The position numbers were made by a program, and so were the translations under genes. A stretch of 63,409 bases of DNA, filler included, from Diploschistes diacapsis (Eukaryota), in assembly GCA_023645945.1 (NCBI GenBank). It is 16 parts of 16 records of this genome, joined end to end, with 100 filler letters (N's around TTAATTAATTAA, not from the genome) between each part and the next. Parts side by side here need not be neighbours in the genome. Positions count along the whole stretch, not along the records: positions 1 to 21,149 come from JALAIB010000315.1; 15 more parts are not named here. One strand, written 5' to 3'. Positions 1 to 63,409 of this stretch are shown here, piece by piece; position 1 is the first letter of the stretch; each line of letters begins with the position of its first letter. The notes beneath the pieces were generated by a model. That model did not search any database. It saw only the letters and a program-made list of their open reading frames with translations, and was not told where the DNA came from.

Positions 1-3000
1 GGGCAGGCTGAGTTTGAGCTTGAGGTTCAGGGTGGGAGGGGAAGTATTCCCGGCGCGCCGTGTGCCCTGGGGCGGCGCCGGCCGTGCTGTTGCTGTTGCT
101 GTTGTTGATGTGTGTGTTGGTGCTGTGGGCCTGGTCGGGCATCTGATCCGGGGCGTTGGCGGCCGGCGGGCTCTCGACGATGGAGCTCTCGTAGGGCAGG
201 TTCTGCTCTGCGGCGTAGTTGGGGTCTTCGGCGCCGGAGAAGCGCTGGGCGAGGACCTGCTGCTGGACGGCGCTGACGGGCCGGTCCGAGGCGGCGAGGG
301 AGCTGCCGCGCTTGAGATGGGCTGGATCGATGACACGGTCTTCGGGCACGGCGGTCATGGCTTCTTCGCTTTCCGGGTCGCGGATGCTGAACTGGGCGAT
401 GGTGCGCATCTTGCGGGTTACCCACGAGGCGAGGATCTTGCCGCGCTGTTTCTCGCCGAGGCGGGAGCGCGGGAAGTCGCCTTTGCCGACGAAGGCGACG
501 ATGTCGGCGACGACTTGGTGCTCGTTTAGGATGGCGTTGATGATGACGGGGACGATGGAGGCGAGGTAGGCTTTGCGCATCACTTCGACGAGCACGACGA
601 TGAGGCCGCCGGCTTGGAAGACGGCGCTGGGACTGTCAGTAAGGATAGAAGGAGCGTTTTGGGTGAGCTTACCATCCGCCTGGCACGTTGTTGCGATGGC
701 ATCGCTCCACAGACTGCTCAATGTCCATTGGGAAGTGACTCAGTCCGTTGACCTCGAACGTCTCGCCCACGGCACCTAGAACAAAGAGAACCTGCATTTC
801 GACGGCTTGCCCGTTGGGACCGATGGGTCGCGTGACCGTGTGTAAGAATCCGAGATCGCCGGTTCGCACGTACTTGACATTGGGGTCGCCATCCACCGTT
901 CGTCCCATGAACCGTTCGGCGTCAAAAGGCTCTTTGCTGCCGTAGAAGGAGAACACGCAAGCCTCGGACTGAACCCATATTTCTCCATACTCGCCGACGA
1001 GGCAGAGGGAGCAAGTCTCGGGGTTGACGATCGCTATTTGGGTACTGACAGGAACCATGCCAGAATCTTGGATCAGGAGCGCTGTGGGGTCGGTATCTTG
1101 TTCGATGGGGTAGATGAGACCTCGTCGAAGTGCTCGGGTGTCCAGCCACAGTTCTATTGGCTCGATACACATGTAGGATCTTGAAGCTACCATTGGATTT
1201 AGGACGTGGGAGTAGATGGTGTTGATTGCGGTTCGATCCAGACCGGCGCTGGCAAAATGATGTCGTACCTTGGCAACTAGATTTCGCTCAGTCAATTGTG
1301 ACATAATAGCGCATAACGAAGCAGCAACTTACAAACATCAGTTCTTGGCCGAGCTTCTGTGGCAATCATTAGGTTTTTGAGTTCGTGTAGTTGGAAGCCC
1401 TTTGCAGGCATCACCGCCATGCCGTGGTCGAGCATTTGTGTCGTCGCGTAGGTATCTTTGATTTTGTAGCGAGAAAGAGTCAAGAAGAGCGAAGAAGGGT
1501 TAGAGGCGAAATCGACAGGAGAAACAAGATATGTTGGAGCGCCTGCGCTTGATCAGCCAAAGGCTGAAGATTCTGGCAGGACACTTACCAACAAAGACAC
1601 CCATCAGACAGGAGTGTACGAAGCCAATGCCGCTTGTGCTACGGACGCATCCAAGCACGGGCCTCGAGCTCGTCATCTGGCAGGTTTCTTTTTGTACCTT
1701 ACAGATGCCCATGATCGTGTCGTGCCCCAATTGAACGGCTATCCGGCGCTGATCAGGAGTCCAGTAAGTCCATATCAGCACCGCATGACCTGCCTTGACC
1801 CACGGAGGCTTCATGGTGAAGCCTAGATCTTTGCAGCCGTGCGTCTGCTTGGACGGCTTCGTTGTGTTGTGAACCGAAGGAATATTCACCCTTAGCACCT
1901 GGGCCGACTGCTTCATATGTTGCGACACAATCTTTTGCTTGAGCAAGTGGTCGACGTCGGTGTTGACGAGGACGGCTTTCACCTTGTAGTCGCCGGTCAG
2001 ATGAAGAAAAGCTGGTGCGTCCTCGTTCAGCCTGTTCTGGTCAAGCGGCGCCATCGGAATGGCTACTGCACCCAAGCAGAAACAGGCATGGACGGCGTAG
2101 ATGAACTCTTCAGAATGCGTGTACATAAGTACAAGGTGATCGCCTGCACGGATCTTGCACTTATTTTGTAGATACATGGCAACGGCGGCCACTTTTTGGT
2201 CGAATTTCTTCCATGAGACTGGCCTTCCCTCTCGGCCGCGACCGTCTATGGTGCACAGAGCTACTTCTTCCGACTGCCTTGCGGCTCGCCATTGAAAGAG
2301 ATCAACAATACTGGCAAAGTTGTTGAGAGGTGTGGATGTCCTGTCGTCAATCACGACTTCTCGAAAGTCAAAGCCAGAGTACTGCTTCTCCTGCCCAATC
2401 AATATGTCCTGTCTCGCTACGGTAGATAGCGACGACCATATTCCGCCCACCGGATCCACACCTAATGGGAGATTTAATACGGACCTCTCAACGCCAAACT
2501 TGACGTGCACGCATGGTAAAGCACCCGCGTCGAAGTCTCTGCGACACAACATGTTGCCAATCTCCTTTCTGCCATTCTTCCAGATCCGCGGAAGGGTATC
2601 CGGGGCAGTTATGAGGACACAGTAGACTCGGAGCTGGTGCTCCATGTACAGAACCTCCATGCATCGCTCAGACAGAGAGTCAAGCAGTGCTGTGTCAAGT
2701 GGTCTTGGAGGCCCACCGCTTGTGGTCGGAGCTGTTGAAGCCGCAGCAGATTCAAGTATGATGAGCGGTAAATGTTCGTCGTTGACGAAGACGTCGAAGC
2801 CAGAACAGTCGTAAGTCTTAGGAATGTTCTTCATAATGGTGATGATCAGGTGCTGGATGAAGAAGTACCGATGCTCGGCTACCTCGACACCATGCTCGAC
2901 CCATTCTACCTTTTGCCGTAACCGATCCTCGTACAGACCCAGGATGTAAATCTTGCCTTCGATGACCGTACCTAATAGTCCAGTCCTCAAAAACTCTGGC

Positions 3001-5420
3001 TCCACAGCAACTGGCGTAGGGCTACCTTCAACGAATTTGTAGGGCCGTGCGTGGAAAATTGATTCGGTATGCTTTGGCAACGCCCAGAAGCCTCCAGACA
3101 ATGAGGGCGAATCCACCCAGATCTCACCAACATTATGTGGAGTACATAGTAAGCTTGTCTCGGGATCAACGACCGCAAGGGTAGCATCCGGTATCGGATA
3201 CCCGAATGCTCCGAGCCTAATCGTACCAGGCTCGCCGGCTCGTTTCCTTGCTTCCTCGCCAATGGCAACCACCACGACTTCGTTGGTTTTCAGCGCCTCC
3301 TTGTCCAGCAAAACTTCACTCACTTCGCTCCTCTCTTTGGTGCTCTTCCGCACGGCGGTTGAACCGCCGATAAGGCTGCTGTAGCCGCCATTGGGTACAG
3401 GTGCAGGCTGAACCTCCTCCTCCTCGCTCAACTCTTCCATTTCGATTGTGTTCAAAGGACACCCCATTCTCTCCTCCCCACCGAGCCAGTCCCGCATCGC
3501 TATTACCATCCCGCCGTGCTCGGGCAGGCATAGTAACGGAGCGACGAGCTCTCGAGCTCGGGTATTGCGCAATGGCCGTAGCCAGCGATCGGCCAGGACC
3601 TCGTGAAACTCTGGATCGACCGTGAGCGTGTCAATCAAGCAAATCTTCACGCTTGAGAAATTCGGATCCATGTTCTTCTTATAATTTCTCGTGGCCATAG
3701 GGTCCGACTGATAATTGTAAACGGCGTTCTTCAAGCCTGGATAATCCGCCAGCATCACGGTGGCCTTGTACCTGGAGATTAGATGCGCGTAAAGACCGGG
3801 TGTAGGAACGGCCTCATGCTCCATCCACACAGTAGTATGGCCACCGTATACGGCCAGGAGAACTCCCAGGATCATGCCAATACCTCCTCGAGGATCCAAA
3901 TAACTTATTAAGATTTCACCACTATCTCTCCGATTCATCAACCTGCCTGAATTGTCTCGCAGTTCAGGATTGTGTGTATCGCCATCTGCTGGAATAGTGG
4001 CAAGAATGGCGCTCATACAGGCCATTTGGTGCATAATGGTTCTGTGGCTCATGACAACGCCTCGCAAGTCACCAGTCGGAGCTCTGGAGAACTCGATATA
4101 CGCCAGGTCCGGGACCACCAGCGGAGGCGCCTCTTCCTTTTTCTTGGGATGGTAACTTCCAAAGTCGTTGGTCTTCCACCATTCCACCCCCCGAGGCCAA
4201 CTCAGCTTGTTTTCCGTTATCATTCGTGTAAAGTTTTTGAGGTTGGTGTCCGTCGTTAATGCTAAATGCGCCTGCGTCGTCGTCAAGACGACATTCAGTC
4301 GATTGTAATCTCGTAAATCATTGATAGGTACGGCGACGACGCCTGCGATGAAACAGCCCAGAAGCGCGACGGCGAAATCGATGATCTCGACGTCGCGATA
4401 GATTAGCGCAACTCGATCGCCACGGTAGAGGTTGCTCTTGTCTCGTATGACCTGCGCGACCTTTTCCGCCCTGCTCGCCACTTTGTCCCAAGTAATGGAA
4501 GCAATCTCCTTCCCCTTCTGATCCAGAACCCAGTACGCTGTTTGCTTTGCTGTCGTTCTCGCCCGATGTCGCAAGACAGCCGCGATGTTATCAAATTTGG
4601 ACATCGGCACGCTATTGTTATGCGGATCGTATACGGCAAAGGTGAAGTCGCGAGGCTCTAGGGGCAGTAGATGGTTTACTGCAGCTGCGGAAGGCAGGTC
4701 GCTTGGCTGCAATGGCGGAGGGGGCATTGCCGCATTCGGAGAGAATGCATCGTTCAAAGAATACCGGTGCGGGCCACCGTACGCCTGATCCTGCTGCCCA
4801 CCCTGCTGCTGTCCCGTAAAGCCTTGAAACATGGCCTGGTCCAGCATCGTGGAGTGTCTCGTTGCTGGCATAATTGCGTCCTCCGGATTATATCCGACTT
4901 CATTTTCTGGGTTGAAAGCATAGTTGGCGCTCTTCATGGTCGGCGAGCTTGAATCATCGAAGCTTGGAGGGTATGAATTGTCGGCTTGACCGCTATAGGC
5001 GCTGTGTTGGGAAACGTTCCTGACCTGAAGGCGCCCAGGCTCTGGTTGCATATATCCTCCATTATAGTTGCCACTTGCTGTATCGTAAAATGATGCACCG
5101 GATGCGCCGGGTGCACCTGGTGCGCCTGGTGCGCCTGGTCCACCTTGCGCAGGACTCAGCGTTGGCTGATTTCCCATTGTGCCTGTGCGCGACGCTTCCT
5201 TGGACGCGGGATGCAGGGAGTCATCCGGATTGTGCAGGCGAAGGCCTCCGGCAGATTGCTGCTGCTGCTGCTGTTGTTGCTGTTGCATCGGATCGCCAGT
5301 GAACTGACTGAAGAGAAGCGTCCTTCGCTTCTGATATCCTTTGGCTGTGATCTCGCCATCTTCCAGCTCCTGTTCCAGCTCTTGCAGCCTGACCTGAAGC
5401 TCGGGGTTCGCCTCGGCCAT
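1..5420 (-). CDS. CPS1: CPS1/DIP2-family protein (DMAP1-binding N-terminus plus two tandem AMP-binding, FAAL-like domains); 3' end runs off the window start
   Basis: Exons 5420-1589, 1542-1333, 1276-673 and 626-<1 splice in frame via GT-AG introns. N-terminal LEDGEITAKGYQKRRT motif, LAYIEFSRAPTGDLRGV, FLRTGLLG, YVRTGDLGFL and C-terminal FPRSRLGEKQRGKIL. Confidence 0.93.
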
Positions 5421-5957
5421 GTTTTAGGGAATGAAAGTCGAAGGACGGCCGACTCGGGCTCGATGAAACGACAGGCGCGGAGGGAATGAAACACACATGG
5501 ACTACATTGGTTGGGATCAGAGCTTAGCCACGAAAAGGAGCAAACAATCGGGGAATCGCTTCGTGAAGCAAAATGAAGAATTGAAGCTCTCCGTGCGCTG
5601 CTGTCGAGGGAAACGGAAAGTGGCTGGCGGGCGCCAAATTGACTTTCCGTAAGACCCGCAGTCCACTAAACGGCCGTTTAGTGGCGGGCGGGCATTGCAG
5701 GGGTCGCACGTGGGATGGAAAAAAATGACATCAAATTACCCTCGCTCTTTCAGAGCAACTTTATAATAGACATTCATATTGGCATTCACATTCACATTCA
5801 CAGTCTGTTTGGATGTAACAGGAGTCATGTACGGCATGATTCCTTCTTCAATTGTTAAACGCCCATAACGCCTTGATAATACACTATCAAACTCCAGTGC
5901 CTACCTACATAACCCGTCAGGTGAATCCATACAGAAAGATCTTCCACATCCGAGTCG

Positions 5958-6956
5958 TTACTGGATGTCTACCTTCTTGATCTCAACAAACTCATCTGCC
6001 TTTGGAACACGAATCATCAACACCCCATCCTCCATTTTTGCGGTGATGCCATCGGCGTTCACGGCAGCTGGCTGAGACTTGCTACCCAGCTTAATCTTCC
6101 TTTCGAAAACCCCAATGTTTCGCTCGTCCAGGGCCAAAGTCTTCAACAATGCCTCATCTCCAGGCCGGTGAATGACACCTGAAACAGAAACCTCCGAATT
6201 CTCACGGTCCCAGCTGACGCCACAATGTTCTTTCTGTGCACCGGCCAGCGAAACATGGATGACGTAAGCGTCACTAGTATCAAAGACGTCGACTGGTGGC
6301 TTGAAATCCTTCTCTTCGGTACTCTTCGGCACCACAGCGTCAAATCCGAAATTATCCCTCATAAACTCTCCTAGCGTCTCCATGTTGAGTCCTCCTTTAT
6401 TCACATCAAAGAACCGCCCCCACCCAGCAGCGCCACCACGGCCGCCTCGTCCTCTCCACCCACCGCGACGTCCGCCGAAAGCACCAGGGAAGAAGGGCAT
6501 TCCGCCCGCTTGCCAGGGATTAAAGCTGGAACCGTCTGGTCCGTGATGTCCATGTGGTCCACCAGGGCCGTGATGACCGTGTGGGCCACCTCTATGATGA
6601 TGACGGCCTCGGCCACGCCAGCCTCCGCGGTGAGGGGGAGGGCCCTGAGGAGGTGGACCATGAGGGGGTTCAGCCTGGTACTCAGTGTCTGGTTGGGGTT
6701 GCGACGCTGCGAGTAGTGGAGAAGGCGGATCATCATATTCGTCACCTAATGGCGTCTTGTCGTCGTTGTAATCAGGTGATACTTTCTCGTGGCTGCTAGA
6801 TGACATGTGCTCGTGACGAGCATCTTCATTGCTTGGACCTTCGCCGTTATCACCCTGTGCGTCGTTGGGAGCTCCTTCTTGAAACGCGCCATCCATTTCA
6901 GCAACCCAGTCCCAAAACGGGTTCGGCTGTTGATTTAGTGCCTTAATGTTCGTCAT
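5958..6956 (-). CDS. HSP20/alpha-crystallin-domain small heat shock protein with long low-complexity N-terminus
   Basis: Single-exon 332-aa ORF. C-terminal PPVDVFDT...VSLAGAQK...GVFERKIKL...ITAKMEDGVLMIRVPK...KKVDI matches the alpha-crystallin domain with a terminal V-x-I motif. Confidence 0.9.
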   Translation of the reverse strand: MTNIKALNQQPNPFWDWVAEMDGAFQEGAPNDAQGDNGEGPSNEDARHEHMSSSSHEKVSPDYNDDKTPLGDEYDDPPSPLLAASQPQPDTEYQAEPPHGPPPQGPPPHRGGWRGRGRHHHRGGPHGHHGPGGPHGHHGPDGSSFNPWQAGGMPFFPGAFGGRRGGWRGRGGRGGAAGWGRFFDVNKGGLNMETLGEFMRDNFGFDAVVPKSTEEKDFKPPVDVFDTSDAYVIHVSLAGAQKEHCGVSWDRENSEVSVSGVIHRPGDEALLKTLALDERNIGVFERKIKLGSKSQPAAVNADGITAKMEDGVLMIRVPKADEFVEIKKVDIQ

Positions 6957-7679
6957 GTTGTAATGATCTCTAGGAATATGCAGGAGGTGTTGGTTTTCAG
7001 GCTAGTTGGATGGCTAGTTGGATGTATAGTAGAATGGTATAGTAGAATAGAATAGTAGAATGCGAGAATAGCAAGAAATATTGCAATGAGGACAAAGGAG
7101 AATTCTTATATGCAGTCAATCGCCACCCAGGCAAGCAGGACCACGTACAAGGCGTGGTGCCAAGCCCCTTGACGAGTTCGGGGCCTACGCAATACACGCA
7201 GGGGTCCCACAGCAGCCTGGACGCCCACAACAAGTGAATCAGAACTTAGAAACGCTGAGTGAAAAAGTGACGCTCTGGAAAGCTGGAAGAAGGCCGCAGA
7301 TGAGCTGGGTAACTCGCTTGTAGCTTTCGCGTATTGGTGGCTCTGTGTTTAGTTGCGCCGAGGCCGCGTGTCGCTTATGAAGGTTATGACATGACATGAA
7401 CTCGATGAGCTTGAAGCACGATTAAGCCAGTATTCCAGATGGGACGTTGTTCAACGCGTTAGGTTAGCGGGATTCAGAAGCTCTCAACAACTTCAAATCT
7501 TGGCTATACTACGACGTAGAGCCCTAACTGTGCTGTTTCGAGCAGACTCTAGCGAAGTATTTGCTCTCTGGCTCTGCTGATCACTGAAAAATGATTGTGG
7601 CGACGTTACAGTTTTACAGCGGCGAGGAGTGGCTGAGTAGGATACCTGCTTAGCTAAGCAGGTATTGTATTCTATTCTA

Positions 7680-7889
7680 ACGTGTTCCACCACACAACGG
7701 AACACACCACAAAGCGGAACACTACATTATAATGTAATTGCGCTAGATCGAGCGCTTCCATATTTGTACGAAGCTAAATCTGTTCTCAACCACACTACCC
7801 CGTTCTTCGGCCTTTAAGAAATACACTTTACGAAGGTGCAGGGATTATGTTCCGCTTTGTGGTGTGTTCCGTTGTGTGGTGGAACACGT
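7680..7889. mobile_element. 210-bp MITE of the Tc1/mariner (pogo/Fot1) type
   Basis: Perfect 42-bp TIRs (ACGTGTTCCACCACACAACGGAACACACCACAAAGCGGAACA at 7680-7721, reverse complement at 7848-7889), TA target duplication at 7678-7679 and 7890-7891, no coding capacity. Confidence 0.92.
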
Positions 7890-7972
7890 TATCTAAAGTC
7901 CAAACTCCGAATCTTCTCCGATGATAACGTAAATCAGTCGGTACGGACAAACAATATCGCCGTTCCATCACT

Positions 7973-9525
7973 TCATGAATTTTGAAGCAGTACGGCTAAT
8001 ACATGAGTTGAGCTAGCCATCCAGTAACCATTATCGTCCTCGGAGCAACCTTTGACCCAGGAGAAGGCTTTGCGATCGAGGCCAGAAAGCTTGAAGAGCT
8101 TTGCATACGCATATGCCTTCTTATCTGCGAGAGATGGCCTCAATTCGCGTCGGGTGCAAAGAAAGTCTTTGACCACAGCCCAGTCTTCTCTCATGGGCAG
8201 ATTCTGACAGAGGAAAGTCTTCAAAGATGATTCGCCGTGGGTCTTGCTCAACGCCGTGAACCGTCCTATTATGTATTCTTTCGCTTGTTCCGCGTCCGAT
8301 GGGTCGTCTAGTTCGGGGATTTCGCCGAAGCGTTGGGTTAGTGGAATTCTCTTCAAACTCTGCGCAAAGCCAGCAACGTTGATAAAGCAGATCGCCATCT
8401 TCGTGCTGGAGTACCTGCGTGATTTGGCAATGCTGTCCCAGTCTGCCAAGCTTGAGTGCAGATAAGTTACATTGGGTTCACCTGCGTTTACCAGCCTAGC
8501 ATAATCTGCTAGGTCTACTGTGAACAGCACTGATGATACCAATGCATAAAATCCCTTCAACATTTTGAGGCCCCCATGCGATCGAGAAGCATCCAGAACA
8601 GTCCAGGCAACTCTTTGACTTTCAAAATAAGTATAACAAGCCCCGCGACGTCCGATGTGGATATGAAGTAGATCTGCATCCGAGGGAACATATTCTGGCT
8701 GGGAGAGTTGTCCAATCCTATTGAAGAAGCTGCTCAGCTGTAAGAGAAAGTGACAATTGAGGTCAAAAATTCTCACTGAGCTTTGCTATTGCCAGTATCA
8801 GAGAACTCTTCGTTCTCGAGACAAGATCGCACAGCAGCGTCATGCCAAAGGGCAGTGACCGCCTCAACTATATCCTGCGGCAAAGTGTCGCAGTCTACGA
8901 AGACTTTGTCGTGTGCTAAAGTCTCGAAGTGCCTTTCTTCTATTTCCGTAGCAAATGGGATCTTACAACTGATCGTGTTCCAAAGTAGATTCTGCATAGA
9001 AGAACTGACAAAAGCAAATATGTCACGTTTGCATTGAGAAACTTGGGCAGCTCTCAAAGGGCCACGTTCATGAGTTTTCATCGAGTAAAGCCAGCGTCCA
9101 TTGGCGTGCGAGCTCCTGGTCAATAAGAGCACCATCACATGTTGCTTGTCCTTGTCTTTTTCCAGCTCTTTGTCAATCTGTTGAGACCGCCGTGTGGCCA
9201 TCCATTCTGTCCATGGGAGCCATGCCTTCTGATCCCAGCCATTTTGCAGGCTACCCAAGGTCGATGTTCCAGTCTCCGTGTCTTGCGATTCGTGGGGAGC
9301 AGACCAGTCCTGCAAAGCATTCGGACCTCTAAAAGCCTTCTTCTCATCTGCAGGCCCTGCCACTTGCCGCGAGGACGATGCTTGAGGTGCCTCGTCCGTA
9401 GATGTCCATGTATCGCCGTCGGACAAAGATCTTTTCTCATTCAAAGGCTTGATAAGTTCGTCTTCTGGATGAGCATCTGTTGCTCCACTCTCTAAAAGAT
9501 AGGTCGTAGACGAATTGCCTTCCAT
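7973..9525 (-). CDS. Highly divergent heterotrimeric G-protein alpha-like protein (~501 aa) with degenerate GTPase motifs
   Basis: Exons 9525-8777 and 8729-7973 join through a 47-nt GT-AG intron (..KA-H-FFNRI..). G-alpha scaffold is recognisable: RRSQQIDKELEKD, AVTALWHDAAVRSC, LSQPEYVPSDADLL, VSSVLFTVDLADY, AKEYIIGRF. Confidence 0.82.
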
Positions 9526-10213
9526 AATGACCTTCTCGAAGCTACTGATCCTACCTCATGCCATTAAAGGTGAAAAGAATGCAGCAAACAAATACGAAGA
9601 CAAACATGCTCATTGACTAATTTCATTTAGTTCAAGGATGTCGAAACCTTACGATTATCAAAGATGCTCAACCTCCATGCGTAGAAAACCACCTCGAGTG
9701 CAAGTCTTCGTCGTCAAATACTCATCTTCTAAATGCATAGAAAAGGATAAGGATCAGTAACTGCAAAACGCACTTGTGCATGACGATGCCGCTTGACGCT
9801 AAGCAGCAAGGCCACGCGGTACATGAAGGGACAAAATCCCAACTCTATTAAGCAAAAGTTCGTAAAATGTGCCTATCAAAATGATGCTCTGCCATCTGGG
9901 TTGATGCAGAAAATCTACTACGGACAACTCGGAGATAAGATCTGCCCTGAATCTAACTCGCCGGGGCCTTGCAGATGGCCTTCACCACGTCCTACCCGGT
10001 AGCTACAACAACTGCCACGCTCTACGGCTCGAACTTCCCATTCAGCAAAGCAGTTGCAGTTCGCGCAGAATGAAGGAGAGCGGGGAGCGGAATTGTTACA
10101 GAAGAAGTCCAAGGCCGAGACAAATAGCCTGACCGACCCCCTCAAGGCTTACTCTCCTAAAGATCAAACGTTAACCCATTTACATCCAGGACCAGCCTGC
10201 ATCCCGTCCTACC

Positions 10214-10955
10214 ATGGCAACGCCGCAACGCACCCACTTCCGCGCCCCCGAGCGCGTCACATCCCTCCTAAAAGACCTCCACCAGGAAGAGACACCGAAA
10301 GGCCCCGGAGGGCGGTCACGAGCAGTTCCGCGAAGCCGCGCGGATGATGCAGAACAAGTTCATCGCGCTCGACGAAGGCAAGGCGCTGTTTGTCCACCGC
10401 CTTGTGCGAGCGACGGGCGCTTTGAACGTGGTCGAGGCTGGCACCAGCTTCGGCGGGAGCACCATCCATCTAGCCACTGCCGTGGGGGTCAGAACGCCAA
10501 CGATGCGGCGAAGCGGCCGGGAGAGGCGCAGGGTGATTGCTAGCGAGCATGAGCCAATGAAAGCTGCGCGGGCTCGAGAGAATTGCGCGGTTGGCGGGCC
10601 CGACTGTTGAGCCGTGGATCGAGCTTGGTGGGGGAGACGTACGGGAGCCGCTTAAGGAGGTGCCGCCCGTTGACTTTATGTTGCTTGACAGCGAGTTTCC
10701 GACATCGCTGTGTTGCAGCATTTGACTCGTGGGACTATGGTCTGGACGCCAATGGTCTTGCCTGTAATCAAGCTTCTCGAGCCGAGCCTCAAACCAGGCT
10801 GTGTTATCATTACCGACATCACCATCTCGCCTGCCAAAGGTCATCGGGACTTTTTCAATCATATCAATGCGCACGACAGGCCCTATACAACCCTCACCCT
10901 GTCCTAGTCCAATGGGCATGAAATGACAGTCTATCGTCCGAGTATTAAGCGTTGA
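10214..10955 (+). pseudogene. Class I SAM-dependent O-methyltransferase pseudogene
   Basis: Segments KFIALDEGKA...VVEAGTSFGGSTIHLA...IASEHEP, VEPWIELGGGDVRE...VDFMLLD and WTPMVLPVIKLLEPSLKPG lie in different frames (frameshifts near 10300 and 10600). The expected intron acceptor reads GG at ~10740 and there is an in-frame TAG at 10905-10907. Confidence 0.8.
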
Positions 10956-11235
10956 TATGGGCGACGGAGCTGCAGCACGGCAATCGTAGGACATCACGAG
11001 GGAAGACCCGTTTTCATCATTGATGGTAGCGTGTTACTGCAGATATCTTGTCAACTGTATCAGTGGTTCACCGATGTCATTATTGTAGCTAAATTGGCGT
11101 GACGGTGAATGCTGCTGAACATTTCCCTAGAGCGCACCCTCGGCAGTAGTAGCTACCTCCATTTTGCTCTCAGTCTCTCTTTCAAGACTTGACTCGCACC
11201 CGCAGAAAACCCCTGTATATCCTTGCTGTCTCTCT

Positions 11236-12969
11236 TCACGATAGTTCTGCTGAGAACTTTCCCTTCCTACGAATTGCTGGTCCATATTTGTAGAACAGGA
11301 ATGGAATTGGGACCAGGCAAACGGCAAAGAACCCGAACACGCTCGTCGCCCACCCTATTCCCAGCGCCGAATACATCGGATTGATGAACAGTGGGAACGA
11401 AAGAGCCAGAATGCTCCGGAGAAACGTGTTCGCCGCGATGGCGCTGGCAGAATATATCCTGAACGTGTCGATCAAATAATTGAGCGCGCTTTGAAAGATT
11501 GTGAAGAACCCAAATCCGAGCATCACAGTTCCTATTACAGGAACAAGCCAAAAGATGGTTCGGCTAGCAGTCCATCCGAACAGAAAGCAGCCGCCCATGA
11601 ACACAACAGAGCCGACCATCATCGGCGGCAGCCGGGCTTCGGGCACTGGCTTGTTCCCGTTGGCTTCAAAGCGGGAGTTGTAGAAGCGTTGGTTGAGCAC
11701 GTTGACACAGCCTGCCAATACTACACCGACTAGCAAGCCTAGGAAGGGTAGAGAGCCCACAAGAGAGTTCCACCCGCGCTCCTCTTCGAAGACAATCGGG
11801 AAGGCCGCGAGATTGCCGTACAGCAACCCATAGACAAAGGAGGCGTAGAGCGCGACAAAGAAGCAGATGGGAGTCAAGAGCATGCGCAGAGGCCGGACAC
11901 CGAATTTGACAATCATTTCCGAAATGGAAGGGTCCCATTCCTCGTGACGAGCGTGCAAAGCCCAGTTGCCAGTCTTGATGCGTAAACGGGTCGCTTTGTG
12001 CTTCAGAAGGGCCGGCGGATAACTTTCTTCCAGGATCGTAATGCTGAGGGCCCACACAACAGTCATGAAGATCCCAGCGATGAATTGTGTCCAGCGCCAG
12101 TTGACTCCCGATACGACTAGGGCCCCCCCTACGATGGGGCCAAAGATGGGACCACCGACGACGGCAAAGGCGTAGAAAACAATGGCCGTGGCGCGTTGCG
12201 TAGGAGGCCAGATATCGCTCATCACGCCGCCGGTGTTGGTGACAGGTGCGGAGGTGAAGATACCGAGGAAGAAATGTGTGATGAGTAGGGTTTGGATATC
12301 CTTTGCGGAGCCGGCGGCGAAGGCGAACATGGCGCCGACGAAGTACGGAATGAGTACGGCAGGCTTCCGCCCGTAGATCTCGGAGATGGGACCCCAGACC
12401 ATTGGGCCAAGACCGAAGCCGGCGAGGATGAGGGAGATGTTGAGAAGGGCTATCTCTTCGCCTACTTGAAAGTCTTGCGATATAATATCGACTATCGGAC
12501 TTTGGATTGTGCTAGTGAAGGTTGCGCCCTAGAAAGGGGTTAGTTTACGCAAGGTAAGGGCAATCCCGATAGAACATACCATTGTACATAGTCCATACAG
12601 CGTTGTTGTAATGACCTTTTTCCGCAACGGCCAATTGAGGGGATGATAGGGGTCCTTCGGCCCATCAAAGTCCACAATCACATCCTGCACGGTCTTTACG
12701 TGCGACAACGGATGCGAGAAGGTGGTGTCAAAGGCTCTTCGGTTTGACAAGCTCTGCACTCGGCTAATGCGAGCGCTCACGGTTCTGGACGCTCGAAACT
12801 CATCCGTGTCTCTGCTAGGACCCTTCTCGAGGTCCTGGGTTCCTCCGGCATGGTTTCCCGGCCGGCTGTTGGAGTTGTGATCTGTCACCGAGCTGCTGTT
12901 CCTCGAGGATGCTCGTGTAGCATCATGGCCGTACGATGACGTGTTTATGTTTGTGATGGTTGGTGCCAT
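11236..12969 (-). CDS. MFS drug:H+ antiporter (DHA1 family)
   Basis: Exons 12969-12580 and 12528-11236. Motifs VDFDGPKDPYHPLNWP, GPMVWGPISEIYGRKP, NWRWT, PEARLPPMM and LNYLIDTF, with many hydrophobic segments. Confidence 0.93.
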
Positions 12970-13482
12970 CAACTTGTTTTGGCTTGGCAGCGGGAGCAAT
13001 GAGATAGTTCGACTTTGTCGATTGAGGGAAATCAAAAAGAGATGTCGGCGAGATCAAAAACCAAAAAAAAGTCAAAGAAATACACAGTTCGGTGAATCTT
13101 CAAGACCTAAAATGGCCTTTGCTGATTATTCACCGATCTACAGAAAGAACCCAGTCTAGTATTCTCACTCGGCTGCTATGGACACTACCTCACGATTGCT
13201 TTGCCGTTCTGCCGAGCTATGATCAAGCACCCAGTTCTTTCTTGAGGACTGACGTAGTAGGGGGTTTCCGCAGGCGTCGAAAATGCTCTCGTATGAGAGG
13301 ACATCAATCGCTTGCCCGAAATCGTTGAGCTGTTTGCTTGGCAGTTGAACATATGTTCATATTTGCCAACCGCAGTATCTTCTCCCACATAATAGATCCA
13401 TGGCAGCTTCAAAGCTCGTACTGAAAACGTGACGACGACTTTGTACATTAAACCCTTGTCGAAGATGTCCCCAACCCTGAGG

Positions 13483-14442
13483 CTACAAAGACGATCTCGC
13501 CCACATGCTCCCACCATCAATGGCAATCGTCGCGCCGTTCAAATGCGCAGCGGCTCTGCTGCACAGGTAGACGATTGTACCTGCAATATCCTCGGGCTCA
13601 CCTAACTTGCGATTAGGAACCATGGCAGCCAAATTCTCTGTGCCGCCCAGTACTTCCAGCAGACCGTTCGCCATTTTTGAGGGAAAGAAGCCTGGAGCGA
13701 TGTTGTTGACGAGGATGTGGCGTGGTCCTAGGTCGACGGCAAGGTTACGGGCTAGGTGGATCACGGCCGCTTTTGAAGCAGAGTATCCGAACGTGGCATT
13801 TTCACCGCCTGTTCCCGCTCCCAAACCAGCGATCGAGGCAGTGACAATGACGCGAGAGCATGATTCTTTTGTGGCTCTCTTCTCTAGGAGCGGAGCGAAC
13901 CTGGACCTTGTTAGTGGATTTGGACTTGTACCACCCGGTGTGTGATGAGTTACTTCTGTATCGTCACAAATACACTCTTGACATTGAGGTCCATGACCTT
14001 GGCGAATGCGCTCTCTGGATGTGTATCGAACTTCTCCCCCCAAGTAGCGCCTGCGTTCGCTAGCAGTATATCAACATGATCCGTGGTCTTTGAAACCTCC
14101 TTCACGAGACGCTCGATTTCGGAAAGCTTGGATGAGTCCGCCGGGACAGAAATTGCTTGTGCTCCTGGAGCTTTGTTTGGGAGAGCATTTAACGCAGCGC
14201 ATGCCTCGTCGCATGCTTTGGCTTTCCGTGAGGTGATGTAGACTTTGGAGCAACCCGCTTGGAGAAGTCTGGAATAAAGTCAGCAACAAAGAAATGGAGA
14301 CAAGGCTAGACCACAGCCACCCGGAAGCTGCATGAAGACCCAAACCTCGAGAGCCTCCCGTCACCACGGCAACCTTGCCCTCCAATGAGAAGATGTTCTT
14401 GAAGTCTCGTAGCTGGACCTGAGCTTCTGCCTCGCCAAACAT
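13483..14442 (-). CDS. Short-chain dehydrogenase/reductase (RhlG / gluconate 5-dehydrogenase-like)
   Basis: Three exons. TGGSRGLG Rossmann motif, VDILLANAG, catalytic YSASK, NNIAPGFFPSKM and IDGG. Confidence 0.92.
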
Positions 14443-14850
14443 CTTAAACTTGTCGAAGAATATGGATTGAAAGAAATTTGGGCAGGTCGAGGGGTTGTAA
14501 GTGTCAAGAAGGGGTAGACGCAAGGAGAAGTTTTGTGTAAGAATCCAGAGTAAAATCGATGCGGAGTTGTAACTGATACACTTTGGATTTACCTCGGCAG
14601 CTATTCAGAAACGGTTTGGACGGTTTGGATCAACTTAAGACCGAATCTATACTAAGCCAAGCCCCTAATGCTCCTTTCCCGTGAACGGGCAAGTAAGTTC
14701 TCAGGCATGTGCACGCTGCTTTGTATTACAACTTTGAAAGCTATTTGTTTCTTGGGGCTTGTGGGCCCTTATGTGTGATTGGACCAAGGATGTTCACAGT
14801 AGGCGGGGAACAAACTGTTGGATCGTATCATTTGACATGCAAAAAATAAA

Positions 14851-14932
14851 TGCCTCCATCTGGGATTGAACCAGAGACCTCCCCATGTATACAAACTACG
14901 AGTGGGGCGCTCTCCCACTGAGCTATGAAGGC
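14851..14932 (-). tRNA. tRNA-Thr (anticodon CGT) with a 10-nt intron
   Basis: Reverse complement folds as a cloverleaf: acceptor GCCTTCA/TGGAGGC, D-arm GCTC/GAGC, anticodon stem CCCCA/TGGGG with loop CT-CGT-A[intron GTTTGTATAC]A, T-loop GGTTCAATCC, followed by an oligo-T terminator. Confidence 0.93.
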
Positions 14933-15470
14933 TTACTATTTGAGTCAGGGATTCAAAAGAACTGTTTGACGAATATTAAGTCATAAACAAGAAAAGTCGA
15001 TTCCATAATATTCGCTAATTCGCCGCTACCCCCGCCTCTTCGACGGTGGTTCTCGGCCTACAGCATGATGGGTACAAGCTTAGAGATCGAGAAGGGAGGC
15101 TGTATACTTTAAATGTTAGCACATAAGCGCCAATAATACACCATCTGGCCCCTACTAATCATCAAAATTTAAAGGGTTTTAAAGGGGTCTATTCTACCTC
15201 TTATCGGATAAGCAGATATATCCATAAGAGCAAATTTATCCTGCCGACCTTTATACACCCTGGATCGTTCTCCGCCACTTTCTTCTGCAAACCGCAGGGT
15301 AAACTTGCTGACCGGCCATTATGGGGGCGTTTACTCAAATGAATCAGCAATGTATGAAGAACGGAGAGAAAGATTGTCTGAGCTAGGTAGAAAGTTGCAA
15401 GGATACTGATGTATCGGTGGTGAAAGAACCTTTTAACGAGCACAAATGGGTATGTTTGCACTAATATCAA

Positions 15471-15620
15471 GGCAAAGTGTGTCTGCACGGATCTGTAGGC
15501 GAGATATGTCTGCACAGAGTATCTGCACGGATAACAAGGCAAGATATGTCTGCACAGATATCGAGGCAAAATATGTCTGTATGCATCTCGTGGTAGACTA
15601 TGTCCATACAGATGGCAAGA
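15471..15620. repeat. Degenerate ~27-bp minisatellite (GGCAAGATATGTCTGCACAGAT-like), about 5 units
   Basis: Recurrent ggcaa-atatgtctgcac units visible by eye. Confidence 0.7.
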
Positions 15621-15983
15621 TAAAGTATGTTTAAAGGCATGCTGGGGCATGGCATGTTTATATCGATCGTGAGGTAGAGTATTTTTGCACGGTTCTTAAG
15701 GTAACGTTTGTCTACGGGAGGCAAACAGAATGTCTTATCCACCGTTGCCAGGTTGTCTGCTTCCTATTGTATAGAGTGATGATTATGTTTACAACACATT
15801 ACTTTTGCAGTCTACAAAAAGCCCAAATATTCACCCCAAAATGAATATTGGTGGAGGAAAGACCCTGGGCAATGCATTTCTAGAGCTTGTCGTCTATACC
15901 TTGACTGCTAGAATTTTCCTCGTTACTCCTGCACCTCTATCATGTTCCTCCTCGAGCGAACCTAGATTTTCTGCACTATTACG

Positions 15984-16141
15984 AGAGATATGTGGAGCCA
16001 GGGCCTGAAGTTTCCCCGGAAGCTTATCAATATAGGAGAAGATAGGTCTGGAGCTCTCCGATGAGTGTTGCACAAGAGATGTTTGGAGCGAGGGCCTGAA
16101 GTTTTCCCGGCAACTTCTCAATATAAGAGAAGATAGGTCTG
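15984..16141. repeat. Direct duplication of ~67 bp at 91-bp spacing within degraded coding-like sequence
   Basis: agagat..ggagc.agggcctgaagttt.cccgg...tcaatata.gagaagataggtctg at 15984-16050 and 16075-16141. Confidence 0.8.
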
Positions 16142-17336
16142 CAGTTTTCCAGTGAGTCATCATCTACAGGATTCAGGTGTAACGCATAGCACTTGTCATT
16201 TCATATAGCATATCCATACGTCTTCCCTTTTTGAGACTGCGATGTTTGTACAGAGCTACATGAAATATCTCTTGTTACAATACGAGCAACTGATATCTTC
16301 ATGTCTTAGTACTTTCATAATGTCGTCTAATACCCGTCCTTTTTATCGGATCAGCACCAGGATAATGAGCTAGCGTCAACTTAACAGCCAAACCACAAGC
16401 GTGAAAGGTAGGAGTTTCATTTGTTTAAAACTTTCATTAGGTCCTTATGGGCGTCTAGCTATGAATCCCTATACAAGTCTTCTTTATCTTGGCATTATGG
16501 AGCTTAAAAGGGGTGATGTTATTTTACAGCACGACACTGCAAAGGGGGTCGATTCTTTGCCTGAAACGGCAATCTGTGGTCTGGCTACGGTTTCAGTGAC
16601 TGAGTCTTGGATTTGGAGATAGAGCGGGTCTCGCGAAGCATTCACGAAGTTTTCATAAAGAAGCAAGATGAATTATTCTACTATACATTTCGAAGAGATG
16701 CCGGGTCTTTTAGGACCAAATGAACGCTTTGTTAATGAGCAATTCATCCCGCAACATTTAAATGCAAAACTCTTCGCGACTACCACCCCATCTCCTTCTC
16801 CTTCTCCCCCCCCTCCTCTTCTCATTCTTCTTCTTCTTCTTCTTCTCCTCCTCCTCGTCTCGAATCTCTCTCTCTCCGGCCTCGCCTCATATGAGACCTG
16901 TGCCTTTTACTCAGGCCTCGACTCTGACGGCAATCCTCCCTCCCCTTCGGAGGGGCTTCGGGCCGCTCGGAAGGGAGAGCGAGGCTGGCAAAGAGAGGGG
17001 CGCCAACCTGGACAATCGACCAGGTTCATGGTTTTCAGCTACAAGAACGAGGGTCTGCTGATTTTTTCCATATAGAATTAGGAGACATGAGAAGGAGCGC
17101 CAGGCATAGTTTCTTGTCCTATATACCTATAGTTTACATCATCGGCTTTCTCCTCTCGCGTGCTCCTGCTCCAACGACGAGAAGCCTCTGGCAAAAGAGA
17201 GTCGGGTAGCGGTGAGACCTGGGTTGTCTTGATGAAGCGCGCATATCTTGCCTCCCCGAAAAGTCTCCCTGCTCCCACTAGCCACGACCTGCACCTCGAC
17301 CAGGTCGATCAAGGAGCCGCCAAGCTCCGCGAGATA

Positions 17337-20166
17337 CTACCCAAAGCTTCCGAGTGTCTCATCCCAATGCCTCCAGTCAAAGTCGTGCAGCGCATTTTCT
17401 GCTTCGGCTGCTTCCGCCTCTATATCCAGGCCCGCATCGGCGCGGGCCCCAGCACCAGCACCTGCTGCTAGCCCTCCTGTCGGCACCGTTGGCAAAGACC
17501 GCGGAATCGGCGCAGGCTGCGGCGTTGTACTGTCTGGCGACCGCCATCTTGCAGACCCAGAGGACCAGACGACTTCCGGGTCGAAGCCAGCCTTGCGCCA
17601 TGCTTTTTCGCGCAGCATGCGCAAGATTCTCCACGCAGTTTGGCCACCCTGGAACAGCGGGCGCGAGACCGGTACTCCGTCTTCTGCCGTCGAAACGCCA
17701 CCGTCCGGCGTGGTGAGTTCAAAGGTCTTGTCGATCAGGATCCTGAAGTGCATGGCTTTGTCACTGCTCGGCCGCTGGTAGAGATCGGCCAGCAGTACCA
17801 TCAGGGGATGCAGGGGCTGATGGCAGCCGGGCCAGCACCAGTGGAAGGGCTGGTAGACCGGGTTGGTGACGATGTCGATGAAGTTTTCCAGATACTCACA
17901 AGCATAGGGCAGGACGCTGTCGGCTACCTGTTCCCACACATTGGCGCCGGGATCGCGCAGGAAGGGCTTGTGCATGACGCAGTAAGCTCTTAGAATCCCC
18001 ATTTTCAGCCACTTCCTTGCCATGGCGTGGAAAGCGAGCCAAGCCCTCCGCTGCAACTCAAATTCGTCGCTGTCCATTTGCGCTCGAGCCGTGATGCCGG
18101 CGCTCTCTAACAGCTCCTCATAGTAGCCATCGTTTGCAGTGGTCGGTAGCATCTCGCCGTTGTCCGCAAGGGTGTTCGGTATGCGATCGATGCGGCTGTT
18201 GAGTTCTTGTTTGAGATCCTGAAAGAGCCGCTGGCAGCGCTCGAGCTCCTCGTTACCCACGGTCCTTACGTTAGCCATTATTTCATTCATTCTGGCAAGG
18301 TAGGTAGCGTGTATGTGCTCCCCCCGGTTCAAGACTAGTACAGGCGAGACGTAAGAGGCGTTACCGCCCTGTATCGGATCGTCACAATTTTCGGGGTTCC
18401 GGGCTCCGGATGCTACGTCGCGCAGGTACTGGGTTGCCTCATCGCTGCCCAAAAGGGGATCCTTGATCTCGGCTATGGGCTTCACGTCCCAGTATAGCCA
18501 GTTTACGACCGGCGGTAGTCCGGTAAAAGAAAAACACACGGAGTCGAGAAAGACGATATGCCACCACGTTCGCCGCCGGATTTCGGCTTCTTGATAATCC
18601 AGTCCCATGTTGAGGGGTTCTCTGTGCAGGCCAAGGGTCTGTGCCAGCTGGACGATCATACTGAAGGAGAGCTGCGAGATCATCATTTCTTCCTCCCTTA
18701 CGCTCATTGACTCTATGATGATGTAGGCAATTAGTCCGTGAAGGTGCGGACGGCGTAGAAAAGACATGGCGTTCAAGCTCTGGATGACTTTTCGATTCAT
18801 TCGTTTCGAGAGCGATGTTTTCGTCTCCCCATTAAAGAATTTTGCGATTGACTTCATGCTCAGGCTGAGCGAGCCTCCATAGAATATAGCCCAGAGGAGC
18901 GGAATAAATGTGGAATTCCTATACAGCTCTTGATATCCCGAGGCCCGCCACCTGAAGAACTCGTCAAAGCGATTTTGAAGATAAGGAATCTGAGCTAGAA
19001 TATAGACAGCATTACAGCCAGTGATATACGAGCGATAGAGTAGGTCACATTGCCTCTTGTTCGGAAGACCTTCGAGTAAGTCATCTGTGAGGATGGTAAA
19101 TGGCCAGAATTGAACACTGGGCTCGAGTGCTACCTGAAGGTTCTGTTCAGGAGCTCCTTTGTGAAGTTAATTAAATTTCATAACCCTTCGAAAATTGGAT
19201 GATTGCAAACCGAGAAAGCGCCCTTGGTTTGGATATGATAACTTGCCAGGACCGGCAGTTGCCCCTGGATCGTCCGACGACGGAAGCCCCGTGTTTGAGT
19301 ATTGGTCGTCGAAAATTACCTTTATTTCTGCCAACTGCGCACCAACAAAAGCCCAATGGGTGCTGCCGATATAGCGGGTGTGACCCTTTCACAAAAGTGA
19401 GTTCAAGAAGAAGTAAGGAATTGGTAGCAACGTACTTCATTATCGTGTAATATATACCCCAACATCTCTGGTCTCGGCGGGCCTCTATCAGGAAGACGAG
19501 ATTCAAGAGAATCCAATGCATTTCCGGTCTTCGCTCGACGATACGACGACGTTTCTTCTGGCTCCATCAGAGCAGAGCCGCGAGGTCCTGGCAGAACGCG
19601 GTCCGGCAACATTTGCGGACTTGACGCATTTGAATCAGCAGCATAAGGCTTCTCTGATAATATCTCCACCATTGCAGTCAACCTATCCAGCTTCGATTCG
19701 AGTTCAGTGGAAATGGGCACGAGACCTCCGCGGAGGCTCACCCTCATCCTCATGTGAGGAATGGGGGGGGCCAGATCCCCGTCTTCGCTTGCCAGAACTC
19801 CCAGAAACCTGCCCCGATATCAGGTCCTCAAAATTCGAGGGGCTTCTCGCTGCAGCATCGAATGTGCAATGTTCGTTCAGCTTCGTGCAATTACCGCATA
19901 CTGGCTGAGTCTGGAAGCCCGATTAGTAATGTCCGAGCAAAGCGATTGGTGTCTAAACTGACATACTCTGTCGCATTTGATTTTACGCCTTCAACGTTAG
20001 TCCTGAACCTCTCTTCGAATGTTCCCAGACTTACCGACGACAGCTCAAGCAGCTATATATCGTCCTATTGCGAGTAATTTGCTTCGTACTTCAGACTCGA
20101 CACGCTCTGTGCAGAGTCTAGGATGTCCGAGCACCAGGTCTACTGGATCGGAGAAGCTGGTGTCAT
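17337..20166 (-). pseudogene. Zn(II)2Cys6 transcription factor with fungal-specific TF domain, apparently disrupted in its 5' half
   Basis: Spliced binuclear cluster [29 protein letters not shown], coiled coil ELESKLDRLTAMV, RYIGSTHWA, and MHR motif LAQTLGLHREP...EAEIRRRTWWHI. Frameshift at ~19710-19770, in-frame TAA at 19167-19169 (skippable only by a longer intron) and an unclear start. Confidence 0.7.
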
Positions 20167-21149
20167 GCAGCCCCAGCGCGCTCCCGATGTGCTAAGAGCA
20201 GTCTTAGTAAGAATCGAGAAGCGCAAAAAGTCAAGTATGCAGTCATTGCAGGCTCTCCCCATCGTAGCTAGTCAGTGAGAACTCTTGCCAGGCTTTACAA
20301 ATACACTACAACAAGTGCTTTCTTCGTGAATATTGGATTGAAACAGCCGGATCCTCTCCGACTGGCAGGTACGATGAAGCCTTACAATGAAAGTCTTGTT
20401 CAACCTACACAGATGAGCTACTCAATGAGAAGAAAAAAAGAGTTCACAACCAAGAACAGGCAGCAAAGGCTGCAGCTCTCACGATAGCGCGAGTCTCACC
20501 GCCAAAGCTGTATTGTTCTGAGCACTTCTTGCAAGGATGGCTACCTCCTCCTGCACAGCACAGAGAAAAAATTGATCACACCTAAAGGGCTGTTTCATTC
20601 CGAGAGCTGTATACACGTTGTATGGAAATTGAGGAAAACTAATCGAACCTCGTAGGCATCTGTGTTTGTGGCAGAACTTCCCACCGTGAAGGTTTCCGCA
20701 TCCCTGTTCCACGATGTGTCCCCGCTGTGCCCCTCTACTTTATGCAATGCATAATGAGCATCTAACCTAACTCTATAATAGCTGCCATGACATGCGCCAG
20801 CCACATCAGCACAGACCTGCAATGAACGTCGCCATGGGCACTTCCATAGAATACATGTGAGCACGCCAAACAGCACCACGCCGTTCTTCGTCCTCGCCAT
20901 ACCCCTCGACCCGAGAACCACATAACAGCTCCAAATGCCATCAAAGCAAAACGAGCCCCTAGGCCTCCTCTCTAGATCCGCCGGCATGCAGCCCGATCCC
21001 ATCGGGGCTCCGCTGATGGAGGTACGTCCCCAAGCTTAACCACCTCCCTCACCGACCTTAACCTCCGCACACATCTTCAATCACCCTCTTCCCTTTCTCC
21101 TTTTCCCTTCTCACCTACTCCTTCTTCCATCCAACCACCTCCTCCCTCC

Positions 21150-21249
21150 NNNNNNNNNNNNNNNNNNNNNNNNNNNNNNNNNNNNNNNNNNNNTTAATTA
21201 ATTAANNNNNNNNNNNNNNNNNNNNNNNNNNNNNNNNNNNNNNNNNNNN
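21150..21249. other. Artificial contig spacer with six-frame stop linker; repeated at 22655, 24159, 25663, 27167, 28671, 30174, 31674, 52916, 54416, 55916, 57416, 58915, 60414 and 61912
   Basis: Identical 100-nt N-TTAATTAATTAA-N blocks occur 15 times. Confidence 0.98.
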
Positions 21250-21529
21250 CTTTAATATATCTTATATCCGTTCTAAGCGAGCCTATAACATTTCTACGTA
21301 AGAACGATTACGGCGTATATATTCCGAATATTTTAAAATTTTAAAACTAGACGGTATAACGAAACAAAACTTATCGTTAAAAGAATAATATTTATAAAGA
21401 AAAGCGGTAAGGATTTTATAACGAGCGATAGAACGAGAAAGTTAAATTCGTTCGACGGACCGATTACGAAAAATTAAAAAAAATATCGTTATTTCACGAC
21501 TGGAGATTCTTTTTTATTTAATACTTATA

Positions 21530-22035
21530 TTAGATCTTTCGGCGAATTATCGGGCCGATAATATTGAAAGAAAATAATAATATTACGATTTAAGTATCAG
21601 ATTTAACACGTCCTAGTTTTATATATAGGTTAATTACGGGATCAGAGGTTACGTAATACGTTTATTATTCGCGTTTATTCTCGTAAACGGCGAGTAAGCT
21701 TTCGTTATCGCTCGATGATCGCGTTTATTCTTATAAACGGCGAGCCTCGAGAATATCGCTCGTTAAGTTTACGATAAACGGCGAGCGAGTTAATTATATA
21801 TAAGCACGACTTTACCTTCGTAGAAAAGGGCGTGTTTATTTTTATAAATATCCTTAATTATTATTCGGATCAATTTATATTCGTTATTTTTATCGTTTAA
21901 AAAGCCTTCTTTCTAAAGATAATCCAAGATCTATAACTGCTCTATCTTCTTTTCCTGCCACATTCTTCTTCTAACAGAGACCAAACCCACCTTGATCCTA
22001 CTCATGTATACCTTGTATAGATAGAGATCATAACA
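21530..22035 (+). mobile_element. RIP-mutated LTR, family D (ends ...GATAGAGATCATAACA)
   Basis: Shares agagaccaaacccaccttgatc...gatagagatcataaca with copies ending at 31400, 58456 and 62885, and with inverted copies starting near 59619 and 62142. Confidence 0.75.
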
Positions 22036-22049
22036 CGTAGGAATAAGAT

Positions 22050-22324
22050 ATTATATTATCGAGGGTTGGGCCTAATTCGGAAGAATTACGTGTAGTTAGG
22101 TATCTATAGGTAAAAGGTCTCGATTCGAAAAGCTAAAAAAGAAACTATTTAGGTGGGAAGAAGGCACCGTTAAGTAATATAGGTATCAGATTTATCGGAG
22201 TTCGGGGACTACCCGTCTACACAGCCACACCCTGACCATGCCGTGTCTTGGCAAGCACCTGGGCATTGACCCTGCTGTGGCTTGGCAGGCCCAGCTTGGC
22301 AGGCCCCTGGGCTGGGCTGTCTCA
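22050..22324 (-). mobile_element. LTR family E copy (starts TGAGACAGCCC) with one full and one partial 34-bp internal repeat
   Basis: Homologous to 54635-55020 and 56850-57165. Confidence 0.75.
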
Positions 22325-22559
22325 ACTCTATCGAATTATTTATGTTCTAATTGACGTAATGTCGTAAATATTGTTCGAAAGTCTGATTCATTCTTTTTCG
22401 TTTAATCGTCTGTTTATGGGTGGTAAGCATTTAAATGCTTCAGCTTCGTGCCGAACGCTTTTATTATGATTTTCCAGTATTTTAAGGTAAAGAGCTTGTC
22501 TTTATTATTAATGATTTTTTTTAGATATTTATAAATTCTCACAACTCGATTTATCTATA

Positions 22560-22654
22560 ACGTGTTTGACGGGGATTCCGGCCACCCCCAGATTCCGGCC
22601 ACTTTTGCCAAGAAATAGTTTAAATCTTCAATAATTCTTCGAAATTAATCGTTA
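22560..22654 (+). mobile_element. pogo/Fot1-like DNA transposon, left TIR
   Basis: TA followed by ACGTGTTTGACGGGGATTCCGGCCACCCCCAGATTCCGGCCAC; same end at 57607. Confidence 0.8.
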
Positions 22655-22754
22655 NNNNNNNNNNNNNNNNNNNNNNNNNNNNNNNNNNNNNNNNNNNNTT
22701 AATTAATTAANNNNNNNNNNNNNNNNNNNNNNNNNNNNNNNNNNNNNNNNNNNN

Positions 22755-23720
22755 GAATTAAAGATTTAGAATGTTATTAAATAAACGTTAATAATGCGTT
22801 TATCGAAATATTATTAATATATTAAATTTACATAATCGTATTAGAAAGATATAACGTTTTAAAGGATATCGTATTTAAAATTAATAAAAGTTTATATAAA
22901 TTAAATAAGCGACTAAAGATTAATATAAAGAATACGATAATATAATCTTAAATTTAAGATTCGTTCGATCCAATATTAACCCATACGTCTTCATTTTGCG
23001 AAATCGAAAGCTATTAAGTAGTTTTTACGTGAACGATATTATCATAACAGCATCGGACCTACAAGATGTATACTAGTTTAAAAGAACACTAACTGAACGC
23101 TACAAGGTTAAGGATCTGGGAAAGATAAAAAAGCTCTTAGAAATAAGAGTTCAGCGACAGCGTAATTCAGGTTCAGTAGGTTCAACTAAACTGACCCTAA
23201 ATCAAAAGACATACGTCGAGAAGATGCTCCAACGTTTCAAAATAATAACGAATACATACAAGAACCAGAAAATACCGCTCAATAAATATAACGACATTAA
23301 ACTAGATAAAGAATCCTTCGAAATAATCAATAAAACATAATATCAAAAAATTATTAATAATATCATGTATTTAACGATCTATACAAGACTAAATATCGTA
23401 TTTACTATTAAAAAATTAAATTAATACATAATTAACCCATACATCCATTATTTGTATATTATAAAAAGACTACTCCGCTACATTCGAAAAACAAAAGATA
23501 CTAAAATTCAGTTTAATACTAAACCTAAACTTTTAAAACTACGGGGATATTCCAATACAAATTATAAAAAAAACAAATCAAATCGAAAGTTTACGTATAA
23601 ACACATCTTTCAACTATACGATAAACCAATATCTTAAACAAATAAAAAACAAAACTCAGTTTTAACGTCAATTACAAAAGCTAAATATATTAATTTATCT
23701 CACGCCGCTAAATAAACCTT
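22755..23720 (+). mobile_element. Ty1/copia reverse transcriptase-RNase H remnant (RIP-degraded)
   Basis: Degenerate motifs readable as QIDVNNAF, KSLYGLKQA, YVDDIII (here FYVNDIII), DLGKIKKLL, IMYLTIYTR, LRGYS and STEAEY-like, with many TAA stops. Confidence 0.85.
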
Positions 23721-23724
23721 ATAA

Positions 23725-24158
23725 TGTAAACATAAAAGTAGGCGGCAGACTTGGTGGGGGTAGTCCCCACAGGGCAGCTCCATTTAAGGAGGCCTGCTAG
23801 GTAGCTCTAGACAAGGAATGCATCCTACACTTCACAAATGTCCTATCTAGGTATGCTGTTGACTACGAAATCACATTACATTCTCCTACTACATCACCTA
23901 CGATTATCTACCTATTATAACAAAAAAAGTCTCCCTAGATAGCGCGCCTTGTGTTTATAATGGGGGCTAACCTAAGGACTTGTCTAAGGACCCTTCCACA
24001 TCTTACGAAAGGTAAGGAGAAAGTTACGATCTAAAAGCTTTAAACATAATAAAAAGATATTATTTATAAAAATATAAAAAAAGAAAAAAAAAATATTTAA
24101 TTATTCTTAAATGACCTGCCAGTATTGAAAAGATAAAAAAACAGAATTTAATTAAGAT
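23725..24158 (+). mobile_element. LTR family A (starts TGTAAACATAAAAGTAGG) inserted in copia pol; inverted copy at ~26500-26889
   Basis: Near-identical sequence on the opposite strand at 26500-26889, also abutting copia pol sequence. Confidence 0.75.
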
Positions 24159-24258
24159 NNNNNNNNNNNNNNNNNNNNNNNNNNNNNNNNNNNNNNNNNN
24201 NNTTAATTAATTAANNNNNNNNNNNNNNNNNNNNNNNNNNNNNNNNNNNNNNNNNNNN

Positions 24259-25564
24259 AATTATATTATCGTTAATATTATTAGTTTTTATATATCTAAT
24301 CGGATCGATTTAATAATATTATTACCGTATAATTTTTATTTTTTTTTAATTATTCGATATCGTATTGTTTTTATCGTTAAAAAGTGCGTTAGCGTAAAAA
24401 ACGGATCATATTATTCGATTAAATAAATCGCGTTTGATATTTTCGTAATAAATTGAATTATTTTTAATATCTCGGAATCGAGTTATTATAAGTTTAATCA
24501 CTTAAATAGGCTTTATAAATATTAGATTATAATTTATTAATTTTATAATCTTGTTTAATAAGCTTTTTCGATTTATCGGACCTTTTTATTTCTATTTTAC
24601 AACCTTTTTTGAATCTCGAATCAATTCGATTTGGATATATTCTTAGTATATAATTCTTTATTAAATACGATCGAACTACGAAAGGCCAATAAAAAAGTTT
24701 TGTTGAAAGTGGTGGAAGTCCTAATAGATTACTGATGACTAAGAATGTATTCTGCAGCTAGTCCTAACTATGAAATATTCCTAGCCTGCCTAGCCCGGTA
24801 GCTGACTATTGTTCAATGATTTTATTGAAGAGGTAGAAGGTTATAACTAAGAAATATGGAGGGTGAGAGGCCTTTATAGGCACATTTCACGCTAGTGTGA
24901 TTAATAATCACTATTCTAGAATGTTTCTTATCCTTCTAAATTATTCCATGCATTAGTAAGCCGAATATTCTAGAATATTCCATAATCTTCGATAATATTC
25001 TATTATGTTCTAGAATATTCTAGTACCTTCTAGAACCTTCTAGAATATTGGAACATGCTAGAAGCTTAGTAAGCAATCTGACAACCCTTTTTAGGTTAGT
25101 ATTCTGACAAGTTTAATTAGACGTTACGAGCCGTTTTAGAATTAATCAATCCGATTCGACGTTATTCGTGTCCAATAACCCGTAGGTTTAAATCGATGTA
25201 TATTAGGTTTAAGACGCATCGTAGATAAAACCGAAAATAAAAAACGCTTCTTAATAATCATAAAAATCGTAAATTAATTAAGCGAATTGAATTAAAGATC
25301 GTTTTATTTTTAGTACAGACGAAGTTTTTAAATAATAATTCGCGTTAAATCGAGTCGGATAGTTTTGAAACGACTTATAATGCGCAAAAAACGTCGTCGC
25401 GTTTCTAAAATCGAAAAGGATGAAAAAAAAGAAGATAAATTCGATTTAGATCGATTAGATTCTGATTGTGACGAACAGGTTATATTTAAAAACCGTAGAA
25501 TGTTGGCGGTAGTGATTTAAGCTGGCCGAAATCTAGGGGTGGCCGGAATCCCCGTGAAACACGT
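24259..25564 (+). mobile_element. pogo/Fot1-like transposon, 3' part with right TIR, interrupted by a solo LTR
   Basis: Transposase-like tail KRRRVS.IE.DE...RFDLDRLDSDCDE, then TIR ...GGGGTGGCCGGAATCCCCGTGAAACACGT plus TA. Homologous right ends at 55362-55915 (-), 56016-56359 and ~59050-59193. Confidence 0.8.
24701..25109 (-). mobile_element. Solo LTR, family B (409 bp, copia-type) with 5-bp TSD AGTTT
   Basis: TG...CA termini; AGTTT at 24696-24700 and 25110-25114; further copies at 27267-27551 and 61347-61911. Confidence 0.9.
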
Positions 25565-26319
25565 TATATAAAAAGTGCAAATTAATTACGACATCAGTTA
25601 ACTTATTTAAGCGAATTAAGAATGAAGACTCGAAAAAAAGGATTTTTGAATCTTTTAAAATANNNNNNNNNNNNNNNNNNNNNNNNNNNNNNNNNNNNNN
25701 NNNNNNTTAATTAATTAANNNNNNNNNNNNNNNNNNNNNNNNNNNNNNNNNNNNNNNNNNNNTAACGTGTTTATTAAATACGGCTCGCTTGCGAGTAACT
25801 TACGTTTTATATTTCGTTTCAATTATCGGAAACGTGATTTAAATTTCTAGATTTATTATTTCCGTAATTAAATCTTAGATTTTTTTTTATTCTAATAATT
25901 TCTAACGTTTTCTTTTAAAATAAGAAATATGTTCCCGGTTAGATCGCGAAGGGTTTACGTCCGATAAATATTCTTTTTCGATAATAAAATTTGATTAATC
26001 TCTTTCGTCTGATTTAAGAATTTCGACGACGACGCGTTTTCTTTTGACGATTTCTTTTTTTCGCGAGGCCTTTACGGTTACTAACCGTAAAGGTTCCGTT
26101 AATATCTTGTTATATATTAATAATTCCTATCAGGATGAAATAACGGTGTCCGTTAAATCTACGGCTGTTATCGATTTTTTAATATTTCGGGATGCAGTCG
26201 CGGCCTTTCGCTTTTTTTTCGTTATTTTACCGGACTATTGTTTTATTAAAAGAAAAGAAATTAGAACTATAAAAAATAAAATATAATAATATAATAATAA
26301 TGGTTATAATATTTATAAA

Positions 26320-26448
26320 TTAATTTCTAGAGAAGAAAGTAGGAGATTCCTTATTGAAAACTCCTCTTATGTGGGCCCGCGGCCTTGGCGCGGTGCTAGG
26401 GCTGAAGTCTTCCGCTCGCCCGGAGGACTGTCACAGGTATCTGTTACA
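26320..26448 (+). mobile_element. Short LTR-like repeat, family G (ends GGTATCTGTTACA); second copy at ~60925-61051
   Basis: Shared gcggccttggcgcgg...ggactgtcac.ggtatctg.taca core. Confidence 0.65.
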
Positions 26449-26889
26449 AAATATATCTTAACCAAATTTTGCTCTTTTATCTTCTTAATGTTAATAGGTT
26501 ATTCAGAGATAATCAGATATTTCCTTCTTTTCTCTTTTTATATTCTTGCAAACAATGTCTTTTGTCATGTTTGGAGCTTTTAGATCGTAATCTTCTCCTT
26601 ACCTTTCGTAAGATGTAGAAGGGTCCTTAGACAAGTCCTTAAATTAGCTTTCATTATAAATACAAGGCGCGTTGTTTAGGGAGACTTCCCTTGCTATAGT
26701 AGGTAGATAATCGTAGATAGTGTAGTAGAGGAATGTAATGTGATCTCGTAGTTAACAGCATACTTAAATAGGACATTTATGAGGTGTAGGATGCATTAAT
26801 TATCTAGAGCTACCTAGCAGGCCTCCTTAAATGGAGCTGCCCTGTGGGGACCACCCCCACCAAGTCTGCGGCCTACTTTTATGTTTACA

Positions 26890-27166
26890 CTATTAGAAAG
26901 TTAAGTTAGTACATAATTAATTCATATATCTATCATTTATATATCTTAAAAGAACTATTCCGTTATATTCGAAAAATAAAAGATATTAAAATTTAATTTA
27001 GTTTTAAATTTGAATTTTCGAAATTACGGGGATACTTCGATATAGATTATAAAAGAAATAAATTAAATCGAAAGTTTATATATAAATATATCTTTTAGTT
27101 ATACGGTGAATCAATATCTTAAATAAGCAAAAAACAGAATTAAATTTTAACGTTAATTATAAAAGT
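26890..27166 (+). mobile_element. Second copia RT/RNase H fragment homologous to 23420-23700
   Basis: Colinear with the 23420-23700 segment, differing mainly by transitions. Confidence 0.75.
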
Positions 27167-27759
27167 NNNNNNNNNNNNNNNNNNNNNNNNNNNNNNNNNN
27201 NNNNNNNNNNTTAATTAATTAANNNNNNNNNNNNNNNNNNNNNNNNNNNNNNNNNNNNNNNNNNNNTAGAATATTCTAGAATATTCGGCTTACTAATGCA
27301 TGGAATGATTTAGAAGGATAAGGAACATTCTAGATTAGATTATTACTAATCACACTAGCGTGAAATGTGCCTATAAAAGGCCTCTCACCCTCCATCGTTC
27401 ATAGTTACAACCTTGAACCTCTTCAATATATTATCACTGAATAATAGTCAGCTACCAGCTAGGCAGGCTAGGATTATTCCCTAGTTAGGACTAGCTGAAG
27501 AATACACTCTTAGTCATCAGTTATCTATTAGGACTTCCACCACTTTCAACAGATATCGATAATAATACGATTTCGGAGTAAGAAACCTTTCGGATTCTTT
27601 TAAACGATTCTGAACCTAAACCGTTAGTATATCCGCGTATATTAATTTATCGTAATCGAATATGGACGAATTTGTTACGCTTTCGATATTTAAAATTATA
27701 AACATCTTTATTAACGAATAAAATGTTACTTATAATTTTTATACGAAAACATTTTTAAT

Positions 27760-28670
27760 CCTTTTTTCTTTCGATTTAGCTGACCTGAACCCCCCGCGCG
27801 GTCGTATAAGACCTATATTAATAATAAATATTCGAATTTAGGCCGAGCATCTTTTATAATATAAAGACGATAGATTCGGAAGATATGTTCGTTTCCGATT
27901 TATAGTTTTTAATATATATTATCGCCGAACTACTCGAAAATAAATTACGTATATTATGACGAAAATTGTACGTCCGGATGATAATATTATAAATATAGAA
28001 TACCTTTAAGAACTTATCGAGAAAAACGATATAGATAGATTATCGAATATAATTACTCAATGCGTTATTAATATATTAAACGGACGTCCTTTCTAAGCTA
28101 AAAAACGCAGGGAATTATAGAATATAATCTATAATATCGGATCGCCTTCGTTATTTTTTATTTTTTATGTTACGGACGTGCAATAGCCGGATTTATACAG
28201 ATTCATACCGGGTTTAATTGAACTTTTAATTATTAATATTCCGGAACGAGAACGCTATAAAATAAGAAACCAGACGTTATTTAATAATCCTTATATTACT
28301 ACTAAATGGCTTTTTAAACGTTTTTAATTGTTTTCGATACCGTTATAAAAGGAAAGTTTCCGATCTTAAACCATTAATTTAGATTCGAATGGCAGTAACG
28401 TAACAACGGTCATATCCATAGTTTTATTTAGATCGCTAACAGTCTAAAAGCTTCAACGGCTATACAACGATTACGGGACGCATTAGCTTAAATCTAAAAT
28501 ATATATATCGTGGTTCTGAACCTTAAACTGAATTATCGTCATTTCGGCGCGCATTTTTCCTCCCTTCCGTTTCATTACTAAAGTAATATCGTTGTTGATC
28601 TTACAGATTATTTAAACTGTTTTTAACGTTATAACAAATGCGAAGAAATCTATTATCTTCGTCGTATTAA
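27760..28670 (+). mobile_element. Helitron Rep (HUH endonuclease) remnant, RIP-degraded
   Basis: Reads AEHLL.YKDDRFGR..RFRFIVFN, IGSPSLFF.F..TDVQ.PDL, NP....W and H*FRFEWQ*RNNGHIHSFI*, the Helitron E.Q.RG..H.H motif with RIP-type stops. Confidence 0.85.
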
Positions 28671-29011
28671 NNNNNNNNNNNNNNNNNNNNNNNNNNNNNN
28701 NNNNNNNNNNNNNNTTAATTAATTAANNNNNNNNNNNNNNNNNNNNNNNNNNNNNNNNNNNNNNNNNNNNTCTTATATATATATTAATATATAAAAACAA
28801 CAACCGCGAAGATGTTTAAGTTAATAGAATATAAACAGAAAGCATATAAAAAATTTAATTTCGATTTTGATTCCCGTTTTTATCTGTTCGTATATTTCTC
28901 CATTTACTTGATATATACGGATTCATTCTTTATATATTATAAAAAAAGCGGGTCGTTACGCCTAAAATCTGCTAGAATAAATATATCACGTTACTGATAT
29001 AACATACGAAC

Positions 29012-29463
29012 TAGGCTGGCCGTCACTGACACTGACACCGTAGTGTTAGTGTCAATATTTTAGATTTTTTATTGCGGTGTCAGTATCCGTGGATTCACTG
29101 AAATGTAATGTCCGTATTAATATCCGTGTTTTAAATTTTTTAGCTGCGATATCCGTGTCCGTACTTTTACTATAGTATAATGTTAATATTAATATACGTG
29201 TTTTAAAAATCTTTATTACGGTGTCCGTGTTAGTGAATTTATAAAAATATAATGTCCGTGTCCGTGTATTCACCGAAAAAATTTGTTTTTATAATTCTAG
29301 AATTATCACGCCTATTTCTCACGCTTTTTTTTTAAAAAAAAATTTTATTACGGTTTTCCGGTGAATTTATTATAGTATTAGTATCAGTATTAATGAATTC
29401 ACGGAAATGTAATATCAATATCAGTATTAATATTTTAGATTTTTTAGCTGCGATGCCCGTGTC
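29012..29463 (+). mobile_element. hAT-like MITE copy, truncated by a further insertion starting TGTGGTAG at ~29464
   Basis: Begins with TIR TAGGCTGGCCGT and carries the same GTGTCC-rich subterminal repeats as 53604-54185. Confidence 0.75.
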
Positions 29464-31813
29464 TGTGGTAGTCGCTGGGTAGCTTGGGGATTGCTGGTGG
29501 ATTGCTTGGGGCAGGTCGTGCCGACATCGCTGCCAGCAGGCGACATCTATAACGATGCTGCTTGGCATCTTATATATAAATAGATTTTCGTTCCGACTTA
29601 GCTAACAATTTATATACTTCTCATACTTGATTTTACAGATAATTTGTATAGTAATTTAATAATAACGATAGATGGTTTAATCCCTCTTGTCTTAATACTG
29701 AATAGTATTAATAGAGCCTCGCTTTTTATTTAGTTCAAAATATTTAAATTAGAGTTTATTCTGAAGCTCGGATTTCAAAAAATTTGCTTTTCTTACCATA
29801 TCCAACCTTTTACTGTTCTTTACTTTAAGAATTTTGTTTTTTTTTAACGATTAAGAAGCAATCAGATAACAGCTAAATAAAGGATTAAAATATCTCGCCC
29901 GTTTCTTAAACTAATTATCTAATTTTATTATCTTATGTATTTTTTTTACCCGAGTAGCTAAACTTCCTGACTAAATTTTTAGAACTTAATTAATTATAAA
30001 CCTCTAACGGCTACATTACGATTGAATTTAAGGTTTAAAATAGGGTTTATTTAAAAAATAATTTTCTTTTATTTTTATAAGCTTCGGAAGTATTTATATC
30101 GGTTTTTAATAAAGAAATTATCCCCGAAATTATCGTCGAGAAAATAATAAAATTTCGGTTTTATTTAGAAAGTNNNNNNNNNNNNNNNNNNNNNNNNNNN
30201 NNNNNNNNNNNNNNNNNTTAATTAATTAANNNNNNNNNNNNNNNNNNNNNNNNNNNNNNNNNNNNNNNNNNNNGTAATAAGCTTACAGCCCGTTAAACTA
30301 TAAAATTATTAAAGAAAAGAGATATACGAACGATTTTTATATTATATCTAACGAAACACCGGCTTTCTTCTGCACCGACGGCAGCGTACTATTTCTTAAT
30401 TCTTAGTTTATTTACGATGACGATATAACCGCCAAAAACTGAAAATCTTGCGATACGTTTATAAATATTATGCTGTTGTTTAGATCATTAGCCGCCTCCG
30501 TTTCTTCGTTAAATTAATTAATAAAACACTTCGTTTGCTTTATAGATTTCTTTTTAATTAATTTAAGATTTTTTATAATCTCTCGATGCGAGCTTCGTGT
30601 TTTATTAATTAAAAAAAGAATTTCCGTCTTTTCTTCTCTTTTAACTTCAATTTAAATTCCGTCTAAACGCGTATCCTATTTATAACCTTTTAAGATATCG
30701 ATATATAGTTCTTTCGGCTAAAACGAGCGTACCTTTCGTAACGAGAAGAAATGGACGGTATAATAATATAATTATAAGAAACGGAACAATAGAAATAAAG
30801 AAAGTTAACGGTTTTACCGGATCGAAAGATTCGATCGACAAGTTTATGATTACGAGAAATTAAAGAAGATATCGTTATCTACGATTTAGGGTTTCTTTTG
30901 TTTAATATTGATATCAGATCTTTCGGCGAATCATCGGGCCGATAATACTGAAAGAAAGGGATAGTATTACGATCTAAATACTAGACTTAACATATCCTAG
31001 CTTTCTATATGTAGCCAATCACGGTAACAGAAGTTACGTAATTAATAAATACCCGTTGATAGATGTCTGTTAAAAATAAATCTACTCGAACAATTATTTA
31101 TTTATGACAGCGCTGTTGCGACAGCTTACTATCGGCAGCTGGCTATTAGTTTAAATTATATAAAAACGCCGCCGTGGTTTTTATCAATTCAGGACGTGTT
31201 TACTTTTATAAACATCCTTAATTATTACTCGGGATCAATTTATATTCGTTACCTCTATCATTTAAAACCTTCTTCTAGAGATAATCAAAGATCTGTAACT
31301 GTTCTATCTTTTTTTCCTGCTTGCACTCCTCTTCTAAACGAGACCAAACCCACCTTGATCTATACCTCGTGTCTACCTTGTAGAGATAGAGATCATAACA
31401 CGACAGTACCATATACGTCAAGTTAAAATAACACTGCCGAAAAATCTATACAAATTACCGAAATGAACATCCGTGCCATACTTAAAGGAACGAAACAAGG
31501 ATACACTTTCTAAAACGAAACAATATTAGCTCAATACCATATCCGAAATAAAATAATCATAAAACCTGAATTGAACGGTTCAGTCACGACGCCTATCGAG
31601 TATTAATTAAACGAAAAGCCGTTAATAAATAATATCCGTATTTAAAAATCAAGATATTACAACTACGTGAATCNNNNNNNNNNNNNNNNNNNNNNNNNNN
31701 NNNNNNNNNNNNNNNNNTTAATTAATTAANNNNNNNNNNNNNNNNNNNNNNNNNNNNNNNNNNNNNNNNNNNNCCACCCCCCCGGTCCTGTTAAGCCCCC
31801 CTTTCCCTCTCGA

Positions 31814-32256
31814 ATGTCAAATTGGGCTAGATGGAAATCTCACTGGCGCCAAGAACTTCTGAACCTGGGCAGGGCCTATCCGCAGGGCTACGCCTACTTC
31901 CAGACGCGACTGCACCGGGCGTTCGCGAGCCAGGCGCACCTGAGGGGGGAAGAGGAGATACGGGCGGCGCTGGGGAAGGCCGAGTATGTGAAGAAGGGTG
32001 AGTCCCGAGCAATTTTTCATGTTCTTCCAAGACTCGGGCCTTTCTTCTGGGCGGGTGCAACGGGGACGGCTAATGATGATTACGTAGAAATTGAAGCGCT
32101 GTAAGCTGCCCTTGTTGTTCCATGTACATGTATATCGTCCTTGTTTTTTTCTTTTTCGGTACGAGGGGCTGACATCCGGCCTCCTTGTCCGTGGCGCTGC
32201 GCAGGTATTTTCTCAAACGTTACCGGACACTGCGCCAGCGCTACGATAAGCTCTGA
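31814..32256 (+). CDS. LYR-motif protein (LYRM5/ETFRF1-like); true first exon probably lost in the gap
   Basis: [24 protein letters not shown]...[25 protein letters not shown], using introns 31998-32087 and 32101-32204. Confidence 0.85.
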
Positions 32257-32373
32257 TGCGCCTTTCGTCCCTGAATAAATTCTCCGATCCACCCTGCCCA
32301 AACCCAAGCCTTTTAAAATCGTCAAAATGCCAAAATAACTCGTTTTAATCATGATCGTAATCGGTGGATGAAG

Positions 32374-33726
32374 CTAGTATCTTGTCGCCCACCAAGCACC
32401 TAGCTCCAGACACTCCCCGTTGGACGTCCCGCCGCCCTCCAGAAGATCTTTCATCATACCCGCCTTCCACCCGTCCCACTCGTCCTGTCGCTTCCCACTC
32501 TCTTCCTTCAGCAGGGGCTCTATGCTTTCGATGAACTGCACGCTCGTCTCCAATGCGGTTTGTCTCAGACTAGCTTGGTACGGCGTCAGATGCTTCTTGG
32601 CCTGCTGTTCCCATCGTGTTTCCGAAAATGGTAAAGCGATGCGGCAGCTGCCGGAATCTTTCAACGTGTCCACATGGGAGCCTATGGCCCATGCCACCAT
32701 GCCGCAGGGGGCGGCGACAAGGCCGCGTTTGGTCAAAGCACTTTCGAGCCACGAGTTGTGGTCCACCAGGTATTTGTTTTGGGAGGGAGCAAAGGCAGTG
32801 TAGGGGCTCATGAGATAAGCGGCGCAGGCCTCGGCCTGCTCTTGCTCGTCTTCAGTCGAGGTCGGAGGCACTCCGGGATTAGGTAGCAGTGCTCGGAATA
32901 CATGGTCCGATTCCCACAGCTCTAGGACACCGCCGGGCTTTAAAATCCGTATAGTCTCCATCATGGGGGCTTCGACGGAGCCGGCGTGGCCTATACAAAG
33001 ACCCAAGTCTTTGATGAAGACGAAGTCGAACTCGCCGTCGGCGAATGGTAGTGGTTGTTTCCGAAGGTCGTGCTGAACAAAGTGCCAGTTGATGCCGGTG
33101 GCTTTGAGATTTGGGGCTAGAGGAGCGATGTCGAGGCCAGTGAAACTGATATTGTTGTGCCCGTGCTCCTTGAAATAGTCGTGACAGGCAGTAGTCCACA
33201 GCGCGGTACCGCAACCTATCTCAAGAACCTTGGTTGGCGGGGCGTCGCTGTCGAATGTGGAATTGCAGAAGGGTGCTCCGAAAAGTCGCATCAGCATTAG
33301 CAGGCGCATGGACTGGCGGTGTAGCTCTGGCAAGTCCACAGGAAGTGGATAATCTAGGGTCGGATCTCGAAGGTAGCGCCTCCCGCCCTCGTACCTGAAC
33401 GGATTGCCCACATGAGGGAGACGGTTGCGGGAAGCCTCGTGTGCTGTTTTCTGCGGCTGCTGCTGCTGCTGCTGCTGCTGGTTGGCGCTATTAGATGACG
33501 AGGAGTTGGTGTGGGAACGCTGTAGCCGGGGACTTGCAGCACGGCCAGCACCGCCGGCTCCAGGCCGATGAGCGAGCGACGACTGGCCGCTTCCTCCGTC
33601 GGACTGCGAGGGCAGATGCTTTCGTCTGGGTTCGCCAAAGACGAAGGCCTGCGCGGCGGACTTGTGCTTATTCGTCCTGGGTGGTTGCGCCGTGGTACCG
33701 ACGGCCGTAGGCTCAGCGTGGGCCAC
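32374..33726 (-). CDS. Class I SAM-dependent methyltransferase (LaeA-like fungal family); 5' end uncertain
   Basis: RRYLRDPTLDYPLPVDLPELHRQ, VLEIGCGTALW, FTGLDIAP, LPFADGEFDFV and RILKPGGVLELWE. Confidence 0.88.
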   Translation of the reverse strand: MAHAEPTAVGTTAQPPRTNKHKSAAQAFVFGEPRRKHLPSQSDGGSGQSSLAHRPGAGGAGRAASPRLQRSHTNSSSSNSANQQQQQQQQPQKTAHEASRNRLPHVGNPFRYEGGRRYLRDPTLDYPLPVDLPELHRQSMRLLMLMRLFGAPFCNSTFDSDAPPTKVLEIGCGTALWTTACHDYFKEHGHNNISFTGLDIAPLAPNLKATGINWHFVQHDLRKQPLPFADGEFDFVFIKDLGLCIGHAGSVEAPMMETIRILKPGGVLELWESDHVFRALLPNPGVPPTSTEDEQEQAEACAAYLMSPYTAFAPSQNKYLVDHNSWLESALTKRGLVAAPCGMVAWAIGSHVDTLKDSGSCRIALPFSETRWEQQAKKHLTPYQASLRQTALETSVQFIESIEPLLKEESGKRQDEWDGWKAGMMKDLLEGGGTSNGECLELGAWWATRY

Positions 33727-35476
33727 AGCTGATGCCTTTTGACTTCACCGCCGGGGCTTTGGGAGCGAATGGAAGTTCTTCATCTGAGTCGTGCGAGCGA
33801 GATGAAGGGCTATGTGCTCGGGGCCCTCTGATTGCGGGGCGGCGGAAGATAGATGGTAGCCCTTGGCAAGCGATGGATGTCAGTCGGAGCAATGCTGATA
33901 TTTTGAAGTACAAGGCCAAGAGGCAGCGCCAAGACAACGAAAGCTGTTACAGGAGAATGAGCAGAGTAGAGGATGGCAGGTAATTGAACTGATCAAAGAA
34001 GGAAGTCGGACCAGCCGTCAGCCATGGCAGCATCCTGTTAGCACTTGCCCCCTACCCAGCACTGAGCGCGCCGCCCACCAGAGAATAAAGGTCGCGGGGT
34101 ACGTGCGTGCAGGTAGGGCTCAACCAAGCTCACACGTTTTTGCTACGGACTTAGTAGTGCCGACCGGTGAGTACTTGAAGTCGTAACTCAAAGCTGAGCA
34201 GCTAGTTCCTTGGGCCTTGGTGTAACTCTAATATCAAATATAGTGTTAACTTGTCAAATGATCCCTGACCATCTCAGAAAATGAGAGGGAAGACTCTTGG
34301 GAAGCTTACTGTAATCTGTATAAGAAACGATGAATCAGAAAAAGGCACGTGCCCGCACGGTAGGCTTAACTCTGATCCTACCCCAAAGGCACTCTTTAAC
34401 TGATACGCGGCAGGGTCTCACATCTTAAAAAATAAGACACCCTTGTTTGATGAGCTCTAAACGACTCCATGCAGCGTTGGTGGGAGCGTTTACTGCTTTT
34501 GATGCTTTTGATGCTTTTGATGCATACATGATGTCGCTCTTACAGCCTGAATTCGGCCTTTAAGTTCTATACATGTATATAATTCGCGTGTTGGCCCACG
34601 CAATAACATGCGTCTGTTGGGGATTTCCTTTTACGGACCGTGTATTGGAAGGGAGAACTCCCTACACAAGTTGGCACAGAATATTTTCCTATAATGACCA
34701 AACCATGAAGTGAAGTTAAATCAAGTAGCCTGTATAGGAAAATAGGTTGGTAAAGCCATGGATGCCATCCACGGAGAATGAAAGAGACGCCCATACAATA
34801 GATTAATTCCAAAAAGAGGTGACGCAAAAGCTTTCAATAAAAGGGGTAAGCTATGACTCGCTGACAAGGAGTTGTCCAGCATCGAGGGACAACTTCGATC
34901 AGAGAATGGATGACGATGGTCGTGGTTCAGATGACAGGGGTAATACCGACAACGCAAACGTAGCACTAGCAGCCCATGCAAAAAAAATGCAACTCATAAG
35001 TAGATTCGACGTAACGACTCAACGACTCACAAGGCCGCTGACTTGCGGCCCCCCCTGAGTCTGGCATAAACTAATAACAGCAGATCCGCCATAAGTCTCG
35101 TTGCGGTCCTGCATCGTCCACAACACTACGGACGCTTCATAGATGATCCTGAAAATAAGACAGCCCAAGGCAAAGCCATGGAACGCTCCAAGTTATGCAT
35201 GACCACCAGACAGAACTTGCTATTGCAGAGCATTGGACAAAAGCGACCGCCCAACAGCAACGTAACACATACCCCATAGAGGACAGAAATTTCTGTGCGG
35301 TATTTGCTGGACACATTTGCGTCACATTCGGACTTTGGATGCTAAGACATGTAAGTTGTGGGTGTTGTTCGTTGTGAGTCAAACTAATTAGCGAGTTGCG
35401 ATCCGGAGACAACATAAAATGGAGGCTTTCGGTACGTTGAGGCGTTTACGTATGGGGTGTAATCGGTGAAACAGAA

Positions 35477-36687
<1,211 letters not shown>

Positions 36688-38427
36688 GACTTCCCGCTTG
36701 GGAAGTTACCTGTCTTGCGAGCGGCGTGTGCCGTACGGTTGCAATAGCGTGGATGGGACACACGAGGGGTTGCTCTCTATCAATAAACACCTTGTTAGCA
36801 CGCCATCTGCCACTCACTGGAAAGATTTTGAGCGTTGTTGACACATCTCGAGCTTTTCGAGGAGCAATGGAGAGGCTCGCCCGACGCGAGAGTACCTGGC
36901 ACAGAGCGCGTGAGGTGTCTGCACTTACCTCTAAACAGACAATTTACTCGGCCGAGTGATACAGTTGCAAGTCTATACCCGTGGAAGCAACCAATGTGGG
37001 GAAAGGGCAGGCCAAAAGCTGGCCGTCACCAGAAATGTGTTCTTCAGGCAAATTGGTGAGGGTGAGCAACTTCTTCCAGATAATCAGAGCAGTCCTTCGA
37101 GCCTCGGATCGTGTCGCTGCGTCGAGTCCCGGTGTAGTTGCCGGTAGAAACTTTTGATCAGTTTCTCGTGTAGTGTTAGAAAAGCAGCCGCCTTGTGGGG
37201 TTTTTGTCGTTTGAATAGACAGATTCGGCAATGGATGGCAGCAAATCGATCCTGATGCTCGTTTGGACGGAATGATTTTTAAGGAATCTTGGGGCTGATC
37301 GTTTGAGTGAGATAGATCACAACTTGCTTGTTCGCTTGGAGAGATGTGCAGCGGTAAAATGTTCTCCGTCGAGCACGGTCGATGAAACGAACGACAACGA
37401 AAAACCTACCCTTAGTTTTTTTTGGCTTGGCTTCTGGTAGGCGCACACCCAGGCATTTTGACTCCGTTGTTAATCCTACGTACAGGTAGGTAGGTATCTA
37501 CCGAGGCCCGGGGGCGCTGAACCCCCCTCAGGTGTTCTTGATATACCTACAACATTCAAATAACCCCGCGACATCCCAACGGCCCCTGTATGTCATTCTT
37601 ATAACATAAGTCCATCATCCCATAATTGATCATTGTCGCCGTTAACACTTGTTGCTGTCTGGAATGGCTACGAGGTTGTTCCTAACATCAAATGCTAGAT
37701 GTCTGTAACATGTCCTGTACCATCCTGCGGCACTTTAGATAATCCTCCCCTGAAAATATGGGTACAGAGGCAGATCTGCTGAATAGTATCAGTATAACCA
37801 TAGCCACGCGTTTCTTAAGTCGCTCAGTTTTGATGATAGAGACCCAAAGACTTCCTACAGTTAGGAGCAATGGAAGATAGTGGAAGTACTTGTTATGGCG
37901 CATTTGGTTTTCATTGTGGCAATAGCGTATTGAGTCGCATGAGACAGAGTTATCGATTAATATCCTCAGCATCTCGCTTTTGCGCCCTAAACGAGCACAC
38001 CCTCTGCTCTCAGTTATGGAGAGCAAGCGTGGTCCTGTTCCAAGCTAAATGGAAACGTCCCTCCAAAAAGTTAACCTCATGATATCTGTAGTCGTCCATG
38101 CGCCCGTATGTGTCCACTAAACTCCTGGCTATAGCAATCAAACAAGTAGCTCCCAAAATGCCACGCTTCACTATTACGAATGACCAGAGTTTAGTATCCG
38201 TCGTACATGGGTACAATTAGGACATCCCCCAAAACGCAATTGCCAATGCCGGACAGTACGAATACTCGAGAAACCAATCAACATCTATCCGCTTCCCAGA
38301 AGGGAAATCGATGGAACAGCTCGACCTCTTTTCTACGAAGACAAATAGAACCGCGAAAACGCTTTTCAGGTGGCCTAGTGCTAAGAACAGAAAACCGTTC
38401 GCGCCGGGGAGCAATCGCCCAGGCATT

Positions 38428-40953
38428 TCATCCGAGAGTCCGTCCGCTGCTCACAATGCCTTGGCTTGCGGGTTGAACGGGAGTTGTTCCAGGTTGAGTA
38501 AGCCTGGAGCGGTCCTCGATTGGTCCTGCATGAATATCCCATCCACTTTCGCTCAGTACGCGCAGCCAGCTGCTACCGAATTGTTCTTTCAAAGCTTCGA
38601 CCTTTTGGCGATATGACTCTGCGTTGTCGCTAAGTTTCAGATTCTCCAATTCCTCAGCCAAAGTTGCTTCCTGCGAAGGCAAGTCAATAGGGGCTGGAGG
38701 AGTCTGTGGCGGCGTCACGACTGCATCAGCCATCAAGTGATCTTTTGAGAAGAAGGGATCATCACAGGCACTAGTGAGAAGGGTCTGCTGCGCAATCATA
38801 GGAAGCTGTTGATTCACACTGGATGCATTCGAGTTACTCAACTCGGGTGTTACCACCGTTGACATCTCTCGGAGGCATTCTACCGAAAGCCTTTTGGGCT
38901 TTGGATCCGGACTCTCGTCAACAGACAGATCCACAATCCTTCTTTTCGAGGTTCTCTTTCGCCGACCCGAACCTACAACTGCTTCACTCTGAGTTGTGTG
39001 CGGTATCGGCCGGCCATTAATAATTATTCGACTTGTTACGTTGTTTGGGACTCGAGACACCTTCCCGTCATCTCTTTCGACATGAGTTTGAACGGCCGGA
39101 GGAGGCTTGAGCATGGGTATCGCAACGGCTTCAGATGTTCGCTCTCTCAAACGCCTTCTCTCAGCATATCCAGGCCCCGAGGAGTCGATCAAAATATCCT
39201 CAGTGTAGCCGGGCGCCTCTCGAAATAGATTAAATATCGTGGTTCGATAATTACCATGCAACTTGGTAAGTGGATTTCCTGCGACATATATCTCCCACAT
39301 TTCAGGGAGACCAGTCAAGCGTGCCATCTCGGTAGGGTCGGATATCCTATTTTCACGAATGTCTAACCGCTCCAGGGAAAATAGACGCTCGATCCCTGCG
39401 ATTGACACTAGACGATTGGACCGCAAGTTCAATGCGCTTATTGCTGGCAGCGGATTGCGGGCGAGGGAGTGCAGAGACTCAATCATGCAACTCGACAGAT
39501 TAAGGGCGCGAAGGGCCGTCAGTGTTGCCAGACAATCTGGAATCTCGGAGAAAAGGTTCGATGAAAGGTCTAGCGAGTGAAGGGTATTCGCTAAAGGCGC
39601 GAGACCCGCAGTTGTTAGGGAAGTTAGCGAATTGTCTGCTAGAGAAAGATGACGCAAGAACCTCCATTTAGAAGCCGGGAGTATTCCCATTGAGAGAAGG
39701 TTGGTAGAGCTCCGAGATCGCGCTCTGGGCACGAGTGAATGTGAACTGGAGCTGGAACTTCGCGATCCTGACCTCCGCATCGCTTCACTTCCGCTCTTAG
39801 CGTGCCGATAAAAAGAGCCATGGCGGGCACTCGTGGGACGAGTAGGGGAAGCGCTCCTGTTGCGTGAAGATCGAGCGACCAAGATATCAGAGTCTGCGCG
39901 GACATGCGACCCGAGTTTCGGACTTACGCTCGCCCCAATTCGAGTGCTCTCGGGCGTGCCGGATGCGAAACTCATGCGCGAGGGCTCAGCTTGACGTACG
40001 GCTGGACTGGCCGGCCAGAGGGGGCTGGGGGAGCTTTGTGGTTTAGAGGATCGCCGACGTCGCTTGTCCATGTCATCCAGTACGATGTGCACGATCAGAT
40101 CAAGCGGATCTCCAACGCCAGATCTCCTGAGGGATAAAGAACGAAGCTGATCCGCAAGTTTGTCCCACCCGAAGAACAGGCGAAAGTCGAGATCACAGAT
40201 TTCGAGAGCACTCAGGTTCTTGAATGTCCACAGCGGGACGGCAGTATCGAATGGGAACTCTTCATATCCATCGATCAAGCGAGCTCTATGATCGGGGGAG
40301 AGCCGGAGACAAGGTATCTTGGTGAAAGAGGAGTAGAGGTACTTGGTGTCAGCACACAATTGCGCCTTTGCCCTTTCAGTTTTGGCTGTGTTCGTTTCAC
40401 CAATGCCCAGACTAGACCAGAAGGAGTTCATGTTCGACACGAAGCTCCTTATGCTCGCAATAGAGTGTACTGAATCTCGATCACTTCTTCCTCTGGACTT
40501 TGGTGGGTGATTGAGGAAGGAGACATAATTTGCCGGCGACTGACCAGAGTGGATATTTTCTATGCGAACGTTCATTGCACCAACCTCAACGCCAAGTTCT
40601 TCAAAGCGCGAAAGGAGGTAAAACAGGTGGTGGGGGGTAAGGGTCAATTTCGCTGGCTTGACATTTTGGGAGTTGAAATTCAGCGAAGTAAGTGAGAAGG
40701 CAGTGGTGAATGGATTGGTTGCCGGTATCTGACTAGGAGACTGCAACGGTGAGATTTGGGTAGGGGACGATGGACCTCCGTAGGGGTCAGAGGAGCCATG
40801 CTTGCTTCGCTGCTTTCGCAACTGCAAGGCATTGGCCAAAGCTTTTTCATGTGTACGGACAAATTGAGCCAAATTCTGCGAAAGTCAGTAGTCGTCTGGC
40901 GTTTCACCTGATGTACCGACCTTGATGAAGACCTCCCCGTTCTCCGAGGACAT
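38428..40953 (-). CDS. Fungal leucine-rich-repeat protein
   Basis: Exon 40953-40921 (MSSENGEVFIK) plus 40875-38428. Conserved N-terminal LAQFVRTHEKALANAL and LTPHHLFYLLSRF; LRRs LRHLSLADNSL, LHSLDLSSNLF, LRALNLSSCMI, LNLRSNRL, LERLDIRENRI. Confidence 0.9.
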
Positions 40954-43800
40954 TGCTGGAGTTCGAGGGGCTTCTCCCAGCCTTCGGTCGCTATCTCGAG
41001 CAGGGCGTGGCCTGCATGTGTTTGAAATGACCTGCGCTTGAGTGAGTACTACTGCGAGACAATGGAACTACTTGCGCTAGATGTATGATTCCCGGGTCAA
41101 GCTTGTATTAATCCATTCAACTTGGACAATAGGGTGGTATGGGACGTTACTCACTCGGCGCGTTTATGCTGCGGAGGTGGTACGGATGGGAAGGTCGGAT
41201 GTCGTCGTAGGAGTTGTAATACATGAGTGTTCAAGGCAGGACCAGAGCAGGAGGAAGGATAGTTTCACAGGTTCAAGCCAGCGACGCCGTCGAGGGCGAT
41301 TAACGTACGAGCTGCTCGTTATTTTGACAAGCGCGATATTACTCGAGGCAGTCCACAAGCAGGTCTGCGGTTCCTGGCAGAACAAAGTTGGGGGGTGAAC
41401 TGTGACCGCAAAACCAAGTCCGCAGCCTGGTCTTGTGGCTTGAATGTCAAGCGACGAAGGTAGAAAGGCGATGAGGCTCTCCTCGGATATAAGAAGGGGA
41501 ACTTTATTTTTATATCAATTGAAAGTCAAGAGACTCTCACGGCACAAGAATTAGAAGGAAGAGGTGGGAGCTCTGCAGTCTGGAGCCGGGCAGGTAACAT
41601 GATTGATAACAAAATAAGGAATGGCGGGAAAAAGCTCCAATCACAGGCGAGAAGTAGATGGCACCCCGCCAATTGGACCTCTTGGCGGCACTGACTTTGA
41701 AAATGCCGAGTCGTCTATAATAGTATTAGTCTATAATAGTATATTTTCGTCTGGCTTCAAGTGCTCTGGTCGCCAAGCACAATATGGACACAATATGGAC
41801 GGTACTGAATACTGAACCCCCACACTCTACCGCACTCTACCGTTATCACACTGGGCACAATTACTGTATCGTTCATCAGCTGTGTTTTGCTGTTTTATTG
41901 AAAAAGCAGAGTATGACATGTTAATTGGGAGCGGGAGAAACACGTGAGGCTAGAATCTGTCACATTGCAGGCCTATACAATCCACACACATAAAATAAGT
42001 ATAGTTGCATGTGCTCGTGACTCAGGACATGGAGAGAACAGCCACTAGAAGCACAAGCAGAAGCACAACGTGATGATTCATGAATGCACATCTGATCCCC
42101 GACCTCTTCTCCATCATCACTGCAGCTCTTCTACTCGAAGCTTGCTAACAGCGGCCGCTGCAAGAGCAGTTAAATGCCCCATGAGTCCATGACCACCACA
42201 AGAAGACTGACCGTTGTCTCGCAGATTATCTAGTATCAAGTTGTCAGATCTCGAGATGAAGCTAAGTTTGGCGCTAATCCTGGACACAAATTTGGTGGCT
42301 GATCCCCCTCCCTCCTGCAGGGTCTGTCTAGCGGGCAATTTGCAATTGAGCCCATCCCATATCTTCGTGCCCTCTGCACTTTTGGGAGACAATACGAGGA
42401 CAGCACACGGCCTTCAACTTCTTGTTCGTCATTCAATGGCAATGGAAATAGAAATGCAGAGTACACATTCCTCTCCTGCGAGAATACCCGCAACCAGGAG
42501 CGTGCGTCTAGATAGCTCTCCCCCCACCTGCCATACGGCTTGAGGGTGGGGGCGGGTATCGTCGCCATGATGCTTTCACGGAAGAACTTTTTGCAATGCG
42601 ATAATCCCTGCAGCAGTATGTTTAGGACACGCACCTATCATGACTCCCGGTTTTACTACTTCCGGAGTTTAGTGCCATCTAGGTTCACGTTGCTAATCCA
42701 AGATGTCAATGCAAGGTTTATTCAGGATATTGACTGGAAACGTCCCTTGACCCATTTGGCACTCATATTTGCTTTAGCCCGAAGTCCCGTCTTTACAAAT
42801 ATAATATGGTCTGAACTCACGACGTCGTTGCGGGGGTCACGTGGGAGGCTTGCCAATCTATATACAGTCAGGTGCCAAAAGTAGTTAGGCCCCCCCCCCA
42901 TATCTCACCAAAATCGATCAACTTTGTACCCAAGATATCTTCCCCGGCACTGGGCCAAATCGAAATTTTAAAAACGTTGTAAAGAACTTGGAAGCATTAC
43001 ACATAAACGGAAACATATTATCGAGTATTTCAGAATTTTCCTCGAGCGCCTAAGATGGGGCTTAAATATTGAAGAAAAAATGGTCCCCGCCAAAAAAACA
43101 ATCACGGTTACCCTGCGGGCAACTATACCGTTGTTTTTTTAGTTGATGTCTTACGGCCCTGATAAGAATTCCAAAAAAAAATCGAGAAAAATAAGAATGA
43201 AGGAATTAAAGCTTTAAAAAGCTGCTGGATTTTTTCTTTAAACTTTTAAAAACGTTTGTAAGGGCTTGGGTGATGACTTTTTTGGTGAGAAATGGAAGGG
43301 ACCTAACTGCTTTTGGCCTGGTACTTGTACTTGTACATACGTATACTCACTCTTTTGTAGGGAGCACTGGGCAAAGGGGGAGCCGTTTTCCCGGTGGCGC
43401 TCTGGTTGCTGATCGAGTACCTACGTCATTTGGGTTGCGTTTGTATTTGTGATTGATAATCAGGATGATGATGATGATGATGAAAAGGATGGAGATGAAA
43501 AACGGTAGACTACTTGAAGTCATGCGGCCGGATAGAGCTTGGTTGGGTACCTATGTTTCCATTTGCTCAACCACTCATCAATCGAGAAGAAACTATCCAA
43601 CCGTTGGGTATATTCCCCGCCCGATTGCTAGCTGTAGCGATTACTAGATCGAGCGCACTCAGAGCCTGGAAACTACCTCGGCTTTGCCTGCTCCGCGAAC
43701 CAACTCCGCCTCCCTCGAAATATCCATATGCAAGATTTTAGTGCGCTCCGTTATGCTTATCCCCTCCACTTTCCTCCCTCCAGCCTCGACTACAAACTCC

Positions 43801-45662
43801 TTAGACCTTCTCTTCCATGTCCCTTCCCAGACCAGGCGCGTCGCTCTTCCTCCGTGAAGCCGCAGCCTCCGCATTCGCCAGGCTCTGCTTTCGGCCCTCA
43901 AGGCCCACCTGCTGCTGCACCTCCTGGAAGCTGACCGTGGGGACAAAGCCTGTGGAGTTCCAAGCGTGCGGCACCTTGGCGTACATCTCGTCCACTTGTT
44001 CCAGACTGAGCCCCTTTGTCTCGTAGATCATGGTGTACACGAAGAAGGCGCAGATCGTGCAGAATGAGCCCCAGATGTAAAAGACCTTGGCCTGTAAATT
44101 GGCATTGCCGGGCCCAGCGTTGACGAGATAGGGCGTTGCGTAGGCGATGGCCCAGTTGAGGAGCCAATTCGATGCCGTCGCCATGGAAAGGCACTTGGCG
44201 CGGGCCTTGAGAGGGTATATTTCACCAGTCACCTAAACTACATAAGCTTTCGTCACTTTATAGAAAACAAGCCTGCAGAGATTCGCATCTCGCAAAGCGA
44301 CTTACCACCCACGCCAAGGGACCCCAAGTACTAGCAAAGAAGAAGATGTAGATGCAAATAAAAGCAACAAATGCTTTATTGGCGACATCGCTATCGAGGG
44401 TGGAGCCGACGCCAGCGACCTAAAGCACACTTAGATTTGGTAGAAAACATTGGTGTTTGGGGGTTGACGAACGATAAACTGGCAGACGAGCATGCCGATG
44501 GCGCCCCAGAAGAGAAGCGGGCGGCGACCAAAAACGTCAACCAATAACAGACCAGGAACTGTTGAGCAGACGTTCACGACATCCTTACGCGGCCGACGTT
44601 AGCAATTGCGGAACAGCATGATCGATCCGATACTTACAGTAATCACAGTCGTGATGAACGGAGCAGCTATGCCACGTGTCGTAAAGAAAGATGTGCCGTA
44701 GTAAAAGATAAAGTTGACTCCGGTAAGCTGCTGCAGAGCCTGTAGAAGACAGCCCGTCGCCAGTCGCTTTCCCAAAGTGCCTTTGAAGCAGTCTAGGTAA
44801 GTAGCCTTGCCCAGCGAAAGCTCATACTCGTGGTTCGCGAGAATCTCAGCAAGCTCCTCGACCACGGCGGGATGATCAACCGGAAGGCGACGCAGCCTCG
44901 ACAGTGACTTGGCAGCTTTCTCTTTCCTTCCTTTACGGATCAAGAATCGGGGCGTTTCTGGAAGCAAGAGCATGCCTCCGACCAGAATGATGGCCCACGC
45001 GAACTGGATCGCTATGGGAATGCGGTATGAACCAGTGTCGTTGCGCGTGCTTGTTGAATTATCGACAATAGCTGCCAGGAAAAGACCGATCGTGATTGCC
45101 CACTGATAGCAGCCAACAATGGCGCCTCTGATCCATTTCGGTGCAGTCTCGGACTGGTACAACGGAATTGTTGCTGACAATAGGCCCACCCCAAAGCCGG
45201 CGAAGAATCGGCCGGCAACGAACAAAGGGATGGCCGTTGCAGCTGTTTGAAGGATGACGCCGATTGTGAAGACAAAGCAAGAGAAGATCAGGCCATACCG
45301 GCGACCTACCCAATCCGCGACGTGTGCTGAGCCAAGAGCGCCAAAGAAAGTGCCTGCAGAAAGTAAAGACACAATCTCGGCAGATTGTGAGGCCGTGATG
45401 GCGGGCAAAAATTGTCCCGTCGTTGGATCCTTTACCGTGTACCCGGTTGAGAACAGGTTCAACCAGTATCTTGTCGCTAGGATACCACCAATCGTGCCTG
45501 TATCATAGCTGATAATGATATTTAGCTTTGCGAGTCGTTTCTGGTCACGGGTTAAGCATGCACCTACCCGAAGAGGATACCTCCAAAAGCAACGAAGCAT
45601 CCAATAGCTATGGCAGGCGCAGCAGAGCCTGCGGTGTTCTGGGGCTTCGAAAACCCAACCAT
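43801..45662 (-). CDS. MFS sugar porter (high-affinity glucose/hexose transporter-like)
   Basis: Multi-exon. FGGILFGYDTG, ADWVGRR, PLYQSETAPKWIRG, PETPRFL, QQLTGVNFIFYYG, WGPLAWVVTGEIYP and YETKGLSLEQVD. Confidence 0.94.
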
Positions 45663-46640
45663 GACGCGCGTGAATGATCAAGGCCGAGAATAATTGACAA
45701 AAGGGCTCAAGTTGGGGGAAATAGCAAGTAAGTACAGGAGAGTGTCAGAGAAACAAAGTCGCGGAAACGCGCCTAATATAAGATACGAAGCATGGCGGGT
45801 TTTGAGCCTTGAGGATTGGCCTAGCTGAACAAGAGCTGTGACGAGATTATTAACGAAGAGCACAAAAGCAGAGCTGATCCACAGGTCCACGTGAAGAAAG
45901 AAAGATATAACCGAGTTACTTACTCTATGCGGTAAAGCGTGCCCGACCATCAGCCTCACTTGCAACCCTATTACCACAGCGTTGTAAATGCATCTAATTC
46001 TAGTGTTCAAACTTAAAAGTTATAGCTTACAGCTGTAGAAAATACATCAATCACAAAACCACTATCCTTTAATGGCTCCCCCGCTCCTGCCAAATTGTAA
46101 GTTTTAACGATTTTATACAACATTGATATAGCTAATAACAAAAATTAGACATTCAACACTATATCTACCCAGCTGTTTTGGCGGGGCTAAGCGTCGTTGG
46201 GAATTACTATATCTTAAGGCAAAGTTCAAAGATCGTGGGGTGGATCGTAGGGCAGAGATCAAGGATCTTGAAGGCAGACATGATGGAGAGGTTTGAAAGG
46301 GTTGATAAGAGATTCGAAAAGTTTGAAGCACGACAGATGACAGACGGAAGCGGAGCGTCAGGTTCTATCTGTGGTTCACGAAATGCTCAAAAATTGTTCT
46401 ACCAAGAAATAAGCTCATCAGCTAATTCACCATCACGTGGTATCATAAAAGAAGAAATGACCCCGGACTCTACAGCTACAAGTGATACCGATGCCTATGC
46501 ATACACGCGCACTCCACACATCATGCTAGAAGGCGTGTGGAGCATGAGGCTCAACACCAACGCCACAGGGCCGACTTCGACTTATAGTACATTTCAACAA
46601 GGACCTCGAGCGCTCCGTGAAAGCGCTTGAGACAAGCACC

Positions 46641-48044
46641 TTAGGAACTCTGCTTCATTGCTCCACAATTCGAACAAGTCCACCACTGACTCTCCATGAA
46701 GCTCCCGCACGAGTGGCAGCTCCATCCGATGGGCCTTCGGAGTTCGGCTTCTCGAGCAGCTCGAGCGAACCTTGCCATGTTGTCGTAAGACGACTTCCGT
46801 TGAAGATTCACATTAGACCCAAGGGCTGAAGAAGATTTCTTTGGCACCGGCAGGCTTGATGGAGGTCCTGAAGGAGTCTCAGGCGGTCTTGTTGGAACCG
46901 GTCGCTGCGTACAGCAAGCGTCACAGCAGAGATAGGTAGGCGGATTATTCAGGGTGCAGATGGGACAACTCCAGCTGTCATTATAACTGGTAGCCGATGT
47001 TGGCATCGAACTTGGAGGGCCGGGAACATTGAAATCTGCAGCTGGAGATCTTCCCACAGGCTTGGAGATTGACGGGAGCCTCGAGAACGTAGGTATTGGA
47101 GGCGGAGACATGGGCGAACAGGGAGATGTCAGGGAGGGCTGAGGTACTGAGGACGACGTGGAACTTAATTTACTGGGATTTCGCCTGCCTATCGGGTTGG
47201 CATTAGTTGGCGGAACATAGTTCTGTCCGTATTTCTCCTGCTCTTCCTCCTGGAGGAGCTCAATGTAAGCTTCCATTATTGCCCGTTCATTCGCATCGTC
47301 TTCCTCAGCCTTTGTTTTGAAGCCGTTCTGGGATGCCTCTTGGGCGATCTTGTCTTTCCATCCTGAATCACTCGACCCGTTTGCGCAGCCTCTCATGGTA
47401 TTAGTGCGGCGTTGGGCTGCGTTGGCTATAACTGCACGGATGTCCTGGCCTTGGGATACGCGTTGACCACCGAGTCGGTGACCGGAATTTGCTTGCTGTT
47501 GTTGGCGCTGTTGCGCAGCGACACGCGCACGACGCCGAGCTTCAGCCATGGGAATTCGAGAACCCCCAAGCTTGTGCCCTATAGACAGAAACCCTTCTCC
47601 TGAATATCCCTTGCGTATCAAAGCCTCATGCTCGTCGCGGAGCTGGTTCCATAGGTCGTTGAAGTTTTGATCGTGAGGGCCAAAGACGATATGGCATAGC
47701 CTCCCAACCATCAGTGCTGTGCCTAAGAACACCTGATCGGGCCGTACTTACTCATGAAGCATCGTGTCCACTATCGATTCAAAGGGGAGAAACTGTCTAT
47801 CATCCCCAGGATGCCGCAACCTCAGGAGGATCTTCTGCCCACGGTTGACGTTCAAGCCCAGCAAATTGTGCTCAGCTGGATAGAACTCCGATAGAGTGCC
47901 GACCCTCCACATACGTTGCCTCATAATAGGCTTGACGATGGAGGCAATCTTCCTGAGTGTTTGAAGCGCTTCCCCCTCTCTCGCGCGACCTCTTTCATGA
48001 GAGTATTCGGAAATAAGGGCATCGTGTTCGATCATTCTGTTCAC
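46641..48044 (-). CDS. WSS1: WLM-domain metalloprotease Wss1 with two RanBP2-type zinc fingers
   Basis: LRKIASIVKPIMR, LSEFYP, LLGLNVNRG, HE/LCH (HExxH split by an intron), GHKLGG and GHRLGG SHP-like boxes, WSCPICTLNN and WSCHSCG...WTCSNC. Confidence 0.9.
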
Positions 48045-49387
48045 TATTTAGATTTCCCGAATTCATAAAGCAATCAGAGAGACTCTCTAATCAATTAAGA
48101 GAGTGACTGTGTATGTAAGAAATATGGTTGTACTTAGACTTGGAAGGTTCGTAGAATCGTGAAGAAAGCAAGACAGTCTTATAAATCTCATTTGTAACTT
48201 AGTCTTAGCTGGGACTCAAGTTGAAGCTAAGCTTGACGTTGAGTAGATCAAGGCTCTTTCAATCTTCGCTTTTTTTGAAACAAACTTGTCAATGCACAAA
48301 ATAATCCATTCATCGGCATACTGTACTAAGAGTTATGCACAGATTTTATCCCCATAAGGGCTGCATCTTCATCTCGGTTTTTATAGACGACAACTGCCGC
48401 CAAATTTCTCGGACAGCTTGCGGGCTGTTGACATTGCTGAAAACACTTCGACGGCCAGCACAGGACAAATCAAAAATCACACGGGGTTCTCCATAATCAA
48501 AGAACAAACTTATGAAGGTGAGCGCCTGCTTGTGAATTCAGAGACTTGGAGTAGCCTGGGAATGATCGTACCAGCGCAACAAGGGTTCTCTCTAATATCG
48601 GAAATACTAAGGAGGCACGTAAGAAGAGTTTATCGCTTCATTCTGCTCAGAGACTGTCGTATCGGAACGCGTTGTTATCCATGCTTTTATTCTAGCGTAC
48701 TGTGTGCTCACACATTTCTGTCTTCAACGTTCTTTGAGCTGCTTACAGGAAATCTAATGGCCCTGAAATGGCATCGTAGCTCGTGATCTTATTGAGGCAG
48801 TATATGTAGTACGGGCCCAGAAGTTCATATAAACAGTTATGCGAATGAAGAGCTGTAAAGCCATTGCTGGCCCCCCAGTTGCTGCCGTGCCCACGGTAAA
48901 GATAGCAGCAGCAAGAGTAGCAGCACCTCGTATCAAGAATTCAGCCGTGGGGCTACTCCTGGCGTGCAAAGTACTCGGGAGCGTCATCGCCCCAGATCAT
49001 TTCCGACTGGAGAGGCGGTGACATGCACAGATGGTTTTAACGTGGGGGCGGACACTTACGGAAAGCTCTATGCAGATGTCAATGAAAGCTGAAGTTTGGG
49101 GGCTGATTACGAATTGCTTGCCTCTTCAACGCTCAGGGATGGGTGGCAGGTAATGCTCATTCGGCCAGTTATGATCTGTTGAGAGGATTCGCGTGAAAAA
49201 GAATGGTGAGAGTCTTTAGCTTTCTTCTACTATAAAGGGCTTTCCTCCCATACTCACACCTTCAGCATCGCATCACTTCGATTACAGGAACAGTCTCCTT
49301 CTCAAGCCTCTTCGATTATTTCCAAAAGCAGGCAGTAAAGCGTCAGCGCGATTGTTCGAAAGCTTCCCCTCCAACAACAGCTTCAAT

Positions 49388-49975
49388 ATGCACATTCTCT
49401 TTGCCTCCCTTGTAGCTGCCTCTGGGCTAGCTCTCGGGCTTGCAGCCCCTTTCATGCCGCGCCAATCGGTCCCTACCACTGTCAGCCTCATCGCGCTCTC
49501 TAGCAACGGCGCGCTCCAAGGGCAGCCCATCAATGCCTCAGGCAACGCCTTCTTGGTTGGCGCGCCCACCACAACTTACTGCCCTCTCCCAGCGCCAGAT
49601 TGTGCAGGGTTTTCCAATTCAACAACTATCGCAGTCGGCGGTGGCACCGCAAGCATGGATGTCGTCGCACCGGGTGGCCAAGACGTTTATGTTGCGGAGA
49701 CAGGCCTGCTAAGCTTTACCATGGCGCATGAGGAGGGCGTCTTTCCCTCAGGCGCCTACACCACTGGATTTGCCATCGAGCCTACTATCTTCGGTGGGTT
49801 CACTTTCAACTTTACCGGCGGACAGTCGAGTGGGTTTATTGCTTGTCCCATCGACAATGGACGTTGGGAGATTCTTGCCACAGTGACGTCTGAGGGTGCC
49901 ATATGTGCTGCTGCGGCCGATGTTGAGATTGCAGCTATTGCAGTTAGTTCGCCCGGTGCTTTCGAGTATGAATAG
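49388..49975 (+). CDS. Small secreted protein (IgE-binding / PhiA-like cell-wall family)
   Basis: Signal peptide MHILFASLVAASGLALGLA; GQPINASGNAF, TYCP, VVAPGGQDVYV, GFIACP and terminal GAFEY; TATAAA at ~49231. Confidence 0.8.
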   Translation: MHILFASLVAASGLALGLAAPFMPRQSVPTTVSLIALSSNGALQGQPINASGNAFLVGAPTTTYCPLPAPDCAGFSNSTTIAVGGGTASMDVVAPGGQDVYVAETGLLSFTMAHEEGVFPSGAYTTGFAIEPTIFGGFTFNFTGGQSSGFIACPIDNGRWEILATVTSEGAICAAAADVEIAAIAVSSPGAFEYE

Positions 49976-50898
49976 CCCCGGAAGTATTCATTCAAGAGCG
50001 GATGTAACACGGAATCAAGATATTCAGGACAGCAAGATAGCCCTGAAAAAACCGGTTGCCTGTTCGCGTGGTCTCAAAAGAGATCTACCATGTACTGAAA
50101 CTCCTTTGTCACGCAATTAAGAGAATGGCCAACTAAGTATAATCGCATTTTTAGACACCACACTTACCTGGTGAAACCATTGCTATCATAACCCTTCACC
50201 GTGAGTATGCGTTGATCCAACATATTCTGTGCAGCAATCTCGCATTGGGAAGCCCAATGCAGTTTTCAGATTGTTATATATGCACCATTCAGCTCTCTCA
50301 CCTAGTGCCGCTATACATCGGACAACTAGCACTGCCTTTGTTTAGCATTCCTCAACAAGGATATCTCTAAATTCATAGGACATCATGCTAGCACAATGTA
50401 TACGGGTGCGTTACTCATTAGCTTCTGCAAACGGAGCTGAGGCTGGGCAACGCGACCATCCCTGTTGACCACGAGATTACAGGGTATAGATGCCAGAGCG
50501 ATCAGTGAACTGGGTGCCATGAGATGCTCCTGATACTGTCACAACTGTCCATGTCTGCTTTGGTAAAGAATGAGTTGACGGCGTACTGAGAATATAATGC
50601 GTGAAAATGCCATCAACACAAACCAGAGACTTCGAAAGAACAATATCATAGGGGAATCAGATGAGAGCCATGACTGGGTACATTAGAGTCGCAAGTCGCA
50701 TGCTTAAATAAAATAGACACAGCATTTCATTGCCCTTATATTTTGCTGAGTTGATTGCCGCTACAGTTTAATATTTTTTCCGTAAATATGACATAATGCA
50801 CATCGCACCGGAGAACCTTCTCATCTCCTATATCCCCTAGAGACTCTCCTACTTTGTGGCCCTGACTCCAGGTAAAACACTCGGAGTGGCAACTAAAT

Positions 50899-52434
50899 AT
50901 GCCTCATGGAGAGCAACATCCACTTGAATTTCTGGTCAGTCTCATGGTAATCACACAAGCCTTTGCTGACGCCCTCAGATGTCTTCTGTCACCTCTATAT
51001 CTGAGGAGCTACGGCGATACTCAAAAGGCCTCGGGGATGTCTCCAACGACTTCGCTGACAAGATAGAGCGGAATTTCAACGATGCTGCTGAAACGATCCG
51101 ACAGAACGTATACAGCGCAAGCTGGATTCCAGACTCGATTAAACCAGCTGCGCCACCACCGAAGCGCTGCCCCGTCCCGCTGAACTATTTAGAAAGAGCG
51201 GGGATATGGGTCGATAGGAACAGAGCTCTGACGGCAGCAATAATTGCATTTGTTGGAACGAGCACGGTTTTAGTATGGCGCCACAAGAGACTTCAGCGCC
51301 AGAAGAGGCGGGCTAAGAGAGCTTCAAACGGTGCGAAGACCGAGCTCGTGGTGCTTGCAGGATCTCCCCACTCGCCAATAACAAAATCCGTGGCCCTTGA
51401 CCTTGAGCACAGAGGCTTTCTCGTATACATCCCAGTGGGCTCTTTGGAGGAAGAAGCTGCCGTGAATAACCTCGGTGCTCCTGAGATCAATCCACTAAAT
51501 TTTGACATTACTTCTGTTTGTGGCCCCCAAATGCTATCGTTTATCTGTTGCTGATCTTCAAAAGCCTGAGTCAACCAACCAGATGCTAGACCAGCTAATC
51601 GAATTCGTCCATCACCCGCAGCGCCATGGAACAAAGCGTCTTCACTTCGCCTCGCTAATCCTTTTAGACGCCTACCCTTCCACTCATCCCACGGGGCAAA
51701 TCACAAACCTTTCACCTTCAACGTGGTCCGATGCCCTTAACACCCACGTCCTCTATCCGATCTCTCTCGCTCACGCCTTCTTACCTCTCCTCATCTCCGA
51801 GTCGCATTCCTCCCCCGTACCAAGTGCCTTCTCCCTTACCACTGGCCCCAACACTCCTCAAACAACCCTCCTAGTCGTCACACCATCCAACCTCCCATCC
51901 CTCCATCCACCTCTTCACGCACCCGAATCCCTTACCACAACAGCACTGAGCTCCTACATCACCACCCTCCGCGCCGAACTCCCCTCATCCCTCCCAGTAA
52001 CACACGTCCGCCTCGGCTCCTTCACACCCCTATCAACGCCATACAACCGGCTCAACACAGCACTCGCGCGCCTGAACCGCCTGCGCTCGTCTTCAGATTC
52101 TTCATCCGCCAAATCCACCTCCTTACCCTCCTCGCCTCCCCGCCGAGGCAGAGATACAACGCCTTCCTCGCGGGCGGAAAGCCTTGCGTCTACCAGCAAC
52201 TCTAGTCTCCGAGAGCTGCACAACGGCATCTTCGACGCCCTCGTGGGGCGGAGGACAGGGACGGTGTTTCTGGGCAGAGGCGCGAGGACGTATGCGTACG
52301 TGGGATATTGGATGCCGAGCGGATTGGTGGGCTGGATACTGGGCCACAGGGGTCCGCGCCTTGAAGGGAGTAGGAGTGAGGCTTTGGGGAAAGGAAGTGA
52401 GAGTTTGGAGTGGGAGAGGGTGGAGGGAGAATGA
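50899..52434 (+). CDS. DUF1776 fungal SDR-like membrane-anchored protein
   Basis: Three exons. TM segment ALTAAIIAFVG, KRRAKRASNGAKTELVVLAGSPHSPITKSVALDLEHRGFLVY, LRELHNGIFDAL and GRGARTY. Confidence 0.82.
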
Positions 52435-53015
52435 TTGAGGGATAAGAGCGTGAGGCGTGGTATAGCTGGTTTTGTAGGGGCTTTTCTCTCGGCGAAGAGT
52501 GTTTGGGGAATCGGCGGCACACTGCTCAATTTACTTGATGAGGTTCTGTTAGCGAGATATGAAAGGAGAAAAATTTTTTTTTTCCAAGGCATTGTATGTA
52601 GTAGCATATGATTCTTGGGCACTTCGTTCCTTCTAAACGGTGAATCAGCTTTGGAACCATCAAGCCTCGCTCCAAATCGTAGACAGCATGCGGACACTGT
52701 CATCCCCGCTCTGCGCTCGCTGAATTGCAAAAATCAACGGAAGCCCCGTGGAGAATTGTATGAGCGCTTCCGAGCGCACAACGATCGCCTTTCTTCTCCG
52801 TCCTCGGAGGGTCCCAAAACCCGGCCAACGACAAACTCCGTTCAAGTTCGGTAGCCAAGTCGACGAAGCAAAACCCACCCCCCCAACCAACGCCCTCGAC
52901 CCACAACCCTAGTACNNNNNNNNNNNNNNNNNNNNNNNNNNNNNNNNNNNNNNNNNNNNTTAATTAATTAANNNNNNNNNNNNNNNNNNNNNNNNNNNNN
53001 NNNNNNNNNNNNNNN

Positions 53016-53403
53016 TTACACTGCAGTAAAATCACGAAATCTTTTTTTTTTTTTAATATTTTTAAAATTATCACGTTTATTTTCTCCGCTTTTATTTTTA
53101 AAAAATTTTTTTTAAAATACGGAAACGGACACGGACACTATATTACAATAAATACACGGACACGGATACCGTAATTAAAAAATTTTAAATACGGACATTA
53201 ATACGGACATTATATTTCCGTGAATCCACGGATACGGACACTGTAATTAAAAAATTTAAAATATTGATACTAATACGGACATTGTACTTCCGTAAATCCA
53301 CGGACACGGACACCGTAGCTAAAAAATCTAAAATACGGATATTGACACTATCAGTGTCCGTGTCACTGACACGGCCGTGTCAGTGTCAGTGACGGCCAGC
53401 CTA
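53016..53403 (-). mobile_element. hAT-like MITE copy (partial, cut by the contig edge)
   Basis: Ends in ACGGCCAGCCTA, the reverse complement of the left part of 53604-54185. Confidence 0.8.
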
Positions 53404-53603
53404 TTTAAGACAATAACGCTATTAAATAAAACCGATATCTCGATAAAGGATACCGCGGAAACTAAAAGCGACGATCCCGGAAATAACGATAAAAAAATTT
53501 AATCCGAAATAGTTTCGCTGGTTAGAAATTCTCGGACGATACCGTTTCACAATCAAAAAGATCGTAGATAAAATAAATAAACGAGCTAACGCGTTGAACA
53601 AAC

Positions 53604-54185
53604 TAGGCTGGCCGTCACTGACACTGACACGGCCGTGTCAGTGACACGGACACTAACAGTGTCAGTGTCCGTGTTTTAGATTTTTTTGCTGCGGTGTCCG
53701 TGTCCGTGGATTCACGGAAATGTAGTGTCCGTGTCAATATCCGTGTTTTAGATTTTTTAATTACGGTGTCCGTGTCCGTGGATTCACGGAAATACAGTGT
53801 CCGTATTAATGTCCGTGTTTTAAAATTTTTAATTACGGTGTCCGTGTCCGTGTCCGTGTTTTTAAAAATAATTTTTAAAATATAAAAGCGTAAGAAATAA
53901 GCGTAATAATTTTAAAAATATTAAAAAAAAAAAAATGTTTCCGTGCTTTTACTACAGTGTAGTATCCGTGTTAATAAATTCACGGAAATGTAGTATCCGT
54001 GTTAGTATCCGTGTTTTAAATTTTTTAATTGCGGTGTCCGTGTCCGTGAATTCACGGAAAGGTAATGTCCGTGTCAATATCCGTGTTTTAAAATTTTAAT
54101 TGTCGTGTCCGTGTCAGTGTCCTTGTTTTGAAAATTTTTGCTGCTGTGTCCGTGTCAGTGACCGTGGCACTAAACGGCCAGCCTA
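53604..54185 (+). mobile_element. Complete 582-bp hAT-like non-autonomous element
   Basis: 12-bp TIR TAGGCTGGCCGT/ACGGCCAGCCTA; 8-bp TSD GAACAAAC/TAACAAAC (one mismatch); interior of ~65-70-bp repeats rich in GTGTCC hexamers. Confidence 0.85.
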
Positions 54186-54634
54186 TAACAAACGACTAGA
54201 TTATATGACAAAAGAACCGCGTTAAATTAAATTATTAAAGATTAATAATGATAAATTATTCACGACAGATGTTCGAGAATTTATAATAATTATAAATGTT
54301 TTAAAAGATTAAAACGAATAGTATTTAATAACATAAAAAAAGCTATAGATTCCTACGGAAAAAATATAAGATTATATACGATAACATTATGATCCATCGG
54401 AGTACGGACATAGGGNNNNNNNNNNNNNNNNNNNNNNNNNNNNNNNNNNNNNNNNNNNNTTAATTAATTAANNNNNNNNNNNNNNNNNNNNNNNNNNNNN
54501 NNNNNNNNNNNNNNNGAAAGAACAACGAGTATCCTTTTAAACAAATTAAAAAAAGAAATAAAAATCGAGGTAAAGATTGACTAAAAAAGAACATCGCGTT
54601 TATAAGAGACACAAACATTTAGAAAAGGGGGTAG

Positions 54635-55020
54635 TAAGACAGCCTAGCCCAGGGGCCTGTTAAGCTGGGCCTGCCAAGCCACGGCAGGGTCAATGCCCAG
54701 ATACTTGCCAAGCCACGGCAGGGTCAATGCCCAGATGCTTGCCAAGCCACGGCAGGGTCAATACCCAGGTACTTGCCAAGACACGGCAGGGTCAATGCCC
54801 AGGTGCTTGCCAAGACACGGCAGGGTCAGGGAGTGGCTGTATAGATAGGTAATCCCCGAACCCCGATAAGCTGGCACCCATATTACTTAACGGTACCCTC
54901 CTCCCACCTAAATAGTTTCTTCTTCAGCTTTTCGAATCGAGACCTTTTACCTACAGATGCCCAAGCTACACCTAATCCTTCCGGATCAGGCCCAGCCCCC
55001 GGTAGAGTAGCATCCTTTCC
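54635..55020 (+). mobile_element. 3' LTR, family E, preceded by a polypurine tract, with four full and one partial 34-bp tandem repeats
   Basis: AGAAAAGGGGGTAG immediately before TAAGACAG (RIP form of TGAGACAG); unit GCCAAGCCACGGCAGGGTCAATGCCCAGATACTT at 54673-54828. Confidence 0.8.
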
Positions 55021-55029
55021 TGCGCTGGC

Positions 55030-55359
55030 GTTTCAATTAGTCGTAAAAGGGTTCGTATAGAAGCAAGAAATCGACTTTAACGAGACATTTATTTTTATTA
55101 TTCGAGCGGATTCTTTACGTATTTTATTAATAATTATCGTAATAAAAGATTTAGAATATTATTAAATAGACGTTAATAACGCGTTTATAAAAACGTCGTT
55201 GATATATTAAATCTATATAACGCCATTTGAAGGATATAACGTTTTTAGGAATACTGTCTTGAAGATTAATAAGAGCTTATACGGACTAAAGTAGATAATA
55301 AAGAACTAACACGAGGAATACGGTAATACAATTTTAGACCTAAGTTTCAAAAGATGCGA
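55030..55359 (+). mobile_element. Copia reverse transcriptase remnant interrupted by a pogo end
   Basis: LVVKGFV.KQEIDFNETF, IRADSLRILL, IDVNNAF and INKSLYGLK. Confidence 0.85.
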
Positions 55360-57606
55360 TAACGTGTTTGACGGTGAGTCCGGCCACCCCCAGAGTCCGG
55401 CCACCCCCAGAGTCCGGCCACCTCAAATTACTACCGTTAACATTCTACGGTTTTTAGATATAACCTATTCGTCGTAATTAGAATCTAATCGATCTAAATC
55501 GAATCTATCTTTTTCTTCTTTATCTTCCTCGATTTCAGAAATGCGACGACGTTTTTTACGCGTTGCAAATCGTTTCGAAATTATTCGATTCGATTTAACC
55601 CGAGCTATTATTTTAAAAACTTCGTCTATATTAAATATAAAACGATCTTTTAATTCAATTCGTTTATTTAATTTACGTTTTTTATAATTATTAAAAAGCG
55701 TTTTTTATTTTCGGTTTTCTTTACGAAGCGTTATAAGCTTAATATACGTCGATTTAAATATATGAATGAATCGACTCGAATAACGTCGAATCGGATTAAT
55801 TAATTCTAAAACTGCGCGTAACGCTCGATTCAATTGTTATTAATTTTTCGTAATTCGGTCGCATTTGGTAAAAAATTATATAATAAGAATAAATCCAAAT
55901 CGAATTGATTCGAGGNNNNNNNNNNNNNNNNNNNNNNNNNNNNNNNNNNNNNNNNNNNNTTAATTAATTAANNNNNNNNNNNNNNNNNNNNNNNNNNNNN
56001 NNNNNNNNNNNNNNNAAAGAAAACCGAGAACAAAAAACGCTTTTTAATAATCGTAAAAAACGTAAATTGAATAAACGAATCGAATTAAAAGGTCATTTTA
56101 TATTTAGTATAAACGAAGTTCTTAAAATAATAATTCGCGCTAAATCGAATCGGATAATTTTAAAACGATTTATAACGCGTAAAAAACGTCGTCGCATTTC
56201 TGAAATCGAGGAGGATAAAGAAGAAAAAAATAGATTCGATTTAGATCGATTAGATTTTAATTGCGACGAATAGGTTGTATTTAAAAACCGTAGAATGTTA
56301 ACGGTAGTAATTTGAAGTAACCGGACTCTAGGGGTGGCCGGACTCACCGTCAAACACGTTAATTATAAATCTATCACGTTCTCGATAACGTTGTTTTAAT
56401 TAATTTATTCTTTTATCGGGTCTTTAAACGAAGATATTCGTCGTTTAGATTCGTCGCGGGAACTTTTTTGGAATCTTTCTCGTATTGGTTCTTCGTTGAT
56501 ATTAAATTTTTCGAAGGTTTTTAACGTTAATAATTATTATAACGCAAGATATCTTACGGATTGTTTTTTAGTTAACGATTTATTTATTGAATTATATTTT
56601 TTAATCGATAATATTTCGGTTAATTTTTTAAAAAACGGAAGTATTATCGATTTTTTTTTTAATCTTTTTTATCAGCGAGGGTTATTGTTTATAATAGGTC
56701 GGCGGATAATACTTTCGAGTTCCGGTTATCGTGAATTTACTCGAATATTTAGTTCGGTTGATGTTTTAAACTCTTGTCATGAATACGAAGGTAAAGTAAG
56801 CTTTTCGAATATAAAACGCTAGCGTAAAAAAAGATGTTATTTTATTAAGGGCTGGGTTTGATCCGGAAGAATTAAGTGTAATTTAGGTATTTATAGGTAA
56901 AAGATCTCGATTTGAAAAGCTGAAAAAGAAACTATTTAAGTGGGAGGAAGGTACTATTAAGGAGTATGAATGTTAGGTTTACCGGGGTTCGGGGATTACT
57001 TATTTATACAGCCATTTCCTGACCCTGCCGTGTCTTGGCAAGTATCTAGGTATTAATCCTACCGTGTCTTGGCAAGCACCTGGGCATTGACCCTGCCGTG
57101 TCTTGGCAAGCACCTGGGCATTAACCCTGCCGTGGCTTGGCAGGCCCCTGGGCTGGGCTGTCTCATGTTTTTCTATAACCCGTATTTTTATTTCTATAAC
57201 CTCGAGCGAAGTAGTTAATCTTGTTATATTTAAAATATTTCTTTTTTTTAATTGAAGATTGTAACAGCGGGGGGAAGTGCCTAATAGGTAGCAACTATCC
57301 CACTGAGCCAAAAGACTAACCACAATGCTTTCAGGAACCCCGAAGCACTGTTTCCCTATTACACTATATGTAGGTGCGTGGCTGTGGCAGTAGGTGGCAG
57401 ATGTGTAACCCCGCANNNNNNNNNNNNNNNNNNNNNNNNNNNNNNNNNNNNNNNNNNNNTTAATTAATTAANNNNNNNNNNNNNNNNNNNNNNNNNNNNN
57501 NNNNNNNNNNNNNNNTCGTAATATTGTCGCCGTTAAAAAACGCGTTGGCGTAAAAAACGGATTATATTACTCGATTAAATAAATCGCGTATAGTACGTTT
57601 AAAATA

Positions 57607-58002
57607 ACGTGTTTGACGGGACTTCCGGCCACCCCCAGATTCCGGCCACTTTTGCTAAAAATAGTTTAAATCTTCAATAATTCTTCGAAATTGATCGTTA
57701 TTTTAATTTTTCTTTCAGAATATTACTTTTTAATCAATTATCTATCACATATAAAAAGTGCACATTGATTACGGCATTAGTTAAATCTTTAAAGCGAATT
57801 AAGAATAACGACTCGAAAAAGTGGATTTTGGAATCTTTTAAAAATCTGCTTTAACCAAGCAAAAGATATTTATTAAAATAATCTATTATGAGCGGTTTTA
57901 TGCATAGATTTCATTAAAAATATAAAAAAAGCATTTTTTTGACATTATACTGTCGTCGCGTGGCTTTATTCTTAAAAATCCGAAAGATTTTAAGTAATTT
58001 GG
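57607..58002 (+). mobile_element. pogo/Fot1-like left end inserted into another copy of the same family
   Basis: TA plus ACGTGTTTGACGGG TIR; upstream 57516-57600 matches internal pogo sequence at 24360-24430. Confidence 0.75.
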
Positions 58003-58914
58003 TGTTACGATCCAAGGTACTAGTCGGTAGTACTTGGCACGCAACAGCTAGTCGGGCACTTCCCAACTATTTTTTGTATATAGTCCAATCAGGGTGACAC
58101 GGGTCACGTAATGAGTAGAAGGTCTGGAGAACCATTCTACTTAATCGTAGATAGAAAGAGAAAACGATAATTTTATTTATCTACTTATTTACTTTATTAA
58201 AGGAGTTATTAGCTATATAAGAACGTCGCCATAACCTTTATAAGTTTAAAACGTATTCACTTTTATAGATATTTTAAGTTATTGTTCGAGATCAATCTAT
58301 ATTCGTTATTTTTATTATTAAAGAGCCTTCTTTCTAGAAATAATCTAAGATTTATACCTGCTCTATCTTTTTTTCCTACCACATTCCTTTTCTAATAGAG
58401 ACCAAACCCACCTTGATCCTACTCATGTATACCTTATATAGATAGAGATTATAACACTTAAACATCTTTAAGAATAAATATTACTAATAATATAACCGAC
58501 AGATAGCCATCGATGGCTAAATTCGTATTATTTCGAGTATTTAGGATAATAACGCTACCAAAAGAAACCGATGTCTTTATAACGAATACTACGGAAGCTA
58601 AAGGCGACGATTCTAAAAATAACAATAAACCCGACGAAAATAAATCGTATAAAGAATCTATTATAAAAACTATAAAATTAATAACGTTTCACGGAAATCA
58701 AAAAAAACTAAAATATTAAATATTTTAATTTTCAATATATTTTTACTAAAACGCGTACATCATAAACGATTAAAAGAAACGAATAATCTTCGCCGTAAGA
58801 TTTATACGTGATCGCGTATTAATATAAATAAAATTTTATCTCGACGTATATTTAAGAAATTAAAAAAATAATTACGAAATATTTAAGAATTTCGTAAGGT
58901 TTAAAAAATAGGTC
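58003..58914 (+). mobile_element. LTR family D (58003-58456) followed by degraded gag-like sequence
   Basis: TGTTACG...TATAACA termini; inverted copy at 62142-62606; downstream 58548-58700 is homologous to 53412-53560. Confidence 0.75.
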
Positions 58915-59212
58915 NNNNNNNNNNNNNNNNNNNNNNNNNNNNNNNNNNNNNNNNNNNNTTAATTAATTAANNNNNNNNNNNNNNNNNNNNNNNNNNNNNN
59001 NNNNNNNNNNNNNNTTTTTTAATCCTTTTTCGTTTATTAAGTACCTTATTAGTAGTACGAAATATCTTAATCTCGATTTTAAGAATTATTATTATGCGAG
59101 ATAGTCATTATTGAGAAAGATCGAATATAAGATAAAAATAGTGATTTGAGGTGGCCGGAATCTGGGGGTGGCCGGAATCCCCGTGAAACACGTTATATTA
59201 TAATATAATGTC

Positions 59213-59528
59213 TGTAGCCGCATGCTCGAGTGGTTTAACGGACCTTTTCTGTAACACCCGGGTGTGACCGGGGTTCAGGTCTCCCAGGGCCACGCACCTA
59301 CATATAGTGTAATAGGGAAACAATGCATCGGGGTTCCTGAAAGCATTGTGGTTAGTCTTTTGGCTCAGTGGGATAGCGCTACCTATTATGCACTTCCTCC
59401 CGCTGTTACATTTTCGAAGGTCATGGATTCAATTCCTACTACTGTTATTATTAAAAGGGTGCAAGTAGTGATCCTTAATTAGGTAATATTGGTAATGAAA
59501 TAAATGTTAATGTGCTTGCAGTAGTACA
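59213..59528 (+). mobile_element. tRNA-derived SINE-like element split by a solo LTR (boundaries tentative)
   Basis: Removing the insert restores TGCTCGAGTGG (A-box-like), hairpin GACCTT-TTCG-AAGGTC and GGATTCAATTCC (B-box/T-arm-like). Confidence 0.5.
59250..59410. mobile_element. 161-bp solo LTR with TSD TTTTC; second, inverted and interrupted copy at 57260-57382
   Basis: TGTAACA...TGTTACA inverted termini; TTTTC at 59245-59249 and 59411-59415. Confidence 0.88.
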
Positions 59529-59862
59529 ATAATAATATATATTATTATTATTGTAGGAGGTAAAGAATATAATAAAGATGAAGATAGTTTATTAATGATG
59601 GAAATAATCGCTAGGAATGTGTTATAATTTCTATCTCCATAAAGTAGACACGAGGTATCGATCAAGGTAAGTTTGGTCTCGTATAGAAAAGGAATATAGG
59701 TAGAAGAATAAGAAGAGCAGTCACAGGTCTTAGACTATTCTCGGAAGAAAGTTTTTAAAAATAGAATATAATAGATATATTATTCTACCAGATTATATAA
59801 AATGCATAACAATAAACATACTAGGATTTATAAAGGTTATAACGTTGTTCTCATATAACCGG

Positions 59863-59965
59863 ATCGTTTATCGTTTATCGTTTATCGTTTATCGTTTATC
59901 GTTTATCGTTTATCGTTTATCGTTTATCGTTTATCGTTTATCGTTTATCGTTTATCGTTTATCGT
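59863..59965. repeat. Perfect heptamer tandem repeat (ATCGTTT) x ~14.7 inside an LTR-D-like copy
   Basis: Direct count over 103 nt. Confidence 0.95.
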
Positions 59966-60705
59966 AAACCCGTCGAGCGATGTCTACGATGTTCATTCGT
60001 TTATAAAAGCGAGCGCGATTTTCGATTAAATAACGATTTCTATTCGCCGTTTATTAAAATAAGTTCGAACAGTAAGTAAATTACGTGGCCGATATTATCC
60101 TAATTAGACTATATATTAAAAATGATTGAAACGTATGTTACGATCCAGGTGTCTAACCTGTCACGTCCCAGCTGCTCACTTAAGACCTCGCGTGGACGTC
60201 GGTCACGTGAATTATTGAAACGAGCGGCGCCGCTCCGTGTACTTTATAGAAAAAATGGGCCACGTTCCTTTTACTTCATAAGAATTATCGCCACCGCTCC
60301 CTTCGCTCTTTGAAAGATTAAGAAAATAAATATTAATACTTTATCGAGAATTATAATATATAATCTTTCTATTAAAATTATCTATATTTTAATATATTTA
60401 TTTTTATAAACCTNNNNNNNNNNNNNNNNNNNNNNNNNNNNNNNNNNNNNNNNNNNNTTAATTAATTAANNNNNNNNNNNNNNNNNNNNNNNNNNNNNNN
60501 NNNNNNNNNNNNNGAAGAAATAATTATAAAACTAAGCGAAAAGTATATTAAGAGTCGGATAAGCGGCGCTCAGGGTCTTAGCTTGCTGGTACTTAAAGAG
60601 GGATTTTGCCCCTCTTACTCTCTCCTCTTCTTTAATAATTAGTCCTAGCATGAACCCGCCCTGCGTACAGCCATCTTGCCACATTGTCGTATTCTACCCT
60701 TCACA

Positions 60706-60907
60706 GAACCTTATATATCTAAGATGCGCATTTTATATTAAGATTTGGGTCTTGTTTAATAGCCTAAAGTATTATTATAATTCTATTTTTAATTAAAGAT
60801 GTTTCCATAATCGTACGCGTAGAAAATTAATACAAAAGTTAAAAGTTCCTAAAATCGGGTGGAGGGTGTCCGCTCGCTATGAGTGTCCGCTCGCTATGCA
60901 TATACGT
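60706..60907 (-). mobile_element. 5' end of a second pogo/Fot1 family: TIR plus start of the transposase HTH, cut by an LTR-like insertion ending at 60705
   Basis: TA plus ACGTATATGCATAGCGAGCGGACACTCATAGCGAGCGGACAC; METSLIKNRIIIIL*AIKQDPNLNIKCAS*IYKV resembles a RIP-mutated Fot1 HTH_psq N-terminus. Confidence 0.8.
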
Positions 60908-61051
60908 TAATGATAATATTTATTAATTAATCTTTAGAGAAGAAAGTAGAAGATTTCTTCTAAAAACTTTTCTTATGCGGGCCGCGGCCTTGGCGCGGCA
61001 TTAGGGCTGAGATCCTCCGCTTTCAACGGACTGTCACCGGTATCTGGTACA

Positions 61052-61911
61052 AGATTAGGAATCAATTAGGTATATTTTTACGATTAATTAATCAGCGATC
61101 GAGCTAGAAAAAAACCCTATATCTTATAAATAAATGAAATATATCGATATTCAGTATCATTTTGTTCGGACAGCCAATAAAACTAAAGATACCTATCTAA
61201 AATATGTATCCATCAATCAATAATTAGCGGATTGTTCTATTGTGGTGGTATTTAATCAAAAATGACCGGAATTTATATCCGCCATAAGATTAATGCGAGT
61301 TTATTAATTTTAATTACCGATTAACCCATATTAGTTTATAGGGGTGTGTCAGAATATTAATCTAAATAGGTTAGTCTGGTTGCTTATTAAGCTTCTAATA
61401 TCTTTCGAATATTCTGAAAGGTTCTAGAAGGTCCTAAAAGATTCTAGAATATTCTAGAATATTGTTGAAAGTGGTGGAAGTTCCTAATAGATAACAAATG
61501 ACTAAGCGTGTATTCTGCAGCTAGTCCTAACTAGAAAATAATCCCTAGCCTGCCTAGCCTGGTAGCTGACTATTGTTCAACGATTGTATTGATAATGATG
61601 AAGGTTCTAACTATGAAAGTAGGAGGGTGAGAGGCCTTTTATAGGTATATTTCACGCTAGTATGATTAGTAATAAAATATTATAGAATGTTCTTTATCCT
61701 TCCAAAATATTTTATGTATTAGTAAGCCGAATATTCTAGAATTTTCGATAATCTTCGATGATATTTTATTATGTTCTAGAATATTCTAGAACCTTCTAGA
61801 ACCTTCCAGAATATTCGAGCATGCTAAAAGCTTAGTAAATAATCTGACTAACCTATTTAAGTTAGTATTCTGACAAATATAATAAATATCATCGAATATT
61901 CGGCTTAGTAA
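61052..61911 (+). mobile_element. Copia 3' end: RNase H remnant, purine-rich tract and 3' LTR B (from 61347) containing an inverted solo LTR B (61463-61875, TSD AATAT)
   Basis: SAIEL.KNP...KYIDIQYHFVR...YVS.NQ.LADC; ATAGGGGTG before TGTCAGAAT; AATAT at 61458-61462 and 61876-61880. Confidence 0.85.
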
Positions 61912-63409
61912 NNNNNNNNNNNNNNNNNNNNNNNNNNNNNNNNNNNNNNNNNNNNTTAATTAATTAANNNNNNNNNNNNNNNNNNNNNNNNNNNNNNNNN
62001 NNNNNNNNNNNATTATGAGCGGTTATGTGCGTAGATTTCATTAAAAATATAAAAAAAACATTTTTTCGACGTTATACTGTCGTTGTGTGACCTTTTTCAT
62101 CATTTTTCAGTCATTTTAGAAAATTTAGATTAAGCGAAAACTGTTATGATCTCTATCTCTACAATATAGACACGAGGTATTGATTAAGGTGGGTTTGGTC
62201 TCTATTATAAGAAGAATGTGGCAGGAGAAGAAATAGATCGGTTATAAGTCTGTACTAATTTCTAAAAAGATTATTATCTATTAATAAATAATAACGAATA
62301 TAAATTAATTTCGAACAATCGTTAAAGATATTTATTAAAATAAACACGCTCTAATTTAAAAGAATCATAACGGTGTTTTTATATAATCTAAAGCGATAGT
62401 TAATTGTTAATAATAAAGCTGCTGCGACAAAACTGTTATTAATAGATAGCTGTTCAGGCAGATCTGTTCCTAATAGTCGTCTGTTACTGAATATTTATCA
62501 GTCACGTGACCTAGCGTCCGTGGTTGGCTATATACAAGGAATGGTTGGGAAGTGCCCGACTAGCTGTGACGTGCCAGGTGACTGCCTAGTACCCTGGATC
62601 GTAACACAATTCTACTATCGACAACCAGCTATCGCTCTAAACTATATAAAAATACCGCTATAGTTTCCTTAAATCGGGATATATTTACTTTTATAGATAT
62701 CTTTAACGATTATTTAAGATCAATTTATATTCGTTACCTTCTATCAACGGATAACAATCTTTCTAGAAATCAATATAAACCTATAACCGATCTACTTCTT
62801 CTCCTACCACACTCCTCTTTTAATAGAGATCAAACCATTTTGATTAATATTTCGTGTTTATATTGTAGAAATAGAGATCATAACAAGAAGGGGAAGGAAT
62901 AAGGGCCTGCGTTAAAGGCTACGGAATGTTATCGACGGCGATGACGATAATAAAATTAATAAACGATATTATACATCCTTTATTTAATTTATTATTATAT
63001 AATTTCGTTTAAATATTTATAATACGTTTTTTTTTGTTATTCTTTTTTACTTCTTTCTCGTTATCGAAATCTTAATCTAAAATATTGTTTATCGGAACTA
63101 TCTACGGGTCGCTTCGACTTATGTATCTACTATTTCTGCTACCGTCGGCGCTCTTGCCCGCTTAATTCCTGCTACTATTTTCTTCGTTACTTTAACGGCG
63201 GTCTACATCTTCCTAATAAGATTATCTAAAAGCAAATGGATCTACTGCTCGGCGTCCCGCTTAACTTTACCCTCTTACATACGTTGGATATCTGCGGTAA
63301 CGCGGGTAAATTAACGCGTTGTCAATATTTAATATCGAGAAGTAAATCTTTTTTATTATATTATAAATATTATTACGCGTAATATTAGATCCTTTTCGGC
63401 GTTGCGATA

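Follow-up and report, generated by a model that had tools for sequence, protein, structure and literature searches.

An intact but degenerate G-alpha gene in the fungus Diploschistes diacapsis, possibly encoding a nucleotide-independent adaptor

The window analysed here is a stretch of 63,409 nucleotides, filler included, from the lichen-forming ascomycete Diploschistes diacapsis (assembly GCA_023645945.1). Positions 7973..9525 hold a minus-strand gene with two exons and one intron, and every feature located below lies on that strand. The coding sequence runs to 501 codons plus a stop, a length of open frame with a computed chance of about 5.6e-12. The predicted spliced product of 501 amino acids is letter for letter P0154, that is KAI4152210.1, named 'MAG: hypothetical protein LQ340_003052 [Diploschistes diacapsis]' and derived from a D. 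diacapsis metagenome-assembled genome in GenBank. Exon 1 (8777..9525) holds codons 1-249 and 2 nt of the next. It encodes an N-terminal extension, the alpha-N helix, a P-loop that has degenerated and the greater part of the helical domain, and matches positions 2-135 of PF00503, the Pfam G-alpha family, with an E value of 2.3e-8. Exon 2 (7973..8729) supplies the remaining 1 nt, codons 251-501 and the stop codon (7975..7973), its coding part being 8729..7976. It encodes the Ras-like half, in which switch I, G3, G4 and G5 are degenerate, followed by the tail, and matches PF00503 positions 144-306 (E 2e-17); its translation also aligns with G-alpha-i1 (E 1.7e-12).

The intron (8730..8776) is 47 nt long, lies in phase 2 and reads GTGAGA...CAG. 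There are AGs at intron positions 39, 44 and 47, and the frame is kept only with the latter two. AG39 has the best pyrimidine tract, and its use would bring an immediate stop after 250 amino acids. We infer from homology that AG47 is the 3' splice site used: removal of the 47 nt gives a gap-free alignment with G-alpha-i1. The coordinates, the intron and the roughly 501-residue spliced frame of the initial annotation all stand. The position and phase of the intron are also those of an intron in the canonical G-alpha gene at locus L001 (NSKA-H|FFNRI versus NDSAR-Y|YFDSI), one of 80 loci at 43-50% identity from a metagenome scan with what we call the 'TKQ/EDW' group; L001 was used only for this comparison. 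Since both position and phase are the same, the gene appears to have arisen when a canonical fungal G-alpha gene that carried an intron was duplicated at the DNA level.

The surroundings of the gene are ordinary. Its neighbours encode an Hsp20, an MFS transporter, an SDR and a transcription factor, and no functional linkage to the neighbouring genes in the window is apparent. A high-copy MITE lies 82 bp beyond the stop codon. GC3 is 0.49-0.51 in the degenerate G-alpha gene versus 0.60-0.66 in three of the four neighbouring genes. Repeat-induced point mutation (RIP) was considered as the cause of the degeneration and rejected; TpA/ApT is 0.56 and (CpA+TpG)/(ApC+GpT) is 1.54, which is no RIP signature.

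The whole product scores 110.7 bits against PF00503 (E 1.1e-31), well above the gathering cutoff of 48.8, with residues 112-416 matching profile positions 2-306 of 333. Several matches from conventional G-alphas score 408-640 bits on the same profile, versus 110.7 here. A phmmer search of the PDB aligns residues 109-424 with residues 11-325 of G-alpha-i1 (E 2.1e-21). AlphaFold2 and Foldseek together predict an N-terminal helix and a Ras-like domain into which an all-helical domain is inserted. The mean pLDDT is 75.2, with 253 of the 501 residues at or above 90, and the confident core is residues 103-445, mostly at 80-97. Foldseek ranks only G-alpha chains at the top (3qi2_A, for instance, with E 3.2e-21, target-normalised TM 0.83 and rmsd 3.0), and the target-normalised TM is 0.71-0.86 among the matches listed. 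Alpha-1 and the all-helical domain, residues 139-258, are encoded at 8705..9111 across the intron; AlphaFold2 models them as helices, again with pLDDT mostly 80-97, and PF00503 positions 2-135 are matched here. The profile search proposed in the initial annotation and the predicted fold both bear out its claim that the helical domain and strand order of a G-alpha are kept.

What is not kept is the nucleotide-binding machinery. All five guanine-nucleotide boxes (G1, switch I, G3, G4 and G5) are replaced, and each replacement that had been listed on first inspection is visible in our alignments. The G1 or P-loop region (9091..9129) reads LLLTRSSHANGRW where canonical proteins have LLLGAGESGK(S/C)T or LLLGxGESGKST. 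Switch I (8639..8665) reads HIHIGRRGA where the canonical sequence is LRTRVKTTGI (RVKTTGI has become HIGRRGA), and neither the catalytic Arg nor the Mg-binding Thr remains. G3 and switch II (8543..8593) read DASRSHGGLKMLKGFYA in place of DVGGQRSERKKWIHCFE, DVGGQ having become DASRS. G4 (8369..8386) is FINVAG rather than FLNKKD (NKKD to NVAG), and G5 (8201..8215) is FLCQN rather than FTCAT (TCAT to LCQN). With the P-loop gone, and likewise the Arg and Thr of switch I, DxxGQ, NKxD and TCAT, no canonical GTP binding or hydrolysis is expected. The loss of all five boxes, together with the lack of conservation of the box columns among the relatives described below, suggests that the protein is nucleotide-independent. 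With a GTPase fold kept in the model and the G motifs lost from the sequence, it would count as a pseudo-GTPase.

The two ends of the protein are also unusual. The N-terminal extension, residues 1-102 (9220..9525), is predicted to be disordered, with pLDDT below 50 at residues 1-78 and 80-97, and no Pfam domain match was found in the N-terminal 100 or so amino acids. A Trp-rich stretch, WDQKAWLPWTEWM (9199-9237), closes it. The relatives P0005 and P0008 have extensions of comparable length with aromatic-rich stretches too. The protein begins MEGNSS, with no MG lipidation start, and the internal Met109 precedes Ala; 10 of the 11 canonical sequences aligned have the MG start. The initial annotation was therefore right that there is no myristoylation signal. 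It was also right about the extended N-terminus of about 100 amino acids, while the C-terminal extension it described, about 58 amino acids in our analysis, belongs only to the allele in the window.

That tail, residues 443-501 (7976..8152), is modelled with low confidence: pLDDT drops to 66-67 over residues 441-460 and to 53 over 461-470, and is under 50 from residue 466 on. It is not conserved, being absent from P0005, P0006 and P0008. Just ahead of it lies the short alpha-5, residues 427-442 (8153..8200), which carries the signature LPxxEDWxxVKxF and is modelled as a helix at residues 430-441. The signature is conserved in the clade of relatives and in the wider 'TKQ/EDW' group. Alpha-5 is short across the clade, whose chains end 10-15 residues past the EDW motif with the receptor-docking C-terminus absent. 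The PF00503 match stops at profile position 306 of 333, which corresponds to an alpha-5 that is not full-length.

Two other surfaces bear on G-beta. The alpha-N helix, residues 103-124 (9154..9219), is a helix in the AlphaFold2 model and includes the kept motif RRSQQIDKEL (9163-9192), common to P0005, P0008 and canonical G-alphas. The form RRSxx[IV]DxxL, which resembles canonical alpha-N, is common to the window protein, P0005 and P0008. The switch II motif that contacts G-beta, RKKW(I/L)H (RKKWIHxF), is kept in four of four relatives and reads LKMLKGFY in the window protein.

HMMER was run exhaustively against 1.84 billion representatives and yielded 267 matches at E<=1e-3. The nearest matches other than the protein itself are P0005-P0008 (E 7e-28 to 3.6e-16), which are metagenomic ORFs. 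A tree of 65 rows groups them and the window protein in one clade (SH-aLRT 99), within which identity is 29-36% and the window copy has the longest terminal branch, 1.61. G3, G4 and G5 are missing from every member, and GK[ST] is missing as well from P0005 and P0008, the two that cover the N-terminal part. The G3 columns differ from member to member (DASRS, SFPRL, DLPRS, QISYH and EQPSI). Seventeen other columns are invariant across the five sequences, including FTVDxxxYA, WDS, AxCxI and LPxxED. Because the degenerate state is common to a clade with only 29-36% identity, the loss of the boxes is probably old and the open frame has been maintained since. Cluster names obtained for rows of the tree come from Puccinia, Coprinopsis, Trametes, Xylaria and protists, with no group I-III labels among the nearest rows.

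Neither HMMER on the 1.84 billion representatives nor protein-homolog searches brought up an ortholog above 37% identity. Length-restricted homolog searches returned nothing among longer proteins and only the window's own cluster among those of near length. A family-profile homolog search likewise returned the own cluster alone, in a search insensitive enough to miss the profile's own members. Scanning metagenome contigs with the five-member clade alignment gave 324 pattern matches, of which 0 were confirmed.

The locus is also present in two further samples, X2 and X3, at roughly 97-99% identity. Codon 443 (8150..8152) is CGA (Arg) in the window and TGA, a stop, in both. The underlying change, 8152 G>A, is carried by depth 4.3/4.3 in X2 and 88.3/88.3 in X3. 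The extension of about 58 amino acids is thus allele-specific, with X2 and X3 ending at codon 443. Because the relative P0005 ends at exactly this position, the stop need not be disabling. Among the 40 differences listed of 177, eight fall in the coding sequence: three synonymous, four non-synonymous and one stop/sense, with the tail holding four of the eight. Counting the stop/sense change, the ratio of non-synonymous to synonymous among the differences listed is 5:3, which is not different from neutral expectation (binomial p 0.39), and relaxed selection is compatible with these within-lineage substitutions. In X2, a single position among the 361 nt of 8214-8574 is different and there are zero gaps over 8214-8985, while the intergenic pieces of X2 have 29-33 gap letters. 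One X2 contig, spanning 8552-8985, has 12 changed positions out of 434 (2.8%), as high as intergenic DNA. One X3 contig over 7915-8685 has 7 gap letters somewhere in the span.

On balance we favor the view that this is an intact degenerate fungal G-alpha gene of an old clade, whose product would act as a nucleotide-independent adaptor with G-beta-gamma as its most plausible partner. An intron-bearing canonical fungal G-alpha would have been duplicated at the DNA level and given rise to a small, old and fast-evolving clade of equally degenerate paralogues. The function of a timed switch would have been lost and the protein turned into an adaptor that works without nucleotide. G-beta-gamma is the most plausible partner for the clade because the alpha-N helix motif is retained, and the clade proteins may serve as a decoy or sink for it, as plant XLG2 may. 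Because the switch II interface is rewritten, the window copy would bind G-beta less strongly, if at all, or bind some other partner instead. The suggestion of a G-beta-gamma decoy in the initial annotation therefore fares well on alpha-N (RRSxxIDxxL) and poorly on switch II. Its alternative suggestion of a GPCR decoy finds no support: alpha-5 ends about 10 residues past EDW, and because the helix is cut short in the clade, receptor coupling is unlikely. With alpha-5 truncated, there would be no GPCR docking through it.

A bolder form of this argument, which we think unlikely as a whole, is that the ascomycetes possess an undescribed ancient clade of wholly nucleotide-dead G-alphas that hold G-beta-gamma or another G-protein partner constitutively and independently of receptors, a fungal counterpart of the plant XLGs with an evolution of its own. 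The clade would have discarded the helical domain in P0005 and P0008 and descended stepwise from the 'TKQ/EDW' group, which would first have lost guanine recognition and the end of the receptor-docking helix.

The most serious objection to an adaptor is that the clade may once have been functional while the window copy is now under relaxed selection and drifting to a pseudogene, with little or no translation and no role. We regard this as rather unlikely. The stop/sense polymorphism at codon 443 speaks for it, yet the stop in X2 and X3 coincides with the end of P0005. The 5:3 ratio among the differences listed, indistinguishable from neutral, and the intergenic-like 2.8% divergence of the X2 contig over 8552-8985 fit decay as well. 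The single difference in 361 nt over 8214-8574 and the lack of gaps over 8214-8985 in X2 speak against it. The low GC3, the MITE 82 bp past the stop, and the position of the window copy as the longest branch of the clade and the sole member without the switch II motif all point the same way. So does the better-looking upstream 3' AG, which would shorten the product. Against this, the splice donor is canonical and the intron phase inherited, the fold of residues 103-445 is confidently predicted, and 501 codons remain open at a chance of about 6e-12. As far as the history of the gene is concerned, the earlier judgement that it is not a recent pseudogene agrees with what we find: a clade of five (SH-aLRT 99, 29-36% identity), an open frame, a confident fold and an inherited intron.

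Two other explanations differ on what the fold is for. The protein could be a fast-evolving component of conflict or recognition, its G-alpha module working as bait or adaptor where a fungus senses non-self or triggers cell death; it would then have kin among G-alpha-domain proteins with long N-terminal extensions, and fast change would reflect diversifying selection rather than decay. The clade is indeed fast-evolving and patchy, with long branches and five clusters among 1.84 billion representatives, and the tail shows a presence/absence type of polymorphism. Long N-terminal extensions occur in other atypical fungal G-alpha-domain matches such as P0033 from Xylaria grammica (683 amino acids), and P0036 has a PigL_N (PF17111) match at E 0.0093. 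That match is in another protein, however, and its 15.8 bits are below the cutoff of 27.2. P0033 and its group form a clade of their own in which G1 is intact, the N-terminus of the window protein is predicted to be disordered with no domain match, and the neighbouring genes (Hsp20, MFS transporter, SDR and transcription factor) are ordinary. We find this explanation improbable. Some pseudo-GTPases bind nucleotide without hydrolysing it, and the window protein might still bind a nucleotide or other small ligand through non-canonical residues, since in the model the pocket-forming fold is kept, including the lid made by the helical domain. This we consider very improbable indeed. The motifs contacting phosphate, Mg and guanine have all been replaced together, and the G3 columns vary even inside the clade, which a maintained ligand site would not.

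With canonical G-alphas (PF00503, fungal groups I-III and human G-alpha-i1) the protein of our favored adaptor reading shares the order of secondary structure, the two-domain fold, the alpha-N motif and one intron position and phase. It differs from them in its replaced boxes, the absence of an MG/Cys lipidation start, a short alpha-5, a rewritten switch II, a disordered extension of about 100 amino acids and a variable tail. Pseudo-GTPases such as CENP-M and the pG domains of p190RhoGAP likewise have a GTPase fold without G motifs, and their role is presumed to be that of a scaffold. Those are Ras-like or derived from small GTPases, whereas the window protein is a full G-alpha, helical domain included.

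Accounts of heterotrimeric G-protein signalling in filamentous fungi usually have three canonical alpha subunits, and a review (PMC13267034) gives the few extras as 'function unknown'. Among these atypical 'fourth' G-alphas, outside groups I-III, are Ustilago Gpa4 (580 amino acids) and Aspergillus GaoC (690 amino acids). The window protein is like them in being an extra fungal G-alpha homologue with a longer chain. P0033, the Xylaria protein of similar size, has retained G1 (GTSESGKST), switch I and DVGG, and its separate clade has an SH-aLRT of 98.

Plant XLG2 is the closest parallel in working. According to one preprint (bioRxiv 10.1101/795088), it binds GTP-gamma-S 100-1000x more weakly than canonical G-alpha and still binds G-beta-gamma and RGS; it is proposed there to be nucleotide-independent and to hold G-beta-gamma. 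Both proteins have a G-alpha-homologous domain without the residues for nucleotide binding and hydrolysis. The XLGs are plant-specific with a large N-terminal domain, whereas the window protein is fungal and its extension is disordered with no domain match. It also appears to be of independent origin, from a fungal canonical gene, with its switch II contacts to G-beta replaced, and it is known here from sequence and predicted fold. We would not call it a member of the XLGs; at most it may be XLG-like in working.

The literature searched yielded no account of a fungal G-alpha in which every G box is missing. A pseudo-GTPase built on a fungal G-alpha scaffold would be a new fungal variant, with plant XLG2 the only published parallel we found. 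What appears to be new here is the degenerate clade, the origin of the gene as read from its intron, the combination of a short alpha-5 with an altered switch II, and the unfixed tail. If G-beta-gamma or another partner is held without nucleotide control, the G-protein signalling of fungi would gain a further level of regulation, which might matter to life as a lichen. The protein would also show, as a natural experiment, which surfaces of a G-alpha still count after the switch has been lost. Should the gene be no more than a duplicate in slow decay, its interest would be small. The ESM Atlas returned generic G-alpha clusters only (0.91-0.93), one of them plant XLG, which we take as a lead only.

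The gene occupies 7973..9525 on the minus strand, with exon 1 at 9525..8777, a 47-nt intron (GTGAGAATTT...TTACAGCTGAGCAG) at 8776..8730, exon 2 at 8729..7976 and the stop codon at 7975..7973. Joining the two exons by script on the window sequence gives a 501-aa product identical to KAI4152210.1 ('MAG: hypothetical protein LQ340_003052 [Diploschistes diacapsis]'; P0154 among our cluster representatives), which makes the host a lichen-forming ascomycete whose genome was put together from metagenome data. The public annotation has the same gene model as the initial annotation. AG dinucleotides lie at intron positions 39, 44 and 47. AG39 is preceded by the best pyrimidine tract, and its use would give CA/C TGA, a stop after 250 aa. 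Both AG44 and AG47 keep the frame, and the gap-free alignment to G-alpha-i1 was obtained with the AG47 splice. Should the branch site be CTTAC (intron positions 33-37), AG39 would lie too near it and AG47 would be the natural choice. The intron is in phase 2, at NSKA-H / FFNRIG. In the canonical G-alpha gene of a metagenome locus, L001 (MGCGMSTEEKEGK... LLLG / AGESGKST ...), an intron likewise in phase 2 separates NDSAR-Y from YFDSIDRI, at the homologous codon. The shared phase is independent support for the annotated splice, and together with the shared position it shows that the gene arose when a canonical G-alpha gene with introns was duplicated at the DNA level. The L001 gene has a P-loop intron that the window gene lacks.

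A HMMER comparison with PF00503, suggested in the initial annotation, gives 110.7 bits for the full-length protein (cutoff 48.8, E 1.1e-31), with residues 112-416 matching profile positions 2-306 of 333, and each exon also matches on its own. Using phmmer on PDB sequences, residues 109-424 align to G-alpha-i1 11-325 without large gaps (E 2.1e-21). The AlphaFold2 model, built on an input alignment of 150 rows, has a mean pLDDT of 75.2 and a pTM of 0.70, with pLDDT >=90 at 253 of the 501 residues. Its confident core (residues 103-445) follows the canonical order: alpha-N (103-124), beta-1, helical domain, then Ras-like strands and helices. Foldseek's top matches are without exception G-alpha chains (Gi, Gq, G12/13, Gs, Gt), led by 3qi2_A (E 3.2e-21, target-normalised TM 0.83, rmsd 3.0). 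Alignments to G-alphas make every motif replacement claimed at the outset visible: canonical LLLGAGESGK(S/C)T reads LLLTRSSHANGRW at G1, RVKTTGI reads HIGRRGA at switch I, DVGGQ reads DASRS at G3, NKKD reads NVAG at G4 and TCAT reads LCQN at G5. The MG start is absent as claimed; the protein begins MEGNSS, whereas an MG start is seen in 10 of 11 canonical sequences in the alignment.

Exon 2 was searched exhaustively with HMMER against 1.84 billion cluster representatives. There were 267 matches at E<=1e-3; 10 of them reached E<=1e-10 and a single one, the window's own ORF, E<=1e-30. The closest others are P0005 (E 7e-28, 37% identity), P0006, P0007 and P0008, unnamed ORFs in metagenome assemblies from ENA, each alone in its 90% cluster. 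In a quick unrooted IQ-TREE tree built on 64 of the 65 best matches P0005-P0069 (P0044 being too short) plus the query, 65 rows in all, the query and these four fall together in one clade (SH-aLRT 99). G3, G4 and G5 are missing from all four, and GK[ST] is missing from P0005 and P0008, the two with an N-terminal part. The box columns vary even among the five members (G3 is DASRS, SFPRL, DLPRS, QISYH or EQPSI), and 17 non-box columns are invariant, including FTVDxxxYA, WDS, AxCxI and LPxxED. This is the pattern expected if the nucleotide site had drifted for a long time under retained constraint on the fold.

Next to the clade, joined to it at SH-aLRT 90, stands a wider group (P0009, P0010, P0016, P0018, P0024, P0034). 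These are exon-sized ORFs without N-terminal halves, with G1 outside their coverage; they have TKQxK where NKxD is expected and share the C-terminal signature DLPxxEDW with the clade. Of the members covering these regions, all have DxGG and most have RxxTTGI. P0141, which is outside the tree, has the same motifs. This suggests that the motifs were lost stepwise, as ordered on an unrooted tree. In all of these metagenomic G-alpha fragments, P0141 included, DLPxxEDW replaces TCAT plus a long alpha-5. Architecture within the clade also varies, since the AlphaFold2 model of P0005 (mean pLDDT 72.2) passes from a long alpha-N and beta-1 straight to the Ras-like strands, the helical domain being absent, in agreement with a PF00503 match limited to profile positions 181-314; the window protein retains this domain. 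In both P0005 and P0008 the spacing from beta-1 to beta-2 and beta-3 is only ~40-55 residues, with no helical domain, and the two would amount to natural 'mini' G-alphas, nucleotide-dead as well.

The observation that the motifs are lost in an open G-alpha frame is thus confirmed, and the interpretation placed on it is supported only in part. We lean towards a long-maintained, nucleotide-independent, putative G-alpha-fold adaptor from an undescribed degenerate fungal clade as the most likely reading of these sequences. The main rival, that the window copy is now decaying, seems to us rather unlikely, and the evidence on present constraint falls on both sides. For constraint, the chance of such an open frame is ~5.6e-12, no RIP signature was found in the gene, X2 (a rock metagenome) shows a single difference over 8214-8574 (361 nt), and it has no gaps over 8214-8985 against 29-33 gap letters in its intergenic pieces. 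Against constraint, an X2 contig has 12 differences in 434 nt over 8552-8985, and a contig of X3, another sample, has 7 gap letters at places not given over 7915-8685, though these may fall in the 3' UTR of that lineage. The query's terminal branch is the longest in the clade (1.61). GC3 is 0.49-0.51 against 0.60-0.66 in three of four neighbouring genes, the fourth (Hsp20) being at 0.50. Word-index searches turned up no orthologue similar enough to allow a codon analysis.

The locus is in three DNA runs: X1, probably the source sample, X2 (0.45 of sampled words present) and X3 (0.40). The X2 and X3 contigs were compared over 5900-12600, and 40 of the 177 differences, with 12 of the 57 indels, are listed. 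Eight of those 40 fall in the CDS, all of them common to X2 and X3: three synonymous, K460Q, W347L, R198K, K123R and 8152 G>A. In this listed set non-synonymous changes outnumber synonymous ones 5:3, no departure from neutral (p 0.39), which also counts against constraint. The change at 8152 turns codon 443 from CGA to TGA in both samples, and the protein then ends ...EDWAVVKDFLCT, at the same alignment point as P0005. Among listed differences, four lie in the 177-nt tail against four in the 1326-nt core (Fisher p 0.009). The computed chance of the 58-codon read-through remaining open is ~5%, and AlphaFold2 pLDDT drops from 66-67 at 441-460 to 53 at 461-470, with values under 50 from residue 466 onwards. 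Whichever codon-443 allele is ancestral, the tail is not a fixed feature. Of the two extended termini first described, the N-terminal one stands, with residues 1-78 and 80-97 predicted disordered, but the C-terminal one does not hold across samples.

The closest functional precedent for such an adaptor would be, by analogy, plant XLG2. In bioRxiv 10.1101/795088, XLG2 is described as binding GTP-gamma-S 100-1000x less tightly than a canonical G-alpha does, yet it retains RGS and G-beta-gamma binding and is proposed there as a decoy. The window protein is not an XLG, being fungal, without the N-terminal domain and of independent origin. The extra fungal G-alphas Gpa4 (580 aa) and GaoC (690 aa) appear as 'function unknown' in a 2025 review (PMC13267034). 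P0033 (Xylaria grammica, 683 aa), similar to them in length, keeps G1 and belongs to a different clade from the window protein. In the literature searched, with the survey of Anantharaman et al. 2011 outside its scope, we found no description of a fungal G-alpha in which every box is lost.

G-alphas contact G-beta through two surfaces, alpha-N and switch II. An alpha-N motif similar to the canonical one, RRSxx[IV]DxxL, is common to the window protein, P0005 and P0008. Switch II reads (E/Q)RKKW(I/L)H in the four clade relatives but LKMLKGFY in the window protein, so the suggested G-beta-gamma decoy role is plausible for the clade but less so for this copy. The suggested GPCR decoy is unlikely because the receptor-inserting part of alpha-5 is absent: the PF00503 match ends at profile position 306 of 333, and the chain ends 10-15 residues past the Trp of EDW in P0005, P0006 and P0008. 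A Trp-rich segment, WDQKAWLPWTEWM, lies immediately N-terminal to alpha-N, with aromatic-rich stretches there in P0005 and P0008 too; speculatively, it could substitute for the lost lipid anchor. The neighbouring genes are ordinary (DIP2/Mug62-like AMP-binding protein, Hsp20, MFS transporter, SDR, fungal transcription factor, others), and no G-beta, RGS or GPCR gene was evident among the ORFs scanned around the gene.

Among the 150 best of the 267 matches, many full-length-sized G-alpha homologues lack joint G1, G3 and G4 matches to crude, simple regular expressions, for example P0021 (Coprinopsis, 352 aa), P0022, P0025 and P0067; because of this, degenerate paralogues seem common in some fungal lineages. 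P0033 and P0036 (592 aa) carry N-terminal extensions of ~250-350 residues on a G-alpha domain. In P0033 TKLD stands where NKxD is expected, and TCAT is missing; P0036 matches PigL_N (PF17111) below threshold (E 0.0093, 15.8 bits, cutoff 27.2). P0011 (Diversispora epigaea RHZ80765.1, 456 aa, annotated 'G protein alpha subunit') has the P-loop GSGESGIST, G3 DVSGQ and an internal duplication of ~100 residues from the helical domain through switch I, which could be real or an assembly or annotation artefact.

Elsewhere in the window, X3 contigs jump from 10481 to 10628 (146 nt skipped) and an X2 contig from 10517 to 10602 (84 nt skipped, 2 other letters at the junction), an indel polymorphism within a 187-codon minus-strand open frame (10470-11033) without a Pfam match. 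A 214-bp MITE-like element at 7678-7891, with perfect 44-nt terminal inverted repeats and TA at both borders, lies 82 bp 3' of the gene's stop codon and occurs once in the window. Just upstream of it, at 7635-7672, is a 19-nt near-palindrome with adjacent arms, 84% complementary. Contig depth over the element is ~21250 in X1 against ~90-99 in the flanks and ~99000 in X3 against ~90, and many distinct flanking sequences start at its edges (7677/7678 and 7891/7892), so it is present in hundreds to ~1000 copies in these assemblies.
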